64,000 bases of DNA. Origin: Okamejei kenojei. Lineage: Eukaryota. Where the stretch lies: the NCBI GenBank assembly GCA_035221665.1, contig CM069141.1, forward strand, positions 46,996,001 to 47,060,000, given 5' to 3'. Below are positions 1 to 64,000 of the stretch, piece by piece. Under the pieces are notes generated by a model. The model was not told the origin of the DNA. It worked only from the letters and a program-made list of their open reading frames with translations, and did no database searches. Each line of letters starts with the position of its first letter. Position 1 is the first letter of the stretch. A program made the position numbers and the translations under genes.

Positions 1-60
1 ACCAATGGGAAGCTGAAGTCCACAGATGGATCCATTGCCCCCCTCCTCCATCCCCGAATA
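1..60 (+). promoter_or_regulatory. 3' part of the Pcdh promoter block (downstream half of CSE) for gene 1
   Basis: accaatgggaagctgaagtccacagatggatccattgcccc matches the sequence that directly follows CGCTGTCT in the other promoters; the CGCT core lies just outside the window. Confidence 0.75.
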
Positions 61-249
61 AAACGTCGGATCCGAAGAGGAAGGCGAGCAGTCTCTGCAA
101 TTTATCGCGTTATCAAGCTGCAGAGGATATATTCTCTGTCTTTTTCGACTCGGCAATTAGAATATATATGTTTCTATTTCGTGGAAAGAACAGTTTTACC
201 GATTAGTCGAGGATTGGCTTGGTTTTCAGCATTAATCGAATGCGGAACA

Positions 250-2654
250 ATGGCGTATCTACCGAGGTTTCCATTCAACATGTTTACAATTCATGTTTCT
301 GATAAAAAAAATTATGTGCACCGGATATAATTTTACGGGCAAATTCGTTATTCTATTCCCGAGGAAATGGAGGAAGGGGCATTTGTTGGGAATATTGCTC
401 AAGATCTGGGACTGAATGTACGGCAATTGTCAGCTCGCAAATTTCGATTGAGCTCCGATGACGGAGGGCGCTACCTGAAGGTTAGTTTGGACAATGGAAT
501 ATTATCTATTCGTGAAAGAATCGATAGAGAACGTATCTGTAGACAAGCCGAAATGTGTACCGTGTCTTTTAAAACAACACTGGAAAATCCCTTGAAGGTG
601 TACCGCGGGGAATTAGAGATTCTTGATGTCAATGATAATTCCCCCGGTTTCAGAGATGGTAGCATCGCCTTACAGATATCGGAAGCGAGTGCACCGGGGT
701 ACGCTTCCGTTTTCGAGAGGGCGGAAGATCCCGATATTGGAATCAATACCGTCGCCGCCTACACGATCAGTTTCACCGAGTACTTTAGTATAAAAACACG
801 CAGAACTGCGAACGATGTTCTCATACCAGAGTTGCTGTTAGATAAACCTTTGGACCGAGAGCTGCAATCTTCTTTTCAGCTCTTGCTTACAGTGACAGAC
901 GGTGGGACTCCTCAGAGATCAGGGACAGCTCAGATTCTCGTTACTGTTTTGGACATTAATGATAATGCGCCAGCGTTTGATACTGACATCTATCGGGTCA
1001 GCGTAAGCGAGGACGCGCCACATGGTACCTTGGTGATGAAGGTCAAATCAAATGATTTGGACGAAGGTCTGAATGCTGAGATAACATATAGTTTTAGTGA
1101 TGTTGATTTGCGACGAACGCGTAATGTATTCAGTTTAGATCCAGACAGTGGGGAAGTTCGAGTCGATGGGCCCTTGGATTTTGAAGAAGCAAACAGCTAT
1201 TCCCTTGATGTTCAAGCTGTGGACCACGGTTCACCTGCAATGACAGGACATTCTAACGTGCTGATCAATGTAATCGACGTGAACGATAACGCACCGGAGA
1301 TTAAAGTGCCATCAGCTTCCAACAAAATCCCGGAAAATGCTCCACCAGGAACATTCATAACGTTTATCGATGTTATCGATCGTGATTCTGGAGAGAACGG
1401 TCAAGTCCGCTGTTTGTTACCCAAGAACCTTCCCTTCAGACTACAAACAGCATCGTAACATTATACCTTGGTTTACCAGTGAAACGTTGGACCGTGAAGT
1501 GATTTCTCAGTAATAAATTACTATTTCGGGCATGGGACTTGGGATCGCCTTCACTGTCGTCAAATAAAACCATCCATATTGCAATAACCGATGTAAACGA
1601 TAATGCCCCGCGGTTTCTGAATCATCCTACAGCGTATATGTGATGGAGAATAACGCTCCGGGTGCATCCATTTTCGCAGTAACAGCACAAGATCTTGATC
1701 TGGAGCAGGAATTCCTATATTCCTATTCTTTTGTGGACAATTACATCCAAAACCTACCAGTGTCTACTTACCTGACTATTAACTCCAAATGAATGGTACC
1801 ATTAATATGTTGCGTTGTTTTGACTATGAGGAACTCAAGCAGTTCCAGATCCTTGTACTAGCGCGTGATGCGGGGTTGCCTCCGCTTAGCAAGCAGCGCC
1901 ACTGTGAATGTGCATCCTCGATCAAAATGATAAACTCGCCGGTACTTGTTTTTCACCTTCAGAACAAAGTGGATCAGCAGCAGAGAGGGCCTTCCCCGAT
2001 CAGCGCGTCAAGGGTACTTGGTCACCAAGATAATGGCAACTGATGAAGATTCTGGTCAGAATGCACGGATCTTTTATCAGATGGTGAAATCTACCGATCC
2101 CACTTTGTTCACCGTTACGAAAAATTCAGGTGAAATCAGAACAGCGCGCCGTATTTTGCAGACAGATACTCCTGTACACACGCTGGTCATCTTGGTTAAG
2201 GACAATGGGCAGCCGAGCCTGTCCAGTACAGTTACAATGAACATTAGAGTTTTGGAGAACAGTACTGAAGGGATCACGGAAAGCAGCACCTTGGTGAAAA
2301 ATCCGGTATATTTTCTCTGATCCAAATGTGTATTTAATCATCATTTTCGTTGCACTTCCGTTGCCTTTCTTCTGATCATCGTTCTGTTGATTGGCATCAA
2401 GTGTAAACAGGACAGAAGTATTATCCAAGGGTATAAACACCCCCAGTTATTGTTACAATCGTGGAGATTCGCAAGATATGTATAAAGGAAGGCCTGCGAT
2501 GGAGGAAACTTTACGCTATCCTGGTACAGGCCGGGGTAGTCCGCGTGCCGGAACCGCATCAATACTCGGTTTCTGCCTGTCTCCAGAGTCAGCGAAAGTG
2601 ATTTTCTCTTTTGCAGCATGCGGTGCTCCCATGTCTCAGGAGTTATTAGAATGA
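250..2654 (+). CDS. Clustered protocadherin gene 1 (single exon, EC1-EC6, TM, short cytoplasmic tail); a few frameshifts, probably sequencing errors
   Basis: ggaacaATGgcg start at 250. ORFs 367-1458 and 1946-2320 contain DRE, DVNDN/DINDN, LDFEE and ATDEDSGQN cadherin motifs. EC1 has C-X5-C (ICRQAEMC), typical of clustered Pcdhs. TM and tail are colinear with gene 2. Confidence 0.85.
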
Positions 2655-2830
2655 CGAATGATGCGTAACCTTAAAGAAGTTGCATAATTATTTGCGATCA
2701 TTTTAATCTCGGGGCATGTGAATCATTTGTGAGTGAGATATTTAAGAAAATATTTAGTTTGTGCATTTTTTGCGCCTTTGTTTAAAATAATGCATTTGTT
2801 GTAATGGTTAAAAATATATAACTTTTAGGA

Positions 2831-2836
2831 AATAAA
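2831..2836 (+). terminator. Candidate polyadenylation signal AATAAA, positionally conserved after genes 1-5
   Basis: The context atatataa(c/t)tt(t/c)agN-AATAAA-..ccatcg recurs at 2831, 8339, 16298, 24948 and 30637. Confidence 0.55.
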
Positions 2837-3084
2837 TTCCCATCGTCTGAGAGCGGAATCTGTCAACTGTGAAATAAGTCACATTGCCTATCATTGAACG
2901 ACGTGCAAATATACATTGCTATAGGATCAATTACATTCAGGGATGCTAATCCATTTACTTGTTTAAAGTAAATAAAGAATCAAAAACCTTGTCATCAGCA
3001 TATTCCATACGGAGTGTTGAAAGTTACAGAGCATATAACTAAATAATAAATTTAGATGACGCAAAATTAAAATATAAAATGAAC

Positions 3085-3290
3085 CAGAAACACAAGAAAT
3101 TGCGGATTCTAAAATATTTGTACTAAAGAAAACGAGCTGGCGGGAAACGCGTCAGGTGTGGCAGGGATATGGACAGATAACAGATGGACAGATATGAAGA
3201 AGGGTCTCGACCCGAAACGTCGCCTATCTCCTTCGCTCCTTAGATGCTGCTGCACCCGCTGAGTTTCTCCAGCTTTTTTGTGTACCTGGA
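3085..3290. repeat. Penelope-associated palindromic short repeat with hammerhead-like core
   Basis: gaagaagggtctcgacccgaaacgtcgcctatctccttcgctccttagatgctgctgcacccgctgagtttctccagc is the same family as 56615-56799. Confidence 0.6.
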
Positions 3291-3432
3291 CAGATAACAT
3301 TCGGGTCTTGACCCTTCCTCCGAACTGGACAAGGGGATATTAGAAGAAGAGGTGAATGAAAGGATTCGCAGTAAGAGGTGGATGAAAGTGGTGAAGGAAG
3401 TGGAAACCAGCAAACGAAGTGTTGGTTGGCAG

Positions 3433-3875
3433 ACCATAAGATCATAAGTGATAGGTGTAGAATTCGGCCATTCGATCCATCAAGTACCCCGCCATTGAGC
3501 CATCATGGCTGATCTATCTCTCCACCCTTACCCCATTCTCCTGGCCTTCTCCTCATAACCTCGGGCACCCTTACTAATCAAGAATTCTATCTATCATTGC
3601 CTTAAATATATCCACTGACGTTGACTCCACCACCTTCTGTGGCAAACAAAATCCACAGATTCACCAGCCTTTGACTAAAGAAATTCCTCCTCGTCTCCGT
3701 TTTTATAAAAGGTAGGTCTTTTAATCCTGAGGCTATGACCTCTAGTCCTGGACTCTCCCACTAGTGGAAACATTCTCTCCACATCCACTCTATCCAAGCC
3801 TTTCACTATGTACTTTTCAATAAGTCCCCTCCCCCCCCCTCATTCTTCTAAACTCCAGCGAATATAGGCCAGTGC
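3433..3875 (-). mobile_element. CR1/HER1-type LINE 3' fragment
   Basis: cataagatcataag tail, ggccattcg..ccc and ctagtcctggactctcccactagtggaaaca, homologous to the 3' ends at 17336 and 61174. Confidence 0.7.
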
Positions 3876-4628
3876 GTAAAACTCTGCCTCTGTGCTACCC
3901 TGACCGAATCAATCATAAACTAAACATTGTTGAGTTGTGGCGTTGTAAACAACACTAGGATATTTTGAAGCGATCATTTGAATTCCTCGTGCATACGTTC
4001 AAATTCAAATTCACGAGGAATGTTCGATGGACAGCAGCGGATTTCGCAGATTTCATCAACAAGCCAATTCCTGTCAAAACACATGACGCATCTTCAGGAT
4101 ACATGGAATAATGACATAAGTTACAAACAAGGCAATGCGGATGTTGGTTTACCAAGGGAAGACGTTAAACGCCAGAGTAAATCAATGAGTCAGGCAGCGT
4201 CCCGAGATAACTTGGATAGGTGCCGTTTTCGGGTCTGGACTCTTCCTCATATTGTCTGGTGAACGTCCCGACCTGAAACATCACATATCAAAGGACATAA
4301 GTTGTTGGGTATTTCAATCTCAGAGATCCGACCATCCCTAAATAACATGCCGAAAAATATTTCAGAATGTTACATCATCTTGATCACTGTAAGGTGTCTT
4401 GGAAGAATATTAACCTTCGATTTCACCACGATAAACGCGTACTTCCATTCCAAGTTGGGCTCACTGCAGTCAGAGTAATTTGAAGAATATATCTGCGCAG
4501 TCGTACTCAGTCTTTGGCGCTTCTTCACTTTTCAAACTTAATTCCATCCAAGAAAATGACATTAGTAATTAAATATTTGGTTTGTTAACATTAGCCGGGA
4601 CGTTTATATCTATACAGCAAGTAACCCA

Positions 4629-4946
4629 GGGCGGACAGGGTGACGCACCGGCAGAGTTGCTGCCTTACAGCGCCAGAGACCCGAGTTCGATCTTGACTAC
4701 TGGTGCTCTCTGTACACGAGTTTGTATGTTCTTGCCGTGACTTGTACAGGTTTTCTCCGGGCGCGCCGGTTTCCTTCCATACTCAAAAGACGTCATGATT
4801 TGTAGGCAAATTGCCTCGGTAAAATTGCACATTGTCCCCAATGTGTGTGTAGGATAGTGTTAGTGTGCAGGGATCGCTGGTCAGCGCGGTGTTGGTGGGC
4901 CAAAGCGCCTTTTTACGCGTTATATCTCGAAACTAAAGTAAACTAA
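4629..4946 (+). mobile_element. tRNA-derived SINE (HE1/V-SINE-like)
   Basis: tRNA-like head (A box, B box gagttcgatc), central ggttttctccggg..ccggtttcct core, (aaact) tail. A paralogous copy lies at 12743-13030. Confidence 0.75.
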
Positions 4947-5489
4947 GTCAAATCGCGAAACAAAAGAGTCGACACAAGGTGAGGCTATTCACCATTTCGA
5001 TGTTCCCAAATGAATCTGGAAGTATCTAAGGTAGACCAATGTAACACTGTATTGTAGTCTCCGCCTTGCTTTCCCATGTATGACCAAAAGCGCACAAGCC
5101 TTCAATGTTTGGTCTTTCCTAGGATCCTTCTTTACGCAATTACTTAACACGTTTACCTCAGTCTCGTAACTGTACATCATTTTTTAGTATCTCGAAAAGC
5201 TAATTTATTTTAAGCCATTACAAACTGTTCCTGAAACCATTCATTCCATGGTCGACAGCAAGGTGGTGATGGAGGACCACTGAAGATTTACCTCTATAAC
5301 ATGCTTTATCAAACTAGAAGTCATTTACGAATCAAGAATAACAATTCATAAACTCCATGTGGAACAACGCCCGTTGTAACATATCAGGTCAAATTGCCCC
5401 GTAATCGCGAATACTAGGACATTTGAAGATATATGCTGAAAACAAAATTGAAGCGTTCAAGGACTACTGTACAGCTTAAGAATTATAGC

Positions 5490-5531
5490 TGCAGTTGCCG
5501 AAAAAAACTGGTTGTGTCGCTGTCTACCAAT
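5490..5531 (+). promoter_or_regulatory. Pcdh conserved sequence element (CSE; CTCF site) of gene 2
   Basis: TGCAGTTGCC-n-GGTTGTGTCGCTGTCTACCAAT about 250 bp upstream of the ATG. The CGCT core with an upstream TGCAG module matches the known Pcdh CSE. Confidence 0.8.
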
Positions 5532-5779
5532 GAGAAGCTGAAGTACACAGATGGATCCATTGCCCCTCCTACATCCCAGAATAAAAACGACAGACCCGAA
5601 GCGAAAGGCGGGCAGTCTCTGCGTTTTTATCGTGTTATCAAGCTGCGGAGGATGTTTTAACCCTGCCTGTTTCGACTAGGCAATTAGAATATATATGTTT
5701 CTATCTCGTGGAAAGAACAGTTTTACCGATTAATTTAGGACAGGCCTGGTTTTTTCGATATTAAATTGAATGCGGAAAG

Positions 5780-8170
5780 ATGGCGTACCTACGGAGGTTT
5801 CCTTTTAACGTGTTTGCATTCATGCTTCTGATATGTGAACAGGATCTAATTTCCGGGCAAATTCGTTATTCTATTCCCGAGGAAATGGAGCAAGGGGCAT
5901 TTGTTGGGAATATTGCTCAAGATTTGGGACTGAATGTACGGCAATTGTCAGCTCGTAAATTTCGACTGAGCTCCGATGACGGAGGGCGCTACATGAAGGT
6001 TAGTTTGGACAACGGAATATTATCTATTCGTGAAAGAATTGATAGGGAACGTATTTGTAGACAAGCAGAAATATGTACCGTGTCTTTTGAAACGACACTG
6101 GGAAATCCCTTGGAGGTGTACCGCGGGGAATTAGATATTCTTGATGTCAATGACAATCCCCCCACTTTCGGAGATGGCAGCATCGCCTTACAGATATCGG
6201 AAGCGAGTGCACCCGGGGTGCGTTTCCGTCTCGAGAGAGCGGAAGATCCCGACATTGGAATCAATACCGTCTCCGCCTACACGATCAGTTTCACCGAGTA
6301 TTTTAGTATAAAAACACGTAGAACTGAGAGCGATGTTCTCATACCAAGAGTTGCTGTTGGATAAACCTTTGGACCGAGAGCTGCAATCTCTTTTCAGCTC
6401 TTGCTTACTGCGACAGACGATGGCACTCCTCACAGAACAGGCACAGCTCAGATTCTCATTACTGTATTCGACATTAATGACAACGCGCCGGTGTTTGATC
6501 GTGATATTTACAGGGTCAGCGTAAGCGAGGACGCACCACGTGGTACCTTGGTGATGAAAGTCAAAGCAAACGATTTGGACGAAGGGCTGAATGCTGAGAT
6601 AACGTATTCTTTTAGTGATGTTGATTTGCGAAAAGCGCGTAATTTATTCAGTTTAGATCCAGATAGTGGGGAGGTTCGAGTTGAAGGGCCTTTGGATTTT
6701 GAAGACACAAACAGCTATTCTCTTGATGTTCAAGCTGTGGACCACGGTTCACCCGCAATGACAGGACATTCTAACGTGCTGATCCAGGTAAATGACGTGA
6801 ACGATAACGCACCCGTGATTAAGGTGACATCAGCTTCCAACAAAATCCCGGAAAATGCACCTCCAGGTACATTCATAACCTTCGTTGATGTTATGGATCG
6901 TGATTTTGGGGAGAACGGTCAAGTTCGCTGCGAGTTACCCAAGAATATCCCCTTTAGACTACAGACATCGTCGAACAATTATAAGTTAGTTACCAGTGAA
7001 ACGTTGGACCGTGAAGGGATTTCTGAATATCGATTACCAATTTCAGCATGGGACCTAGGGTCACCTTCACTATCCTCTAATAAAACCATCCGCATTACAA
7101 TAACCGATGTAAACGATAACGCCCCGTGGTTTGCTGAAACATCCTACAACGTATATGTGATGGAGAACAATGCACCCGGCGCATCGATTTTCGTATTAAC
7201 TGCACTAGATCCTGATGTGGAGCAGAATTCCTATGTTTCTTACTCTTTTGAGGAAAATTTCATCCAAAATCTACCAGTGTCCACTTACCTGGCCATTAAC
7301 AACATGAACGGTACCATTTATGGGTTGCGGTCCTTTGACTATGAGGAACTCAAAAACTTCCAGATCCATGTACAAGCCCGTGATGGTGGGGTGCCTCCGC
7401 TGAGTAGCAGCGCCATGGTGAATGTGATCGTCCTGGATCAAAACGACAACGCGCCGGTAATCGTTTCGCCTTCACATCAGAGTGGATCAGTAGCAGAGGA
7501 GGGCCTGCCCCTCTCAGCGGGTCAAGGGTACTTGGTCACCAAGATAATGGCAACTGATGCAGACTCTGGTCAGAACGCACGAATCTTTATCAGATGCTGA
7601 AATCTACCGATCCCACTTTGTTCACCGTTACGAGAAACTCCGGTGAAATCAGAACAGCGCGCCGTATTTTGCAGACAGATACTCATGTACACACGCTGGT
7701 CATCTTGGTGAAGGACAATGGGCAGCCGAGCCTGTCCAGTACTGTTACAATGAACTTAGAGTTTTGGAGAACAGTACTGAAGGAATCACCGAAAGCAGTA
7801 CATTGGTGAAAATCCAGGATATTTCTCTGATCCAAATGTTTATTTAATCATCATTTTCAGTTGCACCTCCGTTGCTTTTCTTCTGATCATCGTTCTGTTG
7901 ATTGGCATCAAGTGTAAACAGAACAGAAGTATTATCCAAGGGTATAACACCCCCAGTTATTGCTACAATCGTGGAGATTCGCACGATACGTTTAATGGAA
8001 GACCTGCGATGGAGGAAACGTTACGTTATCCTGGGACAGGCCGGGTAGTCCGCGTGCCGGAACCGCATCAATACTCGGTGTGCATGTCACCAGAGTTAGC
8101 GAAAAGTGATTTTCTCTTCTTGAAGCCACGCGGCGATCCCGTCTCAGGCCTAAAGTCTCAGGCGCAATGA
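5780..8170 (+). CDS. Clustered protocadherin gene 2 (best-preserved copy)
   Basis: ORFs 5780-6364, 6401-7600, 7594-7809 and 7898-8170 tile signal peptide, EC1-6, TM and a tail ending [12 protein letters not shown]. The breaks are single-base indels. Confidence 0.9.
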
Positions 8171-8965
8171 TGGGTAACCGCATGGAAGGGGCATCTTATT
8201 TGGCGGTCATTTAAATCTCGAGGAATGTGTATCATTCGTGAGTGAAATATTTAAGAAAATATTCATTTTGTGTATTTTTTCGTTTTCGTTTAAATAGTAC
8301 ATTTGTTAGTATGGTTAAAAAATATATAACTTTTAGCAAATAAAGTCCCATCGTCTGTGAGTGGGATCTGTCAACTGAGAAATACGTCTTATTTCCTATC
8401 ATTCAACGATGGACAAAAATACACTGCGCTCGGGTCAATTACATTAAGGTGCTGAATTAATTTACTTGCTTAAACTAGAAAATACAGGAGCAAAGTTCGT
8501 CCTTAGCATATTCCATTTGAAGCGCTGATAGGTACAGATGATATAACTAAGTAGCAAACTTAAATGACGGGAATTATATATAAAATGAACCAGAAACACA
8601 CGATGCGGATGCTGATATACAGTACAATATAATACGAGCTGGCGGGAGACTCATCAGATGGGGCACCAAATGTGCAGGGATGTGGACAGATAACCTTTCC
8701 GGTCGCGACGCATTTTCCAAACTGGACTATGATGGTAGAAAGAGGTGAATGAAAGTGGTGAGGCATGTGTCAGCAAGTAGAATTCATGAAAGGAAGAGTT
8801 GGTTGGCGGATGCAAATCAAAGCATAGAGATGGTCAGAGCGGGAGGTAACAGGTGAAAAAGAATGAGATGATGAAAACCGATAAGAAGGTTAAATGAGAA
8901 AGACAATATAAAGCAGGGTTCGTGGCTGGGTATTGGCAATTGAGGGGGGGGGGGGGGGGGGGGGT

Positions 8966-9006
<41 letters not shown>

Positions 9007-9177
9007 TGGAGATCAGAATGGAAATAGTGGTGGAGGAGCTGTGAAAAGGAATTTATGACTGGTAGAGGAGGAGTGGAAATAAAATATGTGCGTGAGAGGA
9101 CCCGTGTAGATCGTGACCTTCCACAATAAACGTCAGCGTCCACTGGGTTCGAATGTGCGCTAATTCGCATTCCTGAC

Positions 9178-9955
9178 TTTAGTTTTAGTTTAGATATACA
9201 GCGTGGAAACAGGCTATTCAGTCCACGGAGTCCACGACAACCATCGATCACCCCGTACATCAGCACTATCCTACAAACAGGGGACAATTTACCTATTTAC
9301 AGAAGCGAATTAATGTTCCCGATATTGGGGGGTGTTCTTCTTCTTCCTTCGTGTGGCGTGCACAGCCTAAAGTTGTTGGACAACTTGTTCTATTTGATCT
9401 TCTGTTTGTGCACGTCGAGTTGATTGCATTAGTCGAAACAGGGCGGACCACGTGAAGGTTGCAATCATCCACCCCATTGGGGGAGTCCAGAACCAGGGGC
9501 CACCGTTTAAGAATAATGGGTAAGCCATTTAGAACGGATATGAGGAAACAATTTTCACACAGAGAGTTGTGAACCTGTGGAATTCTCTGCCTCAGAGGGC
9601 AGTGGAGACAAGTTTTCTGGATACTTTCAAGAGAGAGCTAGATAGGGCTCTTAAAGATAGCGGAGTCAGGGGATATGGAGAGAATGCAGGAACGGGGTAC
9701 TGATTGGGGATGAACAGCCATGATCACAATGAATGGCGGTGCTGGCACGAAGAGCCGAATGGCCTACTCCTGCACCTATTGGCTATTGTCTATTTAGACC
9801 CGTACGTTTTTGGGGATGTGGGAGATATCTGGAGCTCCCGGAGAAAGCACACATGGTAACAGGGAGAATGTACACACTCCGTGTCTATAACACCCGTAGT
9901 CAGGATCAAACCCGGATAACTGGTGTTGTTAGGCAGCAACTCTACTGCTGCGCCT
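9178..9955. mobile_element. Nested repeats: minus-strand tRNA-SINE split by a plus-strand CR1 3' fragment, itself split by a ~140 bp short repeat (9335-9475)
   Basis: SINE tail at 9178-9312 and SINE head at ~9795-9955. CR1 'gttcccgatattgggg|gagtccagaaccagggg' is resumed at 9477. The inner element has a (CTT)n end and recurs at ~27430-27605. Confidence 0.65.
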
Positions 9956-10550
9956 GACCGAATCAATCCGGATATAAACATTGCTGAGTGATGGTAGTAG
10001 AAACAACACTGGAATATTTTGAAGCGTTTATCTTACTCTCTAGTGCATCAGTGCGTTCAAATTCATGAGTAATGTTCGATGGAAAGCAGTGGATATCCTC
10101 AGTGGCTCCATCAACAAAGTCAAAAGAGCAGATTCCAGTCAGAACACAAGAAGCATCTCTAGTATACAGAGAATAGTGGCAAAAGTTAGAAACAAGGAAA
10201 TGCGGATGCATGTTTACCAAGGAAAGACGCAAAATGCTGGATTAAATCAATAGGTCAGGCAGCATCATCGGAGAACTTCGATGGGTGCCGTTTCGAGTCG
10301 GGACTCTTCTTCATACTGTATGAAGAAAGGTCCCGACCCCAAACCTCACCTATCACAGGACATGGGTTGTTGGATATGGGAATCTGAGTAGATCAGACCC
10401 TCCCTAAATGACGAGCCGAAAATAATCAATTTTCAGAATCTTTTATCACTTTGATCACTGCAAGGTGTCTTTGGAAGAATATTAACCTACGTCTTCACCT
10501 CGACAAACGCATGCTTCCATACCAAGTTGCGCTAATTTTAGTCAGAGTAA

Positions 10551-11848
10551 CAAGCGAGTTCGGTATTCCGAATAACGCAAAGAATCATGGGATTTCTCAA
10601 AGGTCAAACGCTATGAATAAAAATCGAACGAAGCGCTGCAGATTCAGTGAGTATAGGTTTTTCAAGTTTGTATTTTTCAGGGGGCAGATAGAGGGGGCAG
10701 ACACGAGTGGGAGACGGGGGTGGGGAGACGGGGGGGGGGGGAGTTAGATCCGCCTCATCCACAGCCAGGATCGAACCCGCAATTACTGCAGAAACGCCAC
10801 TGGATTTTCCGCCCTCCCCCCCATCGAGTGTCCCAACCCCGCCCGATGGGCGGCCGGAGACGTCCGGACCGTCGGGGCACAGGCCCCCAGGCCCCGCCAG
10901 CGCACAGGAGCGCCAATCCCAGCTCACCCCCGCCTCTCCCTCCGGGCCAACCGACAGCCCGGACCAACGACACTAGGGGCCCCAGACCCACAGCCAGCAC
11001 GGTGAACTCACAGGCCCACAGCTAGCGCCAACTACAACTCAATCCCGCTGCAACTCCAGAGGAACCCGCTCCCCGATGGGCCGTTAAGGCGACAAGTGCC
11101 AGTTCGCCCACGGCCTGGCCGAGCTGCGCTCCCGAAGTACAAGCCAACCCAAGTACAAGCCATCATACGTGCACACCACCCGGTTCTGCCCCTACGGTAC
11201 CCGCTACCACTTCATCCACAACGCCGAGGAGGAGCGAGGGGCCCTGTCTCGCCTGCGTCAGAGCGCCAGCCTGGGCTTGGCCTCTTGGGCTACGCTGCGG
11301 GCAGCTTTCATCCGCGACCTGGAGTTAGAGCTGCCCCGGACTTTGGGTTTGGGGCTGGGCAAGGGAGGGGGCGGAGGTGCTGCTGCCGTCAGCCCCACCA
11401 TTTCCAGCGGGCTCCCGGCCTGCCCATGGCCGGCAGGAGTCCGTCCGCAGACTCTCGGACCAGGACGGCTGCAGCAGCAGCGGCTCCGAGTCGCCCATCT
11501 TCAGCAGGATCTCGGCGTCGGACTGAGGGGAGGTGGGTGGAGGTGGAGTGCTGCAGGTCAACCCGGCGGGACAGGCAGGGCCGAGCTGGAGTCAGCGGCT
11601 GCAGCACCTGCAGGTCCGGGGCTGCCCCGCCAGCCTAGGCCACCCCGGACAGGGACAGGACACCGGGGCGGGGACGGGGACGGCCCAGCAGCAATTCAAC
11701 AGCGCCCGCAGTGACGGAGAGCCGGGCCCGACCCCGACCACCGCCGAAACGCAAGCCTGCACACAATGCAGCACCACCGTTGCCGAGACTGTTTATAGCT
11801 AGTGACCTATCACTCGGGCATGCGCAGTCGGAATACGAAACTCACTTA
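10551..11848 (+). mobile_element. Non-autonomous TIR DNA element (1.3 kb) carrying a host gene fragment
   Basis: Left end caagcgagttcggtattccga; right end tcggaatacgaaactcactta (inverted, 21 bp, few mismatches). Joining the flanks gives cagagtaa|tttgaa, the empty paralogous site at ~4471-4484. Confidence 0.85.
11036..11526 (+). pseudogene. ZFP36: Captured, degenerate ZFP36/TIS11-family (ZFP36L1/L2-like) tandem CCCH zinc-finger fragment
   Basis: Translates across frameshifts to NSSR.., GDKCQFAHGLAELRS..PKYK, FCPYGTRYHFIHNAEEER, RLRQSASL, SDQDGCSSSGSESP and IFSRISASD*. These are the tandem zinc finger and C-terminal CNOT1-binding tail of the ZFP36 family; the exact paralog is uncertain. Confidence 0.85.
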
Positions 11849-11959
11849 TTTGAATATATCTTGGATACTTTGGAATGTCTTCGCCTCTAATTTAATTCCA
11901 ACCAAGATATCAACTGATGCCGAGAAAAGAAAAGGAGATTAGCAATTAAATATTTGTTT

Positions 11960-12690
11960 CGTTCAGTTCAGTTTAGTCAGTTCAGTTTAATTTATTGTTA
12001 CATGTACTTAGATACATTGAAAAGTTTTTGTTGCATGCTAACAAGTCAGCAAAAGGGCAATACATGATTACAATCAATCCATTTACAGTGTATAGATACA
12101 TGATAAGGGAATAACGTTTCGTTGAAAGTAAAGCCAGCAAGGATAGTCCGAAGATCCCCAAAGATGTAGATCGTAGATCAGCACTGCTCTCTGGTTGTGG
12201 TTGGATGATTCAGTTTCCTGATAACTGCTGGGAAGAAGCGGTTCCTAAATCTGGCGGTGTGCATTTTCACACGTCTATAACTTTCGCCCGATATGAAAGG
12301 CGAGAAGGGGGAGTGGCTAGGGTGCGGTCGTCATTGATTATGCTGCCGGTCTTGCCGACGCAGCGTGAGGTATAAATGGAGCCCACAGAAGGGAGGTTGG
12401 TTTGTCTGATGGTCGGGGCTGCATCCGCCATTCTCTTCTTGGATGGAGCTGTTCCCAAACCAAGCTGTGAGGCAACTGATAAAATCCATTCTATGGCGCA
12501 TCTGTAGACGTTGGCAAGATTTGCAAGGGTCATGCCAAAATTCCTAAGCCTTTTATGGAAATAGAGGCGTTGGAGAGCTTTCTTGGTCGCTGCTTCAATA
12601 TGGCTTGTTTCAGGAGAGTTTGCTGGTGATATGGACTCATAGGAATGTGAAGTTTCCAACCATCTCTACTTCGGCACCATTAGCCGTGAC
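11960..12690 (-). mobile_element. Rex1/Babar-like non-LTR retrotransposon 3' fragment
   Basis: ORF 12267-12659 HIEAATKKALQRLYFHKRLRNFGM..NVYRCAIE is the post-RT motif of this clade; (ttcag)n tail at ~11960. Confidence 0.7.
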
Positions 12691-12742
12691 CTTTATATAT
12701 ATATATATATATGTATATATTTATATACACAGCAAGGATACA

Positions 12743-13030
12743 GGGCGGCACGACGACGCGCCGGTAGAATTGCTGCCTATCAACGCCAGAGATCAGGGTT
12801 CGTTTCTGTCTACGTGTGCTGCCTGTACGGAGTTTCACTTCATGCCGTGACGTGCGTGCTCTCCGGTTTCCTTTCCACCAAAGACGTGCAGGTTAGTAGG
12901 CTAATTGGCTTGGTAAAATTATATTGTTTTCCTCCTGTGTGTAGGATAGTGTTAGTGTGCGGGGATCGCTGGTTGGAGCGGGCTGGATGGGCCGAATGCC
13001 ACGTTGTATCTCGAAACTAAAGTAAACTAA
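12743..13030 (+). mobile_element. tRNA-derived SINE, paralogous copy of 4629-4946
   Basis: Same body and same downstream flank (gtcaaa..gcgaaacaaaag), so it was duplicated together with the gene unit. Confidence 0.7.
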
Positions 13031-13369
13031 GTCAAAGTGCGAAACAAAAGTCGATGAAAGGTTAAGCAATTCACCATTTTGATGTTCCCAAATGGATATT
13101 GAAGTATCTAAGGTAGACCAATGTAGCACTCCATTGTAGACTCCGCGTGCATTCTCCATGAACGAACCAAAACGCACAGTCTTCAATGTTTTCTAGGGTC
13201 CTGCTTTACGCAGTTATTTATCACGTTTACTTCATCCCCGTTAAAATGTTCTGTAGAAATGTATACCCTTTTTTACTATCTCGAACAAAATATATTTTAA
13301 CCATTATATATTTAACTATGGTTGTACGCCACAATTAAAAGTGTACCGTACAGCTTTAAGAACCGTAGC

Positions 13370-13411
13370 TGCAGTTGTCTAAAAAAACTGGTTGTGTCGC
13401 TGTCTACCAAT
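13370..13411 (+). promoter_or_regulatory. Pcdh CSE of gene 3
   Basis: tgcagttgtctaaaaaaactggttgtgtcgctgtctaccaat. Confidence 0.8.
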
Positions 13412-13647
13412 GAGAAGCTGAAGTACACAGATGGATCCATTGCCCCTCCTACATCACAGAATAAAAACGCCAGACACGAACTGAAAGGCGAGCAGTCTCT
13501 GCGTTTTATCAAGCTGCGGGAGGATATATACCCTGCCTGTTTTGACAAGGCAATTAATTAGAAGATATCTTCTACTTCGTGGTAAGAACAGTTTTACCGA
13601 TTAATCGAGGGGAGGCCTGTTTTTCGACATTATTTGAGTGCGGAACA

Positions 13648-16160
<2,513 letters not shown>

Positions 16161-17335
16161 TGCTTTAATTTTGGGGTCCTTTTTTTTTTATAATATAGGA
16201 ATGTGAATTTATTTCGTGAGTGAAATATTTAAGAAAATATTATTTTGGTCCATTTTTACGCTTCCGTTTAAATGGTTAAAATATATAACTTTCAGTAAAT
16301 AAAGTTCCATCGTCTGCGAGTGGGATCTGTCAAATCTGAAATGCCTTATTGCCTATCATTGAACGACGGAGAAATATACACTGCTATAGGATCACTTACA
16401 TTAAGGATGCTGAATCCATTTACTTGCTTCAACTAAGAATTACGAGAAAAAAGTTCGTCCACAGCGTTAATATGTACAGAGCACGTAAATAAATAACAAA
16501 TTTAGATGACGGGAATTAAAACATAAAATGAACCAGAATCACGAGAGACTTCGGATCCTAAAATATTGTACAAAATAAAACGAGCTGTCGGGAAACTCGT
16601 CAGGTGGGCCACCGAGTGAGCTTGGATATGGACAGATAATATTTCTGGTAGACACCCTTCCTCTAATCTGGACTAATGGAGTATTAGCTGGTAGAAAGCG
16701 GCGAACGTAAGTGGTGAGGCAAGTGGCATCCAGCAAAGGAAGCGTTGGTTGGCAGATGCAAAACAACGGATTGAGATGGTCACAAAGGCGGGAGTGAATA
16801 GGTGAAAAATAAATGAGCTGATGATGGAATCCGTAAGAAGGGGAATATGAGAAAATATAATATAATAGAAGTATAGGCAAGCAGTGTTCCTGGCTGGTTG
16901 TTTGCAATAGAGGCTGGGGGTGGTTATGAAGATCGCAGTGGATGTAGTGGTGGATGACGAGCAGAAGGAGATCTGGATGGAAGAGCGGAAAAGGAACAAT
17001 GTAAGGGCGGACGAGGAGTGGAAATAAAATATGTGCGTGAGAGCAGTCGTGCAGATCCGCAGGAGAAGGTGGTGGATGTGCGGTAATCTATAATTATAAA
17101 ATTCAATGTTAATGCCTTTGGGTTGTAGGCCACGCAAGCTCAATATATGGGTGCTTGTATTTTAGTTTGTATATGACCTCTGTGAGCATGGAGAAAAAAC
17201 TGAGGACAGAGAGATCTGCATTGGAATGGGAATGTAATTGAAGATGTTGTAATCAGGAGTTCCAGCTGGCTCTGGTGGTCTAACAGCAACTGTTTGGCAA
17301 AGTGGGCGTTTCGTCAGCCTTCCAATTCAGACCAC

Positions 17336-19940
17336 ATACATAGAAACATAAAAAATAGGCGCAGGAGAAGGCCATTCAGCCCTTCGAGCCTGCACTGCCA
17401 TTCAATATGATCATGGCTGATCATCCAACTCAGTATTCTGTACCTGCCTCCTCTCCATTCCCCCTGATTCCTTTAGCCCCAAGGGCCACATTTAAATATA
17501 GCCAATGAACTGGCCTCAACTACTTTCAGTGGCAGGGAATTCCACAGATTCACCACTGTGTGAATTTTTTTTCTCATCTCGGTCCTAAAAGACCTCCCCC
17601 TTATCCTTAAACTGTGACCCCTTGTTCTGGACTTCCCAAACATCTGGAACAACCTTCCTGTATCTAGCCTGTCTAGTCCATGCATTAGCCCTCTCACCCA
17701 ACCTATCCAAGTCACCTTGCAGCCTCCTAGCATCATCTTCACAGCTAACACTGCCCCCAGCTTTGTGTCATCCACAAACTTGGAGATGTTGCATTCAATT
17801 CTCTCGTCCAAATAATTAATATATATTGTAAATAGCTGGGGTCGCAGCACTGAGCCTTGCGGTACCCCACTAGACACTGCCTGCCATTGTGAAAAGGACC
17901 TGTTTACCCCTACTCTTTGCTTCCTGTCTACCAGCCAGTTCTCTATCCACATCAATACTGAACCCCCAATACCGTGTGCTTTAAGTTTGCATACTAATCT
18001 CTTATGTGGGACCTTGTCGAAAGCCTTCTGAAAGTTCAGATATAATACATTCACTGGTTCTTCCTTATCCACTCTACTAGTTACATCCTCGAAAAATTCT
18101 CGATTCGTCAGACATGATTTACCTTTCATAAATCCATGCTGACTTTGTCCAATGATTTCACCACTTTCCAAATGTGCTGCTATCCCATCTTTAATAACTG
18201 ACTCTAAACGTTTCCCCACTACCGATGTTAGACTAACTGGTCTGTAATTCCCCGTTTTCTCTCCCTCTTTTAAAAAATGGGGTTACATTAGCTACTCTCC
18301 AAATTCCTCAGGAAAATATTGACTCCAGAATATCTAAAGAGTTTTGAGAAATTATCACTAATGCGTCTACTATTTCTGGGGCTACTTCTTTCAGCACTCT
18401 GGGATGCAGCCTATCTGGTCCTGGGGATTTATCGGCCTTTAATCCATTCAATTTACCTAACAGCACTTCCTGACTAACCTGGATTTCACTCAGTTCCTCC
18501 ATCTCATTTGTCCCCCGGTCCCCTGCTATTTCCGGCAGATTATTTATGTCTTCCCTAGTGAAGACAGAACCAAAGTAGTTATTCAATTGGTCTGCCATGT
18601 CCTTGTTCCTCATGACCAATTCACCTGTTTCTGACTGCAAGGGACCTCCGTTTGTTTTAACTAATCTTTTTCTCTTCACATATCTATAAAAGCTTTTGCA
18701 GTCAGATTTTATGTTCCCTGCCAGTTTTCTTTCATAATCTATTTTCCCTTTCCTAATTAAGCCCTTTGTTCTCCTCTGCTGGACTCCCAGTCTCTCTAGT
18801 AGAATGCTTTTTCTGGCTAATTTGTATGCTTCATCTTTTGTTTTGATACTATCCCTGATTTCCTTGTAACCACGGATGCACTACTTACCTGATTTATAAA
18901 TATTTTGCCAAACTGGGATGAACAATTGTTGTTAGTTCATCCTATTGCGGTCTTTAAATGCCTTCCATTGCATATCCACCGTCAACCCTTTAACATCAAT
19001 TGCCAGTCTATCTTGGCCAATTCACGTCTCATGCCTCAAAGTTCCCTTTTCTTTCTCATGAACCCTTGTTTCTGAATTAACTATGTCCACTCTCCATTCT
19101 AATGAAGAACTCAACCATCTTTATTATGGTCACTCTTGCCAAGCTGCCACGCACAACAAGACTGCGAACTACCCTTCCTCATTACTCTCATACTCAGTCT
19201 AGAATAGCCTGCTTCCCTCGTTGGTTCCTCTACTGTTGGTTAAGAAAACTATCCCGCATACATTCCAAGAAATCCTCTTTTCCTCAGACACCCCTGCCAA
19301 TTTGATTCACCAATCTATATGTAGATTGAAGTCACCATTTAATTGTTTTACCTTTGTTGCACTCATTTCTAATTTCCTGTTTGATGCCTTCCCCAATCCC
19401 TACTACTACTGTTGTGAGGTGGCCTGTACACAAACTCCCACTAGCGTTTTCTGCCCTTAGTGTTTCGCAGCTCTACCCATATTCGATTCCACATCCTCCA
19501 AAGCTAATGTCCTTCCTTTCTACTTGCGTTAATCTCCTCTCTAATCAGCAACTCTACCTCACCTCCTTTTCCTTTCTGTCTATCCCTCCTGGATATTGAA
19601 TATCCCTGGATGTTCAGCTCCAGCCTTGGTCACCCTGGAGCCTTGTCTCTGTGTGATCCCAACTATATCATATTCATTTAATTACTATCTGCACGTTCAA
19701 ACTCATCCATATCCTAATTACGAAAAGCTCCTTGCATTGAGACACAAAGCCAGGCTTGTTTTTACAACACCTTTACCCCTTATACAATTATGTTGAAAAG
19801 TGGCCCTTTTTGATTTTTGCCCTGGATTTGTCTGCCTGCCACTTTTACTTTTCACCTTGTTATCTATTGCTTCTACCCTCATTTTACACCCCTCTGTCTC
19901 TCTGCTCATGCTCCCACCCCTCTGCCACATTAGTTTAAAT
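17336..19940 (-). mobile_element. CR1/HER1 LINE, 5'-truncated, internally deleted ORF2
   Basis: ORF 17473-18219 SQHGFMKGKSCLTN..FQKAFDKVPH..GVPQGSVL..FVDDTKL (RT); ORF 18308-18679 KSPGPDRLHPRVLKE; acatagaa tail repeat at 17336. Confidence 0.9.
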
Positions 19941-21914
19941 ACCTTGTAATATTTCCTGCACTTTCCTTGCGTGGGAGTTAATCACATCATTCCTATGTCG
20001 CTCGTACAGAATTGTGCACAAGCATTCAAATGCGGCCGAAGTAATATTTTGTTCAGCCGTTGCACGATATTTGAACTCTTTTGCTGCGCACCTAGGCTGA
20101 TGAGGGCAATGGTGCCACATGCAAACGTAACCACCCTGCTTACCCGTGCTCCCCATTTATAAAGAACTATTTGTTTTATACCCACCAAAATATCCTTACG
20201 TCCTACGAATTCCTACAAGACCTGGCCACTCATTGATTATCGTATGTGTTCTACAGGGCTCACAAATGAGAAAATACGTCGTGCAATGTACATCAGAAAT
20301 AAACGACGAAATTTAATATTATCGTTAAATATTGGCACCATTGCCGCTGCGAATTCGCATTTGGTTGATAAACTTCTAAAGATATTAGTTATTTTCTATC
20401 CTCCAATTCACACTACTAATGAAAACGAACTTAATTTTCATTTGGTTGGCCTATTACGAAGGGGCCCAGACCTGATCATTTAAATGATCTCTTTCCCTTG
20501 GATGTAATCGTTACAAACATGATTAATTTTGCAGCCTTTTGTGTTGTTTTCCTTATTGATGAGATTTATTTATACAAAAATAACTTGGGTCAATTGAGGC
20601 TTGAAGCTTATTCTTCGTCGTTCTGTAGCCGATGTGATTTCGAAAGAGCATCCACATCTTGTGGTATAACTAATACCAAGTTTAATCATAATTCAGCAAC
20701 TAAAACCTCGCTGGGGCTCATGTCCAGAATTATCAGTCAATTACCCCCCCAAAAAATAATTATACTTCTTTGCTTGCATTCTATTTCTAATACCATCATC
20801 TAGTTCTTCGTGTTCGCTTGTAATGAATTCGTAGCTTTTGTTACAGTTATGCAATTAATATTTCTTATATTAGGTTTGAAAGAGAACACCTCCGTGGATC
20901 AATGCGCTATTGAGCCGCTTATATGTAACTTGCATGAAGGGAATATTTGGAACGAATGCACAATGAAACAGAGATACGCAAAGTAAATAGCAGTCGACAA
21001 ATCCACACATCTTCCCATGCCCAACCCTCCACTGACGCCTAAATCCGATGCTTTCTATTATATCGGTCAGATTCTCTGGATTAAAATGCGTACACAAATG
21101 CAGATACCCATGACAGAATCAATCCCAATTTATTCTAAACCTACGGTTGACGGTACAACATCCATCTGACAAGCAACTCTATTTGATTTGGAGCTGACGA
21201 ATCTTTTCTCCACGAATAACTTTACTTGGAAGATTACTTCACCAGTTGCTACCATTGAAACCGTTATGTTTACTAAATCCAACTTGAAGAAAAGTGACAC
21301 TACAATTTTAAATAATATCTCCTCAAATATGTTTAGTAGTGAAAGAACAATAAGAAACTCTAGGAAAACACAAAGCATTGGAGGAAGGCAGCGGACCAGG
21401 CAGCGTCTGTCGGGGAAACGTGTCACTTTGTCGGTCCAGGCCCCTTTTATATATATATTGCAGATGCTGCACACCATGCGTTCCTCCAGCACTGTGTATT
21501 TTGCTTGTCTTAAGATATTATGCCATCGACAATTTCTTATGTTTCATTAATGAGTACCCCTAGCCGCGAGCAACAACAAACGTACGAAGATTCCAAATTA
21601 AATATATTTTTAGATTCAATTCTTAACTGTAATTGACAGACTCTGGCTCATGTTGTAGACAGTAATTGTTCCGTATTGTATTATTGGGTCGACAGATGTA
21701 ATGATATCAACCCATCAGTACATTCAGATGAGTATGAAAGCATTTTTCAGGTCACAATGCCCCCAAAACGCGACTTCTAGGTTCAACACAGAAAAACAAA
21801 TCATTAACACGTATTTGCAGGTAATTAGCATTTTTGATTATTCACCGTTAAATATTTAGGGTTGAAAATACTAGTTAAAACAAGTACAGCTTTAAGATGT
21901 AAGGAATTAGCAAC

Positions 21915-21965
21915 TGTACTGTTATTTGTGGAAAAGAATATGGTCGTGTCGCTGTCTTACCCAAT
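21915..21965 (+). promoter_or_regulatory. Pcdh CSE of gene 4
   Basis: tggtcgtgtcgctgtcttacccaatgag. Confidence 0.7.
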
Positions 21966-22232
21966 GAGAGCTCAAATGCACAGATTGGATCCATTGCCCC
22001 TCCCACTGCCCAGAACAAAAAACGTCAGACGCGACGAGAAAGGCGAGCAGTGCCTGTGTTTTGATGGTGGAATCAAGCTGGGGGAAGATAGAATTACCGT
22101 GTGTTTGTGTTTTCCTTACGGCTTTCAGAATCATATATGATTTACTTTATATTGTAATAAGATTAAAAGGATTTGTTTTTACGGATTACCCGAAGAGAGG
22201 CTTGGTTTTGGACGTTAGTGGACTACGGAACA

Positions 22233-23529
22233 ATGGCGTACATACCGAAGTGTGCCTGCAATGTGTTTGTATCTATGTTGCTGATATGTACGCCGGATCT
22301 AATTTACGGGCAAATTCGTTATTTTCTATTCCCGAGGAAAATGGAAGAAAGGCGCGTTTGTTGGAAATATCTCGCACATGATCTGGGTTCTGAACCTATC
22401 GCAATAGAGTAGCTCGCAAATTGCGACTAAGCTCCGATGACGGAGGACGGTTGCATGAAGGTTGGTTCAGACAATGGGGTATATGTCTTATTATCTATTC
22501 ATGAAAGAATCGACAGGGAACGTATTTGTAGGCACACGGAAATGTGTACCATATATTTTAAAACAACACTGGATAATTCCCTCGGAGGTTTGTAGTGTAC
22601 CGCGGGGAGGGAGTGGAAGTAGTCGGGGAAAAGAAGAAGTAGTCTCGATGTAAATGCAATCCATCCTCCGAATCTTCGCGGAGGAAAGCGGAAGCATCGC
22701 CTTGCAGATATTGAAGCGATTGCACCCGGAGTACGTTTCCGTCTGAAGGAGCGCGGAAGATCCCGGATATTGGAATGTGGAATTAATACTGGTCGCGCCT
22801 ACACACAAATCAGTTCCACTATGAGCAATTTTGTCGTAAAAATCGTATAACACAGAAGATGGTATTATGGTGTAGCCGAAACTTACTTTTGGAGGAAAAG
22901 AAATCTTTAGACCGAGAGATGCAAACATCATCATCAACTCTTGCTTACGGCGACTGACGGGGGGATACCTCAGAGATCAGGCACAGCTCAAGTTCTCATT
23001 ACGGTTTTGGACAGTAATGATAATCCTCCAGTGTTCGATCGAGATAATTATAGGGGCAGCTTAAGTGAGAGCGCACGGCAAGGTGCCTATTGTGATGCAA
23101 GTAAATGCAAATGACTTGGACGAAGGACTAAACGCGGAGCTGACGTACTCTTTTAGTGATGCTACTTTGCGAAGAGTGCGTAATTTATTCAGATTAGACC
23201 CACATAGTGGGGAGATCCGTGTAGAAGGACTGCTGGATTTTGAAGAAGCAACGAGCTATTCTCTAGATATTCAAGCTATGGATAATGGTTCACCTCCATT
23301 ACTGGACCACGCAAATGTGCTGATCAAAATATCTGACGTGAATGATAACGCACCCGAGATAAAGGTGACATCAGCTTCCACCAAAATCCCGGAAAATGTT
23401 CCACCAGGAACATTCATAACGTTCATTGATGTCATTGATCGTGATTCTGGAGAGAACGGTCACGTCCGCTGCGAGTTGTCTCAGAAGTTCCCTTTAGATT
23501 TACAAACATCGTCGAACCATTTATAAATT

Positions 23530-23580
<51 letters not shown>

Positions 23581-24773
23581 TTACCAGTGAAACGTTGGAC
23601 CGTGAAGTAATTTCTGAGTATACATTACTAATTTCAGCATGGGACCTGGGGTCGCCTTCACTGTCGTCAAACAAAACTATCCATATTGCAATCACCGATA
23701 TAAACGACAACGCCCCGCGGTTTGCTGCAACATCCTACAACGTATATGTGACGGAGAATAGTGTTCCGGGTGCATCCATTTTCGCACTAACTGCACTAGA
23801 TCCTGATCAGGAGCAGAATTCCTATGTCTCTTACTTTTTTGGGGACAATCAGATCCAAAACCTGCCAGTATCCACTTACCTATCTATTAACCCAATGAAC
23901 GGTACTATTTACGCGCTGCGTTCTTTCGACTACGAGGAACTCAAGAACTTCCAGATCAACGTACAAGCCCGTGATGCGGGGGTGCCTCCGTTAAGCAGCA
24001 GCGCCACGGTGAATGTCATCATCCTGGATCAAAATGACAACGCGCCGGTAATTATTTCACCTTTAGAACAGAGTGGATCAGCGGCAACGGATATGATCGT
24101 GCCCAGTCTGCGGGTCATCAGGTTACTTGGTCACCAAAATAATAGCTACGGATGCAGATTCTGGTCAGAACTCACGACTCTTTCATCAGATGGCGAAATC
24201 TACCGATCCCACTTTGTTCAACGTTGGGAAGATTTCCGGTGAAATCAGAAAAGAACTAGTCGCAACACATTTGCAGTCCGACAATGGTTTACAGACTCTG
24301 GTCATCTTGGTTAAAGACAACGGGCAGCCAAGTCTCTCCAGTACAGTTACAATGAACATTAGAGTTTTGGAGAACAGCACTGAAGGAATCACCGAAAGCA
24401 GTACCTTGGTGATGAATCCAGAAATATTTCTCTGATCCAAAGTTGTTTACTTTATCATCATTTTCAGCTGCACTTCCGTTGTCTTTCTTGTGATTCATCG
24501 TTCTGCTGATTGGCATCAAGTGTGTAAACAGGACAGAAGTATTATCCAAGGGTATAACACCCCAGTTATTGTTACAATCGTGGAGAGTTACACGGTACGT
24601 TTAATGGAAGACCTGCCATAGAGGAAACTTTACGCTATCCCGGGACAGGCCGGGTTGTCCGCGTGACCGGCAACCGCATCAATACTCGTTCTGCCTGTCT
24701 CCAGAGTCAGCGAAAGTGTGATTTTATTTTTCTCTTCTTGAAGCCACGCGGCGATCCCACGTCTCAGGCCTAA
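22233..24773 (+). CDS. Clustered protocadherin gene 4 (second subtype)
   Basis: ggaacaATGgcg start. ORFs 23065-23526, 23595-24242 and 24127-24435 give EC3-EC6. Tail ends tctcaggccTAA. A poly-C run interrupts EC4. Confidence 0.75.
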
Positions 24774-27719
24774 TGATGCGCATGCTCAAGGAAGGCGCAT
24801 CTTATTTGGGGTCATTTTACTCTCGAGGCATATGAATAATTCGTGAGTGAAATATTTAAGAAAATGTTAATTTTGTGCATGTAAATTTTTCGATTTCCTT
24901 TAAATTGTGTATTTGTTGTAATGATAAAGAATATATAACTTTTAGCAAATAAAGCCCATCGTCTAAGAGGTAGCTGTCAACTCTGAGAAATCATATTGTC
25001 TATTATTGAACGACGTACAGATATACATTGCAGCTGGATCACTCACATTAAGGATGCTAAATCCATTTACTTGCCAAAAGTAAAAAATACGATAAGAAAT
25101 TCGACGTCAGCATATTCCATATGAAGTGCTGATAGGTACAGAGCAAATAAATAAATAACAAATTAGAGGGGGGGGTGGGGGGGGGGGGGGAGACGGGAAA
25201 TGAAAATATAAAGTGAATGACAAACACAAGATGCGGAAGCGGAAATATTGTGTAAGGTAAAACGAGCTGGCGGGAAACTCATCAGGTGGGCCACGAAGTG
25301 AGCTGGGATATGGACAGATAACGTTTCAGGTTGTACCGTACCCCCAAACTGGACTAGGGGTGCATTAGCTGGTAGAAAGTGGTAAATGAAAACGGGGAGG
25401 CAAGGGCCGGCAAGTGGAATCCAGGAAAGGAAAACTTGGCTGGCAGATGGAAAACATGGTTGGAGATGGTCACAAAGTGAGTTAAGATGTGAAAAAGAAG
25501 AACGAGATGGTGGAATCCGATAAGAAGGGAATGTACGAAAGAAACTAGAAGTATGGGCAGGCAGGGCTCATGCGAAACAGTACGACGGGTAGAGGAGGAT
25601 GTGAGTGTGAGGACCCGTGCAGATCAGCAGGTGGAAGGGGGGTGGGTGGGCGGTAATCTACAGGTGGAACAAAGCATGTTCATCTGCCTTTGGATTGTAG
25701 GCCACACAAGCGGATATGGGGTGCTGGTATATGTATATGGCCTGCATCTGAGTATGGAGTAAACTGAGGGACAGAGAGACTGTATTGGAATGGAATGCAA
25801 CGGAAGGTGTTTGCAATCAGGAGTTCCAGCTGCCTACTAATGGCGTTCTAACCGACCTGTGCACAATACTTCAAATGCGGGCCAAAGCAATGATTTGTTC
25901 AGCCATAACAGGACATCTCAGCTATTTTATTCCCAACCTACGCTGATGAGCGCAAGCGTGCCATATGCAAATGTAACACCTAGCTCCCATTTTTAAAGAA
26001 CTATTTTCTATAAATATAATAAAACATAAATACCCCAAAATATTCTTATGTCTTCAACTCTCTGCAATACATTGCCTCCCACTGATTATGGTGTGTCTGT
26101 GGAGTACACAAATCAGAAACGTCATTCAACCTACTGCAGAAACAACGTAGTGCAACATTGTCCCAACTGCTACCCTTGCCGCTGCGAATGTCTATTTAGT
26201 TTAACTTCTCAAATGATAATAGTTTTTTCTATCCTTAATTTCCCATTTCACAGTGCTATATGAAAACTAAAACATACTCATTGGTTTGCAATTCTGATGA
26301 AGGGCCCAGAACTGAGCATTTAATTGTTATCTTTCCTCATATAATCTATGACCTGATGAATGTTTGAAGCCTTTTGTGCTTCTTTCCTTCATAGATGAGA
26401 TTTCATACTTGGGTCAATAGAGGCTTGAATCTTATTCTGTGTCGTTCTACAGCCCGAAGTGATTTCGAAAAGAATTACGCCCACGATCCCAGTGGAATAA
26501 ATAATACAATACACAACCTTGAGGATCAAGCGACATCGAACCGCTTATTGTAAATTGCACGAAAGGGGAATGCTTGGAAAAACAAAGTGCACAATGAAAC
26601 AAAGGGTCGAAAAGTAAATAAGAAGTCACAAATCGGCCAATTTTCCTGCGCCCCAACCTCCACTGACATCCTTTGTCCGAGCTCCCATTGATATCAGTCT
26701 GATTCTCTGAATTAAAACGCGCACCACAAATGCAGACACTCCTGACAGAATCATTCCAAATTTATTTTGTACTTTCTGATTTGGGATGGTAAAAAATGCA
26801 CCTGAGAATCAACTCTATTTGATTTAGAGCTGACTAATCTTTTCCCACGAACACGTTACTTGAAAGTCAAAATGCATCCACCAGTTGGTACCATTGAAAG
26901 CGTTATGTGCACTAAATCCAGCTTTAAGAAATGTGACACTACAAAGAATCTCCTCAAATATTTACAATAAAACAATAAGAAACTCTCTCAAAACACAAAG
27001 TATTTGGAGGAACGCAATAGGTCGGGGAAATGGACAGTCAACGATCTGGTTCAGGCCCCTTCTTCGATTCATTGCAGATGCTGCGTCCCCCGCTGCCTTC
27101 CTCCAGCACCGTGTATTTAGTTTTGAGATTTGCAGCAACTTCCATTAATAGACCCCCCCAGCAGTGAAGAACAAAATCGTAGGAAGTTTCCAACATATAT
27201 ATATTTCGTTTCAAATCTTAATTGCAATTGCCATGTGCCCCCCCCAACATATGTTGCAGAGAGTGTTTTTACCCCATATTATGTGTTCTTTCTCAGAGGC
27301 ACTGATATAAGGTGTTCATGTTTTGAGTGAATGGATCCTTTCAGATAGTATCAAGGATTGTCAGGTTCAAAACCCCCCCCCCCAATGCCCTCAGTACGTG
27401 TCTGCTTTGACTTTCAAAATTAAAGCTTCTGCTTCTTCTTCTTCTTGCGTATGGCATACACAGCTAAAGTTGTACGACAATAACGTGTTATATTTGCTCT
27501 TATTTGATTGTGCACGCCGGCTGGTGCGGTGATTGCATATCGTCGAATTGCACGTTGCGACCACACGGCGGACCAGCGTGCAAGGTGCAATCTCCTCCAC
27601 ACCCCAAAGGTTAAATGCTGAAATACAAATCGAAACGTTTATTTGCAGGAATTGGGTGGTTATGGTTGTAGACCGTTAAATATTTAGGGGAACAGTCCAG
27701 CTTTAGAAGAAGTTACAAC

Positions 27720-27767
27720 TGTAGTTATTGAAAAGAACTGGTCGTCTTGTTGTCGCTGTCTACAAAT
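27720..27767 (+). promoter_or_regulatory. Pcdh CSE of gene 5
   Basis: tgtagttattgaaaagaactggtcg..tgtcgctgtctacaaat. Confidence 0.7.
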
Positions 27768-28018
27768 GAGATCTCGAGTGCACAGATGGATCCATTGCCC
27801 CTCCCACTGCCCAGAACAAAAACGTCAGACGCGACGGAAAGGAAAGGCAAGCAGTGGCCCCGCGTTTTGGTGCCGGAATAAAGCAGAGGAGGATAGATTT
27901 ACCGTGTGTTTCCTTACGGCTTTCAGGATATGTGATTTTCTTTACCTTGTGGTAAGAACATTTTTACGGATCACCCGAAGAGAGGCTTGGTTTTGGACAT
28001 TAGCTGACTGCGGGAACA

Positions 28019-30464
28019 ATGGCGAACAAAAAACAAAAAACGAGGTTTGCCTGCAATGTGTTTGTATCTATGTTGCTGATATGTGCACCGGATCTAATTA
28101 CCGGGCAACTTCGTTATTTCTATTCCGAGGAAATGGAAGAAGGCGCTTTTGTTGGAATCTCGCACAAGATCTGGGTCTGAACCTACGGCAAATGTTGCTC
28201 GCAAATTGCGACTATAGCTCTGATGACGGAGGACGGTACATGAAGGTTGGTTCAGACAATGGGGTATTATCTATTCATGAAAGAATCACCGATAGGGAAC
28301 GTATTTGTAGGCACACGGAATTGTGTACCATATATTTTAAAAAAAACACTGGATTAATCCCTCGGAGGTGTACCGCGGGGAAGTAGAGATTCTCGATGTT
28401 AAATGACAATCCTCCGAATTTCGGAGACGGTAAGCATCGCCTTGCAGATATCTGAAGCGATTGCACCCCGGAGTACGTTTCGTCTTGAGGAGCGCGGAAG
28501 ATCCCGTTTTGGAATAAATACTGTCACCGCCTACACAATCAGTTCATGAGCACTTTAGTCTAAAACGCATAAACAGACGATGGTATTTATGGTCGCCGAG
28601 TTACACTGTTAGAGAAAATCTTTAGACCGAGAGGTGCAAGCATCACATGAACTCTTCCTTACGGCGACTGACGGGGGGATACCTCAGAGATCAGGCACAG
28701 CTCAGGTTCTTATTACTGTAGGTGGACATTAATGATAATTCACCAGTGTTCGATCAGAGATAATTACAAGGGCATTCTTAAGTGAGAACGCACGGCAAGG
28801 TGCCTATGTGATGCAAGTTAAACGCAAATGACTTGGACGAAGGACTGAACGCGGAACTGACGTACTCTTTTAGTGATGTTGCTTTGCGAAGAGTGCGGAA
28901 TTTATTCAGATTAGGACCCACATAGTGGGGAGAGATCCGTGTAGAAGGACGCTGGATTATGAAGAAGCAACGAGCTATTCTCTGATATTTCAAGCTATGG
29001 ATAATGGTTCACCTCCATTAACTGGACACGCAAATGTGCTGATCAAAATATACTGACGTGAATGATAACGCACCCGAGATTAAACGGTGACATCAGCTTA
29101 CACTAAAATATCCCGGAAAAATGCTCCACACCGGAACATTCATACGTTCATTGATGTCATTGATCGTGATTCTGGAGTGAAACGGTCACGTCCGCTGCGA
29201 GGTTGTCTCAGAATGTTCCCTTTAGAGTTACAACATCGTCGAACCATTTATAAATTGGTTACCAGTAAAACGTTGGACCGTGAAGTGATTTTTCTGTGTA
29301 TACATTACTAATTTCAGCATGGGATTGGGGCGCCTTTGCACTGTCGTCAAACAAAACTATCCTATTGCAATATACCGATATAAACGATAACGCTCCGCGA
29401 TTTGCTGCATCATCCTAACAACGTATACGTGACGGAGAGAATAGTGTTCCGGGTGCATCCATTTTCGCACTAACTGCACTTGATCCTGATCAGGAGCAGA
29501 ATTCCTATATTGTCTCTTACTTTTTTGGGGACAATTCAGATCCCAAAACCTGCCAGTATCCACTTACCTAGTCTATTAACTCAATGAACGGTCTATATTA
29601 CGCGCTGGCGTTCATTCGACTATGAGGAACTCAAGAACTTCCAGATTAACGTACAAGCCCGTGACACTGGGGTGCCTCCGTTAAGCAGCAGCGCCACGGT
29701 GAATGTCATCATCCTGGATCAAAATGACAACGCGCCGGTAATTATTTCACCTTTAGAACAGAGTGGATCAGTGGCAACGGAGATCGCGCACCCAGTCAGC
29801 GCGTCAAGGTTACTTGGTCACCAAAATAATAGCTACGGATGCAGATTCTGGTCAGAACTCACGACTCTTTCATCAGATGGTTAAATCTACCGATCCCACT
29901 TTGTTCAACGTTGGGGAAGATTTTCCCGGTGAAATCAGGAACTAGTTGCAACATTTTGCAGTCCGACATATGGTTTACAGAATCTGGTCATATTGGTCAA
30001 GGACAATGGGCAGCCAAAGCTGTCCAGTACAGTTACAATGAACATCAGTGTTTTGGAGAAACAGCACTGAAGGAATCACCGAAAGCAGTACCGTGAAGAA
30101 TCCCGAATATTTCTCTGATCCAAAATATTTACTTTATCATCATTTTCAGCTGCACTTCCGTTGTCTTTCTTGTGATTCATCGTTCTGCTGATTTTGGCAT
30201 CAAGTGCAAACAGGAACAGAAGTATTATCCAAGGGTATAACACCCCCCAGTTTTATTGTTACAATCATGGAGTGTTGCACGGTACGTTTAATGGAGGACC
30301 TGCCATAAGAAAAAATCTTTGCCGCTTATCCCGGGACAGGCCGGGTTGTCCGCGTGTCGGAAACCGCATCAATTATCTCTCGGTCTGCCTGTTCTCCAGA
30401 GTCAGCGAAAAGTGATTTTCTCTTCTTGAAGCCACGCGGCGATTGAGTCTTCAGCGGCGAATGA
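28019..30464 (+). CDS. Clustered protocadherin gene 5 (close paralog of gene 4; indel-rich)
   Basis: Colinear with gene 4 from the ATG to FLFLKP. ORF fragments [21 protein letters not shown] and [18 protein letters not shown]. Confidence 0.65.
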
Positions 30465-33179
30465 TGATGCGCATGCTCAAGGAAGGCGCCCTCTTATTTG
30501 GGGTCATTTTACTCTTCGAGGCATATAGAATAATTCGTGAGTGAAATATTTAAGAACATGTTAAATTTCTGCATGTTTTTCTATTTCCTTTAATTGTGCA
30601 TTTGTTGTAATGGCAAAGAATATATAATTTTTAGCAAATAAACTTCCATCGTTTGAGAGTTATTCTGTCAATAATCTGAAGAAATCATATTGCCTATTAT
30701 TGAACGACGTAAGATATACATTGCAGACTGGACCAATCACATTAAGGATGCTAAGTACATTTACTTGCCTAAGTAGAAAAAAATTAACGTTTTAAAAAGA
30801 TCCACAGCATATTCCATATGAAATAGTATGGGTTTACAGAGCAATAAACTGAATAACTAAAACTCGAAGACGTAAATGAAATATTAAAGTGAACGAGAAA
30901 CACAAGATGCGAAAGCTGAAATATGGTTGTGAAGATAAAATGAGGCTGGCGGGAAACACTCACCAGGTGGGCCACGAAGTGGATAGATAACGTTTCAGGT
31001 TGCCCCGTACCTCCAATCTGGACTAGGAGAGTATTAGCTGGTAGAGGTAAATGAAAATGGTGAGGGCAAGTGTCGGCAAGTGGAATCCAGGAAGGAAAAC
31101 TTGGCTGGCACATGGAAAACAACGGATGGAGATGGCCACATAGGGCGGGAATAAATATGTGAAAAAGAAAGACTGAGATGGTGGGAATCCGATAAGAAGG
31201 GAATGTACGAAAGAAACTATAGAAGTATGGGCAGGCAGGGCTCATGCGAAAACAGTTACGATGGGTAGAGGAGGATGTGAGTGTGAGGACCGGTGTCGAT
31301 CAGCAGGAGAAGGGGTGGGATGGGCGAGATAATTACAATTGAAGCAATGCATGTTCATGCCTTTGGATTGTAGGCCACACAAGCGGAATATGGGGTGCTG
31401 GTATTTCACTTTGTATATGACCTCCCTCTGAATATGGAGTAACCTGAGGTACAGAGAGACTGTATTGGTTGGTTAATGGGAATGTGAAAATGCCTCAATC
31501 ATGAGTTCCAGGCTGGCCTACGAATGGCGTTCAGACCAGAACTGTGCAAAATTCTTCAAATGCGGCCAAAGCAATGATTTGTCCATTGCTAACAGGACAT
31601 CTCAGCTATTTTATTCCCAACCTACGCTGATAAGCGCAAGCTTGCCATATGCAAATGTAACTCTTAGCTCCCATTGTTAAAGAACTATTTTCTTATAGCT
31701 CTAAAATATCCTTATGTCCTTCAACTCTCTGGAATACACCTGCCTCTCACTGATTATCGTGTGTCTGTGGAGCTCAGAAAATCAGTAAACGTCATAACAA
31801 CCTATAGCAGAAACAACGTAGTATAATATTTGTCCCAACTGCTACCCTTGAGACAGCTGCGAATGTCATTTTATTAAAACTTCTGAATGATATTAGTATT
31901 GTCCATCCTCCATTTCCCATTCCACACTGCTGTTGGAAAATTTTTAAAATATTTTCATGTGGTTTGCAATTCTGATGAAGGGCCCAGCAACTGATATCAT
32001 TTAATTGTTTTATTTCCTCATATAATCTATGACCTGATGGATGTTTGAATGCCATTTGTGTGGCTTTTTCCTTCATAGATGAGATGCGCTTTCATACTGG
32101 GTCACTAGAGGCTTTTGAATCATATTATGTGTCGTTCTGCAGCCGAAGTGAGATTTCGAAAGACACGCCCACATCTAGTGGTATTAATTAATTCAATACA
32201 CAAACTCTGAGGATCAATGCGACTTGAGCCACTTATATTGTAAATGCACGAAGGGAATGCTTGGAAAAGTGGTACAATGAAACAAAGGGTCGCAAAATAA
32301 TAGGGAATTCATAAATCGTCAATTTTCCTGCGCCCCAACCTCCCACTGACACCTTTGTCCGAGATCCCATTATATCAGTTGATTTCTTGAATTAAAACCG
32401 CGCATCACCAATGCAGCACTCCTTGACAGAATCATTCCAAATTTATTTTGTTACTTTCTGATTTGGGATGTAAAAATGCACCTGACTAATCACTCTATGT
32501 GATTTAGAGCTGACTATTCTTTTCCCACGAACACTTACTTGGAAAGTCCCAAAGTATCTCACGTTGGTACCATTGAAAGCTTTATGTTCACTAAATCCAG
32601 CCTTTTAAGAAATGTGACACTACAATTCTTTTAAGGAATGTGACACTACAATGTATTCCTAAATATCAATCATAATAAACTGTCAAAACACAAAGTATTG
32701 GAGGAAGGCATGGATTCGGGAAATGGACAGGTCAACGTCCGGTTCAGGCCCCTTTTTCGATTGATTGCAGGTGCTGCGTCCCCGGTGCCTTCCTCCAGAA
32801 CCGTGTATTTAGTTTTAGATGGCAGTACCTTCCATAATATACCCCAGCAGTGAAGAACATAATCGTACGAAGTTTCAAATAAAGTTATTTCGTTGCAAAT
32901 CTTTAATTGCAATTGCAGACCCAACATGTGTTTGCAGAAAGTGTTCCCCACAGATTTGTGTTCATTATCTGAAGCATGATTTAAGTTGTTAATGTTTTGA
33001 GTGAATGATCTTTAGATAGTTTCAAGGAGTTTCAGGTCACAATTGCCCTTCAGTACGTGTCTGCTTTGACTATATTAGTTAAATGCTGGAAAACAAATCG
33101 ATCTGTTATTGCAGGAATTGGGGGTTATGGTTTTGACGTTAATATTTAGGGAACCGTCCAGCTTTAGAGATTTACATAC

Positions 33180-33221
33180 TGTAGTTATTGAAAAGAACTG
33201 GTCGTGTCGCTGTCTACCAAT
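33180..33221 (+). promoter_or_regulatory. Pcdh CSE of gene 6
   Basis: tgtagttattgaaaagaactggtcgtgtcgctgtctaccaat. Confidence 0.75.
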
Positions 33222-33467
33222 AAGAAGCTCGAGGCACAGATGGATCCATTGCCCCTCACTGCCCAGGAACAAAACGTCAGACGGACGAGAAAGGCGAGCA
33301 GTGGCCGCATTTGGTGGCGGAAAATAAAAAAAGCAGAGGTGGATTGATTTTACCGTGTGTTTCTTACAGCTTTCAGGATATGTGATTTTCTTTTATTCGG
33401 TGGTAAGAACATTTTTACGGATCTCCCGAAGAGAGGGTGGTTTTGGACATTTGCGTACTGTGGAACA

Positions 33468-35853
33468 ATGGCGTACAAAAAACAAAAAAAACGAGATTTG
33501 CCTGCATGTGTTTGCGGTATGTTACTGATATGTGCACCGGATCTAATTACCGGGCAACTTCGTTTACATTATTCTATTCACGAAGAAGGGAAGAAGGAGC
33601 TTTTTGTTGGATATCTCGCTCAAGATCTGGGTCTGGCCGTACGGCAAATGTCAGCTCGCAAAATGCGTCTTCTAAGCTCTGATGTCGGGAGGACGGTACA
33701 TGAAGGTTGGTCAGACAATGGGGTGTTATCTATTCGTGAAAGAATCGGACAGGAACGTATTTGTAGGCATCAGACATAGTACTTGTATTTTAAAACATTA
33801 CTGCCAAATTCCCTGGTGGTGTACCGCGGGGAAGTTGAGATTTTCGTTGTCAATGACAGTCCTCCGATTTTCGGAGATGGAAGCATGCCTTAAAGATTTC
33901 TGAAGCGATTGCAACCGGAGTACGTTTCCGTCTTGAGAGCGCGGAAGATCCCCGATGTGGGAATAAATTCTGTCACCGCTACCTCAAATCAGTTCCAAAT
34001 GCGCACTTTAGTCTATAAACGCATAAAAACAGAAAGATGGTTTATGGTAGCCGAGTTTCTGTTAGAGAATCTTTAGACCGAGAGGTGCAAACATCTCATA
34101 ACTCTTGCTTCGGCGGACTGACGGTGGGATCCCTCAGTGATCCAGCCACAGCTCAGGTTCTAATTACTGTATGGACAATAATGTTAACTCCACCTGTGTT
34201 CGATCATGATATTTACAGGGGGCACCGTAAGTGGGAGTACGCTCGGCATGGTCGCATTGTGATGAAATCAATGCAAATGGACGTGGACGACGGAATGACT
34301 GCGGAGCTAACGTACACTTTTAGTGACTTTGCTTGCGAAGAGCGCGTCATTTGTTCAGTTTAGACCAGATAGTGGGGAGATCGTGTTAGAAGGATCGCTG
34401 GATTTTGAAGAAGGAACTAGCTTTCTCTAGATATTCAAGCAGTGGACCACGGGACATGCAATTACTGGACAGCAAATGTGCTGATCAAAGTATTGACGTG
34501 AACGATAACGACCCGAGATTTAGGTGACATCAGCTTCTAACAGCATTCCGGAAAATTGTTCCACAGGAACAGTTCCATAACGTTCTTTGATTATTATTGA
34601 CCGTGATTCTGGGAGAGGAACGGTCAAACACGTGCGGATACATAGAATGTCCCCTGTAGGAATACAACGGCATCGATATTGGTCTACAGTAAACCGTTGG
34701 ACCGTTGAAGTGATTTTGAGTATATATTAGTAGGACAGGCATGGGACGTGGGGTCGCTTCACTGACATCTAATAATACCTTCCGTATTGCAATAACTGAT
34801 GTAAACGACAACCGCCCGCGGTTTGCTGCTTATCCTACAATGTCTATGTGATGGAGAATAACGCTCCGGGTACGTCCATTTTCGCATTAACTGCACATAG
34901 ATCATGATCTGGAGCAATCGCCTATTTTTTCTTACTCGTTTGTGAAAATCACATCCAAAACCTCCGGTATCCAGTACTGACCCTTAACCCATTAAACGGA
35001 AACGATTTACGCCGCTGCGTTCCTTTGATTATGGAATCAAAAAACTTTCAGGATCAACGTTAGAAGCCCGTGACGCGGGGGTGCCCCCATTTAACCCCAC
35101 AGCGCCACGGTGAATGTGATATCCTGGATCAAAATGTCGACGCGCCGGTAATTGATTCACCTTCAGTAGGTGAGTGGATCCGCAACTGCGGAGATTCGTG
35201 GCCCCAGTCAGCGCGTCAGGGTACTTGGTCACCAAAATAATGGCTACCGATGCAGAAATTCTGGTAGAACTCGCGGCTCTTTTACCAGATTACGAAATCT
35301 ATCGATACCACTTGGTTCAAGTTGGGCAAAATTCCGGAGAAAATCAGAACAGCACGGAATATTTGGCATCCGATAATCCTTTACAACTCTAGGTCATCTT
35401 GGTGAAGGACAATGCGGCAGCCATGCCTGTCGTACAGTTACAATGAATAATTTCGAGTTTTTTAGAGATCAGTACGAAGGTATTCACCCAAATGCAGGAT
35501 ACCTTGGCGAAGAATCCAGAATATTTCGTGATCCAAATGTTTACTTTAATCATCATTTCAGTTGCACCTCCGTTGTTTTTTTCTGGTCATCGTTTTGTTG
35601 ATTGTCTGAAGTGCAAAAGGACAGAAGTATTATCCAAGGGTATAACTTCCCCCGTATTGTTACAATCTATGGAGACATTGCACGGCACGTTTATGGAAGA
35701 CTATCATGGAGGAAACTGTACGTTATCCCGGGACGGGCCGGGTAGTCCGGTGCCGGAATCGTACCAATATTCGGGCTGCATGTCTCCAGAGTCAGCGAAA
35801 AAGTGATTTTCTCTTTTTGTAAGCCATGTGGCGATCCCACGTCTCAGGCCTAA
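33468..35853 (+). CDS. Clustered protocadherin gene 6 (heavily indel-damaged)
   Basis: ggaacaATGgcg start; nucleotide colinearity with genes 4 and 5 over all six ECs; ends gtctcaggccTAA. Confidence 0.6.
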
Positions 35854-36799
35854 AGATGCTAACCCTTAGTAAGGCGCACCTTATCTGGGTCCATTAATCT
35901 CAAAGAATGTGATTTCATTCCGTGAATGAAACTAATTAAGATTATTATTATTTTGTGGTAATTTCGTCTTTCATTTAAATTTGTGATTTGTTGTAAAAAC
36001 ATCACTTTTAGCAAATAATAATACTACTTCTTGAGTGGGAGATGTTAACTACGGACGGGGGATAAATTTACCTATCATTGAACCCACGTATAGAAATGCA
36101 TTGCTTACTAGATCAATTACGTTCAGGATTTCTGAATCCATTCATATGGTTAAAGTAATAAACATTTATAAATGACGACAAAAGATTTGTCGGTGCATAG
36201 TCACCATATCATACCTTGTATCCAAGTAGAAAATAAACTAAATAAATAATGTAGATGGCAAATAATTTCAATATAAATGTACGTGAAACAGAGAGAGTGT
36301 GGATGCTAAAATTTGTGCCACAATAAAATGTTCTAGCTTCTCGGATCAGTAGACATCTGCGGAAGGGATATGGACGGAAAATGCATTGGGTTGGGGCAAT
36401 TTCTCATGCGTCAAAATTACAGAGGTGTTGCTGGTAGAAATAATAGGTGCATGGAAGTGGCGTGCTAAGAGGTGGCAAGTTGGATGCCAGGTAAGGAAGG
36501 TGGTTGATTGTCAATTGGGGAAGGTGCAGAACGATGGGTGGATGGCGGCTTAGACTGGAATGAGGTGGAAAAGAGGAATCAATGTAAGAAAGGAATTTGA
36601 GGAATGAAATGCAGAACGCGCGGAGGGATAGCGGTGGGAAGGGTCATTTGAGAGGATGGGAGTTAAGGATCCTAAAGGGTGTGGGGAGGATGAGGAGCAG
36701 AGGATGTGACGGAGGAACAGAAGAGGAGCTGTGGGATAGGTGAGGTGGAAAAAAATATGTGGCGTTGGGAGGGCTATGCAGCCCAAACAGAAGTGAGGG

Positions 36800-37217
36800 T
36801 GGATTTGAGGTAAAATGTAAATATGTAAAATGGATGTTCATTCCGTTGGCTTGCAGGCTATGTAATATGGATAAAAGGATGCTGATATTTCAGTTTGAAA
36901 ACCCCCACCCCCTTCTGATATTGGAGAAAGCTGTGGACCAGAGAGATATTTATTACAATGGGATGATAAAAAAATACTGTAAGCTGTAGTCGGAATTCGT
37001 TTCATCTACAATTTGTCTCCCGCTGTAGATAATGCCACGCGAGGAGCACTAATTGCATGGACGAATGTGTAGGGTGTAGATAACCCTCTGCTGACTTTTG
37101 AATGGTTGTTTTTGATTCCCTCTGTATTGGGAAAGAGAAAGTGCAGGAGCAGGTGGTGTACATCTCGCATTTGGACGGGAACTGTTTGGGTGATGGTGGT
37201 TGTAGGTTTGCAGTGAT

Positions 37218-37286
<69 letters not shown>

Positions 37287-37730
37287 AGGTACTGCCCTTC
37301 TGCAGAAAGCCAATGGGTGGGGAACGGGAGATGTGGTGCTGGTGGCTAGATCGATTTGGAGTTTGCGGAATGGCTGTGAATCAATATATTGGATTGTAAA
37401 ATTACTTGAGAATATCAATGAAAATCTGTTGGCCGTCCAGGCAGAGGAGGGGCGCAGTTGAGGTGACCTGTTTAGAGCCTCTCGTTGCAGGAGGTATGGG
37501 AATACCTGAGGGCATTCTTAATGGGGAAAGAAGTGAAAATGGACTGGACATCCATAATAGATTAGGTCCATGGGGCCCAAAAATTTGTTTTTGACTCTGA
37601 AGTTGCGGCAAGCGTCTCAGATCTCGTATAAATGTTGATGCGTGAGGGGCTTGGTCAAGAATCATGGTCAAGATGTGTGGAAGTAGGTAAACATGAGTTC
37701 ACGGACACACGAGTATAGAAACAGAAAGGG
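36800..37730 (-). mobile_element. Degenerate Penelope-like element fragment
   Basis: The reverse complement resembles the plus-strand Penelope copy at 54630-55350 (acatctcccgttccccacccattggctttctgcag..; CTTC-type cysteine region). Confidence 0.5.
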
Positions 37731-37799
37731 CCTAACCGGGGTCTCCTGCTTTATATCTTGTGTATGGCAAAAGAAACGTTTATAAGTTGAGAAGATGTA

Positions 37800-38500
37800 G
37801 GTGCATAATTTGGCCATGGGCCTGACAACGGGCTACGCCGCCATTCGACATGACTGATCTTTATTTCCCCCTCAAACCCATTCTCTAGCCTTCTCCCCAT
37901 GCACCTTACGAATCAAGGATTATCTATCTCTACCTTAAGATTATCCATTGATTTGGCCCTCACTGTCGTTCAGTGGCAAGTAATTCCGCAATGAACGCTC
38001 TGACTAAAGGAATGCCTCCTCATATCCTTTCTAAAGGTACGTCGTTTTATTTCTGTGGCTTTTGGGCCTCTCGGTACTGAACTCTCACGCTAGTGGAATT
38101 TAACCACTTACCCAGCCTTTCCTATTCGGTAAATTTCAATGAGTTTCCCTTCGCCTTTCTAACACTCTAGCGAGTACAAACCAGTGTCGCCCAAAAACGC
38201 TCTTTCGTATGTTTTACCCAATCATTTCGGTTCATTCTCGTAATCCTATTCTCGACCATGTCGAATGCCACCACGTCTTCCTCGGTTATGGGACAAAAAT
38301 GGCTCACAATATTCCAACGCGGTCTGACCAGTGCCTGATAAGCCAATGCATTACATTCCTAGTTTGGTATTCTAGAACCTATAAATAAATGCACGCATTG
38401 CTTCGCCATTCCTCTACCAATTCGACTTGCAATTATCTTTTAGGGAATATATCGTGTTGGTGCTCCACGTCCCTTGGCGATCACCGATTGCTGAATTCCT
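37800..38500 (-). mobile_element. Degenerate CR1 3' fragment
   Basis: ccattcgacatgactgatct..ttctccccat..tgactaaaggaatgcctcctcat, homologous to 3433-3875. Confidence 0.55.
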
Positions 38501-41378
38501 GGAGGGTCACTCGCATGTCAGGCAGCACATGTGAAAACAATAGTTTTCGTTTCCGTTGCGGCGTCCATCACACTAAGTACCGGTAGAGGAAAACGGGTTA
38601 GCTCTGAAAGTACTGGAAAACTCTGATTGTATTGCAGGCCAAAACGCGTGAACGTTGCAGTCTGTTTAACGGTTAGGATCAAGTTGCGCTCGTTTGCTGT
38701 TCAGCCCTCCATTGGTGACCATATTCCCTGGCATTGTTCCGGCACCTACCTGGCTTAATCACATTCCTTCCTATGGCGTGTTGTCCAGAAACTGTGCCAC
38801 AATATTTCAAATGTGGCCTTCATTACTTTTGCTCAGTCCTTAAGTTAATGAATGGCAATCATGTCATCTGATTCTTTACCTCCTGTTTCCCTGTTCTCCC
38901 ATTTTCAAAGATACTGCGTAGCCAATACTACTAGCAATATATCTCTCTGCCATCAAACACTCGAAAGTCATTTCCATTCACTGGATATTAAGCCTATCTG
39001 CAGGCTCATAAATGAGAAACTTTTTGCGATGCACTAAGAAAACAATTAAGCATTACCTATCTCACTGCTACCTCTGCGATGCACATAGGTATTTGGTTTA
39101 ACCTCTGAGATGATAATATATTTTTCTATCCTCCGCTCCCCGACTGGATATCTAAACTTACTTTCAATACTTTCCTCAGCTTGATGAAGCGTCCCAAACC
39201 TGTTACGTTAATCCTTTTCCTTTCCTCAGTTATTAATGCCTGATGGGTTTTGGGCCTTTTCTGTTAGTGTAATTATAGGAGATGAGATTTCGTAGTTGAA
39301 TCAAATTGAGTGTTGACGTAATTGTATGGTCGCTCTGCAGCCGAAATATTAAGAAAAAAAAAATGGCGACATTTTGATAATATCACAAACCATTTAAAAA
39401 ATTATTCGGATTTTAAAAGCTAACTGGTCATTCCAGAATTATGTCATTACAAAGATTTCGATATCATACTTTGCTTTGATTTTATTCTTATTTTAATCCT
39501 GATTTTTAATGTTCACTTGTACTGTTTTGGCACGTTTTGTTACAATTAATATTCCTGGTTTAGAATTTGATATTTGCCAGATTCGCGTGACGCAAACATT
39601 AAATTACCATTTATGCTGATTGGAATAAACATCCCAATCTTAAAGGTGGCAAGGAAATTAGCATCAATCAGTATTTGGACCCACTGTGGCTTTCAGATAT
39701 CTCAGTAAATTTTCGTTCAGTGGAGATCCTGATGAATGGGATCTTTTCGATTAACATGCTATCCGCCAGGGATGTAAAAATCTTGCCCCGTTCACACTTG
39801 GACTGGACATTTGTGACGGTCAGAATCCTCTGTAATCTTTCCGTCGACTTATATGAATATAATAATTATAATAGTAATTTTCTTGTTATTGTCATTACTC
39901 ATACGTGCAATCTAGTTGGGTTTTGCAACTGCACATCTGATGTCATAAATAAAATTTAGGTATAGTTACCCGAGTACAACGGTTTGGGAGGGCGGTAAAA
40001 ACGATCCAGTAGATCAAGAAAATCAACCCAGACGAAAGTGCGAGGCCGGGGGAGACAGTCCATGGGGGTGGGGTGTACTCAGCTGGGCCGGTTTACAGAG
40101 CCGCTATAGCTCTGGATGATGCGGTTCTGAGTCTGGAGGGGCGGGCGTAGAATGGCTTGTTAACTGTTTCTGCCTGTAGGGAGTAGCGCGCGTCTGGCTA
40201 ACACATTGACATCGCCTTCAATTTTATGCAAAAGAATAACATCTTGCTGCGTTTCGGGTTGCAACTGATTTATTTGTTGCAACTGATTCGCTCCCTTCCT
40301 GGGATATCAATTCTATTGTTTCTGTCGGTAATGGCATGTAAATACACCAGATACGAAATTACGAAATGGCGTTTACTGTAAGCGCCAATTGAGGCGACAG
40401 GTTTGGTAACTAGAATTTTTTTTACGATAGGGAATATGTTAAATAAAGAATGCATCATGATCAATGCGTCATGAGTCCCTTATGTGCGGATTGCCGAATT
40501 GAATGTGTTGAGAAGGAAGGCACAATGAAACAGAGATTCACAATATAAAATAGGACTTCGATATTCACCAATCTTCCGGTCCAGCCCCCACCGATATAAA
40601 TTCGATGCTTCCCTCTATATCGATTCACTGGTTTAATGATGTAATGCAGATCTTCTGGACAGAACAATCCAAATATACAATTGTTCTAATGTTCAGATTA
40701 GTGGACGTAGGGAAATCACCTGGTAATAACTTCTTGATTTGGAGTTGAGATTCTCTTATCCACGAAACGTTTACTTGAAATACAAATTACTTAAGCAGCT
40801 TGAAGGTGACATTGAAAGCGTTTTATATTCACGGACTCGCTTTAATCTCTAAAAGTGACACAAAAATATTAAAGGATATCTATGTAAAAGATCACCCTTG
40901 CTTAATTGGTTGGCTAGCGAAACAATAGTAGACTGCAGCAGAGCACAAAGGGTTATGGAATTCAGCCGGTCATGTTCGCTCCTCTAGCAGTTGTGTTAGG
41001 TTCAAGATTCCAATACGGCAGTTACTTGTTTCCATCACTTGACCCAGCCGTCTAGAACAAAATTACGATACACCGTTGCCAAAGATATATATTTTGGTAC
41101 AACTATGTACCTGGAATTGTCAGGCCCCAATCATAAATAAAAGAGTATTTTCGCATACATGTTTGTTCACAGAATACTGAGCAACCGAACTATTCACGTT
41201 TACGAATTGAGTGAAACTTTAGGTAGGTTAGCCATTTCAGGCCACATTGCCTCAAAACCTGCCTGCGGATTCGAAGGTAAAAGTATGAAAATATAATAGA
41301 GCCGTTTTTTGCAGGAATTAGCTTTATGATTGAACACCATAAATATTTATGAGAACAGGTGCAGCGTAGGGTTGCAAC

Positions 41379-41420
41379 GGTAGTTGTTGAATATAAATGG
41401 TCGTGTGGCTGTCTACCATG
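41379..41420 (+). promoter_or_regulatory. Degenerate CSE of gene 7 (CGCT core reads GGCT)
   Basis: tagttgttgaatataaatggtcgtgtggctgtctaccatg. Confidence 0.55.
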
Positions 41421-41699
41421 AGAAGATAAAGTGCACTGGTGGACCCATCCGTCCTCCCACAGCTAAGAACACTCAAAAACGGTGGGACACTACGAAAAAT
41501 CGTGCAGTGCCTGCGTTTGGATGTTTCGAATCAAGCTGATAAGGTTTTTCGTGTGTTTACTTTTCCCCCAGGTTTCAGTATTTATAGTATTATTTTTTGT
41601 CGTGGGGGTAAGGTTTATTTATCGATTCCTGAAGAGGTCGTGGTGTGGACAGTAAGGGACCCAGTACTTAAGGTTATACTGTTATCTGTTGTGTGCGTT

Positions 41700-43260
41700 T
41701 TGGTACGCCAATTTCGTGCAAAGTCGTTGTTCTATCCCAGAGGAATGGAAAATGTAACTTTTGTTGGAAACATCGCTCAAGGTCTGGGTCTTGATCGTTA
41801 CGCAATGGTTCAGCTCATAAATTGCGGCAGAGCTCTGATAATAGAGGGCGGTACGTGGAGGGTAGTCTGGTCAATGGAATATTTCTATTGTGCAAAAAAT
41901 GGATAGGGAAATAATTTTCGAACTTGCGATAAGAGTCTATAAACGATAAGTGTACTATACTTTCATAAACAATGCTGGAAACCCCTTTGGAGCGTGTATC
42001 ACAGGGAACCTGGTGATTCTTGATGCAAATGACACTCACCCACATTCCCGCAGAGTAGCATTGCATTAAGATATTCGAAGCGATGCATCGGTGTTACTTT
42101 CCGACTCACGACTAAAGTTCCGTGAGTTACTTTAAACTGAAATTACAGAAAAATACGACGAGGTTTATAATTGGCGAAACTGCTGTTAGAGGAAACCGCT
42201 GGACCGAGAAGCAACCAATCTTCAATCTCAAATCTTGCTGACGGCGTCTTGATGGTGGCATCCATCAGAGATCATGCACATACTCTGATTCTAATTACTG
42301 TATTGGACTTCAATGACCATGCGCTGCTATTCGATTTGAGATGATGATTGTTGTTACTTTGATATTTTGCAGATGGGTGCTTAAAGTGAGAAACGCACCG
42401 CAAGACCTCATGGTGGATGAATGTTTCCAAAAAGCCCCCATAAATAAAAAAAATTAGTTGACGAAAGGGTGTAACGGGCAGTTAACACATTCTTTCAGGT
42501 GACGTTTGCCCTTTCGGAGGCAGGTAAGTTGTTTTCTTTGACCCAGATAACCGGTGAGATTCTGCGTGAAAGGTCCGCTAGATGTTGTAGAGGCCAACGG
42601 CTACATCAATCTAGAAGTTCAGGATGTTGGATCACGGGGGGGTGGGGGGGATCGCCACCTTTGCGCTGGGGGACCCTCCTGAGTAACTTATAACGGGTGG
42701 CTACGCCCCAAGGTTGGTGGAGTCATCCACAACGTATAGCGATTGAGAATAACGTAACGGGTGCATCGACTTTCGCAGTATCGGCAATATTAATTCCTGT
42801 GCCATTCCCGAAAAATCCTATCTTGCGACTTCCTTGTGGACTTTTACATCCAAAACTTGCCTAGTACGCTTCTTTTTCTAACATTAAGCAAATAAACTAG
42901 GCACCATTATACGTCGCGCGCTCCCTTGACTTATGTGCACCTATGAAGTTCCGGATCCAGTGCAAGCCCGTGACGATGGAGGGCCTCGCCGAGCAGCAGC
43001 GCACGGTTGAATGAAAACATTCTGGATCAAAATGACAACGCGCGGTAATAGTTTTCATCCTCGGAGCAGGAGTAGATCCAGCAGCACTGGATGTCGTACC
43101 CTAGTCAGCGGGTTCAGGGGTACCTGATCACCCAAATAATCGCCTTGATGCAGATTCTGGTCGGAAATTTCGGGAGCTTTTTTATCAAAAGGTGAAATCT
43201 AACGATCCCAGTTTTTTAACGTTGGGGCAAATAAGTCGGTAAAATTCAAACTGGCGCCAT
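41700..43260 (+). pseudogene. Protocadherin gene 7: no clear start codon, lacks EC4, truncated in EC6 (no TM or tail)
   Basis: tctatcccagaggaatggaa..tttgttggaaacatcgctcaa (EC1), ctggaccgaga (EC2), ctggatcaaaatgacaacgcg (EC5/6 linker). Homology is lost after ~43260. Confidence 0.65.
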
Positions 43261-45254
43261 ACTCTGATCTTCTGGTTTTCCCTCGAAACGTAACTGATAT
43301 ATCATGGCAACTGTTGGGAATCTTGGCCTGCTCCCTCTCAGGGGGGGGGGCTTAGCCAAGCTATTTCTGTAAGATGAATGACTATCTCTGCACTCTAGCA
43401 TTCAAATCCAGCCAATTATACGTTTTGTTGATCATCTGTTCATACGGTTTCAGTAACGTTGCGATGAAGCCGACCATGTCCATTGCCTTCTTTTTTTGCT
43501 AACCCTGTCTATTTGTGTTCCCATGTTTAAAGGACCAATTTTGTTTACCCAATTCCCTGTCGTTTATGTCCATCAGCTTATCAATCTTCCTTGTTTTTAA
43601 TCATGCACACCAGAAAATTAATGAAATATTTGGTGTCCATTACATCTGCTGCGGCGAGTTTTTATCTTTATTTGGTCTTGGCCTTTGAGAGAGGATTATA
43701 TTTTCTCTCCTTTCCTTCCCCATCCTCACTCCTACTGTTAAAAAATAGTTATTTCCATTCTTGTGAGATCTGATTAAATGATCCCAGGATTGTAACCGGT
43801 AATCTGTATTTCTTCCTCAGAGATTTCTGAGTCGGTGAGTGGTGTGTCGGTGAGGTCGCTGTCGCATATGAATCTTCATCAGTGGCTCATTACTAGCTAA
43901 TGCGAAATAACGGTCGCAACATGTGTTTTTTGGTGGAAGGAATTATTCCAAAGCTCACCTCCAGTTTTTTCGTTGTTGATTGAATTGTTTGCAGGTTTTA
44001 TTACAAGTACTCGGTTGATTATTGATTTGATTACAATGTTGATTTTTGCTAGGTTTCCTGGTTTTCAGTCAATGGAAAGTTTTTGTGTGGTTATGGATAA
44101 AAAGTGAAACCCAGAGCTAACTAAAGAATGACGTAACAAATGATTCCCAATTAGTCTAGGTGTCTTCAGAAATTCTTCAGAAAGTGTTCAACCAATGGTG
44201 AACATGTCAAAGCATTCATTTTGTTTAAGATTCGTGCCACGACAGTAAGACTTTGTCCCATCATAACTTTGCTCGGTCATGCACGTTGTTGAACGTCCTA
44301 CTGTAATACTCCAGCAGCAGAAAGGAAATAAGAATTTAATAACATACCAAATTTCCTGCGGTGATACACGCTTAACGATAAACTATTTTCCACGCTTCCT
44401 ACAATATCTGTCGGGTCTGAGGGGTTATGAGCTTGTGAAAACTGATGCTTGGAGATTTAACATTTTACCATGACATCACATGACATTAGATTTACACAAA
44501 TAAGATGGTGTGGGTAACAGCAGGGGACTGTGTGTCATCGTATTGGATTGTTGGCGTCATATATGGGGGCTGTCTGTATAGGTGTAGAGAGGTTCTTCTG
44601 ATGGGGTTTAGGTCTCGGGTTATAAGACCATCTGCGGTGAATGGCGTACAGGGTGGGCTCGAATGGGAGATGTAAACTTCGGTGTGTATTGTGCCTGGGT
44701 GGTAGGCTCACGAGAGGGATCCCAGGGAGGGAGGGTCGGGGCATAGAAGGAAATATTGATAAAGACGGCTGGGATTCAGTGGAGTGGGAGTTGGTGGGAG
44801 GGGGTTTCGAGGTGAATACTTTTTTATGGTCTTTTGGTCGGGAATAGTAGTGTGGCTGGATATTGGGGCCATGGGGGGTGGGGCCATGTTCCTTGGGAGG
44901 AAGAGCTGGGAGGGGAGACGGGGATAGGGGAGATAGCGGGGGGGGGTGGGGATATAGGGAGCATGAGCGGGAGCAGGGAGGCATAGGATGGGGGGACGGA
45001 GGAGGATACACTGGGGCTGCGGGATAGGGGATGGGGATCGGGCGGATGGAGGGGAGGGCAGGCGGTGGGGTCGGATCGCGGGGCTGGGCCAGTCTTGGGG
45101 GGGGCTGGGGGATGAGGGGCGGGCGGCGAGGGGTGTCTCGCGTGGCGGGTTTGCTCTCTCGGTTTCCCTCTTTTCCTCTTCTTTCTCACTCTCTTCTTCT
45201 TGTGTGTCTCATCGTTTCCACAATTCTTCTCATTTTCTCATATTCACAGTCTTT

Positions 45255-45495
45255 TTTTAATGGAGAGGCCATTTACTCGAATGAGGGGCAGTGGAGGCCA
45301 AATCACTGGATGGAATTTAAGAGGAGTTAGATAGAGCCCTCTAGGGGCTAGTGGAATCAAGGGTATGGGGAGAAGGCAAGCAGGGTTATTGATTGCGGAC
45401 GATCAGCCATGATCGCAATGAAACGGCTTTGCTGGCTCGAAGGGCCGAATGGCTATCATCCTCGCACCTATTTTCTAAGTTTCTATGTTTCTATG
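45255..45495 (+). mobile_element. CR1 3' end
   Basis: gagttagatagagc..atcaagggtatggggagaaggca..gaagggccgaatggc..(ttctatgt)n tail. Confidence 0.7.
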
Positions 45496-46239
45496 CATCT
45501 TGGGAGATGGAATGGGTGACGTTTCGGTTCGGTGATGGAGATAGGGTCTCGAGCCGAATCGACAAATATTCCTTTCTCCAGAGATGCTGCCCCTCCCGCA
45601 GAGTTTCTCAAATTTTTGTGTCTAATCCGATTAAACCAGCATCTGCAGTTCATTCTTTACACCTCACTATATCTATGCAGGCATGTGTCAATAAATCCGC
45701 TTGACTTGACGTGCGATGCCTGTCACCAACAATGATTCCCTTTTTTAAAGAGGGATCTGGTTCAACAATGGCCAATCGGGTGCATTGTGTTCACGAACAC
45801 CTCTCACTATCTAGAAAAGTGACAATAAATTTCATGTTATGTTCTTTGATCGCTAAAAGGTCACTTTGTTTTAAATTTATTTCGTTGGAATGGGATAATT
45901 CTTTTGAAAGGGGAAATTATGCAGTCGTTATATGAACATATTTTCTTACCTACCCTGATATGCGATGATAGAGTTCCAACAACTGTAAACAAAGACTATA
46001 TTTCAGAAAATGTAACATTTCAGCCATACTGATTGCATCTATTTAGTCGCTATTGCTTCTAACAGGACGGGACAGATGTGTTAGTAATAACCCTCTCCGG
46101 ACGTGCCTGATGTGCACATTCGAAGTTCTATAAACGTTATAACAAATCTCTTCTCAAAACGTTTTTTTATTAGAGGGCGTTTTATGGTTGCACACTATTA
46201 AATTGCTGGGGGAGTCAGACAGCTTTAAGAATTGTAGTT

Positions 46240-46282
46240 TGCAGTTGTTGAAAAAGAAATGGTCGTGGCGCTGTCTACCAAT
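46240..46282 (+). promoter_or_regulatory. Pcdh CSE of gene 8
   Basis: tgcagttgttgaaaaagaaatggtcgtggcgctgtctaccaat. Confidence 0.75.
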
Positions 46283-46528
46283 GAGAAGCTCAAGTAACAG
46301 ATGGATCCATAGCCCATCCACATCTACAGATAAAACGCCATACCCGACGGACAGAGGCGAGCAGTTGCCTGCGTTTCGATTGCGGAACAATCGGAGGAGG
46401 ATAGATTTCCTCCGTCTGTTTTGGTATTTGGGACTGGAAATATATAAAATAATATATCTTGCGGGAGGACCATGTGCACGGATTACCCGAGGAGAGGCCT
46501 GGTCTTGGCTTTGACAGGGCGCGGAACA

Positions 46529-48987
46529 ATTGGCGTTTTTTAACATCCTAACGATGCTTGTCTTCACTGTGTTTGCTCGCATGTTTTGTGAGATGTCAAC
46601 CGGGGTCATATCTCCGGGCAAATTCGCTATTCATTCCCGAGAAATGGAGGAAGGGGCATTTGTTGGGAAATATCGTGTGGATTTGAGCCTGAATGTTACG
46701 GCAATTTGGTCAGCTCGCAAATTCCGACCTGAGCTCCCGATGACGGAGGGCGGTACATGGAAGGTTAGTTTGGACAAGGGAATCATTTGCTATTCGTGAA
46801 AGGAATCGACCGGGAACGTATTTTGTGGACAGAACGATAAATGTCTATATCTTTCGAAACAATAGGGAATACCTTTGGAGATGCATGATGGGGAATTGGA
46901 GATTCCTCGATGTTTTGACAATCCCCCCCACTTTCACGCAGAGGAGCATTGCTTTGAGATGTCAGAAGCCAGTGCATTGTGTTGCACGTTTCCGCCTCGG
47001 GCGCGGATGATCCAGACATTGGTACATTACCGTGGCCGCCTACACGATCGGTTCGAGTGTTCACTTTAGCCTATAAATCACAGAAACCGAGAGCGCATTA
47101 TAATTGTCGAATGCTCTTGGAGATATCTTTGAACCGAGAACTACAATCGTCATTTAACTCTTGTTACTGCGCTGGACGGCGGAAACCCCACCAGAGATCA
47201 GCGACAGCTCAGATTCTCATTACTGTACCTGGAACTTCATACGATATCCACCTGTGTTCGTCCATGATATTTTCAGAGGCTGGCAGCGTAAGTGAGAACG
47301 CGCCGCGGGGGTACGTTGGTGCTGAAAGTCAAAAGCAATGATTTGGACGAAGGACTGAATGCGGACTGACATATCGTTTTAGCTGATGTTGCTTTGCGAA
47401 GAGCGGCAAAAATGTATTCAGTTTGGAACCAGGCCACCGGGGAGATTCGGAGTTCAAACAGGCCACATAGATTTTGAAGAGTAAACAGCTATCTTTTTTA
47501 TTTTTTTTTTTTTTTTCTTTTTATCGATATTCAAGACCAGGAACTACGTTTCCCTGCAATGACAGGGACACTCTAATTTGATTGTAGTCATTGGGACGTG
47601 AACGACAATGGCACCTGAGATAAGGTTACATCAGCTTCAAACAAAAATCCGGAAAATGCGCTTCCAGGAAGTTTCATATCCCGATTAATGTGATCGATCG
47701 TGATTTGGAGCGAACGGTTCACAGTGCGTTGCTGAGTTACAATCGAACGTCACATTTCGACTGCAAAGGACATCGACCCACTATTAAATTAACTACGAGT
47801 GAAACGTTGGACCGTGAAGCAATCTCTGAGTTTGATCATTCTTATTTTCAGCTGGGCCTTGGGGTCGCCGTCACTTTTCAAAATAATAAAACCATCCAGA
47901 TTGCATATTGCCGACGTTATGATATCGCACCGCAGTTTTTTGAGGCATCCTACATCGTTATGTGATGGAGAATAACGCGAGTGGGTGCGTCCGTTTCCAC
48001 TGTAACTGCAATGGATCCTGATCTGACCTAAATGTCCTATGTTTCCTACTCTTTCTCGTTATTCATAATCCTAAAACTTGCCCGGACCAGTTACCTCACT
48101 ATTAACTCAATGAACGGTAATATTTACGCGCTGGTTCCTTTGACCATGAGGACTAAGAACTTCCAGATCCATGTTTCAGCGTGACGGGGGGTACTCCGTT
48201 TAAGCGGCAGGCGCCACGGTGAATGTGATCAATCCTGGATCAAAATGACAAACGCGCGGTAATTGTTTCACCTTCAGAACAAAGAGGCCAGCAATAGTCG
48301 AGGTCGTGCCCCTGGACAGGGAGTCAAGGGTACTTGGCACCAGATAATGGCAAATGATGCATATTTGGTCAGAACGCACGGCTCTTTTATCAGATGGTGC
48401 AATATTACCGACCATACGTGTACAACGTTGGACAACATTCAGTCAAATCAGAACAGCGCGCAATATTATGCAATCAGATACTGCTGATGGAAACTTAGTC
48501 ATCTTGGTTAGGGACAATGGGCAGCCAAGCCTGTCCAGCCACAGTTACTAATCAACATATAGAGTGTTGTGGAATTGCACTGAGGAATCGGCGCAAAGCA
48601 GTACATTTTTGCGTGAAGATCCAGAATATTTCTCTGATCCAACGTTTATTTAATCATCATTTTCAGAGAAGATTGCACTTCCGTGATCTTTCTTCTGATC
48701 ATCGTTCTATTGATTGGCATGACTCAAGTGGTTAAAAAGGACAGAGTTATTATCCAAGATTATAACTCTCCTAATTTTGCTTCTACAATCATGCGGGTTC
48801 TCACGGCACGTTTAATGGAAGATCTGCCATGGAGGAAAACTTTACTCTGCTATCCCTGGGACGGGCCGGGTACTCCGCTTGCAAGAGCCGAATCCAAGCT
48901 CGGTCTGTCTCTCTCCCAGGAGTCAGCGAAAAGCGATTTTCTCTTCTTGAAGCTTGCGGCGCACCACCTCACAAGCCCCAATGCTAA
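46529..48987 (+). CDS. Clustered protocadherin gene 8 (third subtype, full length but indel-rich)
   Basis: ggaacaat(t)ggcg start context; EC motifs throughout; ..[25 protein letters not shown]; ends caatgcTAA. Confidence 0.6.
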
Positions 48988-50329
48988 ATTACACTAATGC
49001 TTAGATTAAGGAATGCAATTTTGTGTTGCGGCCTTTGTATTTCTGCCCGGAAATATGAATCAGTGCGAGTGAAATATTTAAAATAACATTCTCTTGTTGC
49101 ATTATTTCTCTATCGCTTAAATGGGAGTATAATTGTCAAAAATATAATTTTTTTCCTGCAACTTGAATGAAAACATTTAAAAATTGCATATTTTATTTCT
49201 AAAGCCGTCCTTCTGTGTCGAGATAATGTGCAGGAACGTGTTACCATTCTTAGTTTACGCAAAGTGTCATGATCCAGTGCTATTAATAAGGTAAATTTAC
49301 GTTGAATTATTTGCTGATTGCGCACCGACATGTTGTATTAGAATTATTGATTGTTCGTAGTACAAATAATCGCACATTATAACAATAATCAGCAGGTGAA
49401 GGAAATAAATGAAGCTCGTATGTCTCTGTTTGAAAAATAATTTCACTAAATGATATGAGCTTAATTATTTCCTTCACTGGCTGGATTATTGTTATATGTA
49501 TTATTGGCACGATGCTGAACAATGTCAGATGCTGAAATTGTGAGCGCAGCTGCCTGAAGGAACCTGATGAGTCGGGCAGCAACTGTGGAGAAAATCTGCG
49601 GAGCTGAGTTTGGTGACGAGCCTTAGTGAACGACAGGGGGAACAACCTTGTGGTAGGAACAGAAGAGGGGAGGCTCAGTACAAACAATATCAAGTGGTAG
49701 TGTTGATTGCATCAGTTGAGGAGGGAAATTGTTGGCTCGTTGAGATTCATGTAGAGGATAGCATAGGTTGAGGAATGGCAGGATCTCCATTCTTAGATGA
49801 ATCGGAATGTCCTGATGTCATCCTGATGCGGACCTTGGGCATGCAACGCGACGTATCCCTGGTGGTAAAATGATACAGCTTGGCAAGCAATTTGCTAAGT
49901 TGTTAAAGTGATGGAGAGGTCATGTTTGTGAGATTGGGAGCACTAAACATGTTGGGCTGTATATGTAGGGAAAAGTAGCATTCTATTTTGAGAAACGGTC
50001 AGTTTGGCACATTGATGAAAAAGTGAAACCACTTTAGTTTGGAGTGTAGCGGAACGGGTGAGTATGAAATGGAATAAATGTATTATGTCTGAAAGGGAGG
50101 AGTAAAAAGAGCGAAAGTAGTAGCGGGCGTAACTGAGGTTGTCAATTGTGCTTTTTGATCTCTGTGTAGGGTACTTCTACAATGCCCAGCATCATGATGG
50201 AGATGTTTTCTTGGCATCTTCTCACTACCACCCTCTTGCATGGGACAAGAACAGGGGTTTCCTAATGTGTTATTTTCCACTCACAGGCTTTCATATTCAA
50301 TGCAACTTGCATAAATTGAAACAAAATTC

Positions 50330-50850
50330 CGTCACTGAGTACATATTCCCTTCCCTGCCGTTTAGCAGTTCCTCGTATTTCATTCAAGATCTCAAGAAGT
50401 CGGTGCGTGTGATCGGCGCATCTCGACCCTAATGGCCACGCACCGTACTTTGGCAGTTATCCCATGAAACCACCAAAACGAGTGTATCGAGGTGCGTAGC
50501 CTCTTTGCCAATTCCTTCCACTCCAGTACGGAACCAAAAATCTTCCCGGAGAAGCAGCGATGCTGCTTGCCGCCTTCTGTCAATATAATTCGTTATTTGG
50601 GTCTTCCGAATGTGGTAACACGGTATTGGGAAGACACTGCAAGAGGATTGCGTCATTGGTTTGTAGAGCACGTGCGTACAGTCTGCAGGCATTAAACTGA
50701 TTTTATATTCGTTTGCTTAACTGTTTCATTCACATTTCCAACACTAGCTAACCACTTTGTCTCTGATTTCCAGCAATGTTGGAACACATTATTAAGCAAA
50801 GGCGCAGACGTGGACAAAACAGCACCTCGTCTTCCAATTGAACAAAGTGG
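50330..50850 (+). mobile_element. Degenerate Penelope-like GIY-YIG region
   Basis: tattgggaagacactgcaagaggattgcgtcattggtttgtagagcacgtgcgtacagtctg resembles YIGET.RRLGDRF.EHLR.V seen at 54185 and 54918. Confidence 0.55.
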
Positions 50851-53800
50851 CAATCTTCGAGAACTCGCCATTCTGGTCCGTTATCATTTCGGTTTAGTAT
50901 TTTATTCTTGTTTGCAGAGGGTTAGACCCCCCCCCCCGATAGCAACAACCCACTCGCACATCACATCTCAGCCGACCATCATGTTTACTGTACAAATCCA
51001 CTCTATCGCGTAAATTCCTTATCCATCAATTCCCTACATATGCACCATTTCCATGCAGTGCCATTTAAATATTTACCTCTTCCGGTCTCACCACTACCTA
51101 CTGCAATCTCATTCCGCTTGCTATATTCCCTGAGTTTTTCTGAAATGATTTAGCCTGCTGGTACACTCTAAACGCACTCCATCTGATCTTAAAACGTATC
51201 TTCTAGTTTTGGACCGCCCTACCATTGGAAATGGCTATTTGGCCTAACCCAATTATTTATAATTTGTGCTTACCAGACGTGCATAGCGATAATTCAAATC
51301 CAGCCATTGGCCCATACACCACAGAAACAATGTATCATAATTTGTCCTTCAACAGCCCCTCCAAACCAATGTATTATATTTTATTTGGTCTTACCCTCAG
51401 AGAGATTCCTACTTTTTTTCCTTTACTTCCCATCCTCACTCTTACTGAAAAAATAAGGTAATTGCATTATTTTATAGTTCCGATAAAGGAGCGAAGGCCA
51501 GAATCGTTAATTGTATTTCTTTCGTAGGGTGATATTTGAATCGGTGAGTGTTTTCAGCATTTTCAGTATTGTTGCACACGAAACGCCGTTGACGCTTATC
51601 AGTTTGAGGCACTTGCTTATATAAATAGCGCCGATAGGAGCTTGCTTCTTGTTTGGTGGAAAGAACGATTCGTAATCTCACTGTGGATTTTACTTGTTGA
51701 TTTGGAATGTTTGTGTAGGTTAAAAAAACATGATTCGGTTGATATTATTCTTATTTTAATTAGATTTTCGCTAGTTTCGCGTGGTTCGGTCATTGTAAAA
51801 ACGTTTTTGTTTTGATGGAATATAAAACCCAGGGCTAAATTGATAATGGGGACGTCCAATAGAACCCAATTAACCATTTGGGGCATCAAAAATATTCAGA
51901 TATTTTCAACCAATGATGAACATGACCAAATGCCAATTATTTGTGATTAATATCCTGTCTTCTACAACTTAAAGAACGTGTCCAATTTTACACTTTGCCG
52001 GGATCATGTACGACGTTGAGCATCACAGTTTACTGTATAGCAGAAGATGAAACTCGAATTGTCTTGAATAAAGACAAGTTACTTTGGCTTTGGGATTGTT
52101 CATACTTTCTCGATGATAAATGGCATTTCATACGATAAATGTGGCACCAATAAAGTTTGTGTTATCTAGGGCGCATTACATACGAGGAAAAATAAATGAT
52201 GATTAATAGGTAATTGTACCTTCAGTTGGAAATTGCTATAACGAAACAATAAGCGGGTTCGGTATTTCATAACTGCGGCACGCCCAGGTCATGGGTCTAT
52301 CTGGATAAACATTTTCGCCAAGCTGAGTCGACTGTGTGTGTAACGGACACAGCGTATTCATTTCAATGGGATTTATAAGTAAATGTATCAGTCACATAGG
52401 CCACTGCGCTCGTACACTGCAGGCTGTGAGCACAAATCCACAATTATATCTATTTGAATTACTGACCCAATACAGCACCAGCCTTGAAAACACAAGAATG
52501 CTGGAACGAGAACCGTCAATTAACAAATCCCTGGCATTAGGCTGAGTCACAGCCATTCAAATTCGATATTGATTTACATAAATTACAAGTTGTGGTCAAC
52601 CAATTGCATCCCTATCAGCCAAACAACCTTCCTGGATTGAAGGGAAATGAGGAGAAAGTGCTGTGTGGGGGGTCGGTTGGAAAGTTCAGATTGGATTCGA
52701 ACAGGCTGGTTAAAACTTGTTGTGAGGTGGGTTGACTTAAATAAAGATGCTGTCGCTTTAACCTCTGGGGTTGGTTCCTTGCTCTGTCAGGGTACACAGG
52801 TTAGGAGCTGAAGCCGGGTGACTGGGCGGTAGGAAGATTACAAGAACGTGTTCTCCAGCCATTTTGAACCACTGCCCAAATTAGAGGCTTCACTCAGTAG
52901 TGGGTCGCAGCTCACCAGCTAATGGGATCTGTTCTTGCTGCTCTTCAAAGGAGGCGCCACCCTTCTCCAGAGAGTGGGCAAATGCGGAGCCAACAGTAAC
53001 ATGAGTGGGAGCATTTTCTCAGTCAGGACTTTATGTCGACAGTTGGGGTGGGGGATCTGGGAAAGAGAGATAGAGAGAGAGCTGGCGATGTCAGTTTCAT
53101 AACGACCCATTTTAAAATCCGCCTTCGGCACTTGGCATATGGGCTGATCTGATCTGCCGATCCTAATGCAGAAACCTCCACAAAAACTCTCCCCATCAAG
53201 TGTCGAGTTCACAGTTCGCGTTGATTGTCACTTAACCAAATAAGGATCAGTAAAATTTGAGTTACCATGCAACCAATCTAAGTGAAAAGAACACAAATAC
53301 ACACATAAAATAAATTTAAAAATAAACATCCACCACAGTGGAATAAACATTCCTGTTATATGACGGAAGGCAATACAGTTCAGTCATCTTCCTCTGCACT
53401 TGCTGGTTGCCGATGGTCGATGTCGAAGCCCTTCATCGGGATGATTGAAACGCCGGTGTCGGGACGGATTGGAACAATCGAGCATCAGAGTCAGCCACTT
53501 CTTACTGGAGACCAGGGGCCGGATTTAGATGATGAGAGACCCGAAAGCTGTTCCACATGTGAGGCCCCCTCCGACCCCCCACGATAGAGGAGATGGAGAT
53601 GGTCCACCAGATTGACACTGATTTGCAGCCGAGCGTGGGCCAATGAGGTAAGGGGCTGGAAAGCTGCACTCTTTATTTATTTATTTATTGCTAGTGTCGT
53701 GTTATTGGCTTAAAACACTCTTATTCTCGAAATGGAGGGCAAGGAAAATTTACTGAAGGGTTGTTTTAGAGTCCACTTAGTGCTTTGTGACAGTGCTCAT

Positions 53801-54180
53801 ATGTAAAGAAAAGTCTATGAAAATCTGTCAAAAATATTATACACCTTGCAGGCTCTCACTTAATTTTTGAGTTGCCAAATGACAGTTTAGGTGGTCATTT
53901 AAAATGGCCTTGCATGAAGTGTGTGATAATGTGCTCGGACTGAATGCGAAGCTACCAGTCCGAACTCTATGCTCAATGAAGCATTCCCAGCTTATTTCTC
54001 TGCTTCAAATAAAGTCACAAACTACAAACATATTCACAATTAAGACTGATATATACAATGACATGCATCCAACTTATAATACAGTATCTCAACTCTTTTT
54101 ACAGTTGCAATGAATGCAATTTCTATTATTTTTTTCCATTTCCAAACAAATATGTGGTTGGCTTTTCAGCATATGATCAA

Positions 54181-54630
54181 ACCTCGGTGAGACCAAGCGC
54201 AGGGCTTGGTGATCGCTTCGCACAACACCTCCACTCAGTTTCGCATTCGCCAACCTGACCTCCCTGTGGCTCAACACTTCAACTCCCCCTCCTCTAATTC
54301 CGAATCTGACCTTTATGTCCTGAGCCTCCTCCATGCGCCCAGAGTGAGGCCACTGCATATTGGGAGGTGCAGCACCTCATATTTGCTTGGGTAGTTTTCA
54401 ACCCAGCGTTATGAACATTGGCTTTTCTAATTTTCAGGTTGTCCTTGCTTCCTCCCTCCTTCTCCTCCCATTCCCAGCTCTCCCACAGCCAACTGTCTCC
54501 AACGCGTCTCTTTTTTTTCGTGCATCCCCCACGACATCAATCTGAGAAGGGTCTCGACCCGAAAACATGTATTAATTTGCTCCATAGATGCTGCATTAGC
54601 CGCTGATTTTCTCCAACTTTTTGTTTACCA
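54181..54630 (+). mobile_element. Penelope-like element 3' fragment (GIY-YIG endonuclease end plus terminal repeat)
   Basis: GETKR..LGDRFAQHLHSV..QPDLPVAQHFNSPS, followed by ctgagaagggtctcgacccgaaa. Confidence 0.75.
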
Positions 54631-55350
54631 ATGGGATCTCACAAACTAGCCACATCTTCCATCTCCTCCCTGTTGGCTTTCCACAGAGACCGCTCCCTCC
54701 GTAACTCCCTGATCAATTCGTCCCTTCCCACCCAAACCATCCCTCTCCTGGCACTTTCCCTTGCAAACGCCGGAAATGCTACACTTGTCGCTTTACCTCC
54801 CCCCTTGAACTCAATTCAAAGGACCCATTCAGTCTTTCCAGGCTGCGGCAGGGTTCACCTGCACCTCCTGCAACCGCATCTATTGCATCCACTGCTCGAG
54901 ATGTCAGTAGCTCTCGATTGGTGAGACGAAGCATAGACTTGGTGATTGCTTCGCCCAACACCTCTGCTTGGTCCGCAATAACCAACCTGATCTCCCGGTG
55001 GCTCACCACTTCTACTCCCTCCACATTCCAAATTCGACCTTTCTGTCCTGGGCCTCTTCCATGGCAGAGTGAGGCCCTCCATAAACATTGGAGGAGCAAC
55101 ACGTCATATATTGCTTGGGCAGTTTACACCCCAGCAGTAAGAACATGACATTCAATTTCAGGCATCCCTGCTTTTCTCCTTCCCTTCCCAGCTCTCCCTC
55201 AGCCCACTGTCTCTGCCTCTTCCTTTCTTCTTCCGTCCCCCCACCCTCACATCAGTCTGAAGAAGGGTCACGACCTGAAACGTCGCCTATTTCCTTTGCT
55301 CCATAGATGCTGCCTCACCCGTTGAGTTTCTCAATATTTTTTGCTACCAT
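54631..55350 (+). mobile_element. Second tandem Penelope-like fragment with minimal hammerhead ribozyme motif
   Basis: LAFHRDRSLRNSL, PCKRRKCYTC, IGETKHRLGDCFAQHL; CTGAAGA-aggg/ggtc-ac-gacct-GAAA at 55257-55280. Confidence 0.75.
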
Positions 55351-55354
55351 TCAA

Positions 55355-55565
55355 ACAAGTTCTGTTTATCCCACTTTCCTCACCCACTCCATACACATTA
55401 GGGGCACTTTTACAGAGACAAGTTAACCTACACAGCCAATGCATCTTTAGGATGTGGGAGGAAACACAACACGGGGAGAATGTGTAAATTCAACACAGAC
55501 AGTGCCCAAGGAAGGATCGAACACAGATCTCTGGCGTGTGAGGCAGCGTCTACCAGCTGTGCCAC
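55355..55565 (-). mobile_element. tRNA-SINE fragment
   Basis: ggatgtgggaggaaac..acggggagaatgtgtaaa..ggatcgaaac..tgaggcagcgtctaccagctgtgccac. Confidence 0.6.
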
Positions 55566-55714
55566 TATATTTTGTTTTCCAGCACACAAAACAATTATAC
55601 GTTGATAACGTTGGTTACTAACAACATGAAAATATCAATTTTCAGTCTTAAATCTCCAAGTGACGCTATGTCCCCCATTTACAGCTACTGTATGATTTAA
55701 TTAAGTTCAAGACT

Positions 55715-55880
55715 ATGTGGCAGTACATTGACCATAAAGTTGCTGCCTAAAAGTGCCAGAGACCAGCAATTTGATCCTGATCATTTGTGCTGTCTGTACG
55801 GAGTTTGCTCCTTTTCCCTTTGATCGCATGGGTTTTCTCCGGGTGCTCTTGTTTCCTTCCACATTCAAAGGTGTGCATGA
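55715..55880 (+). mobile_element. tRNA-SINE 5' half (3' part at ~56360-56450)
   Basis: gttgctgcct..gccagagacc..gatcctga..gctgtctgtacggagtttg..ggttttctccgggtgctc. Confidence 0.6.
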
Positions 55881-56094
55881 ACCTATTTCAGACCCAACCA
55901 AAACGTAATATTTTCCTTTTGTCCAGAGATTCTGTCTGGCCTGTTGAGTTACTCCAGCTTTTTGTGTCTATTTTCCGTTTAAACCGGCATCTGCATGTTC
56001 CTTCCTACACACACAATACATCCGATAGAACTTTATTAATCCCAGGAGGGAAATTGTGTCGTGTGTATTAGTGAATAGCGTGTGAATAATATTC

Positions 56095-56115
56095 ACACAC
56101 AACACACACAACACG

Positions 56116-56176
<61 letters not shown>
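56095..56176. repeat. (CA)n microsatellite
   Basis: Direct observation. Confidence 0.95.
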
Positions 56177-56614
56177 CATTTATATATTTATATAATCATA
56201 TTATAAATATACACCATTTTTGTTTTCGCATTTATCACAATTATTTAAGAGTACTATGTTTAATATTCTGTTGTGCTGCTGCAAGTAAGGAGATTCATTG
56301 TTCAAACTGGGACATGATAGAATAAAACACTCTTGGGCTTACTCCACTAATGTGGGGATAGAAGTTGTGTGTACGGGCGATCGGTGGTCGGCGTGGACTC
56401 GGTGGGCCAAAGGGCTTGTTTCCATGCTGTATCTTTAAATTAAACTAAAATCAATAAAACAAGAGGGAGGCTAAAGAAGGGTTTCTACCCGAAACGTCAC
56501 CCAATTTCTTCTATCCAGAGTTGCTGGCTGCTCCGTGGAGTTCCCCCTCATAATTAAAGCATGGAATAGTCTTCACTCTAGTTACCCAACCAGACGCAAC
56601 TAAATTTAGGGTAG

Positions 56615-56799
56615 TAAACGAAGAAACTGCAGATGCTGGAGAATCGAGGGTTACACAAAAAGCTGGAGAAACTCAGCGGGTGCAGCAGCATCTAAGAGGC
56701 GAAGGAGATAAGAAGGGTCTCGACCCGAAACGTCGCCTATCTCCTTCGCCTCTTAGATGCTGCTGCACCCGCTGAGTTTCTCCAGCTTTTTGTGTAACC
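56615..56799. mobile_element. Young palindromic Penelope-associated mini-element with ~15 bp target-site duplication
   Basis: 64 bp perfect inverted repeat (56647-56710 / 56738-56801); flanked by ctaaatttagggtag (56600) and ctaaatttaaggtag (56800). Confidence 0.75.
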
Positions 56800-57000
56800 C
56801 TAAATTTAAGGTAGCTCTTTTTCCCCAAGAACCCTTTTTTGCTTAAGTCTAAGCCAAGAGTCAAGAGAGTTTTATTGTCATATGTCCCAGATAGGACAAT
56901 GAAATTCTTGCTTGCTGCAACACAACAGAATATGTAAAACATTGATACAGAACAGGAGATAAAAGTTCAGTGTGTTTATATTTACATAGACCATTATATA

Positions 57001-58029
57001 TAGCAATGTTACAAAATTTTGAGATTTAAAAAATCAAGTCTGCAATTTATCCCATCAGATAAAGCATTAAAAAGAAGTTTAATTTGACACCCAATTCACT
57101 TTCATATCTTCAGTATTAAAAAAGTTATGGCCATTTTAATACTCGGGAAATTAGCATCTTGTTCCCCATTGCCTTTCTATTGACTTACTCAAAAGCTGTG
57201 ATCTAGAACAGTCAAAAGCCCATAACTCTCTTAAAAATTAAGATAACTCAATGAAATGTTCAGTTATTATAGATTGAAGCATCTGAAACAAAAATATATG
57301 AAACAATTCTTACTTGGATGACCTGAAATTAAGCATTAATTAGTTAGTTATCTAATTGTAGCTAATTACAACATTCAATTACATCTAAACATCTATCCAC
57401 TTCTTAAGAAAAGACAAACTTTTTTAAATTGCCTAAATAACATTCACACAATAATCTACAATATAACATGATTTTTAAATCTCATTTTCATGAATTTATA
57501 GGCCAAATGGAAGGAATTTAGTGTTTAATGCCTGTCAATTAATGGCCATTTAAATCAACTTGCGAGTGGGTTTTAGTGGAATGCGCTGGATTGGAACGTT
57601 GCGGTTTGCGCTGAGTTTAACCCACAGTCGGTATGAAAAATACAGCCGGTTCATACATTTTTTTGTCCCCTTTTCGCAACATGAAAATTTGATTAAAATG
57701 CTTCCTAAGAACCACGGTTTTTATGTAAAAATAAACTCTGTACCTTATTTTATCGCATACGTTAGGTCCGTTCTGCTGTCGGCGTTCAGAAGATGATTTT
57801 TAAACTACTCTAGTTAATAAATAATCTAGCGTAGTTTAAAAATAGCTTCATGAATGCAACGTCGGAGCGATTTCTCTTTAGCGACGAAATCGCCCGACAT
57901 GGATCGATTTGGACTGTCTGGGGAAAAACGGCATTTTAAACCCGCCCCCCTCTGAAAGGCGCCAAAGTCACGCACACGGGGAGCGGCAGAACTGCAGCGC
58001 CGCTCAAGGTAGGTATTGTAACATACCTA
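57001..58029. mobile_element. Non-autonomous Academ-like DNA transposon
   Basis: TAG..CTA termini, imperfect TIR tagcaatgttacaa / ttgtaacataccta, and a 3 bp ATA on both sides. TAG ends with a 3-4 bp TSD are Academ hallmarks. Confidence 0.6.
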
Positions 58030-59899
58030 ATATATATATACAATAAAATAAACATATAAAATGCAATAGTCTGATATTGTTCAACCCTCCACCACCTCCA
58101 GTTTAAATTCCATTTAGAATATTTACAGGGAGGACCAGGAAACCAGAAGCAAGAGTTACTGCAGGGAGTTACTCCAGATCCAGGGTCAGGGAGTGATTCA
58201 GCATTGGTTTTCAGCGGTCGCAGCGAGGCAGCGATGGGAGAGCAATGGCGGCCCATATATCCCAAAATTCAAAGCGAGGTAGAAAGTGCCCAGCGCCGAC
58301 TAGTTGCCGTGGCAATGCGTATGGCGCATGGCGGCCGATGATGGCTGGGAGGACAATCTGTGGGTTGTGCGCATGTGCAGGGAGGAGGATTGTGCTGGCC
58401 GTAGCAGTGCCACATGTGCAAGGCAGCCTGCCGTGCCAGAGAGAGAGAGAGAGAGGAGAGAGATAGAGGGGCGTGGCCCGGCCAGAGTTGAATGGAAGGT
58501 GTCCTACCTTGGCCGAAGGCTGCCTAGATTTTGACGCCCTAGGATTCAGCCTATGAAGCTAGTGGTAATCCGGCTCGCGAGCCCCCCCCCCCCCCCCCCC
58601 CCTAGATCTCGAGGCCCTAAACTTAAGCTTGTCAAGCTTATTCGTAAATCCGGCCCTGCCGGGAGACCGTGGGCTTCGCAGTTGTTAAAGTCCACAGGGC
58701 CCGTGAACGGAGCTCTTCTTCTGGCGATCCACGGCTCCACGCTGTTAAGCACGCGCCGCGACTTGAAACTCCGGGCAGGTCTCCAGGAAAGGCCGCGCCA
58801 CTCCACGTTGTCAGGCCGCAAAAGGGACGCGGAGATGCAACATGGAGAAAATCACATCTCCATTGAGGTAAGTGACTGAAAAAAAGTGGGCTTCGGGTAA
58901 CACCTGCATAAAGAGCCTCTGTTAACAAGGGCTGGCAAACTGTGCTGGTTAACTTACACTGGGCGAGATGCACCGCAACCACCGCAAACTTGGAACAGCA
59001 CAGACCCTCCACCCAATCTATCCAATAATGAAGGGCAGTCATTTCGCAGGTAAATGTCTTATATCGGATTGGCGGCTCCTTCACAGGACCAACCCCGTAC
59101 TCAGTTTTCCTCGGAGATGAATCTTTGCCTTAACGGTACATTCACACCACCTGGAATAAGGCATCAGCCCACATCACACTGATACAGTCGCTGCCTGCCT
59201 CAGATTAAATATATTTTTACATATAAATTATGAATAAAGATAATAAAATATTTCAAACACAAGTACTATTTTCTTATTCAGTGGCAAACACATTAAGGAT
59301 TCAATGAAAATAATAAATTCTTTAACTTTTGGAATATCTCACATTTGCAGATTAATGAACTGAACTAGAACTGGGACTGTGGAAGTAGTGTGTGAACAGC
59401 AGAACAAGAAAGGAGGCTGTTGGGTTGACAGAATTCTAGATTACTTCCTTGGTAGAATAGTTCACAATTTATACAGTTTATACAGCGCTGCGTTCGCTTT
59501 TAAAAACAATCCGAATGACTTTGACAAATCTCATAATTCCTTGCGTTTATCAAAAAATACCGAACTCGCTTATTGGAAAGAGAGAAAAATGAAACAGAAT
59601 TTCAAGATAAATACCAATTCAAAAATTCACCAAATTTCCCGCGCTACACCTCACACCAATTTACTATGATTCCCATAATACCCATCGGTGTCTGCTGGAT
59701 TATGTACTTGTGAACCGGCTGCACAACAACAGCAGCCCACCTGACTCGTGCTGTGTCAATAAATTCGGCTTGATTTGGACGTGATGAAACGTTTCTCCAA
59801 GAATCACCCTGCAAACAGGAATATTTGGGCAATTGAAATTGGCCAATCGAAAGCGTTATGTTCGAAAACTCCTTCTCCAATATCAAGAAATGGTTTGAT

Positions 59900-59957
59900 T
59901 ACGGACGTTTGATATCCGGGGAAATTGGTCATTCTATTCCCGAGGAAATGCAACAAG
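59900..59957 (+). pseudogene. Stub of protocadherin gene 9 (start of EC1) interrupted by an LTR
   Basis: atatccggggaaattggtcattctattcccgaggaaatgcaacaag = ISGEIGHSIPEEMQQ versus ISGQIRYSIPEEMEQ in gene 2. Confidence 0.75.
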
Positions 59958-60185
59958 TGAAGAGGTTCGCGTGTTGTACACTCATTTAATATTTAAACAC
60001 ACAGTTTAATATTAGTATAAAAGCGATGGCTGCCATGTGGGATCTAGCTCTGTCGTCTGCAGCACCCCATCACCTGACCACCCAGATTGGTCGGCCCGGA
60101 TCACGCCAGTTCACGCGGGAAACTCTAGCTCGACAAAACAAAGGTTCGAGACCAAAGTGGCGCAAAATCACAAGATGATGCCACA
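59958..60185 (-). repeat. 3' LTR of the Gypsy element
   Basis: TG..CA ends (minus strand TGTGG..TTCA), preceded on the minus strand by a purine-rich PPT (gagggggtca); ATTAAA inside. Confidence 0.65.
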
Positions 60186-61173
60186 TGACCCCCTCAGACC
60201 GGGAGGTGGAGGTCGTTGCGGCTGGTTGAGTTGAGGGCGGGTGTGATCATGATGGTGGACACCCTCTGCGACGGGGTTGTGCCACCTGCTTAGACGGTCC
60301 ACGGAGACAGTCTCCTGTCTGCCACTCATCACTATGATGAAAGCCATGACGTCGTTTTGCAGTACTCTGCAACGTCCCTCGTAATGCTTTTGCAGTGGTG
60401 TAAGGTGGAAATTTCAGCGAAGACGTACTGGCAGTCCTGGAGGTCGGGTGCGACGTACGTGGTTGGGAGACTGTGTCGGGATGTTGGCACTGGAGACAGC
60501 ATGCCCACCTCCTCACATAGGTGCGTCAGCATGGTCATTTGCGTTTATTGATGTCCACGTGCCGCCGGGAGGAAATCCCCTGGGACTGTAAGTTGCCAGG
60601 TCCTCCTTTGGGGCAGTGCATATATCTAGCATGACCCACGGCAATTTGTCCATCCAGTCGTGAGGCATGCCTTCATATGCCGGTGAAAATGTTCGACTAG
60701 GCCATTTGCTTGCGGGTGGCAGACCGTTGTGTGATGCAGCTTAATGCCAAGCAGCCGGACCATTGCTGAACACAACTCGGAGGTGCACTGCGCACCTTTA
60801 TCGGGGATGTCCGCCGTCACGCCAAAGGGGTGATCCATTGGGCGGTGAGGGCACGTGCACCGCTTACATTGTAGGTATCCAAGAGTGGGACATCTTGTGA
60901 ATCTGCCCACGATGGTGAAGAGGCTGGTTGCACCTCTGGATTGGGGCAGTAGTCCAATAATATCGACATAGATGTGCTCAAAACGCCAGTATGTCAGGGC
61001 GAAGTTCTGCAGCGGTGCCTTGATGTGTTGCTGAATATTGGAGGTATGACTGGGGATGCAGGTTTAACTCAGGACCAGTTCCCGACCTGTTTGCGCAACC
61101 CATGCAACATGAACGTGGCTTCCATCAATGCCTTTGTTGTCCGGATGGAAGAGTGAGCTAGGCCATGAACTGT

Positions 61174-61974
61174 AGACAATAGACAATAGACAATAAGTGC
61201 AGGAGTAGGCCATTTGGTCCTTCGAGCCAGCACCGCCTTTCAATGTGATCATGGCTGATCATCCCCAATCAGTACCCTGTTCCTGCCTTCTCCCATATCC
61301 CATGACTCCGCTGTTTTTACGAACCCTCACTAGCTCTCTCTTGAAAGCATCCACAGAACCTGCCTCCACCGCCCTCCGAGGCAGAGAATTCCACAGACTC
61401 ACCACTCTCTGTGAGAAAAAGTGTTTCTCGTCTCTGTTCTAAATTGCTTACTCCTTATTCTTAAACTGTGCCCCCTGGTTCTGGACTCCCACAACATCGG
61501 GAAGATGTTTCCTGCCTCTAGTGTGTCCAAGCCCTTAACAATCTTATAGGTTTCAATAAGATCTCCTCTCATCCTTCTAAACTCCAGAGTATACAAGCCC
61601 AGCTGCTCCATTCTCTCAGCATGTCCCGCCATCCCGAGAATTAATCTTGTAAACCCACGCTGCACTTCCTCAAATTAGCGGCCCAAAACTGCACACAATA
61701 CTCCAGGTGTGGTCTCACTAGGGCTCTGTACAACTGCAGAAGGACCTATTTGCTCCTATATTCGATTCCTCTTGTTATAAAGGCCAACATGCCTATCTTC
61801 ACTCCCTGCTGTACCTGCATGCTTAATTTCATAGACTGATGTACAAGGACCCCCAGATCCCATTGTACGATCCCCCTTTCCCAACTTGACGCCATTTAGA
61901 TAGTAATCTGCCTTCCTGTTTTTGCTACCAAAGTGGATAACCTCACATTCATCCGCATTAAACTTCATTTGCCA
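61174..61974 (-). mobile_element. CR1 3' fragment nested in the Gypsy integrase
   Basis: (agacaat)3 tail; WQMKFNADECEVIHFG and EFRRMRGDLIETYKI motifs. Removing it restores the Gypsy reading ..RPVFNTVHGLAH.. Confidence 0.85.
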
Positions 61975-64000
61975 TGTTGAAAACCGGGCGGCGCCAGGCA
62001 GCGGGGATGATGGGTCTTGACTGTCCCGTGGACACGTTGCAGAGGAGTGTGGTGTGAGCTGGCCCGAATCGCACATCCTCCAATGACAGACCTGAGATGG
62101 CGTTGATGTAGGAGAGCGTCGCTTCATCCTCTCGCTGGTCGACAACTGGGGCCAAAGCGCGAATGGCATTGATGGCGGTGCAGGACAACGCATCTGTGAA
62201 CTGGTTGCTCTTGCCTGCGCTGGGTTGGATGCAAGTCGTGTATTCTGAGATGTGGGTCAGATGGCACTGCTGTCGTGCTGGTTAAGGATCAGACATTTTG
62301 GCAAAGGCAAAGTGAGTACCTTGTGATTAGTGAAAGCTGTGATATCCTTGCCCTTGATGAAGTAGCAGAAATGCCGGGTAGACAGGGAGAGAGCGAGGAG
62401 TTCCCGGCCGAAAGCGCTTATTTCTGCTCGGGGTTTCTCAGGTGACGATTGAAAAAGGTGAGGGGCTGCCAGCTACCATTGATCAGTTCATCCAGCACTC
62501 CGCCCACGGCTGTGCCAGATGTATAGACCGAGAGTGCTGTTGGTGCATTGACCCGTGGATGTACCAGCATCGTTGCCTTTACCAGCGCCTCCTTGGCGTT
62601 GTTGAACGCGGTCGTGGTAGCATTCTCCCAAACGAACTCTTTTGGCTTGTTCGCCAGGGCCTTAAATATCGGTTGCATTAGCCTGGCGGCTGCTGGCACA
62701 AAGCAGTGGTGGAAGTTGACCATGTTGACAAATTTCTCGGAGTCCCTTCACAGTAGAGGGTTTGGCAAAACTTGCGAATGGCTTCGACCTTGGTCAGGAG
62801 CGCCTCCGCTCGGTACTGGTTGATGTGGTGGCCGAGGTAGTTGATAGAAGTGAGGCCAAACTGATACTTGGCAAGGTTGATGGCCAGACCATGCTCGTTG
62901 AGCCTCTCGCTCAGCTGCCAGTGGTGTGTATGTTTTTTCCTGGGATAGTGCGTCTCTGGCGACAAGGATGTCGTCGAGATTGATGAACACGGAGTCCAAT
63001 CTGTGGCCCACCGGGTCCATGAGCCGTTGGAAAGCTTGGGCGGCATTCATGAGGCTGAAAGGCATGTGCAGGAACTCAAAGAGCCCGAAACGGGTGATGA
63101 GGACCATCTTCCGGATGTCGTCTGGGTGGACCGGAATCTGATAGTAACTGCGTATCAGTTGGATCTTGTAAAACACCTTGGCACTGTACAGGTTTGCCGT
63201 GGTCCTGAATCTGAGGGGCAGGATACCGATCGGCTGTTGTGATCTCCAGCCTCCAGACGCTTTGGGGACCATGTGAAGCGGGTATGCCCACGGGCTGTCT
63301 GAGTGGCGCACTATGCCCATTACCTCCGTCTTGCAGAACTCATTTTTGGCCAGTTGGAGCTTGTCAGGGGCAGCCTGCGTGTGCGTGCATGGAGTGGCGG
63401 TCCGGTGGTGGGGATATGGTGCTTCACCCCATGCTTCACCCCATGCTTGGGGCTGGCCGTTGTGAACTGGGGAGTTATGATGTCAGGGAAATCGTCCAAT
63501 ATTCTGGCGTACTAGTTGTCAGAGAAGGTCACTGAGCCACCGAGACGTCTCAGAATTAAAGCGACATTGTCCTTCACGTCGACCAGCAGGGTGTGCACCC
63601 AGAGGAATTCGCTGCCCAGCAGCGGTTGTGAGACCAGCGATGGTAAAGGTGCACTTGAAGCGTCAAGAGCGGGATGGTGCTGAACCCGTTTATTCTGATG
63701 TTGCTGCTGTTGGCGGCAGTCAGGGTAGGCCCCTTGTTTCCGGAACAAGAACCTCCGCTCCCGTGTCAATGAGAAAACGCTGCCCCGAATGAAGATCCCA
63801 TGTGTAGAGGAGGCAATCTTTTTGGCCGGCTGCAGTTGCTTTTACCAACGGCCGGTTGAGGCGTTTCACAGAAGCGTGCAGGGTGGTCGGCATCAGCGGG
63901 CCTCCAAGCCCCACCTTTGGTGGTAGTAGCACCTCTTGTCCTAGCTGGCGCCATTCGTGGCCGACGTCATTGTCACTCCTTCCGTGGAGGCTGGGACCGC

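What the first reader, a model, noticed from the sequence alone, without database searches (positions are those of the whole stretch)
10551..11848. TIR transposon that has captured a ZFP36/TIS11 zinc-finger gene fragment (Pack-type element in a vertebrate)
Seen: a GC-rich 1.3 kb island in an AT-rich spacer, bounded by 21 bp inverted repeats and absent from the paralogous spacer (empty site cagagtaa|tttgaa at ~4471). It has no transposase but carries recognisable ZFP36-family coding sequence from the NSSR lead-in through both CCCH fingers to the terminal IFSRISASD*. Known: ZFP36 proteins are ARE-binding mRNA-decay factors, and gene-fragment capture by TIR elements is well documented in plants (Pack-MULEs) but much rarer in vertebrates. 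Inference: this is a transduplicating DNA element that moved a host regulator fragment into the Pcdh cluster.
Basis: partly seen in the sequence, partly recalled or inferred. Interest (0 to 1): 0.85.

Follow-up and report, generated by a model that had tools for sequence, protein, structure and literature searches.

The report
Skate transposon carrying broken ZFP36 fragment
A small non-autonomous DNA transposon in a skate-like genome picked up the back half of the host mRNA-decay gene ZFP36 and appears to have been copied to several places, a rare vertebrate case of the gene-fragment hitch-hiking known from plants, although this copy is a dead fragment.

Summary
The element is real: 10551-11848, 17/21 TIR, clean empty site, no transposase. 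It sits in A|AT|T, as does a second same-family element at 52250-59572. That means a 2-bp AT duplication or a blunt AA|TT insertion, an ISL2EU-like target site.

The cargo comes from a skate-lineage ZFP36-family gene (117/143 aa identical to a Rhinoraja protein). It starts only at about 11080, late in finger 1. The claimed NSSR lead-in is not ZFP36, only 4 of 8 zinc ligands remain, and there are a stop and 2 frameshifts.

New evidence: two Leucoraja erinacea gene models on contigs of different size (139.7 and 88.0 Mb) share this element's non-ZFP36 arms. One has the 5' arm and junction. The other has the junction and 3' arm and ends on the same stop codon inside the transposon's subterminal DNA. 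So the chimera was very probably mobile.

This is a multicopy Pack-TIR, a known but rare kind in vertebrates (4 cases among 281 unique Pack-TIRs in Tan 2021). The other copies' TIRs and TSDs could not be seen, because I had proteins only. The cargo here cannot make a working protein.

The parts
10550..10551 (.). left copy of the putative 2-bp target duplication (AC, for AT), preceded by A; on the blunt-insertion reading 10551 is the first TIR base
   Evidence: empty site gagtA-AT-Ttgaa at 4471-4484
10551..10571 (+). left TIR (17/21, or 17/20 if the AT duplication is excluded)
10572..10638 (+). left subterminal transposon DNA, homologous to the matching end of element B
   Evidence: 75.6% over 90 nt including the TIR; without the TIR, 0 of 2000 shuffles reach the score
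10679..11079 (+). GC-rich 5' arm of unknown origin, not ZFP36 coding sequence; holds an imperfect tandem duplication of about 100 bp (about 10874-10961 / 10976-11077); from 10863 on it is shared with L. erinacea model P0006
11080..11525 (+). captured ZFP36-family coding fragment (donor residues about 119-289): end of finger 1, broken finger 2, C-terminal region; one stop (11085), frameshifts near 11377 and 11454, four in-frame deletions
   Evidence: 117 of 143 aligned residues identical to P0002
11526..11779 (+). GC-rich 3' arm, probably the donor's proximal 3' UTR (inferred; donor DNA not available); no poly(A), polyadenylation hexamer or ARE; shared with L. erinacea model P0039
11780..11827 (+). 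right subterminal transposon DNA, homologous to element B; model P0039 reads into it and stops at the same TGA (11803-11805)
   Evidence: 1 of 2000 shuffles reaches the A-B score
11828..11848 (-). right TIR
11848..11849 (.). right copy of the putative AT target duplication, followed by T
4471..4484 (+). empty paralogous site in the preceding protocadherin unit's spacer
52250..59572 (-). element B: same TIR family, opposite orientation, A-AT ... AT-T flanks, 7.3 kb, no ZFP36 cargo, no transposase detected

Best explanation
A multicopy Pack-TIR. A non-autonomous cut-and-paste element of a family that inserts in A|AT|T lost its interior. It took up GC-rich host DNA, including the 3' part of a skate ZFP36-family gene, most likely by template switching during repair or replication (inferred). 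A transposase acting in trans on the TIRs then moved the chimera to several loci, one being this spacer between two protocadherin variable exons. Each copy has since decayed on its own. This copy cannot encode an ARE-binding protein and is most likely inert. Shown: TIRs, empty site, cargo identity and lesions, a cargo-free relative, and arms shared with two other loci. Inferred: the capture mechanism, the TIRs/TSDs of the other loci, the transposase, and neutrality.
For: Clean insertion against an empty paralogous site, with AA outside both left ends and TT outside both right ends of elements A and B. Both ends are homologous to a cargo-free relative beyond the TIR. The cargo is closest to skate genes (117/143 and 120/143) and less close to Pristis (98/136), Mobula (94/132) and sharks (78/139, 81/141). 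It carries the GLGKGGGGG stretch seen only in the two skate-type intact proteins among the 8 intact chondrichthyan-type rows, so capture postdates the skate lineage. P0006 aligns to 10863-11258 (87/124); its non-ZFP36 part scores 193 against a shuffle maximum of 85 (0 of 60). P0039 aligns to 11076-11796 (148/230); its 3' part scores 202 against a maximum of 53 (0 of 60). P0039 begins MGR exactly as this element does, where the donor has FCR. Its last 10 codon positions match 7 of 10 exactly, including the stop, and the other 3 are one base away, inside transposon subterminal DNA. The two models lie on contigs of 139.7 and 88.0 Mb. Multicopy Pack-TIRs lie far from their parent and tend to capture GC-rich DNA (PMC8277862).
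Against: The other copies were seen only as predicted proteins. Neither reaches a TIR: P0039 stops about 22 nt short of it and P0006 starts about 220 nt inside the left transposon end. No TSD was seen for either. Three further searches found no more copies: 1 hit (the query itself) among 3703 candidates; 1 among 122; and none new among the best 150 of 4689 representatives. The in-frame cargo is not resolved as sister to the two Leucoraja models in the tree (open polytomy, 80/96). The cargo lies within what appears to be one exon, so DNA capture and RNA capture cannot be told apart by intron loss. The window's species is not known, so one Leucoraja model could be the orthologue of this locus.
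Confidence: 0.72

Rival explanations
1. RNA-mediated capture: a 5'-truncated ZFP36 retrocopy landed inside the element, and the element then transposed with it. The mobility is the same; the first step differs.
For: The cargo is 5'-truncated, in one orientation, and consists of coding sequence plus probable 3' UTR. Reverse-transcriptase remnants occur in the window. PMC8277862 notes one such ambiguous case (ARF6 in MER20).
Against: There is no poly(A) run, AATAAA or ATTTA after the stop; the only AATAAA and A5 lie in the left transposon end. No direct repeat beyond chance flanks the cargo (longest 11 nt; 55 of 500 shuffles reach it). The 3' arm is only about 250 nt and 72% GC.
Confidence: 0.15
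2. Single capture without further transposition: the other loci are segmental duplicates or orthologues of one chimeric insertion.
For: TIRs and TSDs of the other loci were not seen. Only 2 other loci were found. Most vertebrate Pack-TIRs are single-copy (PMC8277862).
Against: The two Leucoraja models sit on contigs of different length and differ in sequence, so at least two loci exist in one species. This copy has its own clean insertion site. Single-copy Pack-TIRs mostly lie near their parent, and no intact ZFP36 gene was seen in this window.
Confidence: 0.1
3. Assembly chimera or chance juxtaposition of repeats.
For: Raw reads were not available. The window holds long poly-G runs and fragmented protocadherin frames.
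Against: The same junctions occur in two independent Leucoraja loci with different lesions. TIRs, subterminal homology and the empty site all agree to the base.
Confidence: 0.03

Closest known systems
Multicopy Pack-TIRs of animals (Tan et al. 2021, PMC8277862), e.g. hAT-N8_XT carrying CAPSL 5' UTR in Xenopus; Ssk-FB4 in Drosophila
   Same: Non-TE host sequence between TIR ends, GC-rich, far from the parent, apparently in several dispersed copies.
   Different: The carrier is not hAT or Tc1/mariner by target site (87% of their cases are). The cargo is about 450 nt of coding sequence of a regulator plus about 650 nt of arms, against a median of 224 bp. It is older and decayed. The word 'shark' does not occur in that paper's main text; its supplementary lists were not checked.
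ISL2EU group of PHIS transposons (Han et al. 2015, PMC4482050)
   Same: A|AT|T target site at both elements in the window; short TIRs within the reported 6-259 bp range.
   Different: The TIRs begin AA, not the usual GG. No DDE/THAP/HTH or YqaJ frame is present. ISL2EU was not detected in elephant shark (PMC9179366).
Pack-MULEs of plants
   Same: Transposase-free TIR element carrying rearranged GC-rich gene fragments.
   Different: Short TIR and at most a 2-bp duplication, against long TIRs and 8-11 bp TSDs (recalled, not from a call). No Pack-MULE was found in animal reference genomes (PMC8277862).
Chondrichthyan ZFP36-family gene (P0002, Rhinoraja longicauda, labelled 'ZFP36L2-A-like' by NCBI)
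   Same: 117 of 143 aligned residues identical, including a skate-type glycine-rich insert.
   Different: N-terminal 118 residues absent, 4 of 8 zinc ligands lost, one stop, two frameshifts, and the C-terminal motif shortened by a 9-residue deletion.

Membership tests
Pack-TIR (Tan 2021) | non-TE host sequence flanked on both sides by ends of one TIR transposon | tested here: met
   both ends homologous to cargo-free element B; ZFP36 cargo between them
Pack-TIR (Tan 2021) | parental copy identifiable | tested here: met
multicopy Pack-TIR | several dispersed copies share the same transposon-cargo junctions | tested here: met
   P0006 and P0039 share the 5' junction; P0039 reads into the right subterminal DNA; contigs of 139.7 and 88.0 Mb
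multicopy Pack-TIR | each copy has its own TIRs and target site | not testable with these tools
   no eukaryotic DNA collection; met only for the window's copy
ISL2EU | A|AT|T target, 2-bp AT duplication | tested here: met
   3 of 4 junctions exact, the fourth AC; empty site A-AT-T; formally equal to a blunt AA|TT insertion
ISL2EU | TIR usually begins GG | tested here: not met
   all four ends begin AAG; feature from PMC4482050 section 5, which says 'usually'
ISL2EU | DDE/THAP/HTH transposase and YqaJ frames in the autonomous partner | not testable with these tools
   0 Pfam families in 6 frames of B and no transposase family in 6 frames of A; autonomous partner not found
Spy | AAA|TTT target and GGANNNNG terminus | tested here: not met
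   sites are TAA|TTT and CAA|TTG; termini (T)AAG (features from PMC4122938)
Pack-MULE | long TIRs and 8-11 bp TSD (recalled) | tested here: not met
   20-21 bp TIR; the empty site allows at most 2 bp
processed retrocopy | poly(A) tail and own TSD | tested here: not met
   either could have decayed
processed retrocopy | intron loss | tested here: inconclusive
   the cargo begins at residue about 119; the family's single intron lies near the N-terminus (recalled), so no exon junction is spanned
functional ZFP36/TIS11 protein | two intact CCCH fingers in an open frame | tested here: not met
   4 of 8 ligands, stop at 11085, two frameshifts; tandem-finger binding described in PMC5095909 passages

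The most novel reading that the evidence does not exclude
Skates host a Pack-MULE-like family, built on an undescribed ISL2EU-related A|AT|T transposon, that repeatedly captures GC-rich host exons. The unexplained 5' arm would be a second cargo, and element B may hold another. The family spread a ZFP36 fragment genome-wide, and some copies (P0006 keeps an intact second finger and is annotated as a gene) are transcribed and could act on ZFP36 or on neighbouring genes through RNA or exonisation.
Probability: 0.15. Interest if true: 0.75.

Novelty: new member of a known kind. Interest (0 to 1): 0.52.

Why it matters
Capture followed by repeated transposition is the rare class of Pack-TIR in vertebrates: 4 cases, in frog and alligator, in a 100-genome survey (PMC8277862). 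This looks like a further case, in a cartilaginous fish, with coding sequence of a conserved regulator as cargo and a carrier whose target site points to a group not detected in elephant shark. It gives a natural series of copies for testing the capture mechanism. It also shows that at least two NCBI 'ZFP36-like' models in little skate are probably transposon-borne fragments, not family members. The copy here is dead as a gene, which limits biological impact.

Tried and rejected
Searches for more copies. The out-of-frame 3' part of P0039 and the 5' part of P0006 returned only the queries; P0006 against all representatives returned generic zinc-finger proteins. These searches see only copies annotated as proteins in the same frame and length range, so they do not bound copy number.

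NSSR lead-in, and the 5' arm as a direct or inverted ZFP36 N-terminus: rejected, all at shuffle level.

Origin of the 5' arm: Pfam in six frames gave nothing above noise.

Transposase in A or B: none.

Second cargo in B: an exon-like stretch at 58955-59150 (minus) gave only E 0.74 to a C4orf45 homologue and E 0.46 to an unrelated chain (2 of 3 frames tried against PDB), and nothing in Pfam. It stays unresolved; no structure-atlas result was obtained.

Accession numbers and cluster members of P0006 and P0039 could not be looked up.

Donor paralogue: the tree places it in a chondrichthyan clade apart from ZFP36L1 (99/100), but no named full-length ZFP36 or ZFP36L2 row was included. The finger domain scores higher to TIS11d (126 bits) than to TTP (110 bits) while sharing some TTP-type residues, and it lacks the PF04553 domain listed for the ZFP36L1 rows. 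Unresolved; ZFP36/TTP orthologue is my guess.

Literature: zfp36+skate+transposon gave 0 papers. Of 25 listed skate/shark papers (2,168 matched), none contained ISL2EU. Searches listed nothing on this element. The library lacks most subscription papers, and Repbase/Dfam could not be queried, so the family may already have a library entry.

The bacterial genome scan and the phage/plasmid collections were not used, as irrelevant. Metagenome and viral contigs stayed unchecked.

Full report
Observation. The region 10551-11848 is a 1298-bp island of GC 0.64 in flanks of GC 0.42. Its first and last 21 bases are inverted repeats matching 17 of 21. The spacer is a duplicate of 3899-4478 (76% identical), where the site is empty and homology continues on the right. 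The surrounding tandem units are protocadherin exons with broken frames. The element lies about 2.9 kb after the open frame ending at 7600 and about 1.5 kb before the next unit, which starts near 13350. Pfam finds no transposase in its six frames.

Target site and family. The empty site reads gagtA-AT-Ttgaa and the filled site reads gagtA-AC-[AAGCG...CACTT]-AT-Ttgaa. This is either a 2-bp AT duplication with one changed base or a blunt insertion at AA|TT; the two readings cannot be separated. A TIR pattern search gave 5 matches in the window against 0.84 expected (0 of 100 shuffles reach 5). One (41012, three mismatches) is probably chance. Two define a second element, B, at 52250-59572 in the opposite orientation, with exact A-AT and AT-T flanks. 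Beyond the TIRs, A and B are homologous at both ends (0 of 2000 and 1 of 2000 shuffles), which fixes the transposon parts of A at about 10551-10638 and 11780-11848. B has no ZFP36 sequence and no Pfam hit in six frames. A|AT|T is the ISL2EU target site (PMC4482050; section 5 read whole, passages, and the first 30 of 41 ISL2EU places in supplement 1). ISL2EU TIRs usually begin GG, however, and these begin AA, so I call the carrier ISL2EU-like by target site only. Spy (AAA|TTT, GGA termini; PMC4122938 passages) does not fit. ISL2EU was not detected in elephant shark (PMC9179366 passages). Passages of PMC12730594 and PMC4455052 added no terminal consensus.

Cargo. A search with the frame at 11088 returned 53 proteins among 1239 candidates, led by skate and ray ZFP36-family proteins. 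Frameshift-aware alignment gives 117 of 143 identical residues to Rhinoraja P0002, 120 of 143 to unnamed P0001, 98 of 136 to Pristis, 94 of 132 to Mobula, 78 of 139 and 81 of 141 to two sharks, and 68 of 143 to Anolis ZFP36L1. A glycine-rich insert is shared only with the skate-type proteins. The donor is therefore a skate-lineage gene, and the host is presumably a skate (inferred; the window's species was not determined). In a 25-row tree the cargo groups with the skate-type proteins and the two Leucoraja models (80/96, unresolved within), inside a chondrichthyan clade (99/100) apart from ZFP36L1. Whether that clade is ZFP36/TTP or another paralogue was not settled. About 18% amino-acid divergence suggests roughly 8-10% nucleotide divergence if neutral (my estimate), so the capture is old.

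Homology starts at about 11080, in the second half of finger 1. Upstream, the donor's first 118 residues score at shuffle level on either strand, and the ungapped codon comparison collapses, so the NSSR lead-in is a look-alike. Of eight zinc ligands four remain. There is a stop at 11085, frameshifts near 11377 and 11454, and in-frame deletions of 3, 6, 5 and 9 residues; the last removes part of the conserved C-terminal motif. ARE binding is mediated by the tandem fingers (PMC5095909 passages), so this copy cannot yield a working protein.

Other copies. Two of the 53 hits are NCBI models from Leucoraja erinacea, on contigs of 139,679,016 (P0006, 147 aa) and 87,982,229 bases (P0039, 243 aa). P0006 follows the element from 10863 to 11258 (87 of 124 identical), through the non-ZFP36 5' arm, its internal tandem repeat and the junction; its first 87 residues score 193 against a shuffle maximum of 85. 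P0039 starts with the same MGR as the element where the donor has FCR. It shifts frame after finger 2, runs through the 3' arm (score 202, shuffle maximum 53) and ends on the TGA at 11803-11805, about 25 nt inside the transposon's subterminal DNA; 7 of its last 10 codon positions are identical and 3 are one base away. Of the 197 proteins held, only P0006 matched the 5' arm and only P0039 the 3' arm convincingly (the other rows had E 0.002 or worse on low-complexity stretches). Both keep the finger-2 cysteines that this copy lost, so each copy has its own lesions. Against over-reading: these are protein models, neither reaches a TIR, no TSD was seen, and three further searches found no more copies. 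One model could also be the orthologue of this locus, though two loci in one species remain.

Mechanism. The best reading is capture inside a non-autonomous element, followed by transposition in trans to several sites and neutral decay (0.72). The lack of poly(A), polyadenylation signal, ARE or a cargo-flanking repeat favours DNA-level capture over a retrocopy (0.15), but intron loss cannot be tested because the cargo appears to lie within one exon (intron position recalled). A single capture plus segmental duplication gets 0.10 and an artefact 0.03. The origin of the 400-bp 5' arm is unexplained.

Comparison with what is known. Tan et al. 2021 (PMC8277862; parts 1-2 of 10 and passages read, supplements not seen) report 370 Pack-TIRs in 100 animal genomes, 87% on hAT or TcMariner, 13.4% with exonic cargo, and only four (1.4%) multicopy, in frog and alligator. 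Multicopy cases lie far from the parent and favour GC-rich DNA, as here. Their supplementary lists may bear on whether any cartilaginous-fish case is known. My searches (listings and abstract starts only, apart from the papers named) found no description of this element, but repeat libraries could not be queried.

Verdict. Interest 0.52. The bolder reading, a serial exon-capturing ISL2EU-like family with expressed copies, has probability about 0.15 and would deserve 0.75.

Noticed in passing
window 52250-59572 (-): Second element of the same TIR family, 7.3 kb, with exact A|AT|T flanks and what look like nested repeats; no transposase by Pfam.
   Followed up: partly
window 58955-59150 (-): Exon-like stretch inside element B with acceptor- and donor-like ends; only a weak PDB match (C4orf45 homologue, E 0.74). 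A possible second captured fragment, unproven.
   Followed up: partly
window 10646-10678 (+): GTGAGT followed by a pyrimidine tract ending in CAG just inside the left end, in the protocadherin sense; could allow exonisation of the cargo.
   Followed up: no
window 10874-11077: Imperfect tandem duplication of about 100 bp in the 5' arm, also visible in P0006, so it predates the spread of the copies; source unknown.
   Followed up: partly
window 11132-11163: 16-nt tandem duplication at the lead-in of finger 2, next to the deletion that removed its first cysteine.
   Followed up: no
window 1-49000: About eight tandem protocadherin-like units, 68-86% identical, most with fragmented reading frames; pseudogenes or assembly indels.
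   Followed up: no
window 8942-9006, 23532-23581, 37221-37285: Long G/C homopolymer runs, at least the first two within or beside protocadherin units.
   Followed up: no
window 56642-56806: Near-perfect 69-nt inverted repeat (97%) with a 27-nt loop, made of a repeat found elsewhere in the window, inside element B.
   Followed up: no
P0006 and P0039 (Leucoraja erinacea): NCBI models labelled ZFP36L3-like and ZFP36-like are probably transposon-borne fragments, not true family members.
   Followed up: partly
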